DNA of 56,195 bases, from the NCBI GenBank assembly GCA_001303705.1, contig LJUI01000003.1, positions 1 to 56,195 of the forward strand, written 5' to 3'. A program made the translations under genes and the position numbers. The notes under the pieces were generated by a model, which saw only the letters and a program-made list of their open reading frames with translations, had not been told where the DNA came from and searched no databases. The stretch is from a candidate division TA06 bacterium SM23_40. Its GTDB lineage: Bacteria > LJUI01 > SM1-40. This document shows, one piece after another, positions 1-56,195 of the stretch (its first letter is position 1; the number at the start of each line of letters is the position of its first letter).

Positions 1-35
1 CGTGTGTACGGGAATGGACTATGTCGACGAAAGAA

Positions 36-2045
36 TCACCACGCGGCACGAATCGTACTGCCGCTCATCGCCCAGTCCAACGTCTCGGGCCCGAGACCAA
101 CGCCCCCCATGCCGAGGACGGACGGCGTCACGTCGAACGTGAAGTACTCCTCGTTCCACACCGTATCGGTCTCTCGATCTCCGATCTTGAGGATGTAGAC
201 ATACCGCCCGACGGGAGCACCACCCGGTATCTCCTGCGTCAGATGGACAGTCTTGCTGGCACTCGGACCGATCGTAATGCTGTCGAAGGACATCACCGGA
301 TTCCTGGCGTACTCGTTGCCATTGGGAAGCCCGACGTCGAACCAGACATCGAAGGTCTGGGCCTGAGGCGTCTCATTCTGAGCCGATATCGTGAATCCGA
401 GTGTGCCACTCTGCGGCACAACCGCCTCATCGGCCTCAAACTGGGAGACGTCGATCGGGCTCGCCGTTACACCGACCGTAAACCCTCCGGTCTGGTCGAC
501 GAGAGCGCCATTACAGCTGTTGTAGATGTACTCGATCACCGTCACATACCCAATTGTCCCTGGCTCTTCATCCGGCGGCGAGGTGACGTGGAGGGTGGGG
601 GTGATGACCCCCTCGGGAGCCATCTGGAACCGCGCCGGATGCTCCGGCACATCGATCGAGGCCTCCCATCCTTCGGGAAGCTCTGACCGGTCAACCTCCA
701 CAGAAACCATGCCTTCGGTGCACATGCTATTGCCCACCAGGAACTCCTGCTCCCACTGACCGCGTCCTCCGGTGTCTTTTGTCGTTACCCAGTAGTTCCG
801 CGCGGCGACATTGTTGTCAGACCATGGCCAGCACGAGAAATGCTTGTCCAGGTTCGTCGCCGTATCGAGATAGACGACAAGACACCAGTGGCCGGACGGG
901 GGGTTCCAGGTGACCGGGCCGGCTATCTTCGAACCATTGGCCGCCACATTCGTCACCGTCGTCGAGCCGAACCAGGTGACGCAGGTGTCGTTGCAGGTCT
1001 GGAGGTGGATATCGGGGTCCTTGGTATATCCGAATGTCGCAGTCACCTGCGCGGCGGCAACCGTACCTCGATTCCTGACCTCACAGTACACCTTGTTGTT
1101 GTAGTTGGCGTACGCGCTCTTGCCCCTGTTCGTCCCGGTAGAGTCACCAACCCAGATGTCGGGACTCGACCAGGGCCACGGACAGAGACTGCATGCGGGA
1201 GGATTCCAGGAGGGCTCCGCCCCCGTGTCCGCGGTGCAGTCCTTGAGCCAGACGTCTGGCTTGGGCAGCGACGGTCCGAAGCTGCGGAGCACCCCGTTGT
1301 AGTATCCCGGGTCCCACCACATCTCTGTAGCGGGCCACACACCATGGTAAAGCTCCTCGAGCCCGTCGTAGTGCATCACGTACAGCCAGCACCCGAACTC
1401 CTCACCTACAGAGGTATTGAGATCTTCGAGATCATCCCCCCAGGGGATGCCGATCTCGCACTGGAGCTGGCCGCTCTCGCCCGTGCAGATGTCCGCTCTC
1501 ACGTTCTGGATCTCTTCCACCTGCCCTTGGACGCCGCCCTCGTACATCGGAGCACGGTAGACCTGGACGCCGCTGGTGAAGAAACTGATCCAGTACACAC
1601 CCTCGGAGTCATCGCCCATCGGAGGAAACTGTCCATCTCCGTTGTCGTCGATGTACAGCCCGACCTGGTCGTAGTCACCGGGTTCTAGATCGTTCAGATT
1701 GTCGAAGGCGAAGTAGATAAAGTGATCATCGTACTTCACCCACATGGTAACCGACCAGGGAGGCGCCCACGTGCCGAAGATGTGCTCTGTGTTCGAGACA
1801 TCCTGGTCGAGAGCCTCATCCCAGAGGTCGGTCGGACAGATCCGCCCGTCAAACAGCAAGGGCGTGCGGCCCTCGGGCGGCTCGATCGATTCACGCATAG
1901 CCGGATTCCCCGGCGCATATACTTCGAGTGCCTTACCGGCGCCGGGAGGAAGAAACGCCGGATGCACCGATGCCTGACACAGGGCAGAAAGACCGCCCAC
2001 CAGGCACAGGGCCAAGGTCAGTGCCACTAGTCTATTCCGTCTCAC
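36..2045 (-). CDS. Secreted multidomain protein (DOMON/CBM9-like N-domain, Cys-rich SPDIWV...GHWCL...NNVAARN module, C-terminal Ig-like domain)
   Basis: Inside ORF 36..2219. GTG at 2045 follows AAGGAG and begins a signal peptide (RRNRLVALTLALCLVGGLSALCQA). The C-terminal ~110 aa are homologous to the C-terminus of the 3376-5280 protein. Confidence 0.75.
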   Translation of the reverse strand: MRRNRLVALTLALCLVGGLSALCQASVHPAFLPPGAGKALEVYAPGNPAMRESIEPPEGRTPLLFDGRICPTDLWDEALDQDVSNTEHIFGTWAPPWSVTMWVKYDDHFIYFAFDNLNDLEPGDYDQVGLYIDDNGDGQFPPMGDDSEGVYWISFFTSGVQVYRAPMYEGGVQGQVEEIQNVRADICTGESGQLQCEIGIPWGDDLEDLNTSVGEEFGCWLYVMHYDGLEELYHGVWPATEMWWDPGYYNGVLRSFGPSLPKPDVWLKDCTADTGAEPSWNPPACSLCPWPWSSPDIWVGDSTGTNRGKSAYANYNNKVYCEVRNRGTVAAAQVTATFGYTKDPDIHLQTCNDTCVTWFGSTTVTNVAANGSKIAGPVTWNPPSGHWCLVVYLDTATNLDKHFSCWPWSDNNVAARNYWVTTKDTGGRGQWEQEFLVGNSMCTEGMVSVEVDRSELPEGWEASIDVPEHPARFQMAPEGVITPTLHVTSPPDEEPGTIGYVTVIEYIYNSCNGALVDQTGGFTVGVTASPIDVSQFEADEAVVPQSGTLGFTISAQNETPQAQTFDVWFDVGLPNGNEYARNPVMSFDSITIGPSASKTVHLTQEIPGGAPVGRYVYILKIGDRETDTVWNEEYFTFDVTPSVLGMGGVGLGPETLDWAMSGSTIRAAW

Positions 2046-2537
2046 GTTCGATCTCCTTCCTGTTACGGTTCTCATTCTCTGTTTCTCATCGTCACCGGAT
2101 TTCTCTCGGACTCTCCATTGCATTGCTTCTCCCCGGCAGGGTCCCGGGCCGATCTTTCCGAAATGCTCAGAGCCCTGCCTCATATCTCTCCATAGCAAGC
2201 GGGATGCCAGACAAGCCACGGCCCGACCCCGATGAATCTAAGTCTCGGTTTCAGAGGGGATTGGACGGGAGAGCGAGGATCCGTCCGGACAGAGATGGCG
2301 AGACGAAACGCGATCACACCAGTCACGAAAAGAGCACGACATTGTCAATATCTTATTCTGTATCAGTACCATACGCGGGCGCGACCAGCACCTTCGCAGT
2401 GCGACCGGCGCAGTCGCATATACACATTCGCTCGACCCCAGCCACATCCTTCCCAACCGTCTCCCGTATAACTCCCTGTTTATCAATTAGATGCGGCGGC
2501 CGTCCGGACGTGGATGGAACTCCTCAGAACAATATGC

Positions 2538-2567
2538 TTGACACCATAGTGTAATCTGTGATATCCT
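2538..2567 (+). promoter_or_regulatory. sigma70-type promoter for the YfiM-like gene
   Basis: TTGACA (2538-2543), 18-nt spacer, extended -10 TGaTATCCT (2559-2567). Confidence 0.6.
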
Positions 2568-2679
2568 CGTATACGCGAGAGGCTCGACGCAGCGAATACG
2601 GAGCCTCTCCTGATAATCCCACGGGGTCGGCGTTCCATACTCGCTGATCTGTGGGATTTCACGTATGTGGAGGGATCAG

Positions 2680-3195
2680 ATGCGGTCGGCCCCGGGCCTG
2701 CAAACGGTCAGGGTATCAACGAAGAGAGGGTGGACCAGACAGATGAGGGTGTGGAAGAAGGACGCGAGGGCAGTCTTAAGCGTGCTGACAGCGCTGCTGC
2801 TTCTTGCTCAGCCAGTCGTGGGGTTCGAATTCAGCGACCCTCGTGATGACAGCTGGACTGAGGTAGACAAGATAGCACACTTTGTCTTATTCGCCTCCGC
2901 CAGCGCCATCGGGTACGGCCTGGAGAGGACGATGACCCCCGAGACCCGCTACTCCGATGGGGAGATCGCCGCGCTTATCGCCGCAGAGACCCTGGCCTGT
3001 GCGCTTGCCATAGAGCTCGTGCAGGGAATGTTCGCTCGAGACGGGGACGGCTTTTCCTGGAAGGACATGACCGTCAACGTCGTGGCAATCGGGGCAGGAT
3101 TGGCCCTGGCAAAACCGTTGGCGAAGTACAATCCAGACTTCCTCGGAGGGGCGCCGTTCGAAAGAGAGCTGCGAGGACAGGATCACGATCCGTGA
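2680..3195 (+). CDS. YfiM/DUF2279-like membrane or secreted protein
   Basis: Motifs DDSWTEVDKIAHF and GDGFSWKDMTVN resemble the YfiM family. ATG 2680 follows GGAGG; ATG 2743 is an alternative start that gives a cleaner signal peptide. Confidence 0.65.
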   Translation: MRSAPGLQTVRVSTKRGWTRQMRVWKKDARAVLSVLTALLLLAQPVVGFEFSDPRDDSWTEVDKIAHFVLFASASAIGYGLERTMTPETRYSDGEIAALIAAETLACALAIELVQGMFARDGDGFSWKDMTVNVVAIGAGLALAKPLAKYNPDFLGGAPFERELRGQDHDP

Positions 3196-3273
3196 TCGCA
3201 ATAGAGCGGGGACGCCAGACAGCTGACCCATGATGGCCGTCGTCGAGCCTACGAGGGCCAATCTCGAGAATGA

Positions 3274-3320
3274 GCGACAGGGCAAGCTCTCACGAAACTG
3301 AGCTCGCCCTGTCGCCCTTT
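3274..3320 (+). terminator. Hairpin between convergent genes, probable intrinsic terminator
   Basis: GCGACAGGGC (3274-3283) pairs with GCCCTGTCGC (3306-3315), with an inner AGCTC/GAGCT stem and a short T tract. Confidence 0.5.
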
Positions 3321-3375
3321 CCCTCTACTCGTTCGGCAGGCCGCCACTATGGAAGGACGGCCTCCCGGCACATCT

Positions 3376-5280
3376 CTACGGCACTACAGTGAAGACGAAC
3401 CTCTGTCTATCAATCACCTTATCCGGCGGCCGGCCTATCGTGACCTCGTACACATAGTCGCCGAGCGGCGCCGCACCAGGGATCTGATGAGTCATGTGCC
3501 GCTCCACGGTTCCCTGCGGCCCCACTGTCACCCGCTCGGGACCAACAAGCGGATTGCCCGCGAAATAGACACCACCCGGCAACGAAACCTCGCTGATGCC
3601 GTAGAAGGTCTGGCTCTGGTCGAGGTTGCTGGCGAGAGTGGCCGTAAATCCGAGCGTCCCTCCCCGTGGAACCGTTGTCGCGTCCGGAACGAGATCGAGA
3701 GCGATTGTCGGCCACGTGATCACAACATCATCAACATACCAGCCCTCATCGATGACCCCCGAGTCGCTATCCATCCGGAATCGCACGCGCACCGCCACGC
3801 TCCCGAATGCCGACAGGTCATAGATGTGGGCGGCGAATCCATCACTGTACCCATTGACGGAGCCTATCTTCGTCCAGCTGGAATCCGGCCCGTCAGCTAC
3901 CTCGATATACCCGTAGTCGTACCCGCTTTCGAGGGCGTACCACTGCCAGACATGGAGCTCGCCCCCCGAGGGCACGGTGACGAGCGGACTCACGAGTGAG
4001 GCATCCATATTGTTGAGATACTGCCAGTTCATCTGGTTTCCGCAGTACCAGCTCGTGTTCGGCGTGTGGACACGGTGGTCAGTCTGATCCCAGTAGTCGA
4101 GCATCCCGCCATGCGTCCATCCGCCAACGCCGCCCTCCATGTTATCGAACAATCCCGCCGTGTTATCGACCGTCACCCAGAACGAATCGGCGACTGCGTA
4201 CTCCTCTCCGCTGATATCCAGGTCCAGCATCGCCGAGTGCGGCTGGGGCGTGCCAGCAGCTACCTGAAGCACATACGGATTCAACGACGGAACCGTCATG
4301 TAGGGTTCGATATCTCCGAAGTCCGCGCTGTCCGTGGGGATGCTGATGTAAGGATCACCCGTCGAAAGGATCGCCGCGACCGAGTGCGCGGCGGCGTTCC
4401 CGGTGTTCTTGAGCGACACGGTGAGACCCACAATTTCACCCGGCTCCGCTATTCCGTTCCCGTTTCCACCGGGCCCGTCGTCGACCGATCGGCCCACAAA
4501 CTCCAACCGCGGTATCGGATTGATCCACGCCATCCCGGTCTGAAGAACTTCTCGATTCCCATCCATAAGCGTTGGATCGCTCTGCACGAATACGACCACC
4601 GCACACCAGTGATCGTCCCAAGTGTGCGCGATCGTGAACGGCTGTGATAAGTTGAGGGTGTCACCCTGTGCGATCGTGATCGGCTCTCCCGTCGCATCCG
4701 GGATCATATCCCGCATTACCTGATTGTGTATCTTCTCACCGTTAGGAGCATTGAATGGTATCTCCGACTCAGTGATGACCCACCGGACACGAAGATCGCC
4801 ATGGGTGATCGGTTGAGTGGCAACGATCTGAGCGTAGACAGTGCCTGCCATGCTCAGACTGTCGTACTCTACTGTGACCTCGATCGACAGCGGGCTTTCC
4901 TCCTCCGCCCGCACAGTAACAAGCGAATCCCATTCAGCAGGAGCGCCATTGCCGTCAACGATGCCGTCAATCCACAGATACGGAACGTAGTTGAAGACGT
5001 AGTAGTTCTTCCGGGCGGTGTTCTCGGGAATGTTGGCCTGATAGAAAGGGTCGCCCGAGCTCGGCCACCAGACGTGATACCTGATCACGGTGAGTTGCTC
5101 GTGACGTGCCTCGGCGATTTCGTCCAGCGTACCGCTGGCGCCTGCACACCCTCCTCACCCGGTATTGGTGAACATCTCGGCCAACACCATCCGCTGTGTC
5201 GCGTCCGCCGGCGCCACGGAGGCCAACAGGCAGGCCGCAAGGACCGCCAGCACTGCACAGGCCGGTCCAATCTCTCTCAT
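3376..5280 (-). CDS. Omp28-related secreted thioredoxin-fold selenoprotein (UxxC), 634 aa, with CARDB-like, MAM/adhesin-like and C-terminal Ig-like domains
   Basis: ATG 5280 follows GGAGG and is in frame with ORF 3376..5088. Translation: MREIGPACAVLAVLAACLLASVAPADATQRMVLAEMFTNTG-TGA-GGCAG...VIRYHVWWPSSGDPFY. The TGA (5155-5157, codon 42) occupies the first Cys of the Omp28 ExFTxxxCxxC motif, and a SECIS-like hairpin follows. Confidence 0.85.
5124..5157 (-). promoter_or_regulatory. In-frame UGA plus candidate bacterial SECIS element
   Basis: mRNA reads UGA GGAGGGUGUGCAGGCG CCAGCG-GUA-CGCUGG: a 6-bp stem whose apical loop starts GU about 22 nt after the UGA. Confidence 0.7.
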
Positions 5281-5426
5281 CGGCTGTACCCTCCCATCTC
5301 TGTTCCTGTTCTCTTCAGTGCTCACCTACAGTAGAGCCACTTCTCACTCGATGTCGACTGGCGGGAGCACCGCCTCCAGATTGCTCTTCCTTCCACCGAC
5401 ATCGAGGCTCCTCCCGGAAGGCGCCC

Positions 5427-5456
5427 ATTCTATCACAAACGGGGGAGCAGAGTCAA
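5427..5456 (-). promoter_or_regulatory. sigma70-type promoter for the Omp28-like gene
   Basis: Minus strand TTGACT-18nt-TAGAAT with a TG extension. Confidence 0.6.
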
Positions 5457-5638
5457 GAGAGTAGGCCCCTTCTCGGTCATCCCCTACGCCCCCGAAGGGT
5501 AAAGCGATCCTCAAAAGCAAATAGGGCCTTCCGACATCTTCCGACGCCGCGATGGCCCAGCTTTCGTTCTACCCATGCTAACAGAGTGCCGGCCCGCGGA
5601 ATCAGGCGCTCTCAGAACGGAGGTCGCCCTGGAGCAGT

Positions 5639-6433
5639 CTAGCCCTGTCCCGTCCGATCGCGCACCGACAGCCCTTCCCAGATATTGAGGAGAAAAGCGA
5701 TGTTCCCGACGAGGTACCGTCTCCACAGATTACGTGGATCGCTGAAAAGCCGGAAAACCCATTCCAGCCCGAGATCGACGAGCAGCGCCGGACGACGCCA
5801 GCCTCCAGTACTCAGATAAGCAAAGACACCGCCGACACACCAGACCACAGGGGAATCCATCCGCGGGGAATTCGCTGCCACCCACTTCTCCTGGTATGGC
5901 ACCCCGAGACCTACGAGGACGATATCCGCACGGGAACGGGCGATCAGATCAGCGACGTTCTCTCCCTCTTCAGGGGAGAAGAATCCGTGGTGGGTTCCCT
6001 TCACCTCGAGCCCGGGGATTTCCTCAGTGAGTATTTGCGCAGCCGCTTCTGCAACGCCGGGCTCACTCCCGAGGAGGAAAAGACTTACCCTCTCTGCAGC
6101 AAAGCGACGACAGAAATCGACCAGAGACGCCGTAGCCGTTACTCTGGCCGGCAACGCAACTCCGGCCAACCTGGCCCCCCATACAACACCGACCCCGTCG
6201 GCATAGACGAGGTCGGCCTCTCGCAGAATTCGTCTGTATTCGCTATCGCGCCACGCTAGCCGCATACAGTGGGCATTCACGTACATAACCTGATGGTGGT
6301 TCCCATCTCTGACGTACCCCATAAGCCGCCGATAGAGATCCTCGGTCGCAATGGCATCCACCTCCACTCCGAGAAAGTCTACTCTTTTGTTCCTCGTCTC
6401 GCTGTCCTCCTCGAAGCCTTGGTGTATGAGCAT
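5639..6433 (-). CDS. WecB/TagA/CpsF family glycosyltransferase
   Basis: Motifs VNAHC, ADGVGVVW, GTHHGFF, VGLGVPYQEKW, GLEWVFRL...RRYL. Confidence 0.9.
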   Translation of the reverse strand: MLIHQGFEEDSETRNKRVDFLGVEVDAIATEDLYRRLMGYVRDGNHHQVMYVNAHCMRLAWRDSEYRRILREADLVYADGVGVVWGARLAGVALPARVTATASLVDFCRRFAAERVSLFLLGSEPGVAEAAAQILTEEIPGLEVKGTHHGFFSPEEGENVADLIARSRADIVLVGLGVPYQEKWVAANSPRMDSPVVWCVGGVFAYLSTGGWRRPALLVDLGLEWVFRLFSDPRNLWRRYLVGNIAFLLNIWEGLSVRDRTGQG

Positions 6434-6451
6434 GAGACGCCCGCATGCGCG

Positions 6452-7915
6452 TCAGTCTGTATCCTCTCCGTGTCTCGCGAAATCGAGCAGGTGGCCGATG
6501 ACGGCCTTCGTTCCGCGAGCCACATAAGACAGATCTTCCACGCTTCTGATGCTCGTCAGGTGCCGCCACACGAACCTGGGCGCGAAGAAGCTCTGATAGA
6601 TCCCACCGCACATCTTCATCACTTCATCGGGTTCCATATCAGGAGTTTTCAACACAGGCTCTGACATGTCGTAGCGACTGTATTCCATCGGGTCGAATCG
6701 AAACCAGCCGTTCTCGATGGCCTGCTGATGGAGGGGAGTTCCTGGATAAGGGACGACGACAGTCGACTGGAGCATCTCGGCATGACCGCGGCTCATCAGT
6801 CGTCTCGCCAGTGCCAACGTGCGCTCGGCATCCTGCCTCGTTTCCCAGGGATAGCCCACCATTATCGTCAGATGAATGTCGATCCCTGCCTCACTCAGGA
6901 ACTTGCTCTCTTCTTCGATCTGCTGCACAGTGACGTTCTTGTCGATCCGGTCGAGCGTGGCCTGATTCCCGGACTCCAGTCCCATCTTCAGTTTCCGGAA
7001 TCCCGCCCGTCCCATCAACTTCACGAGATCAGGCTTGAGGTAGCCGTAGCGCATGTTGGCAGAAAAAAGAATCTCTTTGTCGAGACCGCGCTCGATCATC
7101 CCCTCACAGAACTTCTTGAGCCACCCCCCTGCGGGAAACGTGCCGGTATCATCGAATACCTCACGCGCTCCGTACTCTCGGATGAGCATCTCGATCTCGT
7201 CGAGGAGACTCTCGGGCGTACGCGTGCGGAAGCGGGGATAGAGTGTCGTCCACGAACAGAACGAGCACCGTGCCCAGGGGCAGTCTCGACCTACCATAGT
7301 ATAGAGAAACGGCTCGCGCTTCTTCCATTTCTCTCCATAGAGATGCGATTTGGTCAGCCTTCTATCGATGAATGGCAGTTGATTCAGATCATAGGTGAGC
7401 TCGAAGCGACCTGTGTCCTTGATCTCGCCATCCCCTCGATACCAGAGACCCTTGGGGAGCTCCTCCCCGTCGCGAATGTGCTTCGCAACCGCCACCACGC
7501 AGAGGTCGAAGTCCCCACCGGTGATGATGTAGTCGACCTTGCACTGTTCCATTGATTCACGCGGCAGCGCCGTAACGTGGTCGCCCACCAGGACCACTCT
7601 GCACGTTGGCTGCCGCTCTTTGAGTTGGTCGATGATCTTCCAGTGCTGCTCTACGACGGGGGTCTTCGTCTCGAGGACGATCAAGCCGGGCTTCTCGGCG
7701 TCCACATATGAAAAGAATTGATCTATCGTCCATCCCTCGGCTATGCAATCGTTCCACAATACATCGAAGCCTTCCTGCTGCAGCAGGGTCGCCGCCATCG
7801 CAGGGACGAGAGGGTATATGAACGACGGCACATGAAACCACTGGAATTGCCGGTTCTGGCCGAGCGTGGCGATTCCCTTCCCTTTGAGCGGGGGGTACCC
7901 GATCAGGACTCTAAT
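6452..7915 (-). CDS. B12-binding domain radical SAM protein
   Basis: N-terminal cobalamin-binding-like domain (ETKTP...VGDHVTALP), cluster motif CPWARCSFC (CX4CX2C), MGLESG and VVPYPGT. The best SD-supported start is ATT 7915; GTG 7924 and ATG 7987 are alternatives. Confidence 0.85.
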   Translation of the reverse strand: MRVLIGYPPLKGKGIATLGQNRQFQWFHVPSFIYPLVPAMAATLLQQEGFDVLWNDCIAEGWTIDQFFSYVDAEKPGLIVLETKTPVVEQHWKIIDQLKERQPTCRVVLVGDHVTALPRESMEQCKVDYIITGGDFDLCVVAVAKHIRDGEELPKGLWYRGDGEIKDTGRFELTYDLNQLPFIDRRLTKSHLYGEKWKKREPFLYTMVGRDCPWARCSFCSWTTLYPRFRTRTPESLLDEIEMLIREYGAREVFDDTGTFPAGGWLKKFCEGMIERGLDKEILFSANMRYGYLKPDLVKLMGRAGFRKLKMGLESGNQATLDRIDKNVTVQQIEEESKFLSEAGIDIHLTIMVGYPWETRQDAERTLALARRLMSRGHAEMLQSTVVVPYPGTPLHQQAIENGWFRFDPMEYSRYDMSEPVLKTPDMEPDEVMKMCGGIYQSFFAPRFVWRHLTSIRSVEDLSYVARGTKAVIGHLLDFARHGEDTD

Positions 7916-8005
7916 CGCACTCACCCCCCTCTGAAGTCGAGGATTTGCCGGAGAGGGGTCCCGGCACCCTCTCTGTAACCGTCTCATTCATGCTCTGCCT
8001 TCCCC

Positions 8006-9241
8006 TCATAGAGAGCGAATCATCGCTCCATATCGATCGATCTGGCGCTCGAGAAAGCCGAGTTCTCCTTCCAGGTGGATCGCCTCGCTCGGACACACAA
8101 AGTAGCAGTACAGACACCCGATGCACTCGACCCCGGAGAGGGCGCCCTCACATGTGGGATCGAGTCCGACGGGACAGATCTCCCGGCAGCGACCGCTCCC
8201 CTCACATCGGCCTGCGTCGAACCTGAGCGTCACACTGGCATCTCGCTCGTCGTAGATATCCTGGATCAGCCCCGCTTTGTATAGCAGGTTCATCGCGATC
8301 CGCGTGGAATGTATCGGGCGAAGTAGATCCTTCGGTCTGTTGAAGACCGGGTGCGACAGAACCTCTGCGAGTCGGGTCTTCGGAGGTGGTTTCTCCAGCA
8401 GCCAGCCCCTCGGTATATCCGCCAGGGCCTCCACATCTCCACTTCCTAAATAACCCTTCTCCAGAGATCGCGCAAGAAACCTCACCTGCTGCGGTTCGTA
8501 CCCCACCAGGTGCGACACGACAAGATCCACTGCGAGCGCATCCGTCCCCGCGAGAATCGCGTCGAGTCGCTTCGGGGTACCATCTCCCGGGCCATTCCCC
8601 TCCATCGCCACGAGCCCGTCCACTATGTGGAGGTGCGGCTTCACGAGCTCGTACAGGCGAACAAGGTTGCCCGTCAGATCCCGATGGAGCGCCTTCTTAG
8701 AAGCCCGACCGACGAGACAGCCGACCATATTCTTGACCGCACAACTCATATCAGCATCGGAATGCATTTTGATCTTGGGTAGACTGATGCACAGATCGGC
8801 ATCAGAGCATATCTCGGCTATCAGTGCGGGATGGCCATCGGCGAAGGTGATCTGGCGACCCGGAGCGCGGTTCAGGTCGAGCGTTCTCGCGCCGAACCGT
8901 GCCGCGAGGCGGTCGATCCGGAGCCGCCCGATGACGTCGATCCCCCGCCGCAACACCCCGACATTGCAGCCGTCAGCTATGACAATATTACTATAGCCTC
9001 GCTCGACGAGCGAAGTAAGCACTGCCGCCATGAGCCGGAGATCGGTCGAGTTACCCATGAGAGAGTTGAGGTCGCTATTGAGATTAGGCTTGATAAGAAT
9101 CAATGCCTCACGGGAATCGGGAAGGAGTGTACTGTGAGCGGCCAGCATTCGGTCCACAGCTTCCCACAACTCCCGCCGTGTGGGAGTCCTGAAGACCGAG
9201 ACCTCGCCTTTTTCCAGAGTGTACGTGTGGGACCCCATCAT
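8006..9241 (-). CDS. DUF362 domain protein with C-terminal ferredoxin-like Fe-S domain
   Basis: Motifs LIKPNL, LPKIKMH, AVKNMVG, DGLVAMEGNGP, DALAVD. C-terminal CEGSGRCREICP (degenerate) and CIGCLYCYFVCP. Confidence 0.85.
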   Translation of the reverse strand: MMGSHTYTLEKGEVSVFRTPTRRELWEAVDRMLAAHSTLLPDSREALILIKPNLNSDLNSLMGNSTDLRLMAAVLTSLVERGYSNIVIADGCNVGVLRRGIDVIGRLRIDRLAARFGARTLDLNRAPGRQITFADGHPALIAEICSDADLCISLPKIKMHSDADMSCAVKNMVGCLVGRASKKALHRDLTGNLVRLYELVKPHLHIVDGLVAMEGNGPGDGTPKRLDAILAGTDALAVDLVVSHLVGYEPQQVRFLARSLEKGYLGSGDVEALADIPRGWLLEKPPPKTRLAEVLSHPVFNRPKDLLRPIHSTRIAMNLLYKAGLIQDIYDERDASVTLRFDAGRCEGSGRCREICPVGLDPTCEGALSGVECIGCLYCYFVCPSEAIHLEGELGFLERQIDRYGAMIRSL

Positions 9242-9263
9242 GTCACTCTCCAGGGGAACAGGA

Positions 9264-10457
9264 CTACCCCCGGTTTCCCCGGCGTCTCAGCGCCATCCGA
9301 TAGACGTTCTGCAGGCCTTCGTAGTGGAACTGGGCTGCGTACCTGGTCTCTGCCACGTCTCTGGCGTTGCGTCCCATCGCCTTCCGCTGACCTGGGTCGG
9401 CGGCAAGGCGCGCCATCTTCTCGGCAAGCTCCTCGACATTCCCCGGCTCGAAGAGATAACCGGTGCTACCATCTTCGACGACCTCCGCAAGGGCTCCCAC
9501 GCGGGAGGCGATCACCGGCTTCCCCAGAGCGTAGGTTTCAATCACGCTTAATCCAAATGTCTCGTAGAATTCAGAGGGTGCAACCACAAACATGGCTCCG
9601 CCCAACAGTTCTTTCACCCGGTCTCCGGGGACCTGTCCGCAGAATTCGACATTTCTGGCCCCATGTCTGGAGGCAAGCTCAGTCAAGGATCCTTTCAGAG
9701 GGCCATCCCCCACCAGGATGAAGCGAATATCCGGTACCAAGCTCGCTGCTCTGATGAGCGTCCCCACACCCTTGGTCTCGGCAAGCCTCCCGACATAGGC
9801 AACGTATCCATCGCTCACGTCGCTCACCGATCGATGCACTTCCAGATCCGTGAAGTGCGGGACTACACAGATCCGTTCTGGCGGTACGCCCCAGGAGACG
9901 AGCTTGCGGAGAAGGAATCTACTCGGTGTGATGAAGACATCGATCTGCTTCAGAAACAGATCGGATAGATCGCTTATGTAGCAGATAATCGCATGGAGCA
10001 GGCTCTCATCAATGCGATCATTGACACACCTGAGCGATACCGCGTGATAGTAATGCCCGCCACAGCAGCGTTCGCAGATCTTACCACGGACAAAGAGATC
10101 TCTCCCCGGGCACCGCAGGTGAAAGTCATGGACCGTCATTACCGTGGGAAGATCTAGCCTGCGTAATTCGTCCAACACCGAGAGAGAGAGAAGTGGAAAG
10201 AGGTTGTGCAGATGAACAACGTCTGGTTGCCAGGTGTCGACAAGGCGGGCAATCGTCTGCTTCGAACCGCTGGAGTAGATAGCTTGTAGGAAATATTTCG
10301 ACCGTGACATGAGGCCCGTCGGCCGGATCTCCTTGCTGTCGACATAGAACGGCCGGACGTCGTGACCTCTCGATCGGAGCAGCCGAATCTGATCGCGGCA
10401 GTACCGCTCTTGGCCGCCTTCCAGGCGCAATCGATTGTGAGAGACAAGTATCTTCGT
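9264..10457 (-). CDS. GT4 family glycosyltransferase (probable ACG start)
   Basis: Motifs DVVHLHN, TVHDF, YVGRLAETKG, ETFGLSVIE. The frame extends upstream of the TTG to ACG-KILVSHNR, which is 6 nt after AGGTGA. Confidence 0.85.
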   Translation of the reverse strand, partial: TKILVSHNRLRLEGGQERYCRDQIRLLRSRGHDVRPFYVDSKEIRPTGLMSRSKYFLQAIYSSGSKQTIARLVDTWQPDVVHLHNLFPLLSLSVLDELRRLDLPTVMTVHDFHLRCPGRDLFVRGKICERCCGGHYYHAVSLRCVNDRIDESLLHAIICYISDLSDLFLKQIDVFITPSRFLLRKLVSWGVPPERICVVPHFTDLEVHRSVSDVSDGYVAYVGRLAETKGVGTLIRAASLVPDIRFILVGDGPLKGSLTELASRHGARNVEFCGQVPGDRVKELLGGAMFVVAPSEFYETFGLSVIETYALGKPVIASRVGALAEVVEDGSTGYLFEPGNVEELAEKMARLAADPGQRKAMGRNARDVAETRYAAQFHYEGLQNVYRMALRRRGNRG

Positions 10458-10469
10458 CTTCGATCACCT

Positions 10470-10510
10470 AACTAGAAAGAGGCTGTGAGAGAGCAGACCC
10501 TCACAGCCTC
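10470..10510 (-). terminator. Terminator-like hairpin immediately before the GT4 SD (possible attenuator)
   Basis: Perfect 11-bp inverted repeat GAGGCTGTGAG/CTCACAGCCTC (10479-10510), followed on the minus strand by TTTCTAGTT. Confidence 0.55.
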
Positions 10511-10817
10511 GACTCACTGGTCAGCCTCGGTGAATAGCAAGAAGATCATCATGCTGACCGTTGTCATGAGCGGCTGGCTCGAGTCGTCCTCTCGGCATGT
10601 CCTGGACCCACCGTCCTCGACTGCCCTCGAGCCCCCCTCTAATACACCTCTCCCCCCGAACACACTCAAGACAACAGTGCGATGGGATATACCCATCGGC
10701 GCTGTCCGAGCCTCTACGTCGCCATGAACAACCCCCGAGATCGGGAGATCGCTCTCATGGCTCGGATGGTGGGCACGGCCAGCGGCCCGAACCTACCCGT
10801 ACACGTATCCTGGATAG

Positions 10818-10846
10818 ATACTACGCGCCTGCCACTGGTTTGTCAA
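10818..10846 (-). promoter_or_regulatory. sigma70-type promoter upstream of the glycan operon leader
   Basis: Minus strand TTGACA-17nt-TAGTAT. Confidence 0.65.
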
Positions 10847-11037
10847 GGGCAAAATGGGACAGATATCAAGGCAAAATAGGAGAGAAGGGCTGCACCTCAA
10901 CACTCGGGACTCCTGGCGGCCGATAGCAGCCGGCCACGACGTCCACTGATGCACTGAGCTGACGCCCCCGCAGAGCTGGAATAGTCTTATGCCTACTCGG
11001 CACCTGTCAGACGCTAGTCTCCTAGGTACGGCCTCTT

Positions 11038-12618
11038 TCAGCTATCCAGAATTCTGTCAGCTTCTTCCTTATCGCAGTCCATCACGTGCGGAATGCCGCT
11101 CACAGCTTCTGCCTCACGGGTGAGCGAGGCGATGTCCGTCCGGTCAAGGTATCCCAACGAGAACTTTCTCGCCCCGCACATCAGCTGTCTCAGGCCCTGT
11201 TCGAGTCGCCTCATGTAGGTGTAGAGCCCGATCGCCCCCGAAGGGATCCTGTCGAAATCTTTGCCGAATCTGCGCCTCAGTTCCGGCGCCGTGACGAATA
11301 TCTCCTCTCTCGTCCTGCCGAACCGTTCCACATAGACGGGGACTTGGGCATTGTCGATTGCCTTGCCGATATTCTTACCCACCATGCATGCAGCCAGTGG
11401 ACCGCGCGCCATACCTATCAGCTTGGTGTAGGGAGCACCCAGGGCCAGGCCCTTGAAGAGGTGGTCCTCCAGTATGAATCCGCCGGCGAACGCCACATCT
11501 GGAACATACTTGCCCTTCTTGGCAAGCCTGTCCACATACTGATAGGTGAGGGACCAGAGTTCAACTCCGGGAACACCCCATTCGCACATCATCCGCCACG
11601 GGCTCATACCCGTCCCGCCCCCTGCGCCATCGACCGTCAGCAGGTCGATCTTAGCCTCGGAGGCACACTTCACCGCAAGAGCGAGATCGCGCGGCCTGTA
11701 CGCACCCGTCTTGAGCGTGACATACCTCGCTCCAGCCTTCCGCAACTCCTCCGCTCTCTTGAAGAACGCTTCCTGATTTACCATACCAATTCTCGAGTGG
11801 CGCTCGAATTCGTGGAAGACGTGACGCTCGAACGCCTCGATCACACTCTCGTTGTACGGATCGGGCAGAACGACATATCCTCTGTCTTTTAGCATCTGGG
11901 CGCGCTTCAGATCCTTGATCTTCACCTCGCCGCCGATGTCCTTCGCGCCCTGACCCCATTTCAGCTCCACCACCTGAACGCCCAGCTTCTCGATCGCATA
12001 TTCCTGCACGCCGAGCCTCGTGTCCTCGACATTTGCCTGCAGGACAACGGCCCCGTACCCATCTTGCTGCCAGTCGGTGTACAGCCTCACGCGCTGCTCG
12101 AGCTGTGGCGACCGCACCACTCTCCCATTCTTGAGCTCCGTCTCCGGATCCATCCCGCAGATATTCTCGCCGATCGTGAGGATAATCCCGGAGAGCGCTG
12201 CGCCCGCTGCCAGTCCTTCCCAGTTATTCTTGGCTATCAGTGTGGAGCCGAGCCCGGGAACGACCATCGGCAGCCGGACCTTGATCCCCTGATCGTGGCC
12301 GATCGTCTGCTCCAGGCTCACGTTAGGAAAGATCGCCTTATCGGGATCGGCCTCCGTTCCATAGGCCCCAACACAGGAGCCGAGGATGGTAAAATGGGAC
12401 AAATCCACCGGATACTGCTTCTCACTCGCGGCAGTTATGATACCGAAAGGCTGAGGATAAATGGCCTCAACGCCCCGGTATGCAGACTTGCCGATCTCAC
12501 ACATCCCGATGCATCCATCCACACACGTGACACACATGCCGCTTATTGGGACAATGGAATCTTCTGTCCTGTTCTTCGTCAACGTCGCGGCTGTCGCGTT
12601 CGTCCTCGTCAGACTCAC
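11038..12618 (-). CDS. FMN-binding glutamate synthase family protein (stand-alone GltB2-like)
   Basis: Motifs ELKWGQGAKDIGGE and TVDGAGGGTGMSP; N-terminal CVTCVDGCIGMC; SD AAGGGAGG. Confidence 0.85.
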   Translation of the reverse strand: MSLTRTNATAATLTKNRTEDSIVPISGMCVTCVDGCIGMCEIGKSAYRGVEAIYPQPFGIITAASEKQYPVDLSHFTILGSCVGAYGTEADPDKAIFPNVSLEQTIGHDQGIKVRLPMVVPGLGSTLIAKNNWEGLAAGAALSGIILTIGENICGMDPETELKNGRVVRSPQLEQRVRLYTDWQQDGYGAVVLQANVEDTRLGVQEYAIEKLGVQVVELKWGQGAKDIGGEVKIKDLKRAQMLKDRGYVVLPDPYNESVIEAFERHVFHEFERHSRIGMVNQEAFFKRAEELRKAGARYVTLKTGAYRPRDLALAVKCASEAKIDLLTVDGAGGGTGMSPWRMMCEWGVPGVELWSLTYQYVDRLAKKGKYVPDVAFAGGFILEDHLFKGLALGAPYTKLIGMARGPLAACMVGKNIGKAIDNAQVPVYVERFGRTREEIFVTAPELRRRFGKDFDRIPSGAIGLYTYMRRLEQGLRQLMCGARKFSLGYLDRTDIASLTREAEAVSGIPHVMDCDKEEADRILDS

Positions 12619-12729
12619 TGCAATCCTCCTTCCCTTACGGGACCACCGATGGTTCTCCCGTCTCGATTACGCTATCGATCGCATACCTCTCCTTGATCCA
12701 TGCCCTTAGAATCACTGCTACAGAATCCC

Positions 12730-13419
12730 CTACTTCTCGGCTCCCTCCTTCACACATGTTCCACAGTCACCCGTAAGCCCCATCCAGCAGGCATAGTTGT
12801 CGTGGACCTCCAGGCAGGTAGGCTGAGTTGAGCTCTCGCATCTCCCGCACAGCACCTCCTCCGGCTGTGCGCCCTCGCACCTCAGCGTACACGCCGGGCA
12901 GATATACATGCAGCCTCCACATCGTCGGCACTCCTCGGAACTCTTGTCAAAGGGGGTGCTGATCCGCAACTTGTTGCCTCGGTCGACGAATCCCAGCGCC
13001 TTCGCCATCATCTGCTCTTCACACATCCGGACGCAGAGACCGCAGTAGATACAATTCTCCCACTTCGGCTTGAACCGTACTTCCTGCACTCCCATTTGCG
13101 CCGCGAGATCCTGTAATCTCTTCGAGGTGGGGCACTGCGCAATCAGAAGCTCCAGTATCAGCTTCCGCGCCTCCACAACGCGCTTTGTAGCCGTCCGCAC
13201 TACAAGCCCCTCTTCGACAGGGTATGTGCATGCAGTCACCAGTTTGGTTCTTTCTCCCTGTCCTATCTCGACCGTGCACAGGCGGCAGCCGCCCCAGGGC
13301 GACAACCCCTCCACATAGCAGAGAGTGGGGATCTCCAGCCCGAGGAACCGAGCAGTCTCCAATACTGTCCAGCCCTCTGGCGCATCGATTTCGATTCCGT
13401 CGATGGTGATTCGCGACAT
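12730..13419 (-). CDS. NuoG/HydA N-terminal-like Fe-S subunit ([2Fe-2S] plus 2x[4Fe-4S]) without a catalytic domain
   Basis: Motifs IPTLC...GGCRLCTVE...TACT, CIYCGLCVRMC, CRRCGGCMYICP, and a Cys-rich tail. Confidence 0.85.
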   Translation of the reverse strand: MSRITIDGIEIDAPEGWTVLETARFLGLEIPTLCYVEGLSPWGGCRLCTVEIGQGERTKLVTACTYPVEEGLVVRTATKRVVEARKLILELLIAQCPTSKRLQDLAAQMGVQEVRFKPKWENCIYCGLCVRMCEEQMMAKALGFVDRGNKLRISTPFDKSSEECRRCGGCMYICPACTLRCEGAQPEEVLCGRCESSTQPTCLEVHDNYACWMGLTGDCGTCVKEGAEK

Positions 13420-13428
13420 CCTCTCCTC

Positions 13429-15264
13429 CTATGATATGATAACCGCATCATACTTGCAGAGATCGTGGCATATTCCGCACTTAATACACTTCTCCTGAAT
13501 TATCGTGTGCAACTTCTTCGGTTCCCCCAGGATCGCCTCCTGTGGGCAGTTCTTCTTACACAGTACGCAACCGGTGCACGCTTCCTCGTCGATAGTGTAC
13601 TGAATCAGTGCCTTGCATACTCCAGCAGGACACTTCTTGTCCCTTATATGGGCCATATACTCATCTCTGAAGTACTCAATCGTCGACAGCACCGGATTGG
13701 CGGCAGTCTGGCCGAGCCCGCAGAGCGAGGTATCCTTCACCGTTTCACCCAACTGCTCGAGGAGATCGAGATCCTCTTCGCTCCCTCTGCCTTCCACTAT
13801 GTCGGTGAGTATCTCATACATCCTCTGCGTTCCTTCTCTGCAGGTAACACACTTACCACAGGATTCATCCTGCAAGAAGTGGGTGAAGTACCTCGCGACA
13901 TCAACCATGCACGTATTCTCATCCATTACGATCATGCCACCCGAACCCATGATCGACCCCGCCTCGGTCAGCGACTCATAGTCAACCGGCAGGCCAAACA
14001 GCTCGGCGGGGATGCATCCTCCGGAGGGACCACCTGTCTGAACCGCCTTGACGCTTTTGCCGCCCGGTGCGCCTCCCCCCACGTCGAAGATAACTTCGCG
14101 GAGCGTAATCCCCATGGGGACCTCAACGAGCCCCGTATTCGCTATCTTTCCCACGAGAGAGAATATCTTCGTGCCCTTACTCGTCTTTGTGCCGATGCCG
14201 GAGAACCAGTCTGCTCCCTTCTCGAGTATCTCCGGGACATTCGCCCACGTCTCGACGTTGTTTATGTTCGTAGGTCTGCCAAAGAGCCCCCGCTGCGCAG
14301 GGAACGGCGGCCTCTGTCTCGGCGTTCCACGCAGGCCCTCGATAGAATAGATGAGCGCAGTCTCCTCGCCGCAGACAAACGCACCAGCCCCTCTCGCCAC
14401 CTTGATGTCGAAGCTGAAACCTGAACCGAGTATGCTCTCGCCCAGCAACCCGAGCCCCTCTGCCTGCTCGAGCGCCAGCATGATATGCTTTACGGCCAAC
14501 GGATACTCATTACGAACGTAGATCCAGCCTTCGTTGGCGCCGATCGCATACGCGCCGAGAATCATCCCCTCGATAACCGAATGGGGATTGCTCTCCAGGA
14601 TGCTCCTGTCCATATATGCCCCGGGGTCACCTTCGTCGGCATTGCAGATTATGTATTTGACCGGCCCTGGCTGCTGTCGTGTCACCTCCCACTTCTTGCC
14701 GGTCGAGAAGCCGGCGCCTCCTCTCCCGCGGAGTCCGGAACGTTTGATCTCCTCTACGACCTCTTCGGGCTCCATCTCGAATATCTTGCCTAGCATGCGA
14801 TAGCCGCCCACTGCGATATAGTCATCTATCCGGGTGGGATCTATCAGGGGATTGTCCCCCATGATCGCGCGCACCTGGCTCCTGTAGAAGGGGATCTCAC
14901 ACAGGTGAACGAATCGATCGCCGTTCTCCGACACCACGAGGTTGTCGACGATCTCCTCCTTCAGCACGGACTCTACCACCCTTGAAGCATCGTCGGGCTT
15001 GAGGTGCTGGTAGAAGATTTCACCCGGATAGATTATGACGTTCGGCTCTGCGTTGCAGAACCCGTGACAACCGGTCACCCGCAGGGATATCCTATCCTCG
15101 TGTCCCCCGATCGCTTCCTCAAAAGCCTGCACGATATCGAGCGAACCCCGGGCCTGGCCGCAGGTCGCGGAGGATATCGATATGACCGCCCTGTCAGGAT
15201 CCCGATCCTTCACTATCTCCTTCCGCAACCGCTCAAGGTCATTAATCGATCGCAGGTTAGCCAT
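13429..15264 (-). CDS. NuoF/HydB-like NADH/FMN-binding subunit with extra N-terminal Trx-like and C-terminal 2x[4Fe-4S] domains
   Basis: Motifs GLRGRGGAGF, CNADEGDPGAYMDR, CGEETAL, GGPSGG, ESCGKCVTCREG, HIRDKKCPAGVC, CTGCVLCKKNCP. Confidence 0.92.
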   Translation of the reverse strand: MANLRSINDLERLRKEIVKDRDPDRAVISISSATCGQARGSLDIVQAFEEAIGGHEDRISLRVTGCHGFCNAEPNVIIYPGEIFYQHLKPDDASRVVESVLKEEIVDNLVVSENGDRFVHLCEIPFYRSQVRAIMGDNPLIDPTRIDDYIAVGGYRMLGKIFEMEPEEVVEEIKRSGLRGRGGAGFSTGKKWEVTRQQPGPVKYIICNADEGDPGAYMDRSILESNPHSVIEGMILGAYAIGANEGWIYVRNEYPLAVKHIMLALEQAEGLGLLGESILGSGFSFDIKVARGAGAFVCGEETALIYSIEGLRGTPRQRPPFPAQRGLFGRPTNINNVETWANVPEILEKGADWFSGIGTKTSKGTKIFSLVGKIANTGLVEVPMGITLREVIFDVGGGAPGGKSVKAVQTGGPSGGCIPAELFGLPVDYESLTEAGSIMGSGGMIVMDENTCMVDVARYFTHFLQDESCGKCVTCREGTQRMYEILTDIVEGRGSEEDLDLLEQLGETVKDTSLCGLGQTAANPVLSTIEYFRDEYMAHIRDKKCPAGVCKALIQYTIDEEACTGCVLCKKNCPQEAILGEPKKLHTIIQEKCIKCGICHDLCKYDAVIIS

Positions 15265-15743
15265 TACACTCTCTCCGCCTTCTGGATCTTCCTTACCAGA
15301 TTCACGGCCCCCTGCGCCGTCATCTCACCGTGGTACTCGCCGTCGACAACGACGATCGGCCCTATGGCGCAGCAACCGAGGCAATTGACAGTCTCTAGAG
15401 TAAACTCGAGGTCGGGCGTCGTCTCGCCAGCCTCGATCTCGAGTTCTCTCGCCAGTGCCTCAACTATTCTCGCTCCGCCACGGACATGACAGGCAGTACC
15501 CAGGCAGACCGTGACGATGTGCTCCCCTTTCGGCGCGAGACTGAATGAACGATAGAACGTAGCAACTCCATAGACGTCTCTGAGCGGAATGTCGAGTCTG
15601 GCAGCGACCTCCTGGAGTGCCGCCTCGGGGAGATAGTTGTAGTGCTCCTGAATATCCTGTAAAACCGCAATGAGGAATTCTCCCTGTCTCTCGATACTCT
15701 CTTCCACGACCATCGAGGCTTCCGCAACCGCTACTTCTGTCAT
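15264..15743 (-). CDS. NuoE/HydC-like [2Fe-2S] subunit
   Basis: Motifs VATFYRSF, VCLGTACHVRG, VNCLGCC. Its stop overlaps the next start (TAATG). Confidence 0.92.
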   Translation of the reverse strand: MTEVAVAEASMVVEESIERQGEFLIAVLQDIQEHYNYLPEAALQEVAARLDIPLRDVYGVATFYRSFSLAPKGEHIVTVCLGTACHVRGGARIVEALARELEIEAGETTPDLEFTLETVNCLGCCAIGPIVVVDGEYHGEMTAQGAVNLVRKIQKAERV

Positions 15744-15939
15744 CGATACCTCCGTCTCCTGCTCAATTGTTACTCCCGCGATTCATCGGGACAATGGAGA
15801 GGTGGATCGGTGACCCACCCCCCTCTCACCCCTGCTACTGGCTGGTGTCTCGGGACCGACCCCGCGGATCATCCAGGTGACGAAACCGCCAAGCAAGGAG
15901 GAATCACCGGACATCGCCAGGAATCGGCGACCACAGACT

Positions 15940-15974
15940 ATGTGAAAGATATCACGTAGTTATCCGGATGGCAA
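15940..15974 (-). promoter_or_regulatory. Promoter of the nuoEFG-like operon overlapped by a Rex/CRP-like palindrome
   Basis: Minus strand TTGCCA-17nt-TATCTT with a TG extension. ATGTGAAAGATATCACGT (15940-15957) covers the -10. Confidence 0.55.
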
Positions 15975-16415
15975 GAAGAATTTCTTCCGTCTGCAGGAAC
16001 ACATTCACCTGCCGATAGTTCCCGATGTCTCGCCTAGCCGTCAGTTTTGCGGTCCGACACCCGGCCCCGGCCCGATCGCCCGGTGATGCGAGTCCGGGCC
16101 TGGGCCCGGATACTGCACCCCCCACTGCCCTGAACGTGCTTGACAATATGAACAGGGACGTTGTATCACTGTGTACAGGCGGCGAAGCCGTCAGGATATC
16201 GGCGGACCTGCCACCGCTCCAGATCAATCGTTCCGAGACCGACATATTCGCCGGCGATGCTCAGGTCCACCGGCTCCCGAGCCACCGTCCAGCTGCTCAT
16301 TCAGTGGCTCTTGACGCCGGTCTCCACAGGCATCGCGTCGTATGGGCGATCATGCAACCGGGCGAGCATGCCAAAACAGCCGGGCAACAGGCTGCTCTAC
16401 TGAGGAGCGACTCAC

Positions 16416-17660
16416 ATGCCGCAGACGTCAATAGGTGATATGACCAGACAGCAGCTCAATCGCGCTGCGCAGACCGCCGACCTTGATCCCGATTTCCTCG
16501 CCATAATCGCCCACCCCAAGCGCGTCCTCAGGGTTTCTGTGCCCATTGAGATGGACGACGGCACAGTGCAGGTCTTCACGGGCTACCGCTGCCACTACAA
16601 CGCCCTTCGAGGACCTGTCAAGGGTGGGGTCAGATTCCATCCCGACGTCACGGAGGACGAGGTCATAGCGCTCGCAGCCTGGATGACATGGAAATGTTCC
16701 CTGATCGACCTGCCATACGGTGGAGCAAAGGGTGGCATAGCCTGCGACCCCGACGCGCTGTCGGAGCGCGAGCTGCGACATCTTACACGGCGATACACCA
16801 CAGAGATCATGCCGATCCTCGGCCCCGACATAGACATCCCTGCTCCCGACGTCTACACCAATGCTCGCAACATGGCATGGATCATGGATACCTACAGCAT
16901 GCTGACCGGCCATACCGAACCGGGCGTGGTCACCGGGAAGCCGGAAATACTCGGGGGGTCCCTCGGACGCAAGGAGGCCACGGGCAGGGGCGCGGCGATT
17001 ATCGCCCGGGAGCTGGTACAGGCCCTCAAGCTCGACATGAAGGACGTGACCGTAGCAATTCAGGGATTCGGCAACGTGGGCTCCTATGCAGCCTGCACAC
17101 TCGCCGGGATGGGAGCCAGGGTCGTGGCCGTGTCAGACAAGACTGGAGCCATCACTGACGAGAATGGATTCCCCGTCGAGGACCTCTGTGCCCACGTCGA
17201 GGAATCTGGCACGATCGACGGCTTCCCGGGCGCCCGTCTTCCCGGAGAAGAGTTATTCAGCCTTGACGTCGACCTGCTGGTGCCGGCAGCTCTGGAATGC
17301 CAGATCCACAAAAACAACGCTCCCCACGTGAGAGCGAAAATGATCGTGGAGGGCGCCAACGGGCCCATCACCCCCGAGGCCGATCATATTCTGGAAGAGA
17401 AGGGCACTATCGTCGTGCCGGACATCCTCGCCAATGCCGGCGGGGTCATCGTGAGCTATTTCGAGTGGGTGCAGGCAAGACAGGGAATGGCCTGGCCACT
17501 GGAGGATATCCGGGCCAGAATGGAAGGCCGGCTGAAGACCACATTCTGGGAGGTCTGGGACGAGGCGGCCACCTGCAAGACCTGCCTCCGCATGGCGGCC
17601 TACATTCTCGCCCTCAAGCGCATCGAACAGACCTACATGTTCAGAGGTCTCTTCCCCTAG
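16416..17660 (+). CDS. gdhA: Glu/Leu/Phe/Val dehydrogenase (glutamate dehydrogenase)
   Basis: Motifs GPVKGGVRFHP, GGAKGG, DIPAPD, VVTGKP, QGFGNVG, EGANGP, NAGGVIVSYFEW. Confidence 0.93.
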   Translation: MPQTSIGDMTRQQLNRAAQTADLDPDFLAIIAHPKRVLRVSVPIEMDDGTVQVFTGYRCHYNALRGPVKGGVRFHPDVTEDEVIALAAWMTWKCSLIDLPYGGAKGGIACDPDALSERELRHLTRRYTTEIMPILGPDIDIPAPDVYTNARNMAWIMDTYSMLTGHTEPGVVTGKPEILGGSLGRKEATGRGAAIIARELVQALKLDMKDVTVAIQGFGNVGSYAACTLAGMGARVVAVSDKTGAITDENGFPVEDLCAHVEESGTIDGFPGARLPGEELFSLDVDLLVPAALECQIHKNNAPHVRAKMIVEGANGPITPEADHILEEKGTIVVPDILANAGGVIVSYFEWVQARQGMAWPLEDIRARMEGRLKTTFWEVWDEAATCKTCLRMAAYILALKRIEQTYMFRGLFP

Positions 17661-17868
17661 ACTGCTAGAGATTCACCTCGCCGTCGATGTGGAGCGCCCG
17701 GCCGGCCTCCCTTCCAGCCGAAGGGCTCAACCCACTCGTCGCCCCGCTCCCACACGCAGAGAGACGACACAACCGCTCGGGCCGAGGTCGCAGCGCCGAG
17801 CACTATGAAATCTACAACTCTGGAGGCACTCAGGAACTTCGTCGGCATGACTCCTCGAGCCACCGACA

Positions 17869-19224
17869 TTATGAGAGCGTTCCCGCGATGCGCCCGATCT
17901 CCTCGTCGAGATAGGCTGCAAGGCCGGAGACCTTCCCTCCCACATAGACCTTCTTCGCTTCCCTATCGTGCAAGAATGTGAGCTTATAACTGGGGAGGAA
18001 GACGCGCACTCCCATGCCGAGCATAAAAGTGATGAACGCGAACCAGAGGAGCGGAATGCCTGGATCACGGCGCCAATTGAGGCCGCTCGCCTCCCTCACC
18101 TCCGTCAGCGTAAACGTCAGACCCAGCGCCGAGAGGGGTTCATCCTGCACCAGCGTCCCCAGCTTCTCCCTCCCCATCGGCGCATCCTCCTTGTACACAT
18201 AGAGCGTGGTATTGGGCACGATCGGTTCGGGCTCATCGCCCTTATCGAACAGCGTTCCCACGTAGATCGTCCTCACCATGAACTCCTCGATACGCCCCGG
18301 TACCCTGAATTTCTCGTACGCACTTCCGCTCACAACCGACGGAACGGGGGTCGCCCCAGCCTGGAGGGCCCCGGCGCCCTGCCCCGACTCCATCGTATCA
18401 TCCACAGATACCTGAAGCTTGAAGTCCTGGCGGAAATCGTACTGGTACACCGTGATCCCGGCATAGCGGAGAGGCGTATTCACCTCGATCGTCTCTCTGG
18501 TCTTCTCCTCTCCGCCTTCGTACACGACCAAGCTGCTCTTCCAGTCCCTGGGGAAGTAACTCTCGTTGAACCAGGTCTGCTCGGTGATGAACTCCTTCAG
18601 TTCCAGCTCGAAACTATCGCCCTCGGCGGTCCCTCGGGCGAACTGCCCTTTGGGCAGAGAGCGACGCTCTCCAGGATAGAGATAGAAGTCCCCCATCTGG
18701 ACATAGCGAGCGGTCAACACGAACCCGATCACGAACAGGAAGAGTGCAAGATGGTAGAGGATCGACACCAGCCGGGAGGGGAGGCCACGCTGGGCGACGA
18801 CGATATCACTGCCGCCCTCAGAAAAGGAAGTGGTCCGGAAGCCACGCCTTGCCAGAAAATCACACAGCCTCTGCATGCTGTCATCTGTGACATCGAGTAC
18901 GCGGCGGGCTCCCATGCGCAGGATATCCGGCGATGCCACCGCCCGCCGACGCAGTGTTGTGAATCCGTCGATCGTGCAGAGCAAGAGCTGGAGAAAGGTA
19001 ACGAAGCCGAGGAAGAGGAACCATGGAGTATGGAAGATGTCCATCAGTCCCCATGCGTACAGCCGCGCGAACTTACCGAAGCCCCAGGAGGCGATATAGT
19101 CCTCTTCTGATCCTCCCAGCGGCAGCTGGGGGACGATTGTGCCGACCAGCATTACGATCGCCAGGAGAGCCAGGAGAAATAGTGAGATCTTCGTCGAGAT
19201 GAATGCACGATAGAACTGTCTCAT
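17869..19224 (-). CDS. resB: Cytochrome c biogenesis protein ResB/Ccs1 (system II)
   Basis: Motifs GTIVPQ, DIFHTPWF, LLCT, YH, IEVNTPLRY and SGLNWRRDPG plus a TM helix; adjacent to ccsA. Confidence 0.85.
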   Translation of the reverse strand: MRQFYRAFISTKISLFLLALLAIVMLVGTIVPQLPLGGSEEDYIASWGFGKFARLYAWGLMDIFHTPWFLFLGFVTFLQLLLCTIDGFTTLRRRAVASPDILRMGARRVLDVTDDSMQRLCDFLARRGFRTTSFSEGGSDIVVAQRGLPSRLVSILYHLALFLFVIGFVLTARYVQMGDFYLYPGERRSLPKGQFARGTAEGDSFELELKEFITEQTWFNESYFPRDWKSSLVVYEGGEEKTRETIEVNTPLRYAGITVYQYDFRQDFKLQVSVDDTMESGQGAGALQAGATPVPSVVSGSAYEKFRVPGRIEEFMVRTIYVGTLFDKGDEPEPIVPNTTLYVYKEDAPMGREKLGTLVQDEPLSALGLTFTLTEVREASGLNWRRDPGIPLLWFAFITFMLGMGVRVFLPSYKLTFLHDREAKKVYVGGKVSGLAAYLDEEIGRIAGTLS

Positions 19225-19295
19225 GGTATCTCCATCATGTCAGAATTGCACCGATCTCTCTTCGACACCCACTCCAGACTTCAGGGATATCCACT

Positions 19296-20147
19296 CTATA
19301 CAGCATAGAGGTGGAGGCTCTGGAGGCCGAGCAACTTGGCCAGCCAGTTCACACCCACGAACGTAAAGATCATACAGATGAAACCCAGAATATTGAGCGC
19401 CGACGCCCGCCCGCCGGACCATCGCGGCGTCACCTTGGCGTGGAGATAGATGGCGTAGACGGTCCACGTGATGAGTGACCACGTCTCCTTCGGATCCCAT
19501 GCCCAGTACCGTCCCCAGGCAGTCTCAGCCCAGGCAGCGCCCGAAAAGATCCCAAATGTGAGTAGCGGAAAGCCGAACAGTATGAGATTGTATGCCATGC
19601 GGTGGAACACGATCACGGAATCCCGATCGAGACCATATGCTAAACCTCTCCCCCTCCTCACCTGGCGCGCGGCTACAAGGTAGCTCACTTCGACAGCAAA
19701 TGCGACGACGAAGATCGCATACGAAGCAAATGCGACGGAGACGTGCCAGAAGAACCAGACGCTCTGGAGCGCGGGGTACAACGGCTTGACGCCATGCGGA
19801 AGCGTGTTGGCATAGATGCAGGCAGCAGTGGCAACAGCTGTGACGATGACTCCTGTCACCCTGATCTTCCGTCGCCACTCCGCGAATAGATATGCGAGAA
19901 CGCTCGTCCAGGCGAACCAGGAGAGGCTCTCGTAGAGAGTCTGGAAGGGTGGCCGTTGTGCCTCGGCATAGCGCAGAACGATGACGGCCGTATGTGCCAC
20001 CAGGCAGAGGACGAGGACAGACGTGGCCGCCCTCCCGGTCAGCCGCCTGGGTACAATCAGATAGATAAGATACAGAAGACAGGAGAGCCCATATCCGAAT
20101 AAGAGCAGATCGAAGATGCGGGTTTCAACGACCGATAGTGCACTCAC
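19296..20147 (-). CDS. ccsA: Cytochrome c assembly protein CcsA/ResC
   Basis: WWD motif GAAWAETAWGRYWAWDPKETW; PALQSVWFFWHV; multiple TM segments. Confidence 0.93.
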   Translation of the reverse strand: MSALSVVETRIFDLLLFGYGLSCLLYLIYLIVPRRLTGRAATSVLVLCLVAHTAVIVLRYAEAQRPPFQTLYESLSWFAWTSVLAYLFAEWRRKIRVTGVIVTAVATAACIYANTLPHGVKPLYPALQSVWFFWHVSVAFASYAIFVVAFAVEVSYLVAARQVRRGRGLAYGLDRDSVIVFHRMAYNLILFGFPLLTFGIFSGAAWAETAWGRYWAWDPKETWSLITWTVYAIYLHAKVTPRWSGGRASALNILGFICMIFTFVGVNWLAKLLGLQSLHLYAV

Positions 20148-20301
20148 GTTCGTTCCTCCTTCGCGGTCAGCAGACTCTCCGCCATCCCTCTCTGCTGCTG
20201 CTCACCAGATGTATCGGCCCCGCTGGGCCGGCTCCCGAAGTGCTTCCTCTGGCGAATCGACGTCATCACGGCCGGGGAAGGGGACAGGAGACCGATCTTC
20301 A

Positions 20302-20745
20302 TCAGATGTCCAGCGCCTCGTCTGTCAGCGCAACCAGCTCCCGACGCTTGTCCACCACCAGTGCCATTTTATTGATTACATCCCGACCCAGGAGGCTCGG
20401 TATCTGATTCTTGATTTCGTCAGGCAGGTCGGCCTGACGGCTTATGAAGATACGGTCGAGTCGCTCCTCATATCTCCGGTGTTCTTCGGAGAAGAAGCTG
20501 AGGATGGCATCTTCGACGTAGTACGTATCGGCGAAGCCGCCGATCCCGAGCATCCCTTCCTCCATCCTGGCGATAGACTCGAATTCTACGCCGAGCTTCA
20601 GCGCATCCCTCTCACTGATAATCGTGCGAAGCACACCAGTATCAACGACAAATGAAACGGCTCGTCTCACCCGCGTCTCCGGGAGTTCAACCATCACGTC
20701 GAGACATGCCGAGCCGTCCCAGTGGAAATATCCCTTGATCTTCAC
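20302..20745 (-). CDS. Retropepsin-like (clan AA) aspartyl protease
   Basis: Catalytic-like FVVDTG and C-terminal SLLGRDVI motifs; GTGA start/stop overlap with the upstream gene. Confidence 0.75.
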   Translation of the reverse strand: MKIKGYFHWDGSACLDVMVELPETRVRRAVSFVVDTGVLRTIISERDALKLGVEFESIARMEEGMLGIGGFADTYYVEDAILSFFSEEHRRYEERLDRIFISRQADLPDEIKNQIPSLLGRDVINKMALVVDKRRELVALTDEALDI

Positions 20746-21026
20746 AAGCTGATGATCATCCTTTCTTTCCCGATGAACTCCGTGGCAATGAATCTCGACT
20801 CTTCGCCAAAAAGCTCATCGAGCTGCCTGGTGAGCTCCACTATGTCTGTATGATGACACACCACCTCCCCATCGAGTACGGCCACGAAGCTATTGAGGTA
20901 CTGAGTCTTCAACTCATGATACTGCCTCGCGATCCACTCAGAATCCTGACGAAGGCGAAGCATCTTCTTGCATTCTATTTCCTCGCCACGCGGCCCGCTC
21001 TCTCCACGTTCGCTGGAAGCGTTCAT
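20742..21026 (-). CDS. DUF5678-like small protein
   Basis: Pattern WIARQYHELKTQYLNSFVAVLDGEVV; ATG 21026 follows AAGGAGG. Confidence 0.7.
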   Translation of the reverse strand: MNASSERGESGPRGEEIECKKMLRLRQDSEWIARQYHELKTQYLNSFVAVLDGEVVCHHTDIVELTRQLDELFGEESRFIATEFIGKERMIISL

Positions 21027-21234
21027 CGCGCGCCTCCTTTCACTCCTGGAACAGAATGCCCCACCACGTCTGATTGCCGCCACACTGCCCCGACTCAGGG
21101 CACCAAATCTCCCCCTTTGTAACCCCTTTCACCCCTCCTGTCAAGCTTCAATCTCCTGCCGCATAGTCTCACCCCGCCCGCCATCTCCACAGATCGCCAG
21201 TGCGCATATTCACGTGCCGGCACCGGGCTATCTC

Positions 21235-21957
21235 CTAATCAGGTCCCGGCGGAGGACGGCCCGCCACTCTCGCCACCCAGATGCTCACTTCGTATAGTAT
21301 GAGAAGCGGGATGCCCAGGGCCGCCATCGTGACGACATCGGGCGGGGTGAGCATTGCTGCCATGAGGGCGATAGCCACTACGGCCGCCCGCCTCTTCTCC
21401 CGGAGTCCGTCGGCTGTCACGATCCCCAATTTGCTCAGGAAGAGTACGATGACGGGGAGCTCGAACACGACACCGAAGCCGATCGATAACTGGAGGACGA
21501 ACGACAAATACCGGTCAACGCTGATCAGCTCCTCCAACGACTCGGCACCGAACCGGAGAAAGAAGCGAACCGCCAGCGGGAGGATACCGAACAGCGCGAA
21601 TCCTACACCGACGACGAACAGGAGCGTGGCGCTCACCACGGCAGGGAGGGCGTACCCACGCTCGCGCTTGCTCAGGGCCGGCACGACGAATGCCCAGGCC
21701 TGGTATAGAATGACCGGAGTGCTGGCGGCTACCCCGACTGCGATGGCAACCTTGAGCCGCGCCAGAAACGCTCCGGTAACGGTGAAGAAGTACAGCGCTC
21801 CAACCGGGCGGGCGAGGATCCTGATCAGATAGGGAGAGAGGAACCAGCCGACAATGGCGAATACGGCAACGGAGATGAGGCAGACAATGATCCTCCACCT
21901 CAACTCCTCGAGATGGTCGAGAAGGGGCATCACCTTCTCGTCTCGTTCCTCATCCAT
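21235..21957 (-). CDS. tatC: Twin-arginine translocase subunit TatC
   Basis: Motifs MPLLDHLEELRWRI, YQAWAFVVPAL, FELP, TPPD. Confidence 0.95.
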   Translation of the reverse strand: MDEERDEKVMPLLDHLEELRWRIIVCLISVAVFAIVGWFLSPYLIRILARPVGALYFFTVTGAFLARLKVAIAVGVAASTPVILYQAWAFVVPALSKRERGYALPAVVSATLLFVVGVGFALFGILPLAVRFFLRFGAESLEELISVDRYLSFVLQLSIGFGVVFELPVIVLFLSKLGIVTADGLREKRRAAVVAIALMAAMLTPPDVVTMAALGIPLLILYEVSIWVARVAGRPPPGPD

Positions 21958-21991
21958 CGATCCGGCGCCCCTTCACATGCTGCACGCTATT

Positions 21992-22573
21992 CTACATCTT
22001 GATCAACCCGGTGAAGCCGAGAAACGCAATAGATAACAGGCTGGCGGTAATCAGGGCGATCGGCACGCCTCTCAGGGACTTCGGGACATCAGCGAACTCG
22101 AGCCGCTCGCGAATCCCGGACATGATCAACAGCGCCAGCGTGAATCCGATCCCCGCCCCCAGTCCGAAGATAACGCTCTTCAGGAAATTGTAGGACTTCA
22201 TCACATTGAGCAACGCCAGCCCCAGGATGGCACAGTTAGTTGTGATCAGGGGGAGGTAGATCCCCAATGCCTTGTACAGGGCGGGAACAGTCTTCCGCAA
22301 CACGGTCTCCACGAACTGGACAAGCGAAGCGATGACGAGGATGAAGGCCACAATCTGGAGAAATCCCAGATTGAGGGGAACGAGGACGTAGTTGTACAGC
22401 AGGATAGTGCCTACTGAGGCGAGCGTCATCACGAAGATCACCGCCATGCCCATCCCAAACGCCGTTTCAACTTTCTTCGAGACACCGAGAAACGGGCAGA
22501 TGCCGAGGAATCTGGCAAGTACGAAGTTGTTGACGAGTACAGCGGCGACGAAGATGACGAACAATTCTCCCAT
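21992..22573 (-). CDS. rnfA: Rnf complex subunit A
   Basis: Motifs NNFVLARFLGICPFLGVS and LPLITTNCAILG. Confidence 0.95.
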   Translation of the reverse strand: MGELFVIFVAAVLVNNFVLARFLGICPFLGVSKKVETAFGMGMAVIFVMTLASVGTILLYNYVLVPLNLGFLQIVAFILVIASLVQFVETVLRKTVPALYKALGIYLPLITTNCAILGLALLNVMKSYNFLKSVIFGLGAGIGFTLALLIMSGIRERLEFADVPKSLRGVPIALITASLLSIAFLGFTGLIKM

Positions 22574-22575
22574 TG

Positions 22576-23172
22576 CTATGACCCTTCGACTCCGGTGAGT
22601 TTGTTCATTGCCCCCAGGAGCAATCCCAGAGCGAGGAACGCCCCGGGCGGCAGGAGCATAATGATGGCCGGCTCATAGGCTGCGGTGACTACGGAGACGC
22701 CGAAGATAGTCCCGTTTCCCAGCATCTCGCGGATCCCCCCGAGCACGACGAGAGCGAGTGTGAACCCGATCCCCATGCCGAGGCCGTCGAGAATCGAGGC
22801 GAGGACGGGATTGCGCGATGCGTACGCCTCTGCCCTGCCGAGAATGATGCAGTTGACTACAATGAGCGGCACGAACAGGCCGAGCACCTTGTGCATCTCG
22901 TGAGCAAACGCGTTCATCACGAGATCGATGACGGTGACGAATGAGGCTATGACGACGATGAAGATCGGTATGCGCACAGCGGGGGGGATAGCCTTCCGAA
23001 ATACAGCGATGACGAAATTCGAGCAGACGAGCACGAACGTTGCCGCCAACCCCATGGCTACGCCGTTTGCCGCAGCGGTCGTGACGGCAAGTGCGGGACA
23101 CATGCCGAGCACTAGGCGCAGCAGCGGGTTCCTCGAGACAATTCCCTTGTTGAACTCATGCCACAAGCTCAT
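22576..23172 (-). CDS. rnfE: Rnf complex subunit E
   Basis: Motifs LGMCPALAVT, PLIVVNCIILGRAE, LPPGAF. Confidence 0.95.
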   Translation of the reverse strand: MSLWHEFNKGIVSRNPLLRLVLGMCPALAVTTAAANGVAMGLAATFVLVCSNFVIAVFRKAIPPAVRIPIFIVVIASFVTVIDLVMNAFAHEMHKVLGLFVPLIVVNCIILGRAEAYASRNPVLASILDGLGMGIGFTLALVVLGGIREMLGNGTIFGVSVVTAAYEPAIIMLLPPGAFLALGLLLGAMNKLTGVEGS

Positions 23173-23858
23173 CGATCCTCCCCCCTCACAGGGATCGGCT
23201 CCTGCCCGGCATCGGGCCCCGTGCCCGGCTCGGTCCCCGTTGATGCCGGACTCGGTCCCTCCCGGGCCTCCTCGAGAATCCGACCACGATATTCGCTGAA
23301 GATCTTCAACCCCCAGCTCACGCCGGCGGCCACACCGCGCGGCGAGATGGTGGCGCCGGTGAGTGCGTCGATATCCCCTCCATCATTGATCACGGCCAGG
23401 TTACCTGCGACGAGCCTGGAGTTTTCCAGCGACTTACCCTTGAACCGGACAGTGAAAGATGATTTTTCGATGTTGGCGCCGAGCCCCGGTGTCTCCAGAT
23501 GCTCGAGTATCTGGATGCCGCTGATCACGCCCTGGAGATCAACGCCGAGCATGACGGTAATGAACCCGCCGTATCCTTCACCCTTCACTGCAAAGGCCAC
23601 GCCGGTCGGTTCTTCACCGCGCTCGCCCACATAGACGGTAACCGTCTCCGGCACCTCCTCCCCGGGAGGGATGACAGGCATGTGCAGAGCCTCCCCGACC
23701 GGATCGTTATCGAACGGAGGCAGTGTTTCCTCGACTGCCCTCAATACCTCGAGCCGTCTCTGCTCCGCGATCGGCGCTTCCGTGACCGCGTTGACGAGCG
23801 CGAGACCGAACGCAGCGGCAAAGCAGGCGACTGCGAGCGAAATAATCAACCGTCCCAT
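23169..23858 (-). CDS. rnfG: Rnf complex subunit G
   Basis: N-terminal TM helix, GYGG, ETPGLG and FMN site DALTGATIS. Confidence 0.92.
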   Translation of the reverse strand: MGRLIISLAVACFAAAFGLALVNAVTEAPIAEQRRLEVLRAVEETLPPFDNDPVGEALHMPVIPPGEEVPETVTVYVGERGEEPTGVAFAVKGEGYGGFITVMLGVDLQGVISGIQILEHLETPGLGANIEKSSFTVRFKGKSLENSRLVAGNLAVINDGGDIDALTGATISPRGVAAGVSWGLKIFSEYRGRILEEAREGPSPASTGTEPGTGPDAGQEPIPVRGEDR

Positions 23859-23974
23859 CTACCACTCCTTCGAATCTCTGTTGCCAACCGGCCGCCCAGC
23901 TCTCTCACACAAGTCCCTCAACTCCGGGCCCACCCCGCGTGGCTGCCGCACGGCCACCTCCCGATCATCCCCCA

Positions 23975-25042
23975 CTATTGCGACGCTTTCATCAGCGTCC
24001 GCTCGCCCAGCTTCTTGGGGCGTGTCCAGCGATCGAGGAGCGGGGTCGCCGCGTTCATCAACAGAATAGAATAGGAGACGCCCTCTGGATATCCTCCCAC
24101 AAGCCGGATGAGCATCGTCAATACCCCACAGCCAACTCCGAATATGATCCGACCGTTCGGTGTCACCGGCGAGGTCACCATATCGGTGGCCATGAAGATC
24201 GCCCCCAACAGGAGCCCCCCGGACATGGCGTGGAAGAGCACATTCCCGCTGAACAGGCCCTCCGTCCCTCCCGCCACCCAGGCCAGAACGAGGACCGTGC
24301 CCACGTATGATACAGGAATGCGCCACTCTATGATCCGCTTGTAGAAGAGCCAGAGGGCTCCCAGAAGGAGCAGCACTGCGCTTGTCTCCCCGATACATCC
24401 GCCAACATTCCCCCAGAAGAGATTGACGAGTGTGCCCCTCGACCCGAGTGCGGCGAGCGCGACTCTCGCCTCTTCCACCTGCCCGGCGAGAGCGTTGGGG
24501 TCGCTGAGTACCTGTTTCGACATCTTGAACAGATTGAGCGGCGTGGCAGTCGTCACTGCATCGAGCCCGAGATCCTGCGCGATGCCGGACATCACCCCCC
24601 GTGATGGCGCCGCCCAGTCTGCCGTCATGTGGACAGGCCAGGAGGCCATCAACAGTGCTCTCCCGGCCAGTGCCGGATTGATAACGTTGTACCCGAGTCC
24701 ACCGAAGAGTTGCTTGACAATCGCGATCGCGAAGAAGGAACCGACCACGGGGAGCCATAGCGGAGTCTTGCCGGGCAGATTGAACGCCAGAAGGATCCCG
24801 GTGACGACGGCACTGCCATCAGCAATGGTAATCGGTTTCCGCCGGAGCCACTGCACCAGAGCCTCAGTCGCCACTGCCGTAGCGACGCTTATGAGCGTGA
24901 GCCAGAGAGCTCTCACCCCGAAGAAGAAGATCGCACCGACAAGGGCGGGCATGAGCGCGACGACGACCTGGAACATGATAGTCTGGACATCCTGGTCGGT
25001 GCGCACATGAGGCGATGTCGATACGATGAGTCTCGCTTCCAT
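23975..25042 (-). CDS. rnfD: Rnf complex subunit D
   Basis: Motifs SPHVR, KQLFGGLG, FMN site TTATPL, GGCIGETS, FMATD, YPEGV. Confidence 0.95.
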   Translation of the reverse strand: MEARLIVSTSPHVRTDQDVQTIMFQVVVALMPALVGAIFFFGVRALWLTLISVATAVATEALVQWLRRKPITIADGSAVVTGILLAFNLPGKTPLWLPVVGSFFAIAIVKQLFGGLGYNVINPALAGRALLMASWPVHMTADWAAPSRGVMSGIAQDLGLDAVTTATPLNLFKMSKQVLSDPNALAGQVEEARVALAALGSRGTLVNLFWGNVGGCIGETSAVLLLLGALWLFYKRIIEWRIPVSYVGTVLVLAWVAGGTEGLFSGNVLFHAMSGGLLLGAIFMATDMVTSPVTPNGRIIFGVGCGVLTMLIRLVGGYPEGVSYSILLMNAATPLLDRWTRPKKLGERTLMKASQ

Positions 25043-25165
25043 AGTCAGCGGCCGTCCTCCGTGCGATCTTCCATACCTCTCTCGTCCGCAGTCGCACCAC
25101 AGATCCAGCTAACGCATCGAAGTCTCTTCCCGGCACCCACGTCTGTTTGATGGAGGACACCGCCT

Positions 25166-26494
25166 CTAGGAGGCCGCGCTCTTCTTCCTCCGTTCCATCA
25201 CCAGCGCTTTGCCATACTTGAAGAACCCGACGAGCCGTCGCCGCGCCGGGCAGACGAACGCGCAACAGCCGCATTCAATGCAGTCCATCAGCCCCCAATC
25301 AGTCGCCTCGTCGAGCAATCCGTACTCTACGTAGTCCTGGATCGTGCACGGCACCAGGCGCATGGGGCAGGTATCGACACAGCGGGCACACCGTATGCAC
25401 GGCTCAGGATCCGGGACGACGGCCTCTTCCTCCGTGAGCACAAGGATGCCGCTCGTTCCCTTTATCACCGGCACCTCATCGGTGAATTGAGCAAGACCCA
25501 TCATCGGCCCTCCGACGATGAGCTTCCCTACTTCCCCACGATATCCTCCGCACGCCTCGATCAGTTGCGCCACCGGAGTACCGATCCTCACCATGAGGTT
25601 CTTCGGTTCGGCGACCGCTGATCCGGTCACAGTGGCGACACGCCTTGTCAGAGGTCGCCCCTCAGTGACGGCCTCATATATCGCCAGAGCCGTCCCGACA
25701 TTCTGTACGAGCGTCCCCACATGAAACGGCAGGCCGCCGCATGGAACTTCACGCCTCAGAAGGGCCTTGATCAGCTGTTTCTCGGCCCCCTGAGGATAGC
25801 GCTCCGGCATCTCTGCCACCCGAAACCCGTTCCCGCCCGCGACGAGTTTCTCCATCAATGCAATGGCATCGGGCTTATTCTCCTCGATGGCGATGAACCC
25901 CTGACGAGCGTCGAGGACCTTCATGATAATCTTCCCGCCCTGTACGATCTCCTCCGCGTGTTCGAGCATGAGGCGATGATCGGCAGTAAGGTATGGTTCG
26001 CACTCCGCGCCGTTGAGGATAACAGTGTCCACCGGGTAGTCCTTAGGGGGAGAGAGCTTGAAGAACGTGGGGAACGCAGCTCCCCCCAGACCCACTATCC
26101 CCGCCTCCTTAATCGCCCCGATCATCTCCTCCCGGGTCTGCTCCGCGGCCGGCTTCAGGACGGCCTTCTCCTCTTCCTCGTCGCTTCCATCGTTGGCGAT
26201 GACGACCGAGAGGATATTCGCCCCGAGCGGATGAGGTCGCGGCTCGATCTTCTTCACTTCGCCGGCGATCGAGGAGTGCGTGGGCACCGAAATCGCGCCC
26301 GCAGCCTCGCCGATCTTCGTCCCCACCCTGACACGATCCCCCACCTTCACGATCGGCTCAGACGGCGCCCCGGTGTGCTGATGGAGGGGAATGACGGCCT
26401 CCTCCGGCGCCGCGAGTTCCTCGATTGCCTTGCCTGAACTCAGGTCCTTATGGTAATGAGGATGTGTCCCCCCGGGAAATCCTCGTCTCCACAT
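25166..26494 (-). CDS. rnfC: Rnf complex subunit C
   Basis: Motifs GIVGLGGAAFPT, NGAECEPYLT, YPQGAEKQL, CIRCARCVDTCP, CIECGCCAFVCP. Confidence 0.95.
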   Translation of the reverse strand: MWRRGFPGGTHPHYHKDLSSGKAIEELAAPEEAVIPLHQHTGAPSEPIVKVGDRVRVGTKIGEAAGAISVPTHSSIAGEVKKIEPRPHPLGANILSVVIANDGSDEEEEKAVLKPAAEQTREEMIGAIKEAGIVGLGGAAFPTFFKLSPPKDYPVDTVILNGAECEPYLTADHRLMLEHAEEIVQGGKIIMKVLDARQGFIAIEENKPDAIALMEKLVAGGNGFRVAEMPERYPQGAEKQLIKALLRREVPCGGLPFHVGTLVQNVGTALAIYEAVTEGRPLTRRVATVTGSAVAEPKNLMVRIGTPVAQLIEACGGYRGEVGKLIVGGPMMGLAQFTDEVPVIKGTSGILVLTEEEAVVPDPEPCIRCARCVDTCPMRLVPCTIQDYVEYGLLDEATDWGLMDCIECGCCAFVCPARRRLVGFFKYGKALVMERRKKSAAS

Positions 26495-26550
26495 CGATCA
26501 GTGACCTCCTGACGCCTGGACCCCCCGACTCATCGATATCGATCGATGCT

Positions 26551-27006
26551 TCACTCCTTGCCCAACAGCCCTTTCAGCTCCTCCATGAACTCGCTTGTAT
26601 CACGAAACTTCCGATAGACAGAGGCGAACCGCACATAGGAGACCTCATCGACGCGGCGGAGGCGTTCCATCACCTTCTCCCCAATCTCGAGAGAAGTCAC
26701 CTCGCTCACCGAAGGGTTGGACAGCTCGGCCTCTATTTCATTCACCATCGCTTCGATGTCATCCATCGAAACTGGCCGCTTGCGACAGGCCGTCACTATC
26801 CCCGCGAGAAGCTTCTCGCGGTCAAACGGCTCCCGGCGGCCATCTCGCTTAACGACCATCAGCGGCGATCGCTCGATGTATTCGTAGGTCGTGAATCGCT
26901 GGTGACAACCGAGACACTCCCGTCTCCTCCGCACTGCCCTCCCCTCCTGGCAGGAGCGGGAGTCGATGACGCGATCCTCCTCGAATCCGCAAAATGGACA
27001 CTTCAT
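26551..27006 (-). CDS. nrdR: Transcriptional repressor NrdR
   Basis: MKCPFC...VIDSR...RRRRECLGC...FTTYE zinc ribbon, ATP cone, YVRFASVY. Confidence 0.97.
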
Positions 27007-27048
27007 TGGGCTTGCCCTGGGAAAAAGTAGGACGGTACTGGAGCACGG

Positions 27049-27078
27049 ATACTACCCCAGCCGCTCTCGCGCTGTCAA
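27049..27078 (-). promoter_or_regulatory. sigma70-type promoter of nrdR-rnf
   Basis: Minus strand TTGACA-18nt-TAGTAT. Confidence 0.6.
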
Positions 27079-27356
27079 CCCAATAATCCCGCGATCCCGG
27101 AATGTACCCCGAAGAACGCACTCCTCTCGTGCAGATATGACGTCACAGACCCCGCACAGCACGAAACCCCCGGGAGATGCGCCCCACTCAGCAGGGGCGG
27201 CAGCCCCCTCAGGACTTGCCGTCTGCGATGAGGAAATCTCGATTGCGCGGACAGTCCGCGCAACGGCGGGGAGGACCAACATCAACAGAAAGCTCCGGAC
27301 CCTGAGTCGACAGAGTGCCGCCGTCGATGAGATTCGGTTAACCGACGTGCCGCCTC

Positions 27357-28682
27357 TTATTCGACGAGATAGATCCGGCAAGCCACAAGGCCCGTGAGCA
27401 CCTTCGGATAGAAGTAGGTCGACTTTTGAGGCATTCGCTCTCGGTTGATTGCTATCGCCTTCACTTCCCCGATCCGCGTGGCGTTCATGAGGAATGATAA
27501 CTGGTACTTGCGGCTATCGACTTCCGCGATCGCTTCAGCATCGTCTCTCGTATACTTGATGTGCTCCTCGACTTTCTCCGGGGTGACGCCCATAACGCGA
27601 TCGAGGACAAGCGTATGCAGGATGGCGACATCGAGTCGACGCCACTCTCTGGAGCGGTCAGCCACGCCGAAACTGTCGGCATAGCTCTCGTCCCGCAGCC
27701 CGAATAGGTGATAGGTGCCCCCGCCTGTGTACAGGCCGAATACGTGCCCGTCCGCCCCTCTCGACTCCAGCTCCCGGATGAACGCTGCCACTGCTCCCTC
27801 ACCCTTGCCACCTGCGAACGGCTCGACCCAGAAGTGCTCCTGGAGCTCGCTGAGAAACGTATCCCGGTCGAAATCCTCGAGCCCGTACACAAACCGATGC
27901 GTAGGGAAGATCGAGAGTCCCTCATCATCCATGTTGACGAACGTCATCATCACATTCTCGAAGCTCTCCGCCCCCTCACACTTCATCCCCTGTGCACGCA
28001 TCTCATTCCGGTATGTGAGAGCCGTCTCATAGCGGTGATGCCCGTCGGCTATGAACAGAGGCTGGCCGGCCATTCCTTCTGTCACTCTGCCGATAACGTC
28101 CTCGTCTTCTATCCGCCACATCTTCTGGCGGACACCGTCATCGAACACGAAATCGGCCAGCGGAGAAGTTTCTGCAGCCGCGCTCCCGAGGAGACCGTTT
28201 ATCACCTTTTTCGGATCGGAATAGAGGACGAAGATCTGGCCGAAGAATGCCTGCGTCGCTCGCATCAGATTGAGGCGATCCTGTTTCGGCTTTGCCAGCG
28301 TCTTCTCATGTGGCACGACCCCCTCGCCCAGCTCCTCGATCCGGGTCATGGCGACAAACCCGCGCCTCACCTTTGTGCCTCCGCGGACCTTATACTCCTG
28401 ATCCCAGAGATAGAGCCCCGGCCGCCCGTCCTCGACGAGCACGCCCTCGGCGAGCCACCGAGTGAAGTATTCGCCCGCCCGCTGGTACTTGTTGCGTTTC
28501 TCATCGTCGCCCGACTCATCCTTGCCCCGAATGATGCGCACGATATTGTCCTCGCTCCTGCCATAGAATCGCTCCTGATCCTGGGGCGAGATGACATCGT
28601 ACGGCGGAGTGACGAGCAGCCTCGGATCTCCTACCTTGCTGACGTCATAGCGAATCCCGCGAAATGGAAAGATCTTCGCCAT
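27357..28682 (-). CDS. DUF1015 family protein
   Basis: Motifs PPYDVI, PHEKT, IADGHHRYETA, PTHR, MPQKSTYFYPK; usual neighbour of serA/serC. Confidence 0.92.
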   Translation of the reverse strand: MAKIFPFRGIRYDVSKVGDPRLLVTPPYDVISPQDQERFYGRSEDNIVRIIRGKDESGDDEKRNKYQRAGEYFTRWLAEGVLVEDGRPGLYLWDQEYKVRGGTKVRRGFVAMTRIEELGEGVVPHEKTLAKPKQDRLNLMRATQAFFGQIFVLYSDPKKVINGLLGSAAAETSPLADFVFDDGVRQKMWRIEDEDVIGRVTEGMAGQPLFIADGHHRYETALTYRNEMRAQGMKCEGAESFENVMMTFVNMDDEGLSIFPTHRFVYGLEDFDRDTFLSELQEHFWVEPFAGGKGEGAVAAFIRELESRGADGHVFGLYTGGGTYHLFGLRDESYADSFGVADRSREWRRLDVAILHTLVLDRVMGVTPEKVEEHIKYTRDDAEAIAEVDSRKYQLSFLMNATRIGEVKAIAINRERMPQKSTYFYPKVLTGLVACRIYLVE

Positions 28683-28750
28683 CGAATCCTACCTCATACT
28701 CTATATGTTCAACAGACGAGCCGCAAAGCCGCCCCGGATGCCTGTCAGAC

Positions 28751-29674
28751 CTATGCCCGCTGAACGCCCAGCCCCTCGAGGACGCGATCGACAACCTCTA
28801 TCCCCACTCGATACTGACCTTCGATAGTGGCAGCACCAATGTGGGGGGTGCCGATCACCTGATCGAGACCCATGAGCTTGTGCTCACCCGGCGGTTCGGT
28901 CTCGAACACATCGAGCGCGGCTCCCGCCACCTGATCCCCCACGATAGCGTCGTACAGCGCGTTCTCGTCGATCGTCCCTCCCCGGGCACAATTGATGATC
29001 CGCACCCCCTTCTTCATCTTCGCGAACTCGCGCTGGCCCAGGAGATGCGTCGTCTCCTCGGTCTTGGGGAGGTGGAGGCTGATGAAATCGGACTTCTCCA
29101 GCAGCTCGTCGAGGGGCACGAGCTTCACCTGCACGTCGCCAAGGTCTGCCTGGGTGATGTAGGGATCGTACCCCAGCACGGTCATGCCGAGCGCTGCCGC
29201 CCGCTTCGCGAGCTCGCGGCCGATCCGTCCGGTCCCGATAATGCCGAGCGTCTTGTTGTACAGCTCTACTCCCTTCAGGGCCTTCTTCTCCCACTTCCCC
29301 GCCTTGAGGCCTGCGGTCCCCTTCGGGATCTGGCGAGACAGGGCAAACATGTGTGCCAGGGCAAGCTCGGCTACCGAAATCGAGCTCGCTGCCGGCGTGT
29401 TGACAACCTTGATCCCTGCCTTCTCGGCCGCCTTGACATCGATATTGTCGAGGCCGATGCCCGCGCGCCCGATCACCTTCAGGTTCTTCCCGGCCGCGAC
29501 GACATCACCGGTCACTTTAGTGGCACTCCGCACAACAATCGCGTCGTACTCCCCGATGGCGCCGACCAATTCCTCGGGAGTCATCTCCGTCTTCACGTCT
29601 ACCGCGACTCCCTGTGCGGCCTTCAGGCGTTCGAGCGCCTCCGGGGCCAGTGGGTCAGAAACGAGTATCTTCAT
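28751..29674 (-). CDS. serA: D-3-phosphoglycerate dehydrogenase-like D-2-hydroxyacid dehydrogenase (short form)
   Basis: Motifs RAGIGLDNID, GIIGTGRIG, INCARG, DVFETEP, TPHIGA; ATG 29674 follows GGAGGTGA. Confidence 0.85.
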   Translation of the reverse strand: MKILVSDPLAPEALERLKAAQGVAVDVKTEMTPEELVGAIGEYDAIVVRSATKVTGDVVAAGKNLKVIGRAGIGLDNIDVKAAEKAGIKVVNTPAASSISVAELALAHMFALSRQIPKGTAGLKAGKWEKKALKGVELYNKTLGIIGTGRIGRELAKRAAALGMTVLGYDPYITQADLGDVQVKLVPLDELLEKSDFISLHLPKTEETTHLLGQREFAKMKKGVRIINCARGGTIDENALYDAIVGDQVAGAALDVFETEPPGEHKLMGLDQVIGTPHIGAATIEGQYRVGIEVVDRVLEGLGVQRA

Positions 29675-29730
29675 CTCAATTTCACCTCCGCATGCCGCTG
29701 CACTACAGCGATCCTGGTGGGACCTGTCGG

Positions 29731-30801
29731 CTAGCTCAGCCCGAGTATCTCGTCGATCCACCCGAGGAGTTCATTCAACTCATCCAGGGTCGTATCGCCC
29801 ATATGAGCGATGCGAAATGCCTTCTCTTTGGTCTTTCCGTAGCCGTTCGAAATCACTGCTCCCCGCTTCGCCAGCTCCTCATTGAGCCCAGCTACGCTGA
29901 TCTCGCGGGTGTTGACATAGGTCGTCAGGGTCACCGACTCATACCCGGGCTGCGCGTACAGGGCGAAATGCTTCTTCCCCCAGTCGCGTGCGACCTTCGC
30001 CATCTGCCCGTGACGCGCGAACCGCTGCTCCAACCCTTCTCTGAACATGTCGTCCATCTGCTTGTTGAGGGCGAACAGGTGAGGGATCGAGGGAGTTGTC
30101 GGCGTTTGGACCTTGTCCCAGTACTTGCGGAAGACAAGGAAGTCGAAATAGTACCCTCGATGCGGCACCTTCTTCGCCTTCTCGAGAGCGCGATCCGACA
30201 CGGAGAAGACCGCGAGCCCGGGCGGCAGGGCGAATGCTTTCTGAAGCCCGGCGAGGCACACATCGAGACCCCACCCGTCAACATCGATCTTCACTCCTGC
30301 CATCGAACTCACCGCATCGACCGCGAGCAGCACATCGGGGTACTTCTCTTTCATCATCTGGGCGACTTCCCGAATCGGGTTCATCACCCCGGTCGATGTC
30401 TCGTTGTGGACGATGATCACCGTTTCGTGGCCGCCCTTCTTCAGTTTCTCATCGACCATCTCGGGCAGGATCGCCCTTCCCCACTCGACCTCAAGGCGGT
30501 CTGTCTCCTTCCCGTTCGCCTCCGCGATCTCCGCCCAGCGCTCGCTGAACGCACCGCAGTAGCACGCCAGCACTTTCTTCTCGACAAGGTTTCTCACCAC
30601 GCCCTCCATCACACCAGTAGATGACGAGGTGGACATAAAGACGTGGTCCTTTGTGTACAAAAGCTTCTGTACCTTCGGCGTCACCTCGCCGAGCAGCTGG
30701 GAGAACTCCTTTGACCGATGGCCGATCATCGGCGTTCCCATGTGCTTGAGCATCTCCGGCCGCACCTCTGTCGGACCGGGAATGAAGAGCTTCTTGTGCA
30801 T
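29731..30801 (-). CDS. Class V PLP aminotransferase (serine-glyoxylate/phosphoserine aminotransferase-like)
   Basis: Motifs LFIPGPT, GHRS, HNETSTG, VDAVSS, GLQKAFALPPG, RIAHMG. Confidence 0.9.
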   Translation of the reverse strand: MHKKLFIPGPTEVRPEMLKHMGTPMIGHRSKEFSQLLGEVTPKVQKLLYTKDHVFMSTSSSTGVMEGVVRNLVEKKVLACYCGAFSERWAEIAEANGKETDRLEVEWGRAILPEMVDEKLKKGGHETVIIVHNETSTGVMNPIREVAQMMKEKYPDVLLAVDAVSSMAGVKIDVDGWGLDVCLAGLQKAFALPPGLAVFSVSDRALEKAKKVPHRGYYFDFLVFRKYWDKVQTPTTPSIPHLFALNKQMDDMFREGLEQRFARHGQMAKVARDWGKKHFALYAQPGYESVTLTTYVNTREISVAGLNEELAKRGAVISNGYGKTKEKAFRIAHMGDTTLDELNELLGWIDEILGLS

Positions 30802-30878
30802 CTCGTCTCCCCCTTAGTCTCTGGTCTCTGAGCCCTTCCAGACTGAAATTGAACGATCCTCGCCGACGCCCCGGGCTC

Positions 30879-31334
30879 CTACCCGCGGCACCGCGATTCT
30901 GCCTCGAACTGACTGATCTTCTCGATACGTCTCTGATGGCGCCCACCGTCGAAGGAAGTGGACAACCACTCCTTCACCATCATTACTGCCTGGTCGTGGT
31001 CGGTGAAGTCGGCCGCCAGCACGAGAACGTTGGCATCGTTATGTTGGCGTGACAGCCGGGCGATCTTCATATCGAGACAGAGCGCAGCCCGGATTCCTGC
31101 GACCTTGTTGGCGGCGATGCTGTGGCCGATCCCACTGGCGCAGATGAGCACGCCGCGCTCATGTTCACCCTTCTGAACAGATTCTGCAACTGCAAACGCA
31201 CTATCCGGATAGTCACACGACTCCTCGCTCTCCGTACCAAAGTCGGTGACCGGAATCCCTTCCTCCCGGAGGGCGCGGATTACTTTCTCCTTGAGGCTGT
31301 ACCCACGGTGATCCGCTCCGATGGCTATCCTCAT
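30879..31334 (-). CDS. rpiB: Ribose-5-phosphate isomerase B
   Basis: Motifs IGADHRG, DYPD, ICASGIG, HNDANVL, FDGGRHQRR. Confidence 0.95.
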   Translation of the reverse strand: MRIAIGADHRGYSLKEKVIRALREEGIPVTDFGTESEESCDYPDSAFAVAESVQKGEHERGVLICASGIGHSIAANKVAGIRAALCLDMKIARLSRQHNDANVLVLAADFTDHDQAVMMVKEWLSTSFDGGRHQRRIEKISQFEAESRCRG

Positions 31335-31388
31335 CGCTCTCTCGCTCCCTGGCTTCAGAGAACGTGCTCGCTTGCCGACCGCAGACTC

Positions 31389-32303
31389 CTACACATACGT
31401 CAGCCAGCCGTACTTATCTCTCCGCTGACCGGACGCCACACCGAAATACTGCTTCTGCAGTTGTGCTGTCACCGGTCCCCGCTTCCCCGTGGCGATTGCG
31501 ATCTTGTCGATGGAGCGGATCGGTGTGATCTCGGCCGCGCTCCCCGTGAAGAAGACCTCCTCTGCCATGTATAGCCATTCTCGGGGGATGAGGTGCTGTC
31601 TCACCTCGATTTTGTTGTCGCGGGCCAACCTGATCACCGAATCGCGCGTGATCCCCGGCAGGATGGACGCGCCGAGTGGCGGAGTGTACAGCTCCCCCTT
31701 CCACAGAATAAACAGGTTCTCGCCACTGCCTTCGGAGACATAGCCGGCGACATCGAGCGCGATCCCCTCGACGAAGCCATAGAGGAGGGCCTCCATCTTG
31801 ATCAGCTGCGAGTTCATATAGTTGGCACCCGTCTTGGCCATTGCCGGGAATGTGTTGGGCGCCATGCGCTGCCACGACGAGACCATCACATCTACGCCTT
31901 GCTCCACCGCCTCCGGGCCCAGGTACTGCCCCCATTCCCACACGGCAACCGCCACGTCGACCGGACAGTTGAACGGACTCACCCCCATCTCCCCATATCC
32001 CCGATAGACCAGCGGGCGGATGTAGCACGACTTCAGCCGGTTCCTCCGTATCGTCTCGAGGATCGCCTCATTGATCTCCTCGGGAGTATGGGGGATGTCC
32101 ATGCGGTAGATCCTGGCCGAATGGAATAACCGCTGGGTGTGGTCCTCTAACCTGAACACAGCCGGGCCCTTTTTCGTCTTGTAGCAACGCATACCCTCGA
32201 ATACGCTCGACCCGTAATGTAGCCCGTGCGTCAGCACGTGCACCTGAGCCTCGTCCCAGGGCACGAATTCCCCGTTCATCCAGATGACCTTCGCCTTCTT
32301 CAT
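31389..32303 (-). CDS. ilvE: Branched-chain amino acid aminotransferase
   Basis: Motifs [37 protein letters not shown]; ATG 32303 follows GAGGAGGA. Confidence 0.95.
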
Positions 32304-32419
32304 AGACGTCCTCCTCCTCGCTGTCGGCTTCGGCCGGCAGAGACCTCGCGGTCTCCCCACAGCTGCTCGCGGCGTGAGAGCGGCGGCATCGATCCCGCTG
32401 CAGCCAGAGCCGCATCACC

Positions 32420-33274
32420 TCACGCTGAGTAATCGTAGAATCCGCTCGCGGTCTTTCGCCCGAGACGCCCTGCCGCGACCATCTTCCTCAGCAGCGGACA
32501 GGGACGGTATTTCGAGTCACTGTACCCGGAATAAAGGACTTCCATGATGTGGAGGCAGACGTCGAGCCCGATGAGATCGGCCAGCGCCAGAGGACCCATG
32601 GGGTGATTCATGCCCAACTTCATGACAGTATCGATCGCCTCCCGATCGGCCACCCCCTCCATGAGGCAATAGATCGCCTCATTGATCATGGGCATCAGCA
32701 CCCGATTCGAGACGAAGCCGGGGTAGTCCTGCACCTCGACCGGCGTCTTCCCGACACGCGTGGCGAGTGCCTCCACCGCCTGGTAAGTCACGTCGCTCGT
32801 CGCCAGACCGCGTATGATCTCGACGAGCTTCATGACCGGCACGGGATTCATGAAATGCATGCCGATGACTTTGTCCGCGCGGCCGGTCGCCGCCGCGATA
32901 TCGGTGATCGAGATCGATGATGTGTTCGTCGCCAGTATGACCTCTTTGCCTGCCAGGCCATCGAGTTCAGCGAATATCTTCCGCTTCAGATCGCGATCCT
33001 CGATCACCGCCTCGATCACGAACTGAGTTTCCTTCACGGCCGAGAGGGACGTTGCCGTGCTCACGCGCCTCAGGGCCTCCGTACTCTGCTGCTCTGTTAT
33101 AGCTTCTTTCTTCACGAGCCTGGCCAGGCTCTTCTCCATCGTCTTCCGCGCGCGATCGAGCACCTCATCGCTCACATCGATAAGGGTGACATCTATTCCA
33201 GAGGCCGCACAGACCTGGGCAATCCCGCTGCCCATCGTCCCGGCGCCGACGATTCCGACACGTGAGATCTCCAT
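32420..33274 (-). CDS. hbd: 3-hydroxybutyryl-CoA dehydrogenase
   Basis: Motifs GAGTMGSGIA, TNTSS, GMHFMNP, PGFVSNR, HPMGPL. Confidence 0.93.
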   Translation of the reverse strand: MEISRVGIVGAGTMGSGIAQVCAASGIDVTLIDVSDEVLDRARKTMEKSLARLVKKEAITEQQSTEALRRVSTATSLSAVKETQFVIEAVIEDRDLKRKIFAELDGLAGKEVILATNTSSISITDIAAATGRADKVIGMHFMNPVPVMKLVEIIRGLATSDVTYQAVEALATRVGKTPVEVQDYPGFVSNRVLMPMINEAIYCLMEGVADREAIDTVMKLGMNHPMGPLALADLIGLDVCLHIMEVLYSGYSDSKYRPCPLLRKMVAAGRLGRKTASGFYDYSA

Positions 33275-33325
33275 CAACACTCCCCTCCGAATCGTGGTGA
33301 TCGAAAACCCGTGGCGACACGGCCC

Positions 33326-34519
33326 CTACACCATCTCCACCGACATGGCCACGGCGTGCCCTCCGCCCAGACAGAGAACCGCAAGGCCCTTCTTCTTCTT
33401 CCTATCCTTGAGTGCGTAGAGCAACGTGACGAGCACTCTCGCTCCTGACGCCCCTATCGGGTGGCCGAGGGCCACTGCCCCGCCGTGTATGTTGACACGA
33501 TCCCAATCCCACCCCAGCTCCTTCCCGTCGGCGAGCGCCTGAGCGCTGAATGCCTCGTTGAGTTCGATGAGATCGTAGTCGCCGATCGACGCACCCGTCT
33601 TCTCCATCAGCTTGCGCACCGCATAGATCGGGGCATAGAAGAGCATCTTCGGTTCGGTACCGGCGACGGCATATCCCGTTATGGTCGCCATCGGCGCGAT
33701 CTTCCTGCGATCGGCCTCCTCCCGCGACATGACCACAACCGCCGCTGCGCCATCGTTGAGTCCGGGCGCATTGCCCGCGGTGACGGTCCCGTCTTTCTTG
33801 AACGCGGGTCGGAGCTTGGCGAGCTTCTCGATAGAAATGTCCTCGCGTGGACGCTCGTCGGTATCAAAGATGATCGGATCGCCCTTCCGCTGCGGTACCT
33901 CGACAGGGACGATCTCCTGTTTGAACTTCCCCCCGGCTATGGCCGCCAGCGCTTTCTTGTGGCTATTGTAGGCATACTCGTCCTGTTCTTCCCGCGTGAT
34001 CTTCGAGCGCTCCGCGGTGAACTCGGCGGACATGCCCATGTGCTTGTCCTCGAATGCGCACCAGAGCCCATCGTGAATCACCCCGTCGACGAGCTCGGCA
34101 TTCCCCATGCGCAGGCCGGTTCTGGCCTTAGGGAGGTAATAGGGAACCTGGCTCATGCTCTCCAGTCCCCCGGCGACGACGATCTCCGCATCCCCGAGAG
34201 CGATCGCCTGGGCCCCGAGCATGACTGCCTTCAGACCCGAGCCACACACCTTGTTGATCGTCATCACAGCAATCTCCGCAGGGATCCCGCCGGCAATCGC
34301 CGCCTGCCGTGCCGGTGCCTGCCCGATGCCTCCGCTTACGACGTTCCCCATGATCACTTCATCGACCTCGCCGGCCTCGATGCCGGCACGGCGGACCGTC
34401 TCCTCGATGACCTTCGCCCCAAGCTGGGGCGCCGTCAGCGGAGCGAGCGTCCCGAGAAACTCTCCCACAGCCGTCCGCACGCCTGACACCAGAACGACCT
34501 CGCGCCTATCGACCGACAT
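33326..34519 (-). CDS. Acetyl-CoA C-acetyltransferase (thiolase)
   Basis: Motifs [24 protein letters not shown]; ATG 34519 follows AAGGAG. Confidence 0.95.
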
Positions 34520-34599
34520 TGTGTGCTCCTTTCTACTTCGTTTCCTCTCTTTCGTCCGTCTCCTCTCTCTCGCCCGTCTCATCACTCCAGATCTGGCAC

Positions 34600-35454
34600 C
34601 TAGACCTCCTGCTCCAGCGTGAACCTCCCTTCAGTCTCTCTCAGGTAGCCAGCTCTCACCTTCGTATCGTGCGCCGGGATCACAAGCCATCCCTCACCGA
34701 TGGCATGTCGATAGATGTTCCGCTTCGCCTCCAGTGTCTCCAGGGGACGTACGTCGAATGCCGTAGCGTAGGCGAGCGGAGTATGATGTACCGTGGGAAG
34801 AATATCTGAACAGATTACCGCGGTCTGGCCCTTCGACACGACCAACACAACTTGATGGCCGCCACTATGGCCGCCTGTGAACTGAGTTCGAACTCCTACT
34901 GCGACCTCCGTTTCTCCATCGACGAGCTCGACCAGATCATGCCCGGCGAGGGGCATGAAGTCATCTTCGAAGTACGCCGTGCGCGTCTTCTCGTTCGGGT
35001 TGCGGGCATACTCCCACTCCTGTCTCTGCACGATATGCCGTGCGTTGGGGAATGACGGCACTACTTCGCCTTCCTCTTCGACCCGTGTACATGCTCCTGC
35101 GTGATCGAAGTGGAGGTGGGTAAGAACTACCGTCCCGATCTCTGTCCGATCGATCCCCAACTCCGCCAGACACTGGTCGAGGACGAGCGATCTATCGAGA
35201 TTGTAAATCTTCCTCGTCTTCTCGTCATACTTGTCACCGATTCCGGGGTCAACGAGGATCCACCCGCCTTCAGTGTCGATGAGCACGGGATTGATCGCGA
35301 GCTCCATACGATTGCGCTCATCCGCCGGACAGACCTTACTCCATAGTACCTTCGGAACAGCGCCGAAGATCGAGCCTGCATCCACCCAGAAACTGCCATC
35401 GCGCACGAAGTAGATGCTGAAATCTCCCAGGTGAAGGTGTTGGACTCTCGCCAT
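34600..35454 (-). CDS. MBL-fold metallo-hydrolase (YtnP-like)
   Basis: Motifs DAGSIFGAVPKVLW, THLHFDHAG, GHSGGH, AHD. Confidence 0.88.
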   Translation of the reverse strand: MARVQHLHLGDFSIYFVRDGSFWVDAGSIFGAVPKVLWSKVCPADERNRMELAINPVLIDTEGGWILVDPGIGDKYDEKTRKIYNLDRSLVLDQCLAELGIDRTEIGTVVLTHLHFDHAGACTRVEEEGEVVPSFPNARHIVQRQEWEYARNPNEKTRTAYFEDDFMPLAGHDLVELVDGETEVAVGVRTQFTGGHSGGHQVVLVVSKGQTAVICSDILPTVHHTPLAYATAFDVRPLETLEAKRNIYRHAIGEGWLVIPAHDTKVRAGYLRETEGRFTLEQEV

Positions 35455-35551
35455 CACTCTCCCACTCTTCTTCCCGCGCCGGCCGGAACCGGCGCAGAAA
35501 TCCCTGTCGCACGCCCATTCTCTGTAAGTCGTCCGGGCGGTGATGGAATCC

Positions 35552-35569
35552 TTGTGAAAAAGTTCACAA
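35552..35569. promoter_or_regulatory. Rex operator
   Basis: TTGTGAA-AAAG-TTCACAA is an exact match to the Rex consensus TTGTGAANNNNTTCACAA. Confidence 0.8.
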
Positions 35570-35574
35570 AGTTG

Positions 35575-35603
35575 ATGTTATCTTCTCTCCCGGCTGGCGT
35601 CAA
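35575..35603 (-). promoter_or_regulatory. sigma70-type promoter of the MBL-thiolase-hbd operon
   Basis: Minus strand TTGACG-17nt-TAACAT. The predicted start site falls at the edge of the Rex box. Confidence 0.7.
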
Positions 35604-35699
35604 GCCAAATCGTCAGGCGGTGCAGGCAGTTTGCCCGGGAAGCACCGACGTGGGGTATGGATCGGGGGGTGCGGATCGGGAGAACGTCAGACCACACGC

Positions 35700-36833
35700 T
35701 CAGCGAAGAAGCTCGCGAGCAATCACCAAGCGCTGGATCTCACTCGTCCCCTCGCCGATCTCGGTCAACTTGGCATCCCTGAAATAGCGCTCTACTGGAT
35801 AGTCCTTCATGTACCCGTACCCACCATGTATCTGGATCGCGTCAGTCGTCGCCTTCATTGCCACCCGCGACGCAAACAGCTTCGCCATCGCCGATTCAGT
35901 GATGAACGGCTGGCCCGCGTCCTCCAGCGTCGCTCCATGGTAGATGAGCTGCCGCGCCGCCTCGATCTCGGTGGCCATATCAGCAAGCATGAACTGGATC
36001 GCCTGAATCTCCCCGATCGGCTTGCCGAATTGGACGCGTTCCTTAGAGTAGGCGATGCTCGCGTCGAGCGCGCCCTGAGCGATACCCAGGGCCATGGCAG
36101 CGATCGAAATCCTGCCCCCGTCGAGGATAGTGAGAAACTGCTTATATCCCTCGCCCTCATTGCCCAGGAGGTTCTCCCTCGGCAGACGACAGTCCTCGAA
36201 GATGAGTTCTGAGGTGACCGAGCCCCGCAGCCCCATCTTCTTCTCTTTCTTGCCCGGGCTGAACCCAGGAGTCCCCTTTTCGACGATGAACGAGCTGATG
36301 CCCCGCTTCCCCTTACTCTTGTCGGTAACAGCGGTAATGACAGTCATCTCGGCAATCGAGCCGCTCGTTACGAATGTCTTCCTTCCGTTGATTACCCATT
36401 CGTCGCCATCCAGCACAGCTCTGGTCTTCGTCGCCCCCGCGTCGCTTCCCGCCTCGGGCTCGGTCAACCCGAACGCTCCGAGCCATTCGCCTTTGGCCAG
36501 CGGGACGAGATACTTCTGCTTCTGCTCCTCGGTCCCGAAGAGATGGATTGAATTCGCCCCCAGCGAGACATGAGCGGCGAGCGTGATTCCGGTCGAGCCG
36601 CAGACGCGTGATACCTCCTCTACGGCAATTGTATAAGAGAGTGCGTCGAGCCCGGCCCCGCCGTACTTCTCCGGAAACGGAATGCCCATGATGCCCAACT
36701 CACCCATCTGTTTCACAACATCCCATGAGAATTCCTCTTTCTCATCGATCTCGGCAGCTCGCGGGGCAACCACCCGCAGCGCGAACTCGCGGATCCACTC
36801 CCTGAACTCCTGATGCTCCTGGCTGAGTATCAA
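35700..36833 (-). CDS. Acyl-CoA dehydrogenase (butyryl/short branched-chain type)
   Basis: Motifs [43 protein letters not shown]; TTG start after AAGGAGG. Confidence 0.94.
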
Positions 36834-36854
36834 TCGAATTCCTCCTTCATCTGT

Positions 36855-36927
36855 GCCACACCTGCTCTATGCCACACCTGTCGCGCGCCACGGCTGCCAC
36901 ACGCCACACCTGCCGCACGCCACAACT
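36855..36927. repeat. 16-nt period tandem repeat, about 4.5 copies (core GCCACACCTG)
   Basis: Units start at 36855, 36871, 36887, 36903 and 36919. Confidence 0.8.
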
Positions 36928-36932
36928 ATCTA

Positions 36933-37715
36933 TTAGGGACCGCCAGACAGCACATAGACCAACGGCACCCCATCCGCTCCACCCCCAATGACCATGTACC
37001 GATCTCGGTCGCTATATATGACGATTCCCCCCGCCTCAATCGCGCTCTCCGCGTACCTCTCGGGAGGAGGCCATCGCTCGAACTGAATGCAACGGTCCGA
37101 CCCGATCTCTCCTGTGAATGGATTGGCAAGATCGTTGGCCAGCAACAGAGCGAACCGCTCGCCACGGCCATCGGGGTCCTGCCATCCCATGGGACACATA
37201 CCGCCCGTCCACAGCCTGAATTCCTCAATCGCAACCTGGACAGCTTTCATATTGGCGCGCACCAGGGCCTCCTTGTGCGCCCTGATGTCGCGCAGGTACC
37301 CCGGGAGGGCAACGAATCCGACCACGATCGCGAGGACCGTGAGCGACGTGCCAAATGCGCCCAGGACGACGCCTGCAGTCGCGAGTCCCGCGCCGCGGAC
37401 ATCTTCACCCCGTGCGCGAATCCTGTTCCTGGCCACGATGCCGAGCACGAGGGCGACTATGCCGACGAATGGCACGAGGGTTGCAGTCCCGCAGACATAC
37501 GACGCTACCGCAAGGCCGGCAACAGGGCGCCTCCTCCTGGCGGGCGGGCGCTCCTCCGCCTGCTCCTCTACTGGAATGGAATCCTCCTGTCCCCCGCCCC
37601 CGGACTCTCCGACATCGTCAGAGGCCACTTCGACCCCGGGCCCGGCCGCATCGCCCTCCGTCAGTTCCCCTGACTCCACAGGGCCCTCCGGCTCTATCCG
37701 ATCGTCTGATCCCAT
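36933..37715 (-). CDS. DUF4190-like membrane domain fused to a pilin/pseudopilin-like domain
   Basis: GLAVAS...ALVLGIVARNRI...GAGLATAGVVLG, followed by ALPGYL...VRANMKAVQVAIEEF...NPF. Confidence 0.65.
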   Translation of the reverse strand: MGSDDRIEPEGPVESGELTEGDAAGPGVEVASDDVGESGGGGQEDSIPVEEQAEERPPARRRRPVAGLAVASYVCGTATLVPFVGIVALVLGIVARNRIRARGEDVRGAGLATAGVVLGAFGTSLTVLAIVVGFVALPGYLRDIRAHKEALVRANMKAVQVAIEEFRLWTGGMCPMGWQDPDGRGERFALLLANDLANPFTGEIGSDRCIQFERWPPPERYAESAIEAGGIVIYSDRDRYMVIGGGADGVPLVYVLSGGP

Positions 37716-37757
37716 CAGACCCTCCGAATCGATCTCACTGCCCGCGCAGAGATACGC

Positions 37758-38171
37758 CTAGCCCGTTCTACTCTTCCCCGGCATCTCGGCAAGCTCGACA
37801 AGAACGCCGAACGTCGCCCGCGGTGAGAGAAAACAGACTGTCTTTCCCTCAGCGCCAGGCTGTGGTCCCTCAATACACCGGTACCCACGGACCTCGAACT
37901 CGGCGAGTCGATCCACCAGCCGGTCCACCTCAAAGCAGATGTGGTGCACCCCTTCGCCGCGCTTCTCCAGGAACCGCCCGATCGTGCCCTTACCGCCCAG
38001 AGCCGCGAGAAGCTCGATCTTGGTATCGCCGATCCTGAACAAGGCGACCTCGACCGAGAGGTCTGTGAGAACCTCACGTCCCAACAACTCCAGCCCCAGC
38101 GTCTCGCCGTAGAAGGCGATAGCCGCCTCGATATCCCGTACGGCAACTCCGATGTGTTCAATGCGTTTCAC
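37758..38171 (-). CDS. mce: Methylmalonyl-CoA epimerase
   Basis: Motifs IEHIGVAV, KIELL, GEGVHHICFEV, GVLVEL; GTG 38171 follows GGAGG; adjacent to the mutase. Confidence 0.9.
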   Translation of the reverse strand: MKRIEHIGVAVRDIEAAIAFYGETLGLELLGREVLTDLSVEVALFRIGDTKIELLAALGGKGTIGRFLEKRGEGVHHICFEVDRLVDRLAEFEVRGYRCIEGPQPGAEGKTVCFLSPRATFGVLVELAEMPGKSRTG

Positions 38172-38209
38172 ACAACCTCCCCCGCTGGACATTTACTCGC
38201 CGCCGTTTC

Positions 38210-39838
38210 TCACTCCTCGTAGATTCCGAACACCTGACGCAGCACATCGGTCATCTCGCCGAGCGTACAATACGCGTCGGCCGCCGCCACAAGAGACGGC
38301 ATCACATTCTCATCGCTCTCAGCAGCCTTCCGCAACGCGTCAAGGGTGCGATCCGCCAGTACATTGTCCCGCGTCCGCCTCAGTTCTTCCAGCTCCCGAA
38401 TCCGATGTGCGCGCACCTCAGGATCGACGCGCAGGAGGGCAATGTCTACTTTTTCCTCCGTCTCGAAGGCATTCAGACCGACGACGGTACGACGACCCTC
38501 CTCGATCTCCTGCTGCCTAGTATAGGCGCTCTCCTCGATCTCCTGTCGGAAGTACCCGCTCTCCACACACGCGACCGCTCCCCCCAGGCGCTCGACTTCC
38601 TCGAGGTAGCGCCCCGCCCTACCCTCGATCTCGTTGGTCAGCACCTCGATCGTGTACGATCCGGCCAACGGATCGACCGTCCGGGCCACTCCGCTCTCAT
38701 AGGCAATGATCTGCTGTGTCCTGAGCGCTATCGTTGCCGCTTTCTCCGTGGGAAGGCAGAGCGCCTCATCGAATGAGTTAGTATGAAGAGATTGCGTTCC
38801 CCCGAGCACCGCACTCAATGCCTGCAGGGCGACTCGCACGATGTTGTTTTCCGGCTGCGCAGCCGTGAGGGTCGAGCCAGCCGTCTGCGTGTGAAACCGG
38901 AGCATCTGAGCTCGTTCTTCCGTCGCACCAAACCTGTCGCGCATGATCGTGGCCCACAGACGGCGCGCCGCTCTGAACTTCGCAATCTCCTCGAAGAAGT
39001 CACTGTGGGCGTTGAAGAAGAACGAGACCCGCTCGCCGAACTCATCGACGTCGAGCCCACGAGCAATCGCCCCCTCCACATACGCGATCGCATTAGCCAA
39101 GGTGAATGCTACTTCCTGTACGGCAGTCGCACCCGCCTCGCGCATATGATACCCGCTTATGGAAATCGTATTCCATCTCGGAAGATAGTCGCGGCAGTAG
39201 GCGAAGATGTCCGTCACCAGACTCATCGAGGGAACGATCGGGAATATGTAGTTGCCCCGTGCTACGTATTCCTTGAGAATGTCGTTCTGGACCGTCCCCC
39301 GCAACGAGGCAACGGGCACACCCTGGCGCCTCGCCAGGGCGACATACATCGCCAGAATCGGAGCTGCCGTCGCATTGATTGTCATGGAGGTGCTCACGCC
39401 ATCCAGCGGTATCTCCTCAAAGAGCACTTCCATGTCGCGCAGCGAACTAACGGCCACACCGGTCCTACCTACCTCACCCGCTGCCATCTGGTGATCGGAG
39501 TCATACCCCAGCTGTGTAGGTAGGTCGAAAGCGACTGACAGACCGGTTTGGCCGTGGCTCAACAGGTAACGGTAGCGCCGGTTTGTCTCCTCAGCAGTGC
39601 CGAACCCCGCGTACTGGCGCATCGTCCAGAGCCGGCCGCGGTACATATCACCATAGATGCCTCGAACGAAGGGAAAGGCGCCGGGCTTCCCGAGATCGCG
39701 AGAGGCATCGAACCCGGCAAGATCATCCGGACCGTAGCAGGGCTCGACTGGGATGCCGGACGCCGTCTCATTCGTCACTGAATCTTTTCTTTTTCCGCGA
39801 GCCTTCCGGGGACTCGCCTCTTGCTTCTCGGATCCCAC
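38210..39838 (-). CDS. Methylmalonyl-CoA mutase, substrate-binding large subunit (no B12-binding domain)
   Basis: Motifs WTMRQYAGF, AFDLPTQ, QNDILKEYVARG, SISGYH, QSLHTN. Confidence 0.93.
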   Translation of the reverse strand: MGSEKQEASPRKARGKRKDSVTNETASGIPVEPCYGPDDLAGFDASRDLGKPGAFPFVRGIYGDMYRGRLWTMRQYAGFGTAEETNRRYRYLLSHGQTGLSVAFDLPTQLGYDSDHQMAAGEVGRTGVAVSSLRDMEVLFEEIPLDGVSTSMTINATAAPILAMYVALARRQGVPVASLRGTVQNDILKEYVARGNYIFPIVPSMSLVTDIFAYCRDYLPRWNTISISGYHMREAGATAVQEVAFTLANAIAYVEGAIARGLDVDEFGERVSFFFNAHSDFFEEIAKFRAARRLWATIMRDRFGATEERAQMLRFHTQTAGSTLTAAQPENNIVRVALQALSAVLGGTQSLHTNSFDEALCLPTEKAATIALRTQQIIAYESGVARTVDPLAGSYTIEVLTNEIEGRAGRYLEEVERLGGAVACVESGYFRQEIEESAYTRQQEIEEGRRTVVGLNAFETEEKVDIALLRVDPEVRAHRIRELEELRRTRDNVLADRTLDALRKAAESDENVMPSLVAAADAYCTLGEMTDVLRQVFGIYEE

Positions 39839-40063
39839 CTCGTCTCCTCCCTCCTTGCAGGCAGCTCTAACACGTCTCGCTCCGCCGTCGAAAGCAGCGG
39901 ACCGCAGACCTCGTCATTGGACAAGCCACCGCCCCATTGAGAGCCAGCGGACCGCCAGGACGCAGCCGCCGGTACGTCGCGCACTGGCTCCGCGCCGCGG
40001 TTCGGCCTCCCACCTCTGGCAGTACGAGACGAGAAGACAAGTACGACGTAGACAACGACGGGA

Positions 40064-40092
40064 AGTATAGTGTGGTTACGAGGGTTTGACAA
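40064..40092 (-). promoter_or_regulatory. sigma70-type promoter of the mutase operon
   Basis: Minus strand TTGTCA-17nt-TATACT. Confidence 0.65.
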
Positions 40093-40107
40093 GGAGAAAG
40101 TTAGCCA

Positions 40108-41433
40108 TTACGCCCTCACGACCCTTGCCACGCACTCGATATGATAGGTCTGCGGGAACATGTCAATCGGCTGGACAGCTTCTGTTCGGTACCCCGCCTC
40201 TGCGAGCCTGCCCAGATCGCGGGCCAGCGTGACTGGCTCGCATGAGACGTAGACGATCCGGCGTGGCCGGAGCGCCGCAATCGCACGCAGCGCCCCGGGA
40301 TCGCACCCTTTCCGCGGAGGATCGAGGACAATCACATCGCACCGGTCGAACCGCCCGAGCGCAGAGCCCGCATCTCCGAGATGGAAGCTGATGTTAGTGG
40401 CCCCGTTGAGGCGGACGTTCTTTCTCGCATCCTTCACCGCACTCGCCATATTCTCGACCCCCTCCACCCGGCGCGCCCGCTCCGCCATGAACAGCGAAAG
40501 CGTGCCGACACCGGCGTACACATCGATGACACGCTCGGTGCCGGTGAGCGCTGCCGCATCCACTGCCTCTCGACAGAGCACCTCGGTCTGCGTCGGATTC
40601 ACCTGAAAGAAGGACGACGAGGAAAGCCGATAAACGAACGGGCGAATGCGCTCGCTCACCCACGCCCGCCCAGATAGTGTCTTGTACTCAGGGCCGAGTA
40701 TCAGATTTGTCCTCTGTTTGTTCACATTCTGAACGATACTCACGAGCTCCGGTACATCCTCCCGGAGCTGACGCGCGAGCGCGACCATGGCGCGACGCGT
40801 CCTGCTCACGATCGTGAGCTGCGCCTGGGGCCAGGAGAAACTTGCCCTGATGACAAGATGTCTCACGATTCCCCGGTGGGTCGCCTCATCATAGATCGGT
40901 ATGTGGCGTCGCTCCAGCCGTCGCCTGGCGGCCTTCATCACCCCGTCCACCAGAGGATGCTGAATCGGGCAGGAGTCGATGTCAATCACCTCGTGCGACC
41001 CGCGGCGATAGTATCCCGCCGTAACCCTCGCACCCTTTGTACTTACAGGATGCTGGCCCTTGTTTCGGTATCGCCAGGGATCCTTCATCCCCATGACAGG
41101 GTGAACCGGTACATCCTCGAGGCCCCCGATTCTCGCCAGCGCCTCCTTAACGAGTTCCTGCTTCCAGCGGAGCTGCGCCCCGTATTCCAGCATCTGCCAC
41201 TGGCACCCACCACACTGCCCGAAGACGGGACAGGGAGACGCAACCCGCTCACCAGACGGCTCCAGTACATCAGCTACTGTGCCCTTTGCGTATCGGCGGT
41301 GACGCTCCCGGAGCTTCACCTTCACCCGTTCCCCCGGCACACCGCCCGCCACGAAGACTACGAGCTCGCCACACCGCCCGACCGCATCTCCCCCCTGGGC
41401 GAAGCGATGGAGACGAGCCTCGAGTTCCTCCAT
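40108..41433 (-). CDS. rlmD: 23S rRNA (uracil-5-)-methyltransferase RlmD
   Basis: TRAM domain, CPVFGQCGGC, SFFQVN, LDPPRKG, YVSC, DMFPQTYHIE. Confidence 0.93.
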   Translation of the reverse strand: MEELEARLHRFAQGGDAVGRCGELVVFVAGGVPGERVKVKLRERHRRYAKGTVADVLEPSGERVASPCPVFGQCGGCQWQMLEYGAQLRWKQELVKEALARIGGLEDVPVHPVMGMKDPWRYRNKGQHPVSTKGARVTAGYYRRGSHEVIDIDSCPIQHPLVDGVMKAARRRLERRHIPIYDEATHRGIVRHLVIRASFSWPQAQLTIVSRTRRAMVALARQLREDVPELVSIVQNVNKQRTNLILGPEYKTLSGRAWVSERIRPFVYRLSSSSFFQVNPTQTEVLCREAVDAAALTGTERVIDVYAGVGTLSLFMAERARRVEGVENMASAVKDARKNVRLNGATNISFHLGDAGSALGRFDRCDVIVLDPPRKGCDPGALRAIAALRPRRIVYVSCEPVTLARDLGRLAEAGYRTEAVQPIDMFPQTYHIECVARVVRA

Positions 41434-41469
41434 GTGCCTCACCTCAATGATTACTTGTGAAACAGCCGA

Positions 41470-42123
41470 TCACAAATTCCGGGGACAGACTGAACTCAGG
41501 ACGCACTGCTCACACCGCGGCTCACGCGCCAGACAGACTGTTCGCCCGTGGTCGACCAGAAGAACGTGAAAGGCGAATGCCCGCTCACGAGGCACTATCT
41601 GACGTAGAAGGCAGTACGCCTCGTCCCTCGACACGTTCCCATCGATCATGCCGAGGCGCCGCGACACGCGGAAGACATGCGTATCCACAGGAATGACGTG
41701 CCGCCCGAGCGCGAACAGGAGCACGCAGGCCGCCGTCTTGAGGCCGACGCCGGGGAACTTCGTCAGGTATTCGAGAGCTTCCTCATCGGAGAGGTCCCGC
41801 AGGAAGTCCAGGCCGACTTCGCCCCGCTCACGGTAGATCGCCCCGAGGATCGATTTAATCCTCGGGGCCTTTATGTCCGCGAGCCCGCCGCTCCGGATGG
41901 CCCGCGCGATCGTCGCCACCCGCGCCCGCCTGACGTCATCCCAGGAGGAGAAGGTCTTTCGCAACTCGTCGTATGCTCTCCCGCTGTTCACATCGCTCGT
42001 GTTCTGCGAGAGAATTGTCCCGATGAGGACCCCAACAGGATCACCCCGCGACCTCCATCTGCGCCGACCATATGCTCCTTCCAGAGCGTCGACTACCCGG
42101 ACCGCAAATCCACTTTCGCTCAT
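41470..42123 (-). CDS. nth: Endonuclease III family HhH-GPD DNA glycosylase
   Basis: Motifs ILSQNT, PGVGLKTA, VDTHV and the Fe-S motif CLAREPRCEQCVLSSVC. Confidence 0.85.
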   Translation of the reverse strand: MSESGFAVRVVDALEGAYGRRRWRSRGDPVGVLIGTILSQNTSDVNSGRAYDELRKTFSSWDDVRRARVATIARAIRSGGLADIKAPRIKSILGAIYRERGEVGLDFLRDLSDEEALEYLTKFPGVGLKTAACVLLFALGRHVIPVDTHVFRVSRRLGMIDGNVSRDEAYCLLRQIVPRERAFAFHVLLVDHGRTVCLAREPRCEQCVLSSVCPRNL

Positions 42124-42212
42124 CGCCTAACGCAGATCACACGAATCCCGTATGCACTCCCGATGCATGCCTGCGCACCGCCGGGGAGCGCCGCTATCTC
42201 AGGACAATGCCA

Positions 42213-43172
42213 CTACAGATCGAGCCGGAGTTGCTGGTGGGATACAACATGCTCAGCCTGAAAGCCTTCGGAGCGCAGGATGCCGGCGAACTCCTTCGGC
42301 CCGTGCGTAGTGTAGATCATCGAAGGCTTCGCCCGCTTCACATATTCGAGCAGATCGTAGAAATCGGCATGGTCGGAGAAAGCGATCGCCTCGTCCACGG
42401 CCGACATGAACTCAGATCGGCCGTCGATAGCCCACCCGGTGAGGAAGACGGTCCGCAGCCTCCGGATCGGCTTCAGTCGATCCCGAACCCGGCCGAACGG
42501 AGTCGAAATCACCACCTGGCCGCGCACCCCATCATCGGTCAGCAGTGCGTACGGCCCGAACTCAACGCCGAACTGCTCATATATCCGGGCGATGTCATAG
42601 ACGGACCGATCGACGGCGAGTTCATACCCATAGTCACCGATGATCTTCATCGCCTCCTGAGCCTTGCCCAGGGAATAGGCGAAGACGACAGGGGTGACGC
42701 CACGCCTGAGATTCCCCCGGACGAATCCTTCCAGCCGGTCACAGATCTCGTCGCGCGTGGGAAAGCGGTAACGGGGATGCCCATACGTGCATTCCATGAT
42801 CAGGAGGTCGCACTGCTTGATCTCGATCGGTTCGGCCGTCTCGCTCTGGCGCAGCTTGAAATCACCAGTATAGACAGTGCGCGTGCGCCCCTCGATCAGT
42901 ATCTGCGACGATCCGAGCACATGACCCGCGGAAAAGAGAGTCACTGCGACCTCACCCACCCCAAGCCGCTCATTGAACGCAACAGTGACTGCCTCGACAC
43001 GCCCCCGCCGATGTCGGTACAACTCTACAGTCGGCGCCGTGGCAAGTATCTTCTTGTGCTTGGCTGCATGATCGAGATGGCTATGGGAGATGAAGCAGAA
43101 GTCTTTCCTCCGGCGGGAGTCGAGCCAGAGATCCGTTCCCTTCACTCTGAGATCGCGGGCAATCTCAACCAA
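42213..43172 (-). CDS. MBL/beta-CASP-like nuclease
   Basis: Motifs ISHSHLDH, AGHVLGS, YTGDF, ECTYG, YSLGKAQ, FSDHAD, THG. Probable TTG start at 43172; the ORF extension upstream runs through a DNA repeat. Confidence 0.85.
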   Translation of the reverse strand: MVEIARDLRVKGTDLWLDSRRRKDFCFISHSHLDHAAKHKKILATAPTVELYRHRRGRVEAVTVAFNERLGVGEVAVTLFSAGHVLGSSQILIEGRTRTVYTGDFKLRQSETAEPIEIKQCDLLIMECTYGHPRYRFPTRDEICDRLEGFVRGNLRRGVTPVVFAYSLGKAQEAMKIIGDYGYELAVDRSVYDIARIYEQFGVEFGPYALLTDDGVRGQVVISTPFGRVRDRLKPIRRLRTVFLTGWAIDGRSEFMSAVDEAIAFSDHADFYDLLEYVKRAKPSMIYTTHGPKEFAGILRSEGFQAEHVVSHQQLRLDL

Positions 43173-43178
43173 AATCCA

Positions 43179-43351
43179 CCCCCGGGGACGTTGGTAGGTT
43201 CTGTAGGCTACCGGGGACGCACCTAGGTTTTGAAGGTTATTCGCATCCTCCAGGCGCAAAACATCAGCAGACGCGCCCCCGGGGACGTTCGTAGGTTCAG
43301 TAGGTTACCGGAGACGTACCCAGGTTTTGAAGGTCATTCGCATCCCCCCAG
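43179..43351. repeat. Two diverged ~75-nt direct repeats, 97-nt period
   Basis: 43179-43253 versus 43276-43351; about 8 differences by manual alignment. Confidence 0.85.
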
Positions 43352-43469
43352 TGCAACGCGCCAAGAGCGGCACCCAGCGGACAACTATGTCTCGCGCGGC
43401 CTGGAATAGAAAACGGCATCCACCCACACGAGCAGACGCATATACAGCCCGACACCCTCACCGCCTGAC

Positions 43470-43736
43470 TCAACGTTCCCCCTCTTCTTCCTCCTCCTCC
43501 TTCTGTTCCACCTTTCTCTTGTATCCGTCGAGGCTATGGGTGAGGCATCCGATAAGTTCACTCGCCACCCTGATGATCTGATTATCATCGAACTGGTGGC
43601 GTCTCAGCTCCCTGTAGAACGCTCTGGCGATGCTTTCTGCAATCCGCGCTGGATGCGTGCTCGCCGTCTCAAGATTCAGGTCGAGTACGAGCCTCGGGCC
43701 GCCGGCCTCTGAGGATGGACGTGTTTCATCCCCCAT
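43470..43736 (-). CDS. Small hypothetical protein (88 aa, acidic tail)
   Basis: ATG 43736 follows GGAGG; helical core IARAFYRELRRHQFDDNQIIRVASELIG; has its own promoter. Confidence 0.65.
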   Translation of the reverse strand: MGDETRPSSEAGGPRLVLDLNLETASTHPARIAESIARAFYRELRRHQFDDNQIIRVASELIGCLTHSLDGYKRKVEQKEEEEEEGER

Positions 43737-43794
43737 GGATCCCTCCATCAATAGAATCTGAACTCTCTCCACGCATCCAATGATCGCCGCTGTC

Positions 43795-43865
43795 ACTATA
43801 CTCCACCGCCGTTCCAGCGTCAAGGAGAACTTTGACTTGACCATGCACACCTCACCGCCTAGAAT
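43795..43865. promoter_or_regulatory. Back-to-back divergent sigma70-type promoters
   Basis: Minus: TTGACG-17nt-TATAGT (43823-43795). Plus: TTGACC-17nt-TAGAAT (43837-43865). Confidence 0.65.
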
Positions 43866-44018
43866 CGTCCTCCGGGAATCTACGAGAGGCTCTTGCAGAA
43901 CATGCTGGGGTTCTGGTCGGGTACACGAGAAGTTCCGTCGGTGCCCTCGCAACTCTCGATGCAGAATAACCGGATACCGCAGCCACCTCAGGAGCGAGCA
44001 TCAGCTGTGTTCAAGGAC

Positions 44019-44564
44019 ATGTACATCGAAACAGAACGGCTCGTAATACGCCCATTCACAATGGATGATCTCCATGACCTGCATGCGATCGTGAGCCAGG
44101 ACGAAGTCATGGAGTATCTCCCAGATGATCCAATGACCTTGGCAGAGACCGAGAGAACTCTCTCCTGGATCATCGACTCCTACGACAGGAACCGGCCGCG
44201 GAAAATCATTAAGTATACCGTGGCCGTGATCCTCAAAGAAAGCGGCGAACTCATCGGTTGGTGCGGGCTCGGGCCGCTCGACTTCGATCCATCCCAGATC
44301 GAGCTATACTACGGACTGAGAAAGCAGTCTTGGGGAGGAGGAGTCGCAACGGAAGCGGCCCGGGCGTTGGCAGAATATGGTTTCCATACTGTCAGTCTGG
44401 ACAGAATCGTCGGAGTGGTACCGCCTGCGAACGTTGCATCAAAACGGGTGCTAGAGAAGATCGGGATGATCTATAGGATGCGAGTCGCCGGCCTGCCGCC
44501 CGACCACAGCGCGTACGAAGGTCTTCTCTACTTCTCATTGACCGCCGAACAGATCGACAGGTGA
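44019..44564 (+). CDS. RimJ/RimL family GNAT acetyltransferase
   Basis: Motifs IETERLVIRPF, IGWCGL, WGGGVATEA, NVASKRVLEKIG. Confidence 0.88.
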   Translation: MYIETERLVIRPFTMDDLHDLHAIVSQDEVMEYLPDDPMTLAETERTLSWIIDSYDRNRPRKIIKYTVAVILKESGELIGWCGLGPLDFDPSQIELYYGLRKQSWGGGVATEAARALAEYGFHTVSLDRIVGVVPPANVASKRVLEKIGMIYRMRVAGLPPDHSAYEGLLYFSLTAEQIDR

Positions 44565-44568
44565 AGTA

Positions 44569-45600
44569 GTGGGCCGCGAGTCATCGAGGAACGAACGTCA
44601 AAACGATGTCATTGAACTGCACGAGGCACCGGCCATTCCTGGACTCCGATTTCGCCGCTTTCGCGGCGAAATCGACTATCCCGCTATGGCCGCAGTTTTC
44701 AATGGATGCAAGGAAGTCGACGAACTCGAGCATACGGAATCGGCAGATGAGATCGCCATCACCTACCGGCATCTCGTGAACAGCGATCCCTATCTAGATA
44801 TGATCTTCGCGGAGATGCCAGGGGCCGTCATCGGCTACGGCCGCGTCTGGTGGGAACAGAAGACGGACGGTTCGAGAAGCTACTGCCAGTTTGCTCTTCT
44901 CCTGCCGGAGTGGCGGAAACGGGGTATCCGCCGCGCCATGCTACGCCATAATGAACAGCGGCTCCGACAGATCGCGGCGACCCACCCCACCGATAGCCCT
45001 CAGTTCCTCGACGCCTGGGCCGGGCAGGCTGAGTCTGACTGGGAATCTCTCCTGCTCGAGACAGGGTACAAGCCGATTCGGTACTCTTTTCAGATGGTAC
45101 GCCCCGCTCTGGAGGATATCCCGGACCTGTCCATTCCTGAGGGCCTGAAGATCCGACCCACCCGGCCGGACGATTACCGAGCGATCTGGAACGCCGCACG
45201 TGAGGCCTTCCAGAACCACTGGGGCGCCTCCGAGTGGCGCGAAGAGACATTCCAGCAGTGGCAAGAGCAACCCACATTCAATCCGAAACTGTGGCAGGTG
45301 GCGTGGGATGGAGATGAAGTGGCCGGAATGGTCCTGAACTTTATCAACGAGAGGGAGAACGAGGAATATAAGCGCAAGCGAGGGTATACGGAGACGATCT
45401 GCGTGCGCCGGCCATGGCGACGGCAAGGGCTTGCCCGCGCTCTTCTCGCCCGAAGCTTGAGAGTCCTCAAAGAGGAGGGAATGACCGAGGCCGCGTTGAG
45501 TGTGGACGCGGAAAACATCAGCGGAGCAGTCCGGCTATATGAAGGCTTAGGGTATGAGGTTGTGAAGCGTTATACGAGGTACCGCAAGTCACTCGATTGA
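44569..45600 (+). CDS. Tandem-domain GNAT acetyltransferase (MshD-like architecture)
   Basis: Two acetyl-CoA motifs (PEWRKRGI and RPWRRQGLA) and LSVDAENISGAVRLYEGLGY. Confidence 0.85.
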   Translation: MGRESSRNERQNDVIELHEAPAIPGLRFRRFRGEIDYPAMAAVFNGCKEVDELEHTESADEIAITYRHLVNSDPYLDMIFAEMPGAVIGYGRVWWEQKTDGSRSYCQFALLLPEWRKRGIRRAMLRHNEQRLRQIAATHPTDSPQFLDAWAGQAESDWESLLLETGYKPIRYSFQMVRPALEDIPDLSIPEGLKIRPTRPDDYRAIWNAAREAFQNHWGASEWREETFQQWQEQPTFNPKLWQVAWDGDEVAGMVLNFINERENEEYKRKRGYTETICVRRPWRRQGLARALLARSLRVLKEEGMTEAALSVDAENISGAVRLYEGLGYEVVKRYTRYRKSLD

Positions 45601-45888
45601 CGTCCGCAGCTCCGCGCCTTCGATCATGCGGAAGGCCCTCGCCGTTGCATCTGCGCAACTCATGGACAGTGTTTCTCGCTTCACCGACATGGAAGTGCCT
45701 GCGCGGCACCTCTCACGGAGCCAGCAACTCTGAGGACAGCCGCCGCTACCGCCTTCACCATCCCTGATCCGTCCTGACCGTCTCGGGACATCCTCACCGT
45801 CTCGCGACGCCCTCGCCGTCCGGAGACACCCTCACGGCCCTGGGATGCCCAGACCGGCCTTGGGGCCCCCGCGCGCTGGAGGCAGTAG

Positions 45889-46623
45889 ATGCCGCGCCAC
45901 ATCGATCGACAGACCGGCACCTCGGTGCGAGAGATCCGGAAAAGACTGCGGGTCCTCCGAGACAGAGAGAAGGCAAAGATCCTCAAGCGTTTCTTCAAGA
46001 CAGGTCCAGGCGAGTATGGCGAGGACGACGTCTTCCTGGGGATCAAGGTCCCCCAGCTCAGGCGGCTGGCGAAGGAGTATGCCGGCATACCGCTCAAGGA
46101 GATCGAGCGACTGCTCCGCTCTCCCATCCACGAGGAGAGGCTACTTGCACTCTTGCTACTCGTCCGCACCTATGCGGAAGCTGCCGAGCCCGGGAAAGAG
46201 AAGATCTACAGACTGTATCTCAGGAACACTCGCTCCATAAACAACTGGGATCTGGTCGATACATCAGCAGAGCATATCGTCGGTGCCTTTCTGATGGACA
46301 AGAACAAGAGACCGCTATACGATCTCGCGAAGTCGAGCGATCTCTGGGAACGCCGGATCTCCATAATGTCCACATTCCACTTCATCAAGCACGGAGAGTT
46401 CTCTCACACGCTCACGATTGCCGGGATATTGCTCTCAGATGAACAAGACCTGATCCACAAGGCTGTGGGCTGGATGCTCCGTGAGGTCGGCAAGCGCCAT
46501 CTGGCAACGGAAGAGAAATTCCTCGACAAGCACTATCGCATGATGCCGCGCACTATGCTACGGTACGCGATCGAGCGATTCCCGGAGCGCAAGAGGCAGC
46601 GCTATCTCAAGGGGCTTATCTGA
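45889..46623 (+). CDS. DNA alkylation repair protein (AlkD-like)
   Basis: Motifs FFKTGPGEYGE, NNWDLVD, WERR, KAVGWMLRE, RYAIE. Confidence 0.9.
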   Translation: MPRHIDRQTGTSVREIRKRLRVLRDREKAKILKRFFKTGPGEYGEDDVFLGIKVPQLRRLAKEYAGIPLKEIERLLRSPIHEERLLALLLLVRTYAEAAEPGKEKIYRLYLRNTRSINNWDLVDTSAEHIVGAFLMDKNKRPLYDLAKSSDLWERRISIMSTFHFIKHGEFSHTLTIAGILLSDEQDLIHKAVGWMLREVGKRHLATEEKFLDKHYRMMPRTMLRYAIERFPERKRQRYLKGLI

Positions 46624-46703
46624 TCTCAGCCCAGAGAAGGTCAGGCTCCTCGGCGGGAGCTGGTCGCGTGCTGCGGAGGAGCCCCCGCACCGCGCTGGGG
46701 CCT

Positions 46704-46811
46704 CATGCCGCGCCGGCGTCGCGTGCCGCGGCGGCATCGCATGCCGTGCCCGGGTCGCATGCCGCGCCCGGGTCGCATGCCGCGCTGGGGTAGCGTACGG
46801 CGGCCGGGCCG
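46704..46811. repeat. 18-nt GC-rich tandem repeat, 5-6 copies (consensus CATGCCGCGCCCGGGTCG)
   Basis: Units start at 46704, 46722, 46740, 46758, 46776 and (degenerate) 46794. Confidence 0.8.
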
Positions 46812-46914
46812 CACTCCTGTGCCACGAGCCGTACGTGGCACGGTCCTCTACCGAGACCACACGACATGTGTGTTGACATCACGCCATCCATCCGGCGCCA
46901 ATGAGGTCACAGCG

Positions 46915-47508
46915 ATGCCACGCGACAAATGCAACCTCGGAGATCTGGAATTCCATCCGTTGACACCCGACCGATGGCCTGACTTCGAAACGCTCTTTGG
47001 AAAACGAGGCGCCTGCGGGGGCTGCTGGTGCATGTGGTGGAGAACTACGCGCTCCCGATTCGAGCAGCAGAAAGGTGAGGGCAATCGGACCGCAATGAGA
47101 GCCATAGTCGATTCAGGCGAGGTACCCGGCATTATCGCCTATACTCAGGGTGTGCCGATCGGATGGTGTTCCGTTGCCCCTCGCGATAGCTTTCCGGCCC
47201 TGGACCGCTCCCGAATTCTGAAATGTATCGACGAGACACCGGTATGGTCCCTCGTCTGCTTCTTCATCAAGAAGGACTATCGTAACAGAGGACTGAGCCT
47301 CCGGCTGATCGAAGCGGCCATCGAGTACGTCAGAAAGAAAGGCGGCAAGGTACTGGAAGCCTATCCTGTCGAGCCCAAAAAGCCGCGCACGGCTCCCGCC
47401 TTTGCCTGGACCGGACTCGCTTCCGCCTTCCGGAAGACGGGTTTTGTCGAATGCATCCGCCGGTCGGAAACCAGACCTATCATGAGATACTCCATCCCCG
47501 AAGACTGA
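46915..47508 (+). CDS. GNAT acetyltransferase with N-terminal CGGCWC motif
   Basis: Motifs LTPDRWPDFETLF, CGGCWCMWW, GWC, CFFIKKDYRNRG, EAYP; ATG 46915 follows GAGGT. Confidence 0.85.
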   Translation: MPRDKCNLGDLEFHPLTPDRWPDFETLFGKRGACGGCWCMWWRTTRSRFEQQKGEGNRTAMRAIVDSGEVPGIIAYTQGVPIGWCSVAPRDSFPALDRSRILKCIDETPVWSLVCFFIKKDYRNRGLSLRLIEAAIEYVRKKGGKVLEAYPVEPKKPRTAPAFAWTGLASAFRKTGFVECIRRSETRPIMRYSIPED

Positions 47509-47601
47509 GGATTCATCGGCACGCAGCTGGCATCCCGAAGCATCTGCTCCATTGAGGTCATCTGACGCTGCACGCCCAAACCCACAGGTGATCTGAAACC
47601 T

Positions 47602-48294
47602 ATGGAACGACGCGGCCTTGTCATCTTCGATCTCGATGGGACCCTCTTCCGCACAGAGACAGTCACCGTCCCCGCCGTCGAACAGACCTTCCGCCACCTC
47701 GGCCTTCCCGTTCCCTCCCGTGAGGAAATCTGCTCCTTCTTCGGCAGACCGGTCAGTGCGTTCCATGCCTGGCTCCGATCTCTCGCTCCGCGACACGACC
47801 AGGATGCGGCCGTAGCCGCTGTCGACCACCTCGAACTGGAGTTGATTCCACAGACCGGAGAACTCTATCCTCACGTGCAACAGGTCCTCACTACACTCCG
47901 TGCCTCTGTCGAGCAGATGGCTCTCTGCACCAACGGGTCCTGGGAGTATGTCTGGCGAGTCGTTGCAGCCCACGACCTCAAGCGATTCTTCGACGCCATC
48001 AGGTGCCGACAATCGGATCGCGACACCAAACCCCTCATGATCCGCGAGTTGCTCAGCCAGCTCAAGGGCCGGCCCGCCGTGGTCGTGGGCGACCGGCACG
48101 ACGATATCGAGGCTGCCCATGAGAACGGGATCCGGGCGATCGCCGCAACGTACGGATACGGATCGCCGGAGGAGCTGGAACAGGCTGATGCCGCTGCCAT
48201 CGCACCCTCCGACATCTCTCGGCTGGTGGCCCGCTGGACCGCGCCCGATGCGGGCGAGAGCTCTGAGGCCGCGGGCCCTGAAACCGCGGACTGA
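47602..48294 (+). CDS. HAD family hydrolase
   Basis: Motifs FDLDGTL, TNG, K, VGDRHDDIEAA, YGYG. Confidence 0.9.
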   Translation: MERRGLVIFDLDGTLFRTETVTVPAVEQTFRHLGLPVPSREEICSFFGRPVSAFHAWLRSLAPRHDQDAAVAAVDHLELELIPQTGELYPHVQQVLTTLRASVEQMALCTNGSWEYVWRVVAAHDLKRFFDAIRCRQSDRDTKPLMIRELLSQLKGRPAVVVGDRHDDIEAAHENGIRAIAATYGYGSPEELEQADAAAIAPSDISRLVARWTAPDAGESSEAAGPETAD

Positions 48295-48492
48295 GCGGCC
48301 CATGGCCCGCAGGTGAATTCCCTGCGGGTGAATTCCCCCCTGAAGCGTCCCCCAGGAACTTGCATCAACCGCGCGATGTTGTACATAGTCGTGCAGTATC
48401 TGCCTCGCTGAGCGAGGAACCGGAACATGCTGCCAGTCAAACGGTCGAGAATCACCATCGCAATTTCAACTTCTCTCCTGAGGTACACCCCT

Positions 48493-49242
48493 ATGTCCAC
48501 ACGCATGTCAGCTGTAGCCGCAGCATCTGTTCTCCTTGTGGTCGCCTGCGGCACAGCTACCGCCTATCTGCTACAGAATGTGTACGACTCGGCAGGCCCT
48601 GGTGAGGGATACGACAAACTCGTCATCCTCGACCCGGCGCAATTCTACAGCGGCAGCCTCATCGTCGAGCCGGGCACGAGCTGCGTGCTACACGGAAGCG
48701 GTGCCATCATCAGCCTGGGGACCGCCGACAGCATTCTGGCCTCCGGCCCTTCCACGCTTCTCGATATGGACCACTGTGTGGTCATCGGCGGAACATACGG
48801 TGTCCATTACGGCGACCAGGCACAGGGGTCTGTGGTCCACAACACCTTCTTCGGCAATAAAGTCGGAATCGCCATCTGGGACGGCACAGCAGTTACCGCA
48901 AAGAACAACATCATCGCCGACGCAGCTGAGTATGGCATCGCCAAGGTCTCGGAAGTCACCCCTTATATCGCCTACAATGACGTCTGGTCATACGGCATGT
49001 GGCCATATGCCGAACTGTGCTGGTCGTGAGCGCCATTCTGGAGAGAGTTCTCTCCTTTACCTGGCACCGGTGAAATCGATCTCGACCCGCTGTTCGTCGA
49101 CCCCGCCGCCTGGGACTTCCACCTCCAGCCAGGCTCACCCTGCATCGGAGCGGGAGAGGGTGGAACAACGATGGGGGCCTATGATGCCACGACCCCGGTA
49201 CGGACGATGACCTGGGGGAAACTGAAGGCACTCTATCGATAG
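48493..49242 (+). CDS. Secreted right-handed beta-helix protein, probable CxxU selenoprotein (249 aa) with C-terminal TWGKLKALYR motif
   Basis: ATG 48493 follows GAGGT and begins a signal peptide; beta-helix repeats (HNTF, NNII, YNDVW). The frame continues past TGA 49027-49029 (CWS-U) into DPLFVD...DFHLQPGSPCIGAG...MGAY...TWGKLKALYR-TAG. Confidence 0.82.
49027..49065 (+). promoter_or_regulatory. In-frame UGA plus candidate bacterial SECIS element
   Basis: Upper stem GGAGAG-AGUU-CUCUCC (49040-49055) with the loop 16 nt after the UGA; lower stem GCCA (49032-49035)/UGGC (49062-49065). Confidence 0.7.
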
Positions 49243-49634
49243 GAGAGTGCCAACTCTGACATCCCAACCTGAAGGGTCCATTCTGCCGGCCCTCCAGATC
49301 CCTCCTCTAGTTCTGCACACAGAGCCCCGCGGCCCCACACCCCCTGTTTCGTGAGGAATCGCGGGGCCCTCCTATACGGGGATGGCCTCGCTCGCCCAGC
49401 CTCCCGCCATTCCGAGCACGCCCCTCCAGCTGTCACCATCAATGAGCGCGAATCGAGCCCATGGACTATCGGAATCCCGGCCGCTCAACCGCGGGTTGAG
49501 GTCAATCGACCGTGGGGCGTGGGCCATCAACCGGGGATGTCGCCCATCAGCCACGCGACACACTCCTTGGCTTGTGGTGCCGAGACCTATCAATCGGGAT
49601 ATCGGATCCAAGGCAGGATAACAAGAGGAGGGAT

Positions 49635-50546
49635 TCAGAAGCCACGGTGGAGGCCGGCGCGCTCCGCCATGCGGCGTGCATCATCGTATTCCTGCATAGT
49701 GAGGCGCCGACTGATAAGGGGAAACTCGCGGGCACGATAGCAGGGTCGATACTGCTCCATGATGTTGACGTATGTCTTCTTCGACAGCCGATCAGCGATG
49801 AACTCAACAACCTGCTGCGTACTCGCCACCTCATTCGGCATTACAAGATGCCTTACCAGCAATCCCCGCTCCGCAATGCCGGAGACGATCTCCAGATCGC
49901 CCACCTGACGATGCATCTCCTGGAGTGCGGCACGCATGACCTCCGGGTAATCGGGTGCGTTCGAATAACGTTCCGCGATCTCGGGATCCCAGTACTTGGC
50001 GTCGGGCATGTAGATGTCGATCACCCCGTCGAGGATGGCGAGTGTCTCCAGCGATTCGTATCCGCCGCAGTTGTAGACGAGGGGGAGGGAGAGCCCGTCG
50101 CCCGCGGCGATGAGGAGCGCCTCGAGTATCTGGGGCACGACGTGGGTGGGCGTCACAAAGTTGATATTATGACAGCCCAGACTCTGGAGGTCGAGCATCC
50201 CCTTGGCAAGGGAACGGGCATCGATCGGCATGCCCTCGCCCAGGTGGCTGATGGTGTAGTTCTGGCAGAAGAGACAGCCGAGGCTGCACCCGGTGAAGAA
50301 GATCGTGCCCGAACCGCCATGTCCGACGAGCGGCGGCTCCTCCCCGAAGTGCGGCCCGATGCTGGAGATGACCGCCTCCTTCCCTCCCCCACAGAACGTG
50401 CCCTGCTCACCCTCCAGTCGCCTCGCCTCGCACACGCGCGGACAGAGCCGACACGGATTCATCAGCTCCTTGGCCCGCTCGAGACGCCTCGCAAGCTCCC
50501 CGCTCGCCACCAGCTCCTGATAGCCGCGCCTTCTCTTCTCCGGCAT
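49635..50546 (-). CDS. PflX-like radical SAM protein
   Basis: Motifs CRLCPRVC, HFGEEPPL, CSLGCLFCQNY, NINFVTP, RHLVMP, QYRP. Confidence 0.9.
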   Translation of the reverse strand: MPEKRRRGYQELVASGELARRLERAKELMNPCRLCPRVCEARRLEGEQGTFCGGGKEAVISSIGPHFGEEPPLVGHGGSGTIFFTGCSLGCLFCQNYTISHLGEGMPIDARSLAKGMLDLQSLGCHNINFVTPTHVVPQILEALLIAAGDGLSLPLVYNCGGYESLETLAILDGVIDIYMPDAKYWDPEIAERYSNAPDYPEVMRAALQEMHRQVGDLEIVSGIAERGLLVRHLVMPNEVASTQQVVEFIADRLSKKTYVNIMEQYRPCYRAREFPLISRRLTMQEYDDARRMAERAGLHRGF

Positions 50547-50606
50547 CACGAGCCCCCTGAATCAGATCCGCCTCACTCAGCACTCTCCTCCGCAGACTCT
50601 CCAACC

Positions 50607-51416
50607 TTACACTCGCACGATCACGAGATTCCCGGACTCATACCGTCGCAGCCCCCAGAGAAAGACGAATCGCGCGAATAGCCCCAGACCGACTGCGAAC
50701 GCTGTGAGCCCGAGAATGAACCACCAATTAGCCCCTTTCAGGATCATTACCGGCACGTACCCGATGAATGCAGCCGGAATGAGCGTGAACAACAGAAACC
50801 GGACCGGACCACTGAAGATAGGAAACGGATAGGTGGCAAAGCTGAGTAGTGCATTGAGCATCTGCATCGACAGGTTCTCGGAACTGCCCATGAAGAACGC
50901 AAGCGAATTGACGAGCACGAACCAACTCACGATAACGGATCCGGCCAGGATACAGACCAAGAAGAAAAGTGCCACACCGCCGAGAGTCAGCGTACCGGCG
51001 AACACGAATAGGATGAGACCGAAGAGCAGATCACCCAGGGCGGAGATGTTGAGTCTCGCCACGAGCACACTCAGAAGCACATCCCGCGGCAGGCCGAGGA
51101 AGAAGTCGAGGCCTCCTTCGGCAATGATCTTCGACAGCCGGAGTGCATTCCCGAAGATGCCAGTAGCGATCCCGTAGGCGACGGTCAACACCGCCCAGAG
51201 CATTATGACATCAGAAAACTCCCATCCCTTCACCACTTTGAACCGGGCGAAGAAGACAAACCAGAAGAAGATCCAGATCGCATCGTTCAACATCATCCCT
51301 ACAATCTGGGAGATGAAGCTTGCCCGGTATTCCATCGCCGCCTGGAGATTGAGTGCGAGGTGGGCGACGACAAACCTCGCATTCGACCAGACTCTCCCAT
51401 ACCACCGTCTACTCAT
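50607..51416 (-). CDS. ABC-2 type exporter permease
   Basis: Motifs EYRASF, GGLDFFLGLP, YPFPIF, RRYESG; multiple TM segments. Confidence 0.88.
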   Translation of the reverse strand: MSRRWYGRVWSNARFVVAHLALNLQAAMEYRASFISQIVGMMLNDAIWIFFWFVFFARFKVVKGWEFSDVIMLWAVLTVAYGIATGIFGNALRLSKIIAEGGLDFFLGLPRDVLLSVLVARLNISALGDLLFGLILFVFAGTLTLGGVALFFLVCILAGSVIVSWFVLVNSLAFFMGSSENLSMQMLNALLSFATYPFPIFSGPVRFLLFTLIPAAFIGYVPVMILKGANWWFILGLTAFAVGLGLFARFVFLWGLRRYESGNLVIVRV

Positions 51417-51423
51417 AGCACCC

Positions 51424-52260
51424 TCATCCCCCATGGATGGAGACCCGCTTCGCCCCGAACCAGAAGACGATATGAGCGACCGCCAGCAACATCACACCCC
51501 ACACAACCTGCCTCACCATCAGCCCCACAAACCCGTCCAGCGAGAAATCGACCAGCAGCCTCGCCGGCCCGTACACGACGAGATTGAACGGCAGGGCCCG
51601 CGAAATCCTCTGTAACAGGGGCGGAAAGATCTCGAGCGGAACGAGCATCCCTCCAATAGTGAAGAGCATCTTCTCGTATATCCAGAAGAAGGCGGTCGTA
51701 TCTTCGACCCAGAAGGCGAGAAGGCCGATCGCCATGCTGAGAAAGAAGTCGATCGTGATGGCTGCGAGAACCGCGAGCGCGACCGCGGGGAGCGAAACGA
51801 GAGAGGCATCCATAGGCCCCACCATGGCGCTCGCGATCAGCCCCCCCACTGCGAGATTGACGGGGAAGCGCACGGCCGTCTCTCCCAGAAATCGAAAGTA
51901 GTGAAACAGGATGTAGCTGTACGGCTTCCCCAGAGCATATGCGATCGCTCCGGACTTCACATCGTCGCTGATCTCGAGTATCTTCCGCGGGCGCGAGAGG
52001 ATGATCGATTCGGTCAGCACCAGATACCAGATCATCCTGCGCAAGGTGAGCCCCGCCACCATCGTGCTTCCCGTCGTCCCGTAAGTCGTCCTCCACAGCT
52101 GCACAAAGATGAAGATAACGACCACAAGGAACAGGGCCCGGAAGACTACGTCATACAGATAGACTAAGCTGCTCTGCAGGCTGACCCGCATGATCTCGTA
52201 GTACTTCCTCATGATGCTCGCAAGGGGTCTCGTAGCGGAAGCCCTGCTGTCCCGCGTCAC
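51424..52260 (-). CDS. ABC-2 type exporter permease
   Basis: Motifs VKSGAIAYALGKP, GGMLVPLEIFP, LPF and terminal IHGG; ATG 52212 is an alternative start. Confidence 0.88.
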   Translation of the reverse strand: MTRDSRASATRPLASIMRKYYEIMRVSLQSSLVYLYDVVFRALFLVVVIFIFVQLWRTTYGTTGSTMVAGLTLRRMIWYLVLTESIILSRPRKILEISDDVKSGAIAYALGKPYSYILFHYFRFLGETAVRFPVNLAVGGLIASAMVGPMDASLVSLPAVALAVLAAITIDFFLSMAIGLLAFWVEDTTAFFWIYEKMLFTIGGMLVPLEIFPPLLQRISRALPFNLVVYGPARLLVDFSLDGFVGLMVRQVVWGVMLLAVAHIVFWFGAKRVSIHGG

Positions 52261-53258
52261 TCTCTCTCCTCCCGACGATCATTGCCCCGGGCATAGATAA
52301 GAGCGATGATCTCCTCCAAGGGTGGGTCCGAAATGGTGATATCCGCAACCTTCAGCCTGGCCACGATCTCCTCGATCACATGATCGATGGAGCGACGAGA
52401 TGTGTCGACCTCGAGTTTCATACCATAGCCCTTCTGCTTGAGCACCTCGACCCCCTCGAGCTCGACTGCATCCGGTATCGTCTCGAGCTTGAGGTCGATC
52501 ACTTTCGTCCTCAGGTAGCGGCGACGCAGATAGCTCACCTCGTTGTCGAGGATCACTTCTCCACGATCGATCACGATGACACGCCGGCACAGCTCCTTTA
52601 TGTCGCCCGCGTCGTGAGAAGTGAGAAATATGGTGAGCGACTCCTCCTTCCGTAATAGAGAGATGAGATCTCGAATCCTCTGCTTGGCCACAACATCGAG
52701 TCCCACGGTCGGTTCGTCGAGGAAGAGTACTTTCGGCCCGTGCAGGAGGGAGGCAATAATCTCACACCGCATCCGCTGCCCCAGAGATAGCTTCCTCACC
52801 GGCGTCTTGAGGAGGTCCTCCACCCTGAACAGCTCGACGAGTCGATCGCGCCTCCTTCGGTAGGCCCGCCTATCGATCTCGTAAATGTGGGAGAGGAGAT
52901 CGAACGTGTCCAGCGGCGGCAGATGGTACCAGAGCTGCGACTTCTGCCCGAAGACAGACCCGATCTCAAACGCCAGGCGCTGACGTTCCTGCCAGGGGAC
53001 AAAGCCCAGCACGGAGGCCTCTCCAGAGGTGGGGTGGAGTATGCCCGTCAACATTTTGATCGTCGTCGACTTCCCCGCACCATTCGGCCCGATGAAGGCC
53101 AGAGCCTCGCCCTGAGAGACCGAGAACCCGATGTCCTTTACCGCGCAGACTTCGTGGATCTCGGGCCGGATGACCGAACGGATGCTTGCCCACACGCCCG
53201 ACTGCTTGCGCTTGAACCGGAACCGCTTGTTCAGATCATGCACCTCGATTACATTCAT
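52257..53258 (-). CDS. ABC transporter ATP-binding protein
   Basis: Walker A GPNGAGKST, signature LSLGQ, Walker B LFLDEPT. Confidence 0.95.
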   Translation of the reverse strand: MNVIEVHDLNKRFRFKRKQSGVWASIRSVIRPEIHEVCAVKDIGFSVSQGEALAFIGPNGAGKSTTIKMLTGILHPTSGEASVLGFVPWQERQRLAFEIGSVFGQKSQLWYHLPPLDTFDLLSHIYEIDRRAYRRRRDRLVELFRVEDLLKTPVRKLSLGQRMRCEIIASLLHGPKVLFLDEPTVGLDVVAKQRIRDLISLLRKEESLTIFLTSHDAGDIKELCRRVIVIDRGEVILDNEVSYLRRRYLRTKVIDLKLETIPDAVELEGVEVLKQKGYGMKLEVDTSRRSIDHVIEEIVARLKVADITISDPPLEEIIALIYARGNDRREERE

Positions 53259-53414
53259 CGTATCATCGATCCAGTCCGTTGAGGTTCAGGCCGATCTCTC
53301 TCCTCCTCTTACTGCGGGGTCGACTCCCCTCGCAGCCCACCCTATCAGTCCAGCAGGTCAGCGCCAAATCCGAAATGGTAATCCAATACATCCGCCCAAC
53401 GTACCCTTTGCCGT

Positions 53415-54275
53415 CTACGTGACGCGCAACGGAAATCCTTTTCCCACGACCTCGTGCACATTACTGATCACAACAAATGCATCGGGATCGATCTCGCGGA
53501 CGAGTTCGCGCAACCTCGGCACCTGCCTGCGGTGGATCACGCTGAAGAGCACCTCCCGTTTCTCTCCCGTCATCACAGACCTGCTCTGCAACGAAGTCAC
53601 ACCTCGCTCCATACGATCCGTGATCGCATCAGCGATCTCGCCCGGCTTCAGCGACATAATGTACGCCGCCTTGGCATAATCCCAGCCTTCGAGCAGCACG
53701 TCGATCGCCCGCGACGAGAGGTAGACTGCAACGAGCGCGTACAGCGCGAGCTCAGCTGAATGAAAGGCAACGCCTGCGGTCGCGATGACGATGGCGTCCG
53801 CACCGAGAATGGCCATGCCTGTGCTGATCTGTGTCCGCCGATGAATCACCCGCCCGATGATGTCGGTGCCGGCCGTCGAACCGCGCCCGCGGAATACGAG
53901 CCCGAGGCCCACGCCGAGGATGATACCTCCGTACAGACAGGCGAGGAGCGTATTTTCCGTCACTCCCTCCAGGCCGATGAGGAGCGACAGCCCATCGGTC
54001 ATCAACGCCAGCAGTACCGTGGCGATGACGGTCCTCACCCCGAATTGTTTCCCCAGCTCCTTCACCCCGAGGAGAAAGATCGGCACATTGAGCACCAACA
54101 TCGTGATTCCCACCGGTACTCCGATCTGGTAATGGAGGATGATCGACAGCCCACCGACTCCTCCCGGAGCGATCCTGCTGGGAATGAGAAAGAGAACGTA
54201 GGCAACGGACATACAGAACGCGCCCACGACGAGCATTCCATACTCACGGACGAATTTTGGCCATTTCCTATCCAT
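53415..54275 (-). CDS. YitT family membrane protein
   Basis: Motifs PGGVGGLS, GSTAGTDI, ERGVT, IDPDAF, EVVGKGF; ATG 54275 follows GGGAG. Confidence 0.9.
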   Translation of the reverse strand: MDRKWPKFVREYGMLVVGAFCMSVAYVLFLIPSRIAPGGVGGLSIILHYQIGVPVGITMLVLNVPIFLLGVKELGKQFGVRTVIATVLLALMTDGLSLLIGLEGVTENTLLACLYGGIILGVGLGLVFRGRGSTAGTDIIGRVIHRRTQISTGMAILGADAIVIATAGVAFHSAELALYALVAVYLSSRAIDVLLEGWDYAKAAYIMSLKPGEIADAITDRMERGVTSLQSRSVMTGEKREVLFSVIHRRQVPRLRELVREIDPDAFVVISNVHEVVGKGFPLRVT

Positions 54276-54415
54276 CGCGATCTCTCCCGCACATCCTGCA
54301 TACAGGTTGCAAAAACGGCCACGGGGCTCCTCCACCCGTGGCCTGACTGTGGCTCATGCTATACGGCGTTACCCCCAACCTCTCGCGCCACACGGCAACG
54401 GGTACATGCATTTCA

Positions 54416-55843
54416 TCAGCGTGACGAGCATGGCTTTACCTTCGTACCTTCCGGAGTATCCTCGAGTAGAAGACCGCGCTCAAGCAGTTCCGCGCGGATG
54501 CGATCCGCTGTCGCGTAATCCTTCCGCCTTCTCGCCTCGTCCCGTTCCCGGATCATCCGCTCGACCTCCTCGTCAACGACGACCTCCGGAGCCTCCATCT
54601 TCTCGAATCCGAACGCGAGCACCTCGTCCATCGCCAGCAGTGTGGCATACCGGTCCGCGCCAGAGAGGTTCTCATCGCGCACGACCCCCCACATCGCCGC
54701 GAGAGCCCGCGGCGTGTTGAGGTCATCTTCCAGGGCATCTCTGAACGCAGCATAGTGGGATTCGGAAACCGATCCGGCCCCGCCCGAGCCCTTCAGTTCG
54801 ACGACCCGGTTCTTCAATCGCTCATATGCGTTCGCGGCCCCATCGAGAGCCCGCCACGTGAAGGTTAGGGGCGAACGGTAATGCGCATTCAAGCAGAAAT
54901 AGCGGTAGACGAGAGGGTCGTACCCCCGGTCGATTAGCAGATCGAGGGTAATGAAGTTCTCGCCGGATTTCGCCATCTTGACCGACTCCGACTCCTCACG
55001 TTCGTCCTCTTCGCCGGTCGGGAGCACGAGCCACGCCCCATGCATCCACCAGTTGACCCACGTCTTCCCCGTCAGCGCCTCGACCTCGGCGATCTCGTTC
55101 GTATGGTGCACCGGGATATGATCGATCCCTCCGCAGTGGATGTCGAAATGATCGCCGAGATACTTCACGGACATGGCGGCGCACTCGATATGCCAGCCCG
55201 GGAAGCCGACTCCCCACGGGCTCTCCCATTCCATCTGGCGCTTTTGTCCCCCGGGCGACAACTTCCAGAGAGCGAAATCAGTGATGTTTCTCTTTCCGGG
55301 GACTGTCTCAATGCGTGCTCCAGCCTCCAACCCCTCGACATCGAGTCTGGCGAGCTTTCCATAGTCCTTGAGCCTGGATGTATCAAAGTACACCCCATCG
55401 TCGATTGTGTAGGTAAATCCGCGCTCCTCCAGGCCCCTCACCAGTTCGATCTGTTCCTCGATGTGCTCAGTGGCTTTGCACCAGATGTCCGGCTCGAGGA
55501 GCGAAAGGCGAGCCATGTCTTTCCTGAACGCCTCAAAATAGAAGTCAGCCAGCTCCCAGGCGCTCCTCCCCTCGCGCTGCGATCCCACCTCCATCTTGTC
55601 CTCGCCCGTATCGGCATCGGAGACGAGATGGCCGACATCGGTCACGTTCATCACGTGCTTTACCTCATATCCGTCCAGAGCGAGAACACGCCGCAGCACA
55701 TCCTCGAAGACATAGGTCCGGAGGTTTCCGATGTGCGCGTAGTTATAGACAGTGAGGCCGCAGGCGTACAGCCCCACCTTTCCTTCCTCGATCGGACGGA
55801 ACTGATCGACGCTCCGCGTCATTGTATTATAGAGTCGTAACAT
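54416..55843 (-). CDS. cysS: Cysteine--tRNA ligase
   Basis: Motifs HIGN, TDVGHL, DFALWK, PGWHIEC, HHTNE, KMAKS (KMSKS variant), ADRIR. Confidence 0.96.
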
Positions 55844-55921
55844 TGAAGACCAGATCCTTCCGGCGGATCCACCTCGTCGCGCTCATCCCTGGACTGGCTC
55901 ACGTGTAAACCACAGGAGCAG

Positions 55922-55951
55922 ATGCTACCGTACCGGATGGGGGAGACTCAA
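55922..55951 (-). promoter_or_regulatory. sigma70-type promoter of cysS
   Basis: Minus strand TTGAGT-18nt-TAGCAT. Confidence 0.5.
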
Positions 55952-55972
55952 GGAAAAACAGCCCTCCCGGCG

Positions 55973-55997
55973 AAAAAACCCCCGAAACCACGGGGGT
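55973..55997 (-). terminator. Intrinsic terminator
   Basis: ACCCCCG-TGGTTT-CGGGGGT followed by TTTTT on the minus strand. Confidence 0.7.
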
Positions 55998-56110
55998 CGC
56001 CACCGGGCAGAGGAGGTGCAGATAGGCAGATAGGTGATTGTTGCGTCTCAGCACTGCTCGACCTGACCGCGGAGCCACAGACCCGTGGGAGGAGGCATCA
56101 CGGAGAACGA

Positions 56111-56143
56111 GAAAGACCCCCGACGGCCGTAACCGCCGGGGGG
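56111..56143 (-). terminator. Intrinsic terminator
   Basis: CCCCCGGCGGT-TACG-GCCGTCGGGGG followed by TCTTTT; the G-U pairs support the minus strand. Confidence 0.7.
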
Positions 56144-56195
56144 AAGTCTGCTGCTCGGGACCTCTTCGATTCGATCGGCGCTACGGGATCGGGAT

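Follow-up and report, generated by a model that had tools for sequence, protein, structure and literature searches.

An interrupted gene and its flanking signals

The window, by which we mean the whole stretch of 56,195 nucleotides analysed here from a genome of candidate division TA06 bacterium SM23_40, carries on its minus strand an ATG (5280-5278) that opens a frame of 634 codons. When TGA is translated as selenocysteine (Sec, U), the frame holds a single in-frame TGA (5157-5155), which is codon 42 and lies in the context VLAEMFTNTG-U-GGC. The preliminary description had placed this ATG in frame 64 codons upstream of the called open reading frame with only the TGA in between, and these sequence facts are as it gave them. 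In the open reading frame list made with translation table 11, the downstream piece spans 3376..5088, starts at a GTG at 5088 and has 570 amino acids. This 570-residue form is also the one found in the window's public protein cluster, where it is named "hypothetical", and it has neither signal peptide nor active site, as had been predicted for a product made without readthrough. Full-length Cys homologues, by comparison, align from the signal peptide on and include the CxxC motif. The title of the preliminary description also implied a second selenoprotein, and no such gene was found: when the window was scanned for in-frame TGA codons with C/U motifs, the candidates other than this gene were noise only. 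The gene and its immediate surroundings comprise the following features.

5427..5456, minus strand: promoter-like TTGACT-18-TAGAAT, TG-extended and sigma-70-like, some 147 nt ahead of the ATG (consensus scan: 10 of the 12 positions match)
5289..5295, minus strand: Shine-Dalgarno-like GGGAGGG, read from the sequence, with 9 nt from GGAGG to the ATG
3376..5280, minus strand: whole candidate selenoprotein gene, 634 codons plus a TAG stop (3378-3376), with TGA 5157-5155 taken as Sec
5200..5280, minus strand: predicted signal peptide, codons 1-27, MREIGPACAVLAVLAACLLASVAPADA (sequence; helix 6-20 in the structural model; hydrophobic N-termini of homologues and paralogs)
5155..5157, minus strand: UGA at codon 42, the putative Sec codon that opens the U-G-G-C motif (same column TGA or Cys in paralogs and relatives)
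5148-5146, minus strand: Cys45, the presumed resolving Cys of U-G-G-C
3266..3367, minus strand: two stable hairpins just past the stop (one at 3367-3334, the other with an 18-bp stem at 3317-3272), from the fold of 3380-3255

A promoter, a Shine-Dalgarno sequence and a signal peptide had all been proposed for the upstream part of the frame. The ribosome-binding site and the signal-peptide-like N-terminus hold up well; the promoter call is weak because the region contains two such sites where 0.8 are expected in shuffled sequences. The hydrophobic N-termini of homologues and paralogs end right before a conserved [QE]R-x-VL-x-E block, and here the leader closes with ADA|T, likely a signal peptidase I site to judge from its residues. 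The leader also contains a lipobox-like LAAC motif at residues 14-17, whose Cys is absent in most relatives; it could serve as a lipobox, with cleavage by signal peptidase I at ADA|T equally possible. The 5' leader also contains an inverted repeat of 11 bp, whose fold is no more stable than those of shuffled sequences (z -1.40). At the other end of the gene, the fold of 3380-3255 reaches -69.4 kcal/mol (z -6.59), a stability equalled by none of 200 shuffles, and these hairpins likely mark the end of the transcript. They were missed by the consensus terminator scan because they have no T-run.

TGA and Cys codons in the codon-42 column

The genome holds six full paralogs, this gene included, of which four, on four contigs, have TGA in the codon-42 column and two have a Cys codon. 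Among the relatives, all of them from other genomes, 135 were found, 80 loci were kept and 75 could be classified; 30 of these carry TGA in the column and 45 a Cys codon. The expectation that homologues would have Cys or TGA at codon 42 was thus borne out at the exact column. In five further whole genomes, 12 of 19 copies contain one TGA. Homologues invariably place Cys opposite the TGA, with no case of Trp or Gly, and the residues on either side of the TGA agree with the consensus of the family, RMVLxExFTNT-[U/C]-xxC. Within this single family Sec and Cys have replaced each other repeatedly: a tree of 79 rows requires at least 15 changes between the two, seven of which are forced by well-supported branches.

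These comparisons bear directly on two readings in which the TGA is not a Sec codon. If the TGA at 5157 were a true stop produced by a recent nonsense mutation, the 41-residue leader would be a dead end and the 570-residue remainder either silent or translated from the GTG at 5088 with no signal peptide or active site. Gene callers give exactly such a split, and a paralog on contig C58 has an in-frame TAG within a 33-bp tandem duplication, so that decay or assembly error does occur in the family. However, the same column is TGA in three other paralogs as well as in the relatives, and the residues around it still fit the family consensus. Together with an intact Sec machinery and a hairpin that travels with TGA rather than with Cys (see below), these observations make a pseudogene very unlikely. 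The second reading, that the real codon is TGC or TGT in an ordinary CxxC protein, gains from the draft state of the source assembly (189 contigs, 89.8% completeness) and from the predominance of Cys forms among the relatives. It would, however, require the same mistake at the same base in four independent paralogs on four contigs, and TGA forms are accompanied by a SECIS-like hairpin with compensatory changes; we regard such an error as extremely improbable.

The hairpin that had been proposed to follow the UGA, CCAGCG-GUA-CGCUGG, is present and satisfies the published constraints on bacterial SECIS (bSECIS) elements.

5113..5142, minus strand: bSECIS-like element (minimum free energy fold, published bSECIS constraints, comparison of registers)
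5138-5133 and 5129-5124, minus strand: upper stem, CCAGCG paired with CGCUGG, closed by the apical loop GUA at 5132-5130
5142-5139 and 5116-5113, minus strand: possible lower stem, GGCG paired with CGCC

Counted from the UGA, the stem begins 16 nt and the loop 22 nt downstream, and the bare hairpin has a folding energy of -7.9 kcal/mol. Its 3-nt loop beginning with GU, its 6-bp stem, its 22-nt spacing and its energy fit four of the four bSECIS constraints that are quoted in PMC13188914. The 66-nt fold by itself is unremarkable (z -1.09, with 28 of 200 shuffles folding as well); what supports the reading is comparison, namely the Sec/Cys column and the enrichment of hairpins in Sec forms. Of 33 other Sec forms, 21 have a hairpin with 6 or more bp that begins 10-21 nt past the codon, as against 2 of 47 Cys forms. 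When at least five of the six pairs are required in the same register, the counts are 7/33 and 2/47, respectively, with compensatory changes: the stems CCAGCG/CGCUGG, CCAGUA/UACUGG and CCAACA/UGUUGG all occupy one register. Median hairpin energy is -7.8 kcal/mol for Sec forms (n=34) and 0 for Cys forms (n=45). All these contrasts set related sequences side by side with G+C content uncontrolled, so that the statistical significance of the energy difference is overstated. Two tentative classes of SECIS-like element are seen among the Sec forms, one with a GUCU loop and one with a 3-nt G-U-R loop. Some Cys forms have a weaker hairpin because the peptide motif A-D/S-x-x-L-D, which is encoded at the hairpin site, favours a partial palindrome. 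A search against Rfam returned no match at the gathering score anywhere in the window, and around the gene only one at chance level (E 0.67), so that Rfam is of no help with bacterial SECIS elements here.

The means to read UGA as Sec are present in the genome, for which the preliminary description had asked that selA, selB, selC and selD be confirmed: selA scores 477.8 bits, the SelB wing domain 85.8 bits and selD, itself with one in-frame TGA, 374.4 bits, and a tRNA-SeC(tca) lies on contig C58. At a single codon, readthrough that places Trp or Cys through near-cognate or suppressor decoding, or through partial reassignment of the code, is inseparable in silico from Sec insertion. Against such decoding, TGA ends more of the long open frames than any other codon does (986 of 1830, counting those with at least 300 codons), so the code is not reassigned; the residue in homologues is uniformly Cys; and the tRNA-Sec has the anticodon TCA and is found together with selA, selB and selD. 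We give this alternative hardly any weight.

We therefore favor a model in which one gene on the minus strand (3376-5280) encodes an exported protein of 634 residues whose codon-42 UGA is, very probably, decoded as Sec. In this model, the hairpin 16 nt past the UGA would recruit SelB carrying Sec-tRNA(Sec), allowing translation to continue through the UGA. Once the protein is exported through the Sec pathway and the signal peptide removed, the mature form would start about 14 residues ahead of U-G-G-C.

Domain architecture and possible function

The predicted structural model, with pLDDT above 90 over residues 30-520, divides the exported part of the protein into four segments.

4516..5199, minus strand: thioredoxin-like domain with Omp28 beta-sandwich, residues 28-255 (Pfam, model pLDDT >90, VIA-align)
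4168..4506, minus strand: Ig-like beta-sandwich domain, residues 259-371 (all-beta model, pLDDT mostly 85-98)
3700..4158, minus strand: MAM-like jelly-roll domain, residues 375-527 (Pfam InhA-like_MAM, 29.5-31.6 bits against a cut-off of 26.9)
3379..3699, minus strand: C-terminal beta domain, residues 528-634 (pLDDT 37-61, low confidence)

The first segment contains a match to Pfam Omp28 (PF11551) at residues 91-235 that passes the threshold (47.1 bits, gathering 34.9). In the model, U42-G-G-C45 lies between a strand (32-38) and a helix (45-58), which puts the redox dyad at the N-terminal end of helix 1. The Ig-like segment matched no Pfam family. The MAM-like segment resembles the MAM domain of meprin (VIA-align Z 17.7) and the adhesin domains of Kgp (Z ~14), and the fusion to adhesin-like domains that had been proposed is thus seen in the model as beta-sandwiches, resembling MAM and gingipain adhesin modules, that follow the thioredoxin-like domain. 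The C-terminal domain is common to paralogs on contigs C121 and C19, a similarity judged by eye. Many homologues, and the paralog on contig C38, have a sorting domain of the type used by the type IX secretion system (T9SS); in this protein, searched whole and as residues 261-634, neither PF18962 nor PF13860 was matched.

The closest structural match to the protein is HBP35 of Porphyromonas gingivalis (PDB 5y1a), to which VIA-align superposes residues 27-255 of the model with Z 26.5 and an rmsd of 2.3 Å over 222 residues. HBP35 is described in PMC2907840 as surface-exported, with an insulin-reducing thioredoxin activity that is lost on C48S/C51S substitution. Its CxxC (C48, C51) lies at a distance from the N-terminus similar to that of the UxxC here. 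The two proteins differ in that they share 13% identity and in that HBP35, according to the account in PMC2907840, has Cys in place of Sec and a T9SS C-terminal domain, which this protein lacks.

We envision a scenario in which U-G-G-C would act as a redox center. It sits where helix 1 begins, in a thioredoxin-like domain that is joined to an Omp28-type beta-sandwich and has the same fold as HBP35. The selenol of U42 would attack a disulfide in the substrate, or some other group that is oxidised or electrophilic, after which C45 would resolve the selenenylsulfide. Surface anchoring or substrate binding is the probable role of the three segments that follow, the Ig-like, MAM-like and C-terminal beta domains. 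The preliminary description had called the protein a thiol-oxidoreductase. The thioredoxin-like fold with U42xxC45 is there in the model; the term "oxidoreductase" is suggested by fold and motif, and the substrate and the way in which the reaction runs are likewise inferred.

Alternatively, Sec may be inserted and UxxC may bind or relay a ligand, such as heme (as in HBP35), a metal or a selenium or sulfur species, instead of acting as a disulfide oxidoreductase. According to PMC2907840, HBP35, whose fold is the nearest one solved, is a hemin binder that sustains growth when hemin is scarce. Two paralogs in this genome, moreover, are neighbours of sel genes: a Sec form comes immediately behind tRNA-Sec and selD, and a Cys form precedes selA-selB by 52 nt. 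However, the gene in the window has no sel neighbours, none of the 19 copies in the five further genomes lies within 120 kb of selD or selA, and no sel gene was present in the 1.5-kb flanks of the other loci. We consider the ligand-binding alternative unlikely. A narrower proposal, that the expanded Omp28-like family of four Sec and two Cys paralogs is tied to selenium handling, with exported U/CxxC proteins that trap or reduce selenium species outside the cell and thereby supply the Sec pathway, in place of a role as general disulfide oxidoreductases, strikes us as quite improbable; were it true, the gene in the window would be a surface-anchored member of such a system.

Relation to catalogued families

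The preliminary description had raised the possibility that Sec-containing relatives of Omp28 were already catalogued, and they are: NCBIfam NF045500, "Omp28-related selenoprotein", corresponds to the "Hypothetical protein GOS_C" listed in PMC13188914, and GOS_C was first described in 2008, as given in PMC2398784. The group shares with the protein described here a secreted type, a thioredoxin-like fold, UxxC with Sec in first position, many Cys homologues and a bSECIS element just downstream. The NF045500 profile matches residues 21-252 (E 6.8e-10), which indicates homology, with a score of 38.9 bits, below the cut-off of 200. All 11 of the other clade members tested also fall below this cut-off, at 23.4-70.4 bits. 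In comparison with NF045500, through whose profile the clade was compared, this protein is longer (634 amino acids) and has the additional Ig-like, MAM-like and C-terminal domains. With the related lipoprotein model lipoprot_Omp28 (NF033782), whose cut-off is 150, the protein reaches 40.3 bits. Its public homologues go under the name "Omp28-related outer membrane protein", and the Pfam Omp28 model covers the beta-sandwich and not the UxxC.

Our literature search, which did not extend to the supplements of the GOS and review papers, found no paper naming this clade, and none joining Omp28 with selenoprotein or DUF1223 with selenocysteine. The gene is a divergent and fairly ordinary member of an already catalogued selenoprotein group, and it opens no new kind of system. 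Because the clade lies out of reach of the NF045500 model, annotation will go on truncating its Sec forms in Zixibacteria, Gemmatimonadota, Ignavibacteria and uncultured groups related to them. The gene does add evidence that extracytoplasmic, surface-exposed selenoproteins are common in these sediment and subsurface lineages.

A further relationship extends to DUF1223 (PF06764): residues 34-233 align to positions 2-202 of its 202-position profile, nearly the full length, and the fold is shared, at a score (30.4 bits) that marginally misses the gathering threshold of 30.7. A sequence search of the PDB gave weak matches only, the best relevant one (E 0.034) being 2axo, Agrobacterium Atu2684, which we take to represent DUF1223. 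Superposed by VIA-align, 2axo matches the model with Z 20.1 over 208 residues.

Gene structure and decoding capacity

The Omp28-like gene of the window is a genuine selenoprotein gene that has been mis-called, and the in-frame TGA at its codon 42 very probably encodes selenocysteine (Sec). The gene and its surroundings comprise the following features:

5639-7987 (-), upstream ORFs of 264 aa and 511 aa
5456-5427 (-), promoter-like TTGACT-18-TAGAAT, 10 of 12 positions matching
5343-5402 (-), inverted repeat in the 5' leader, arms of about 11 bp, CUCGAUGUCGG ... CAGUCGACAUCGAG
5295-5289 (-), Shine-Dalgarno-like GGGAGGG
5280-5278 (-), start codon ATG
5157-5155 (-), TGA, codon 42
5138-5124 (-), hairpin CCAGCG-GUA-CGCUGG
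3378-3376 (-), stop codon TAG
3266-3367, two very stable hairpins

As the preliminary description had proposed, translation from the ATG to the TAG is interrupted only by this TGA, which lies in the peptide RMVLAEMFTNTG-U-GGCAGASGTLDE. The suspected splitting by an ORF caller is borne out by a table-11 ORF listing, which gives two pieces of 56 and 570 residues (the second from GTG 5088), and by the public protein cluster for the window (P0002), which is the 570-residue form. The promoter that had been claimed is present as a sequence, but it is weak evidence because the region has only about 2.5 times as many such sites as shuffles do. The distance from this site to the ATG gives a leader of roughly 147 nt that contains the inverted repeat; the leader is no more stably folded than shuffles (z -1.40), and it gave no match to Rfam. 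The hairpins beyond the stop, which include an 18-bp stem (z -6.59; none of 200 shuffles equal), separate the gene from the convergent ORF 2665-3195 and resemble a bidirectional terminator that lacks a T-run. Judged by eye, the 264-aa ORF further upstream on this strand resembles a glycosyltransferase of the WecB/TagA type, and the 511-aa ORF a B12-binding radical SAM enzyme.

From its gene content, the genome from which the window derives (2.88 Mb in 189 contigs) should be able to decode Sec. The machinery on which the preliminary reading had been made to depend was all found: selA (477.8 bits) with selB adjoining it, selD, itself with one in-frame TGA, and tRNA-SeC(tca) immediately before selD. 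Reassignment of the genetic code is excluded, since TGA serves elsewhere as the principal stop: of 1830 open frames with 300 codons or more, 986 end in TGA (TAG 674, TAA 170).

TGA and Cys codons in the column of codon 42

A search of the same genome with residues 1-260 of the window's protein gave seven matches, and the paralogs share 35-47% identity with the query. Three full paralogs, on contigs C58 (FTNYA-U-TGC), C38 (FTNTG-U-ASC) and C19 (FTWTS-U-SSC), have TGA at the exactly aligned position; two others have Cys in that column (C121, FTNTS-C-GPC; C5, FGSVF-C-QAC), and the C187 match is a Cys-form fragment. The same residues were searched against 40 other genomes, all related to this one at domain level only, so that it is without close kin among the species genomes compared. 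Five of them gave 20 matches, 7 with one TGA, counted anywhere in the match rather than placed in the column.

A pattern scan of GTDB species genomes yielded 135 relatives. The best 80 of the 135 are hosted by Zixibacteria, WOR-3, Ignavibacteria, Gemmatimonadota, Hydrothermota, Cloacimonadota, Eisenbacteria and Calditrichia. Among the 75 classifiable loci of these 80, the column is TGA in 30 and a Cys codon in 45, which, with the paralogs, is the alternation anticipated for homologues at codon 42. The five loci set aside were two that begin downstream of the motif (L081, L095), two spurious motif matches (L073, L076) and one odd sequence, L039:1381-1830, whose active-site position reads FSNTSGGGGUPQGN, with a TGA but without CxxC-like spacing; a frameshift or a variant of the motif may explain it. 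In five further whole genomes, reached through these loci, one TGA is present in 12 of the 19 copies, and tandem arrays are frequent. Genomes G041 (C1:794157-798549) and G035 (C14:77301-81716) have four or five copies in tandem, and most of these share the in-frame TGA. Full-length Cys homologues in the protein database can be aligned over the whole stretch from signal peptide to CxxC motif, and several database entries begin just past that motif, like the window's own public call.

The hairpin downstream of the UGA

The hairpin that had been placed about 22 nt past the TGA is there: its stem begins 16 nt and its loop 22 nt after the UGA.

Table. The hairpin beside the bSECIS constraints in the Fig. 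2 legend of PMC13188914
Feature; range in legend; window's gene
Apical loop; 3-9 nt; GUA, 3 nt
G in first two loop positions; required; G first, then U
Upper stem; 4-16 bp; 6 bp
UGA to loop; 16-37 nt; 22 nt
Minimum free energy; -7.5 kcal/mol or lower; -7.9 kcal/mol (bare hairpin)

Agreement with these values alone is not compelling, because the 66-nt hairpin region is no more stable than shuffles (z -1.09), and the argument for a putative SECIS rests on comparison with relatives. Among sequences that are related to each other and with G+C uncontrolled, 21 of the 33 Sec forms other than the window's gene have a hairpin with 6 bp or more that starts 10-21 nt past the codon, as do 2 of the 47 Cys forms, the median best-hairpin energy is -7.8 for Sec forms (n=34) and 0 for Cys forms (n=45), and at least 5 of 6 pairs in the window's register are found in 7 of 33 other Sec forms and 2 of 47 Cys forms. 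In that register the stem shows compensatory changes, from CCAGCG/CGCUGG in the window to CCAGUA/UACUGG (locus L070) and CCAACA/UGUUGG (the C58 paralog). A second hairpin class, chiefly from Zixibacteria, has the form GCUGAUCUG-GUCU-UAGAUCAGU. Some Cys forms keep a weaker hairpin because the encoded peptide A-D-L-x-L-D favours a partial palindrome.

Fold, proposed role and family history

In Pfam the window's protein matches Omp28, where its 47.1 bits exceed the gathering score, and also an InhA-like MAM domain; for DUF1223 it reaches 30.4 bits, just short of the gathering score of 30.7. An AlphaFold2 model built on a 39-row alignment (mean pLDDT 84.8; above 90 for residues 30-520) has the following parts:

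Residues 28-125, thioredoxin-like unit; U42xxC45 leads into helix 45-58
To about residue 255, beta-sandwich
Residues 259-371, Ig-like domain
Residues 375-527, MAM-like jelly roll
After residue 527, C-terminal beta domain, poorly modelled

Among known structures HBP35 of P. gingivalis (5y1a) aligns best, with Z 26.5 and an rmsd of 2.3 Å over 222 residues at 13% identity. Behind it rank Agrobacterium Atu2684 (2axo, Z 20.1), the MAM domains of meprins (Z about 17) and the adhesin domains of gingipains (Z about 14), in keeping with the earlier picture of a thioredoxin-like UxxC domain joined to adhesin-like domains. According to PMC2907840, HBP35 is a surface protein that, when made recombinantly, is faster than E. 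coli thioredoxin at reducing insulin, an activity lost in C48S/C51S. Many homologues and the C38 paralog have a T9SS/FlgD-Ig tail, whereas a Pfam search found none in the window's protein.

The gene structure, the decoding machinery, the pairing of Sec with Cys and the fold are shown by these data; for Sec insertion, location, reaction direction and substrate of the window's protein we infer the following scenario. Sec would be inserted at codon 42 in a SelB- and SECIS-dependent manner, and Sec-dependent export would follow. The protein may then present a surface or periplasmic selenol/thiol redox site, with U42 as nucleophile and C45 as resolving residue, and the C-terminal beta domains could serve as anchoring or substrate-binding modules. 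We hold this thiol-disulfide-type redox role with less confidence than Sec at UGA 42.

Omp28 relatives with Sec are already catalogued, as had been suspected: NCBIfam NF045500, 'Omp28-related selenoprotein', appears as 'Hypothetical protein GOS_C' in the 2026 review PMC13188914. A literature search found no paper pairing Omp28 or DUF1223 with selenoproteins. The window's protein is homologous to the NF045500 model, yet its score of 38.9 bits is far under the cut-off of 200, and all 11 other clade members tested, Sec and Cys forms alike, score 23-70 bits; by model score it thus belongs to a divergent branch of the superfamily, outside the curated equivalog. Beyond correcting an annotation, these data picture a multi-copy family of surface redox proteins, flexible between Sec and Cys, in candidate phyla of the FCB group.

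A maximum-likelihood tree was computed for the N-terminal domain from 79 rows (33 Sec, 46 Cys), after the U/C column had been masked and one Sec and one Cys row of under 150 residues dropped. It requires no fewer than 15 changes between Sec and Cys, and well-supported branches force 7 of these; with the labels shuffled, the mean requirement is 25.4. The window's protein is without a close relative, its best match sharing 53% identity over this domain.

Two paralogs lie beside sel genes. At C58:183-2557 (L018) a Sec form follows tRNA-Sec and selD, and at C5:4271-8292 (L025) a Cys form of 357 aa precedes selA-selB by 52 nt; none of 19 copies in 5 other genomes is near selD or selA. The C58 paralog also contains a perfect 33-bp tandem duplication (C58:3200-3265), the first copy of which ends in TAG rather than TAC and so places an in-frame stop ahead of the T9SS-like tail; either the assembly is at fault here or the gene is truncated.
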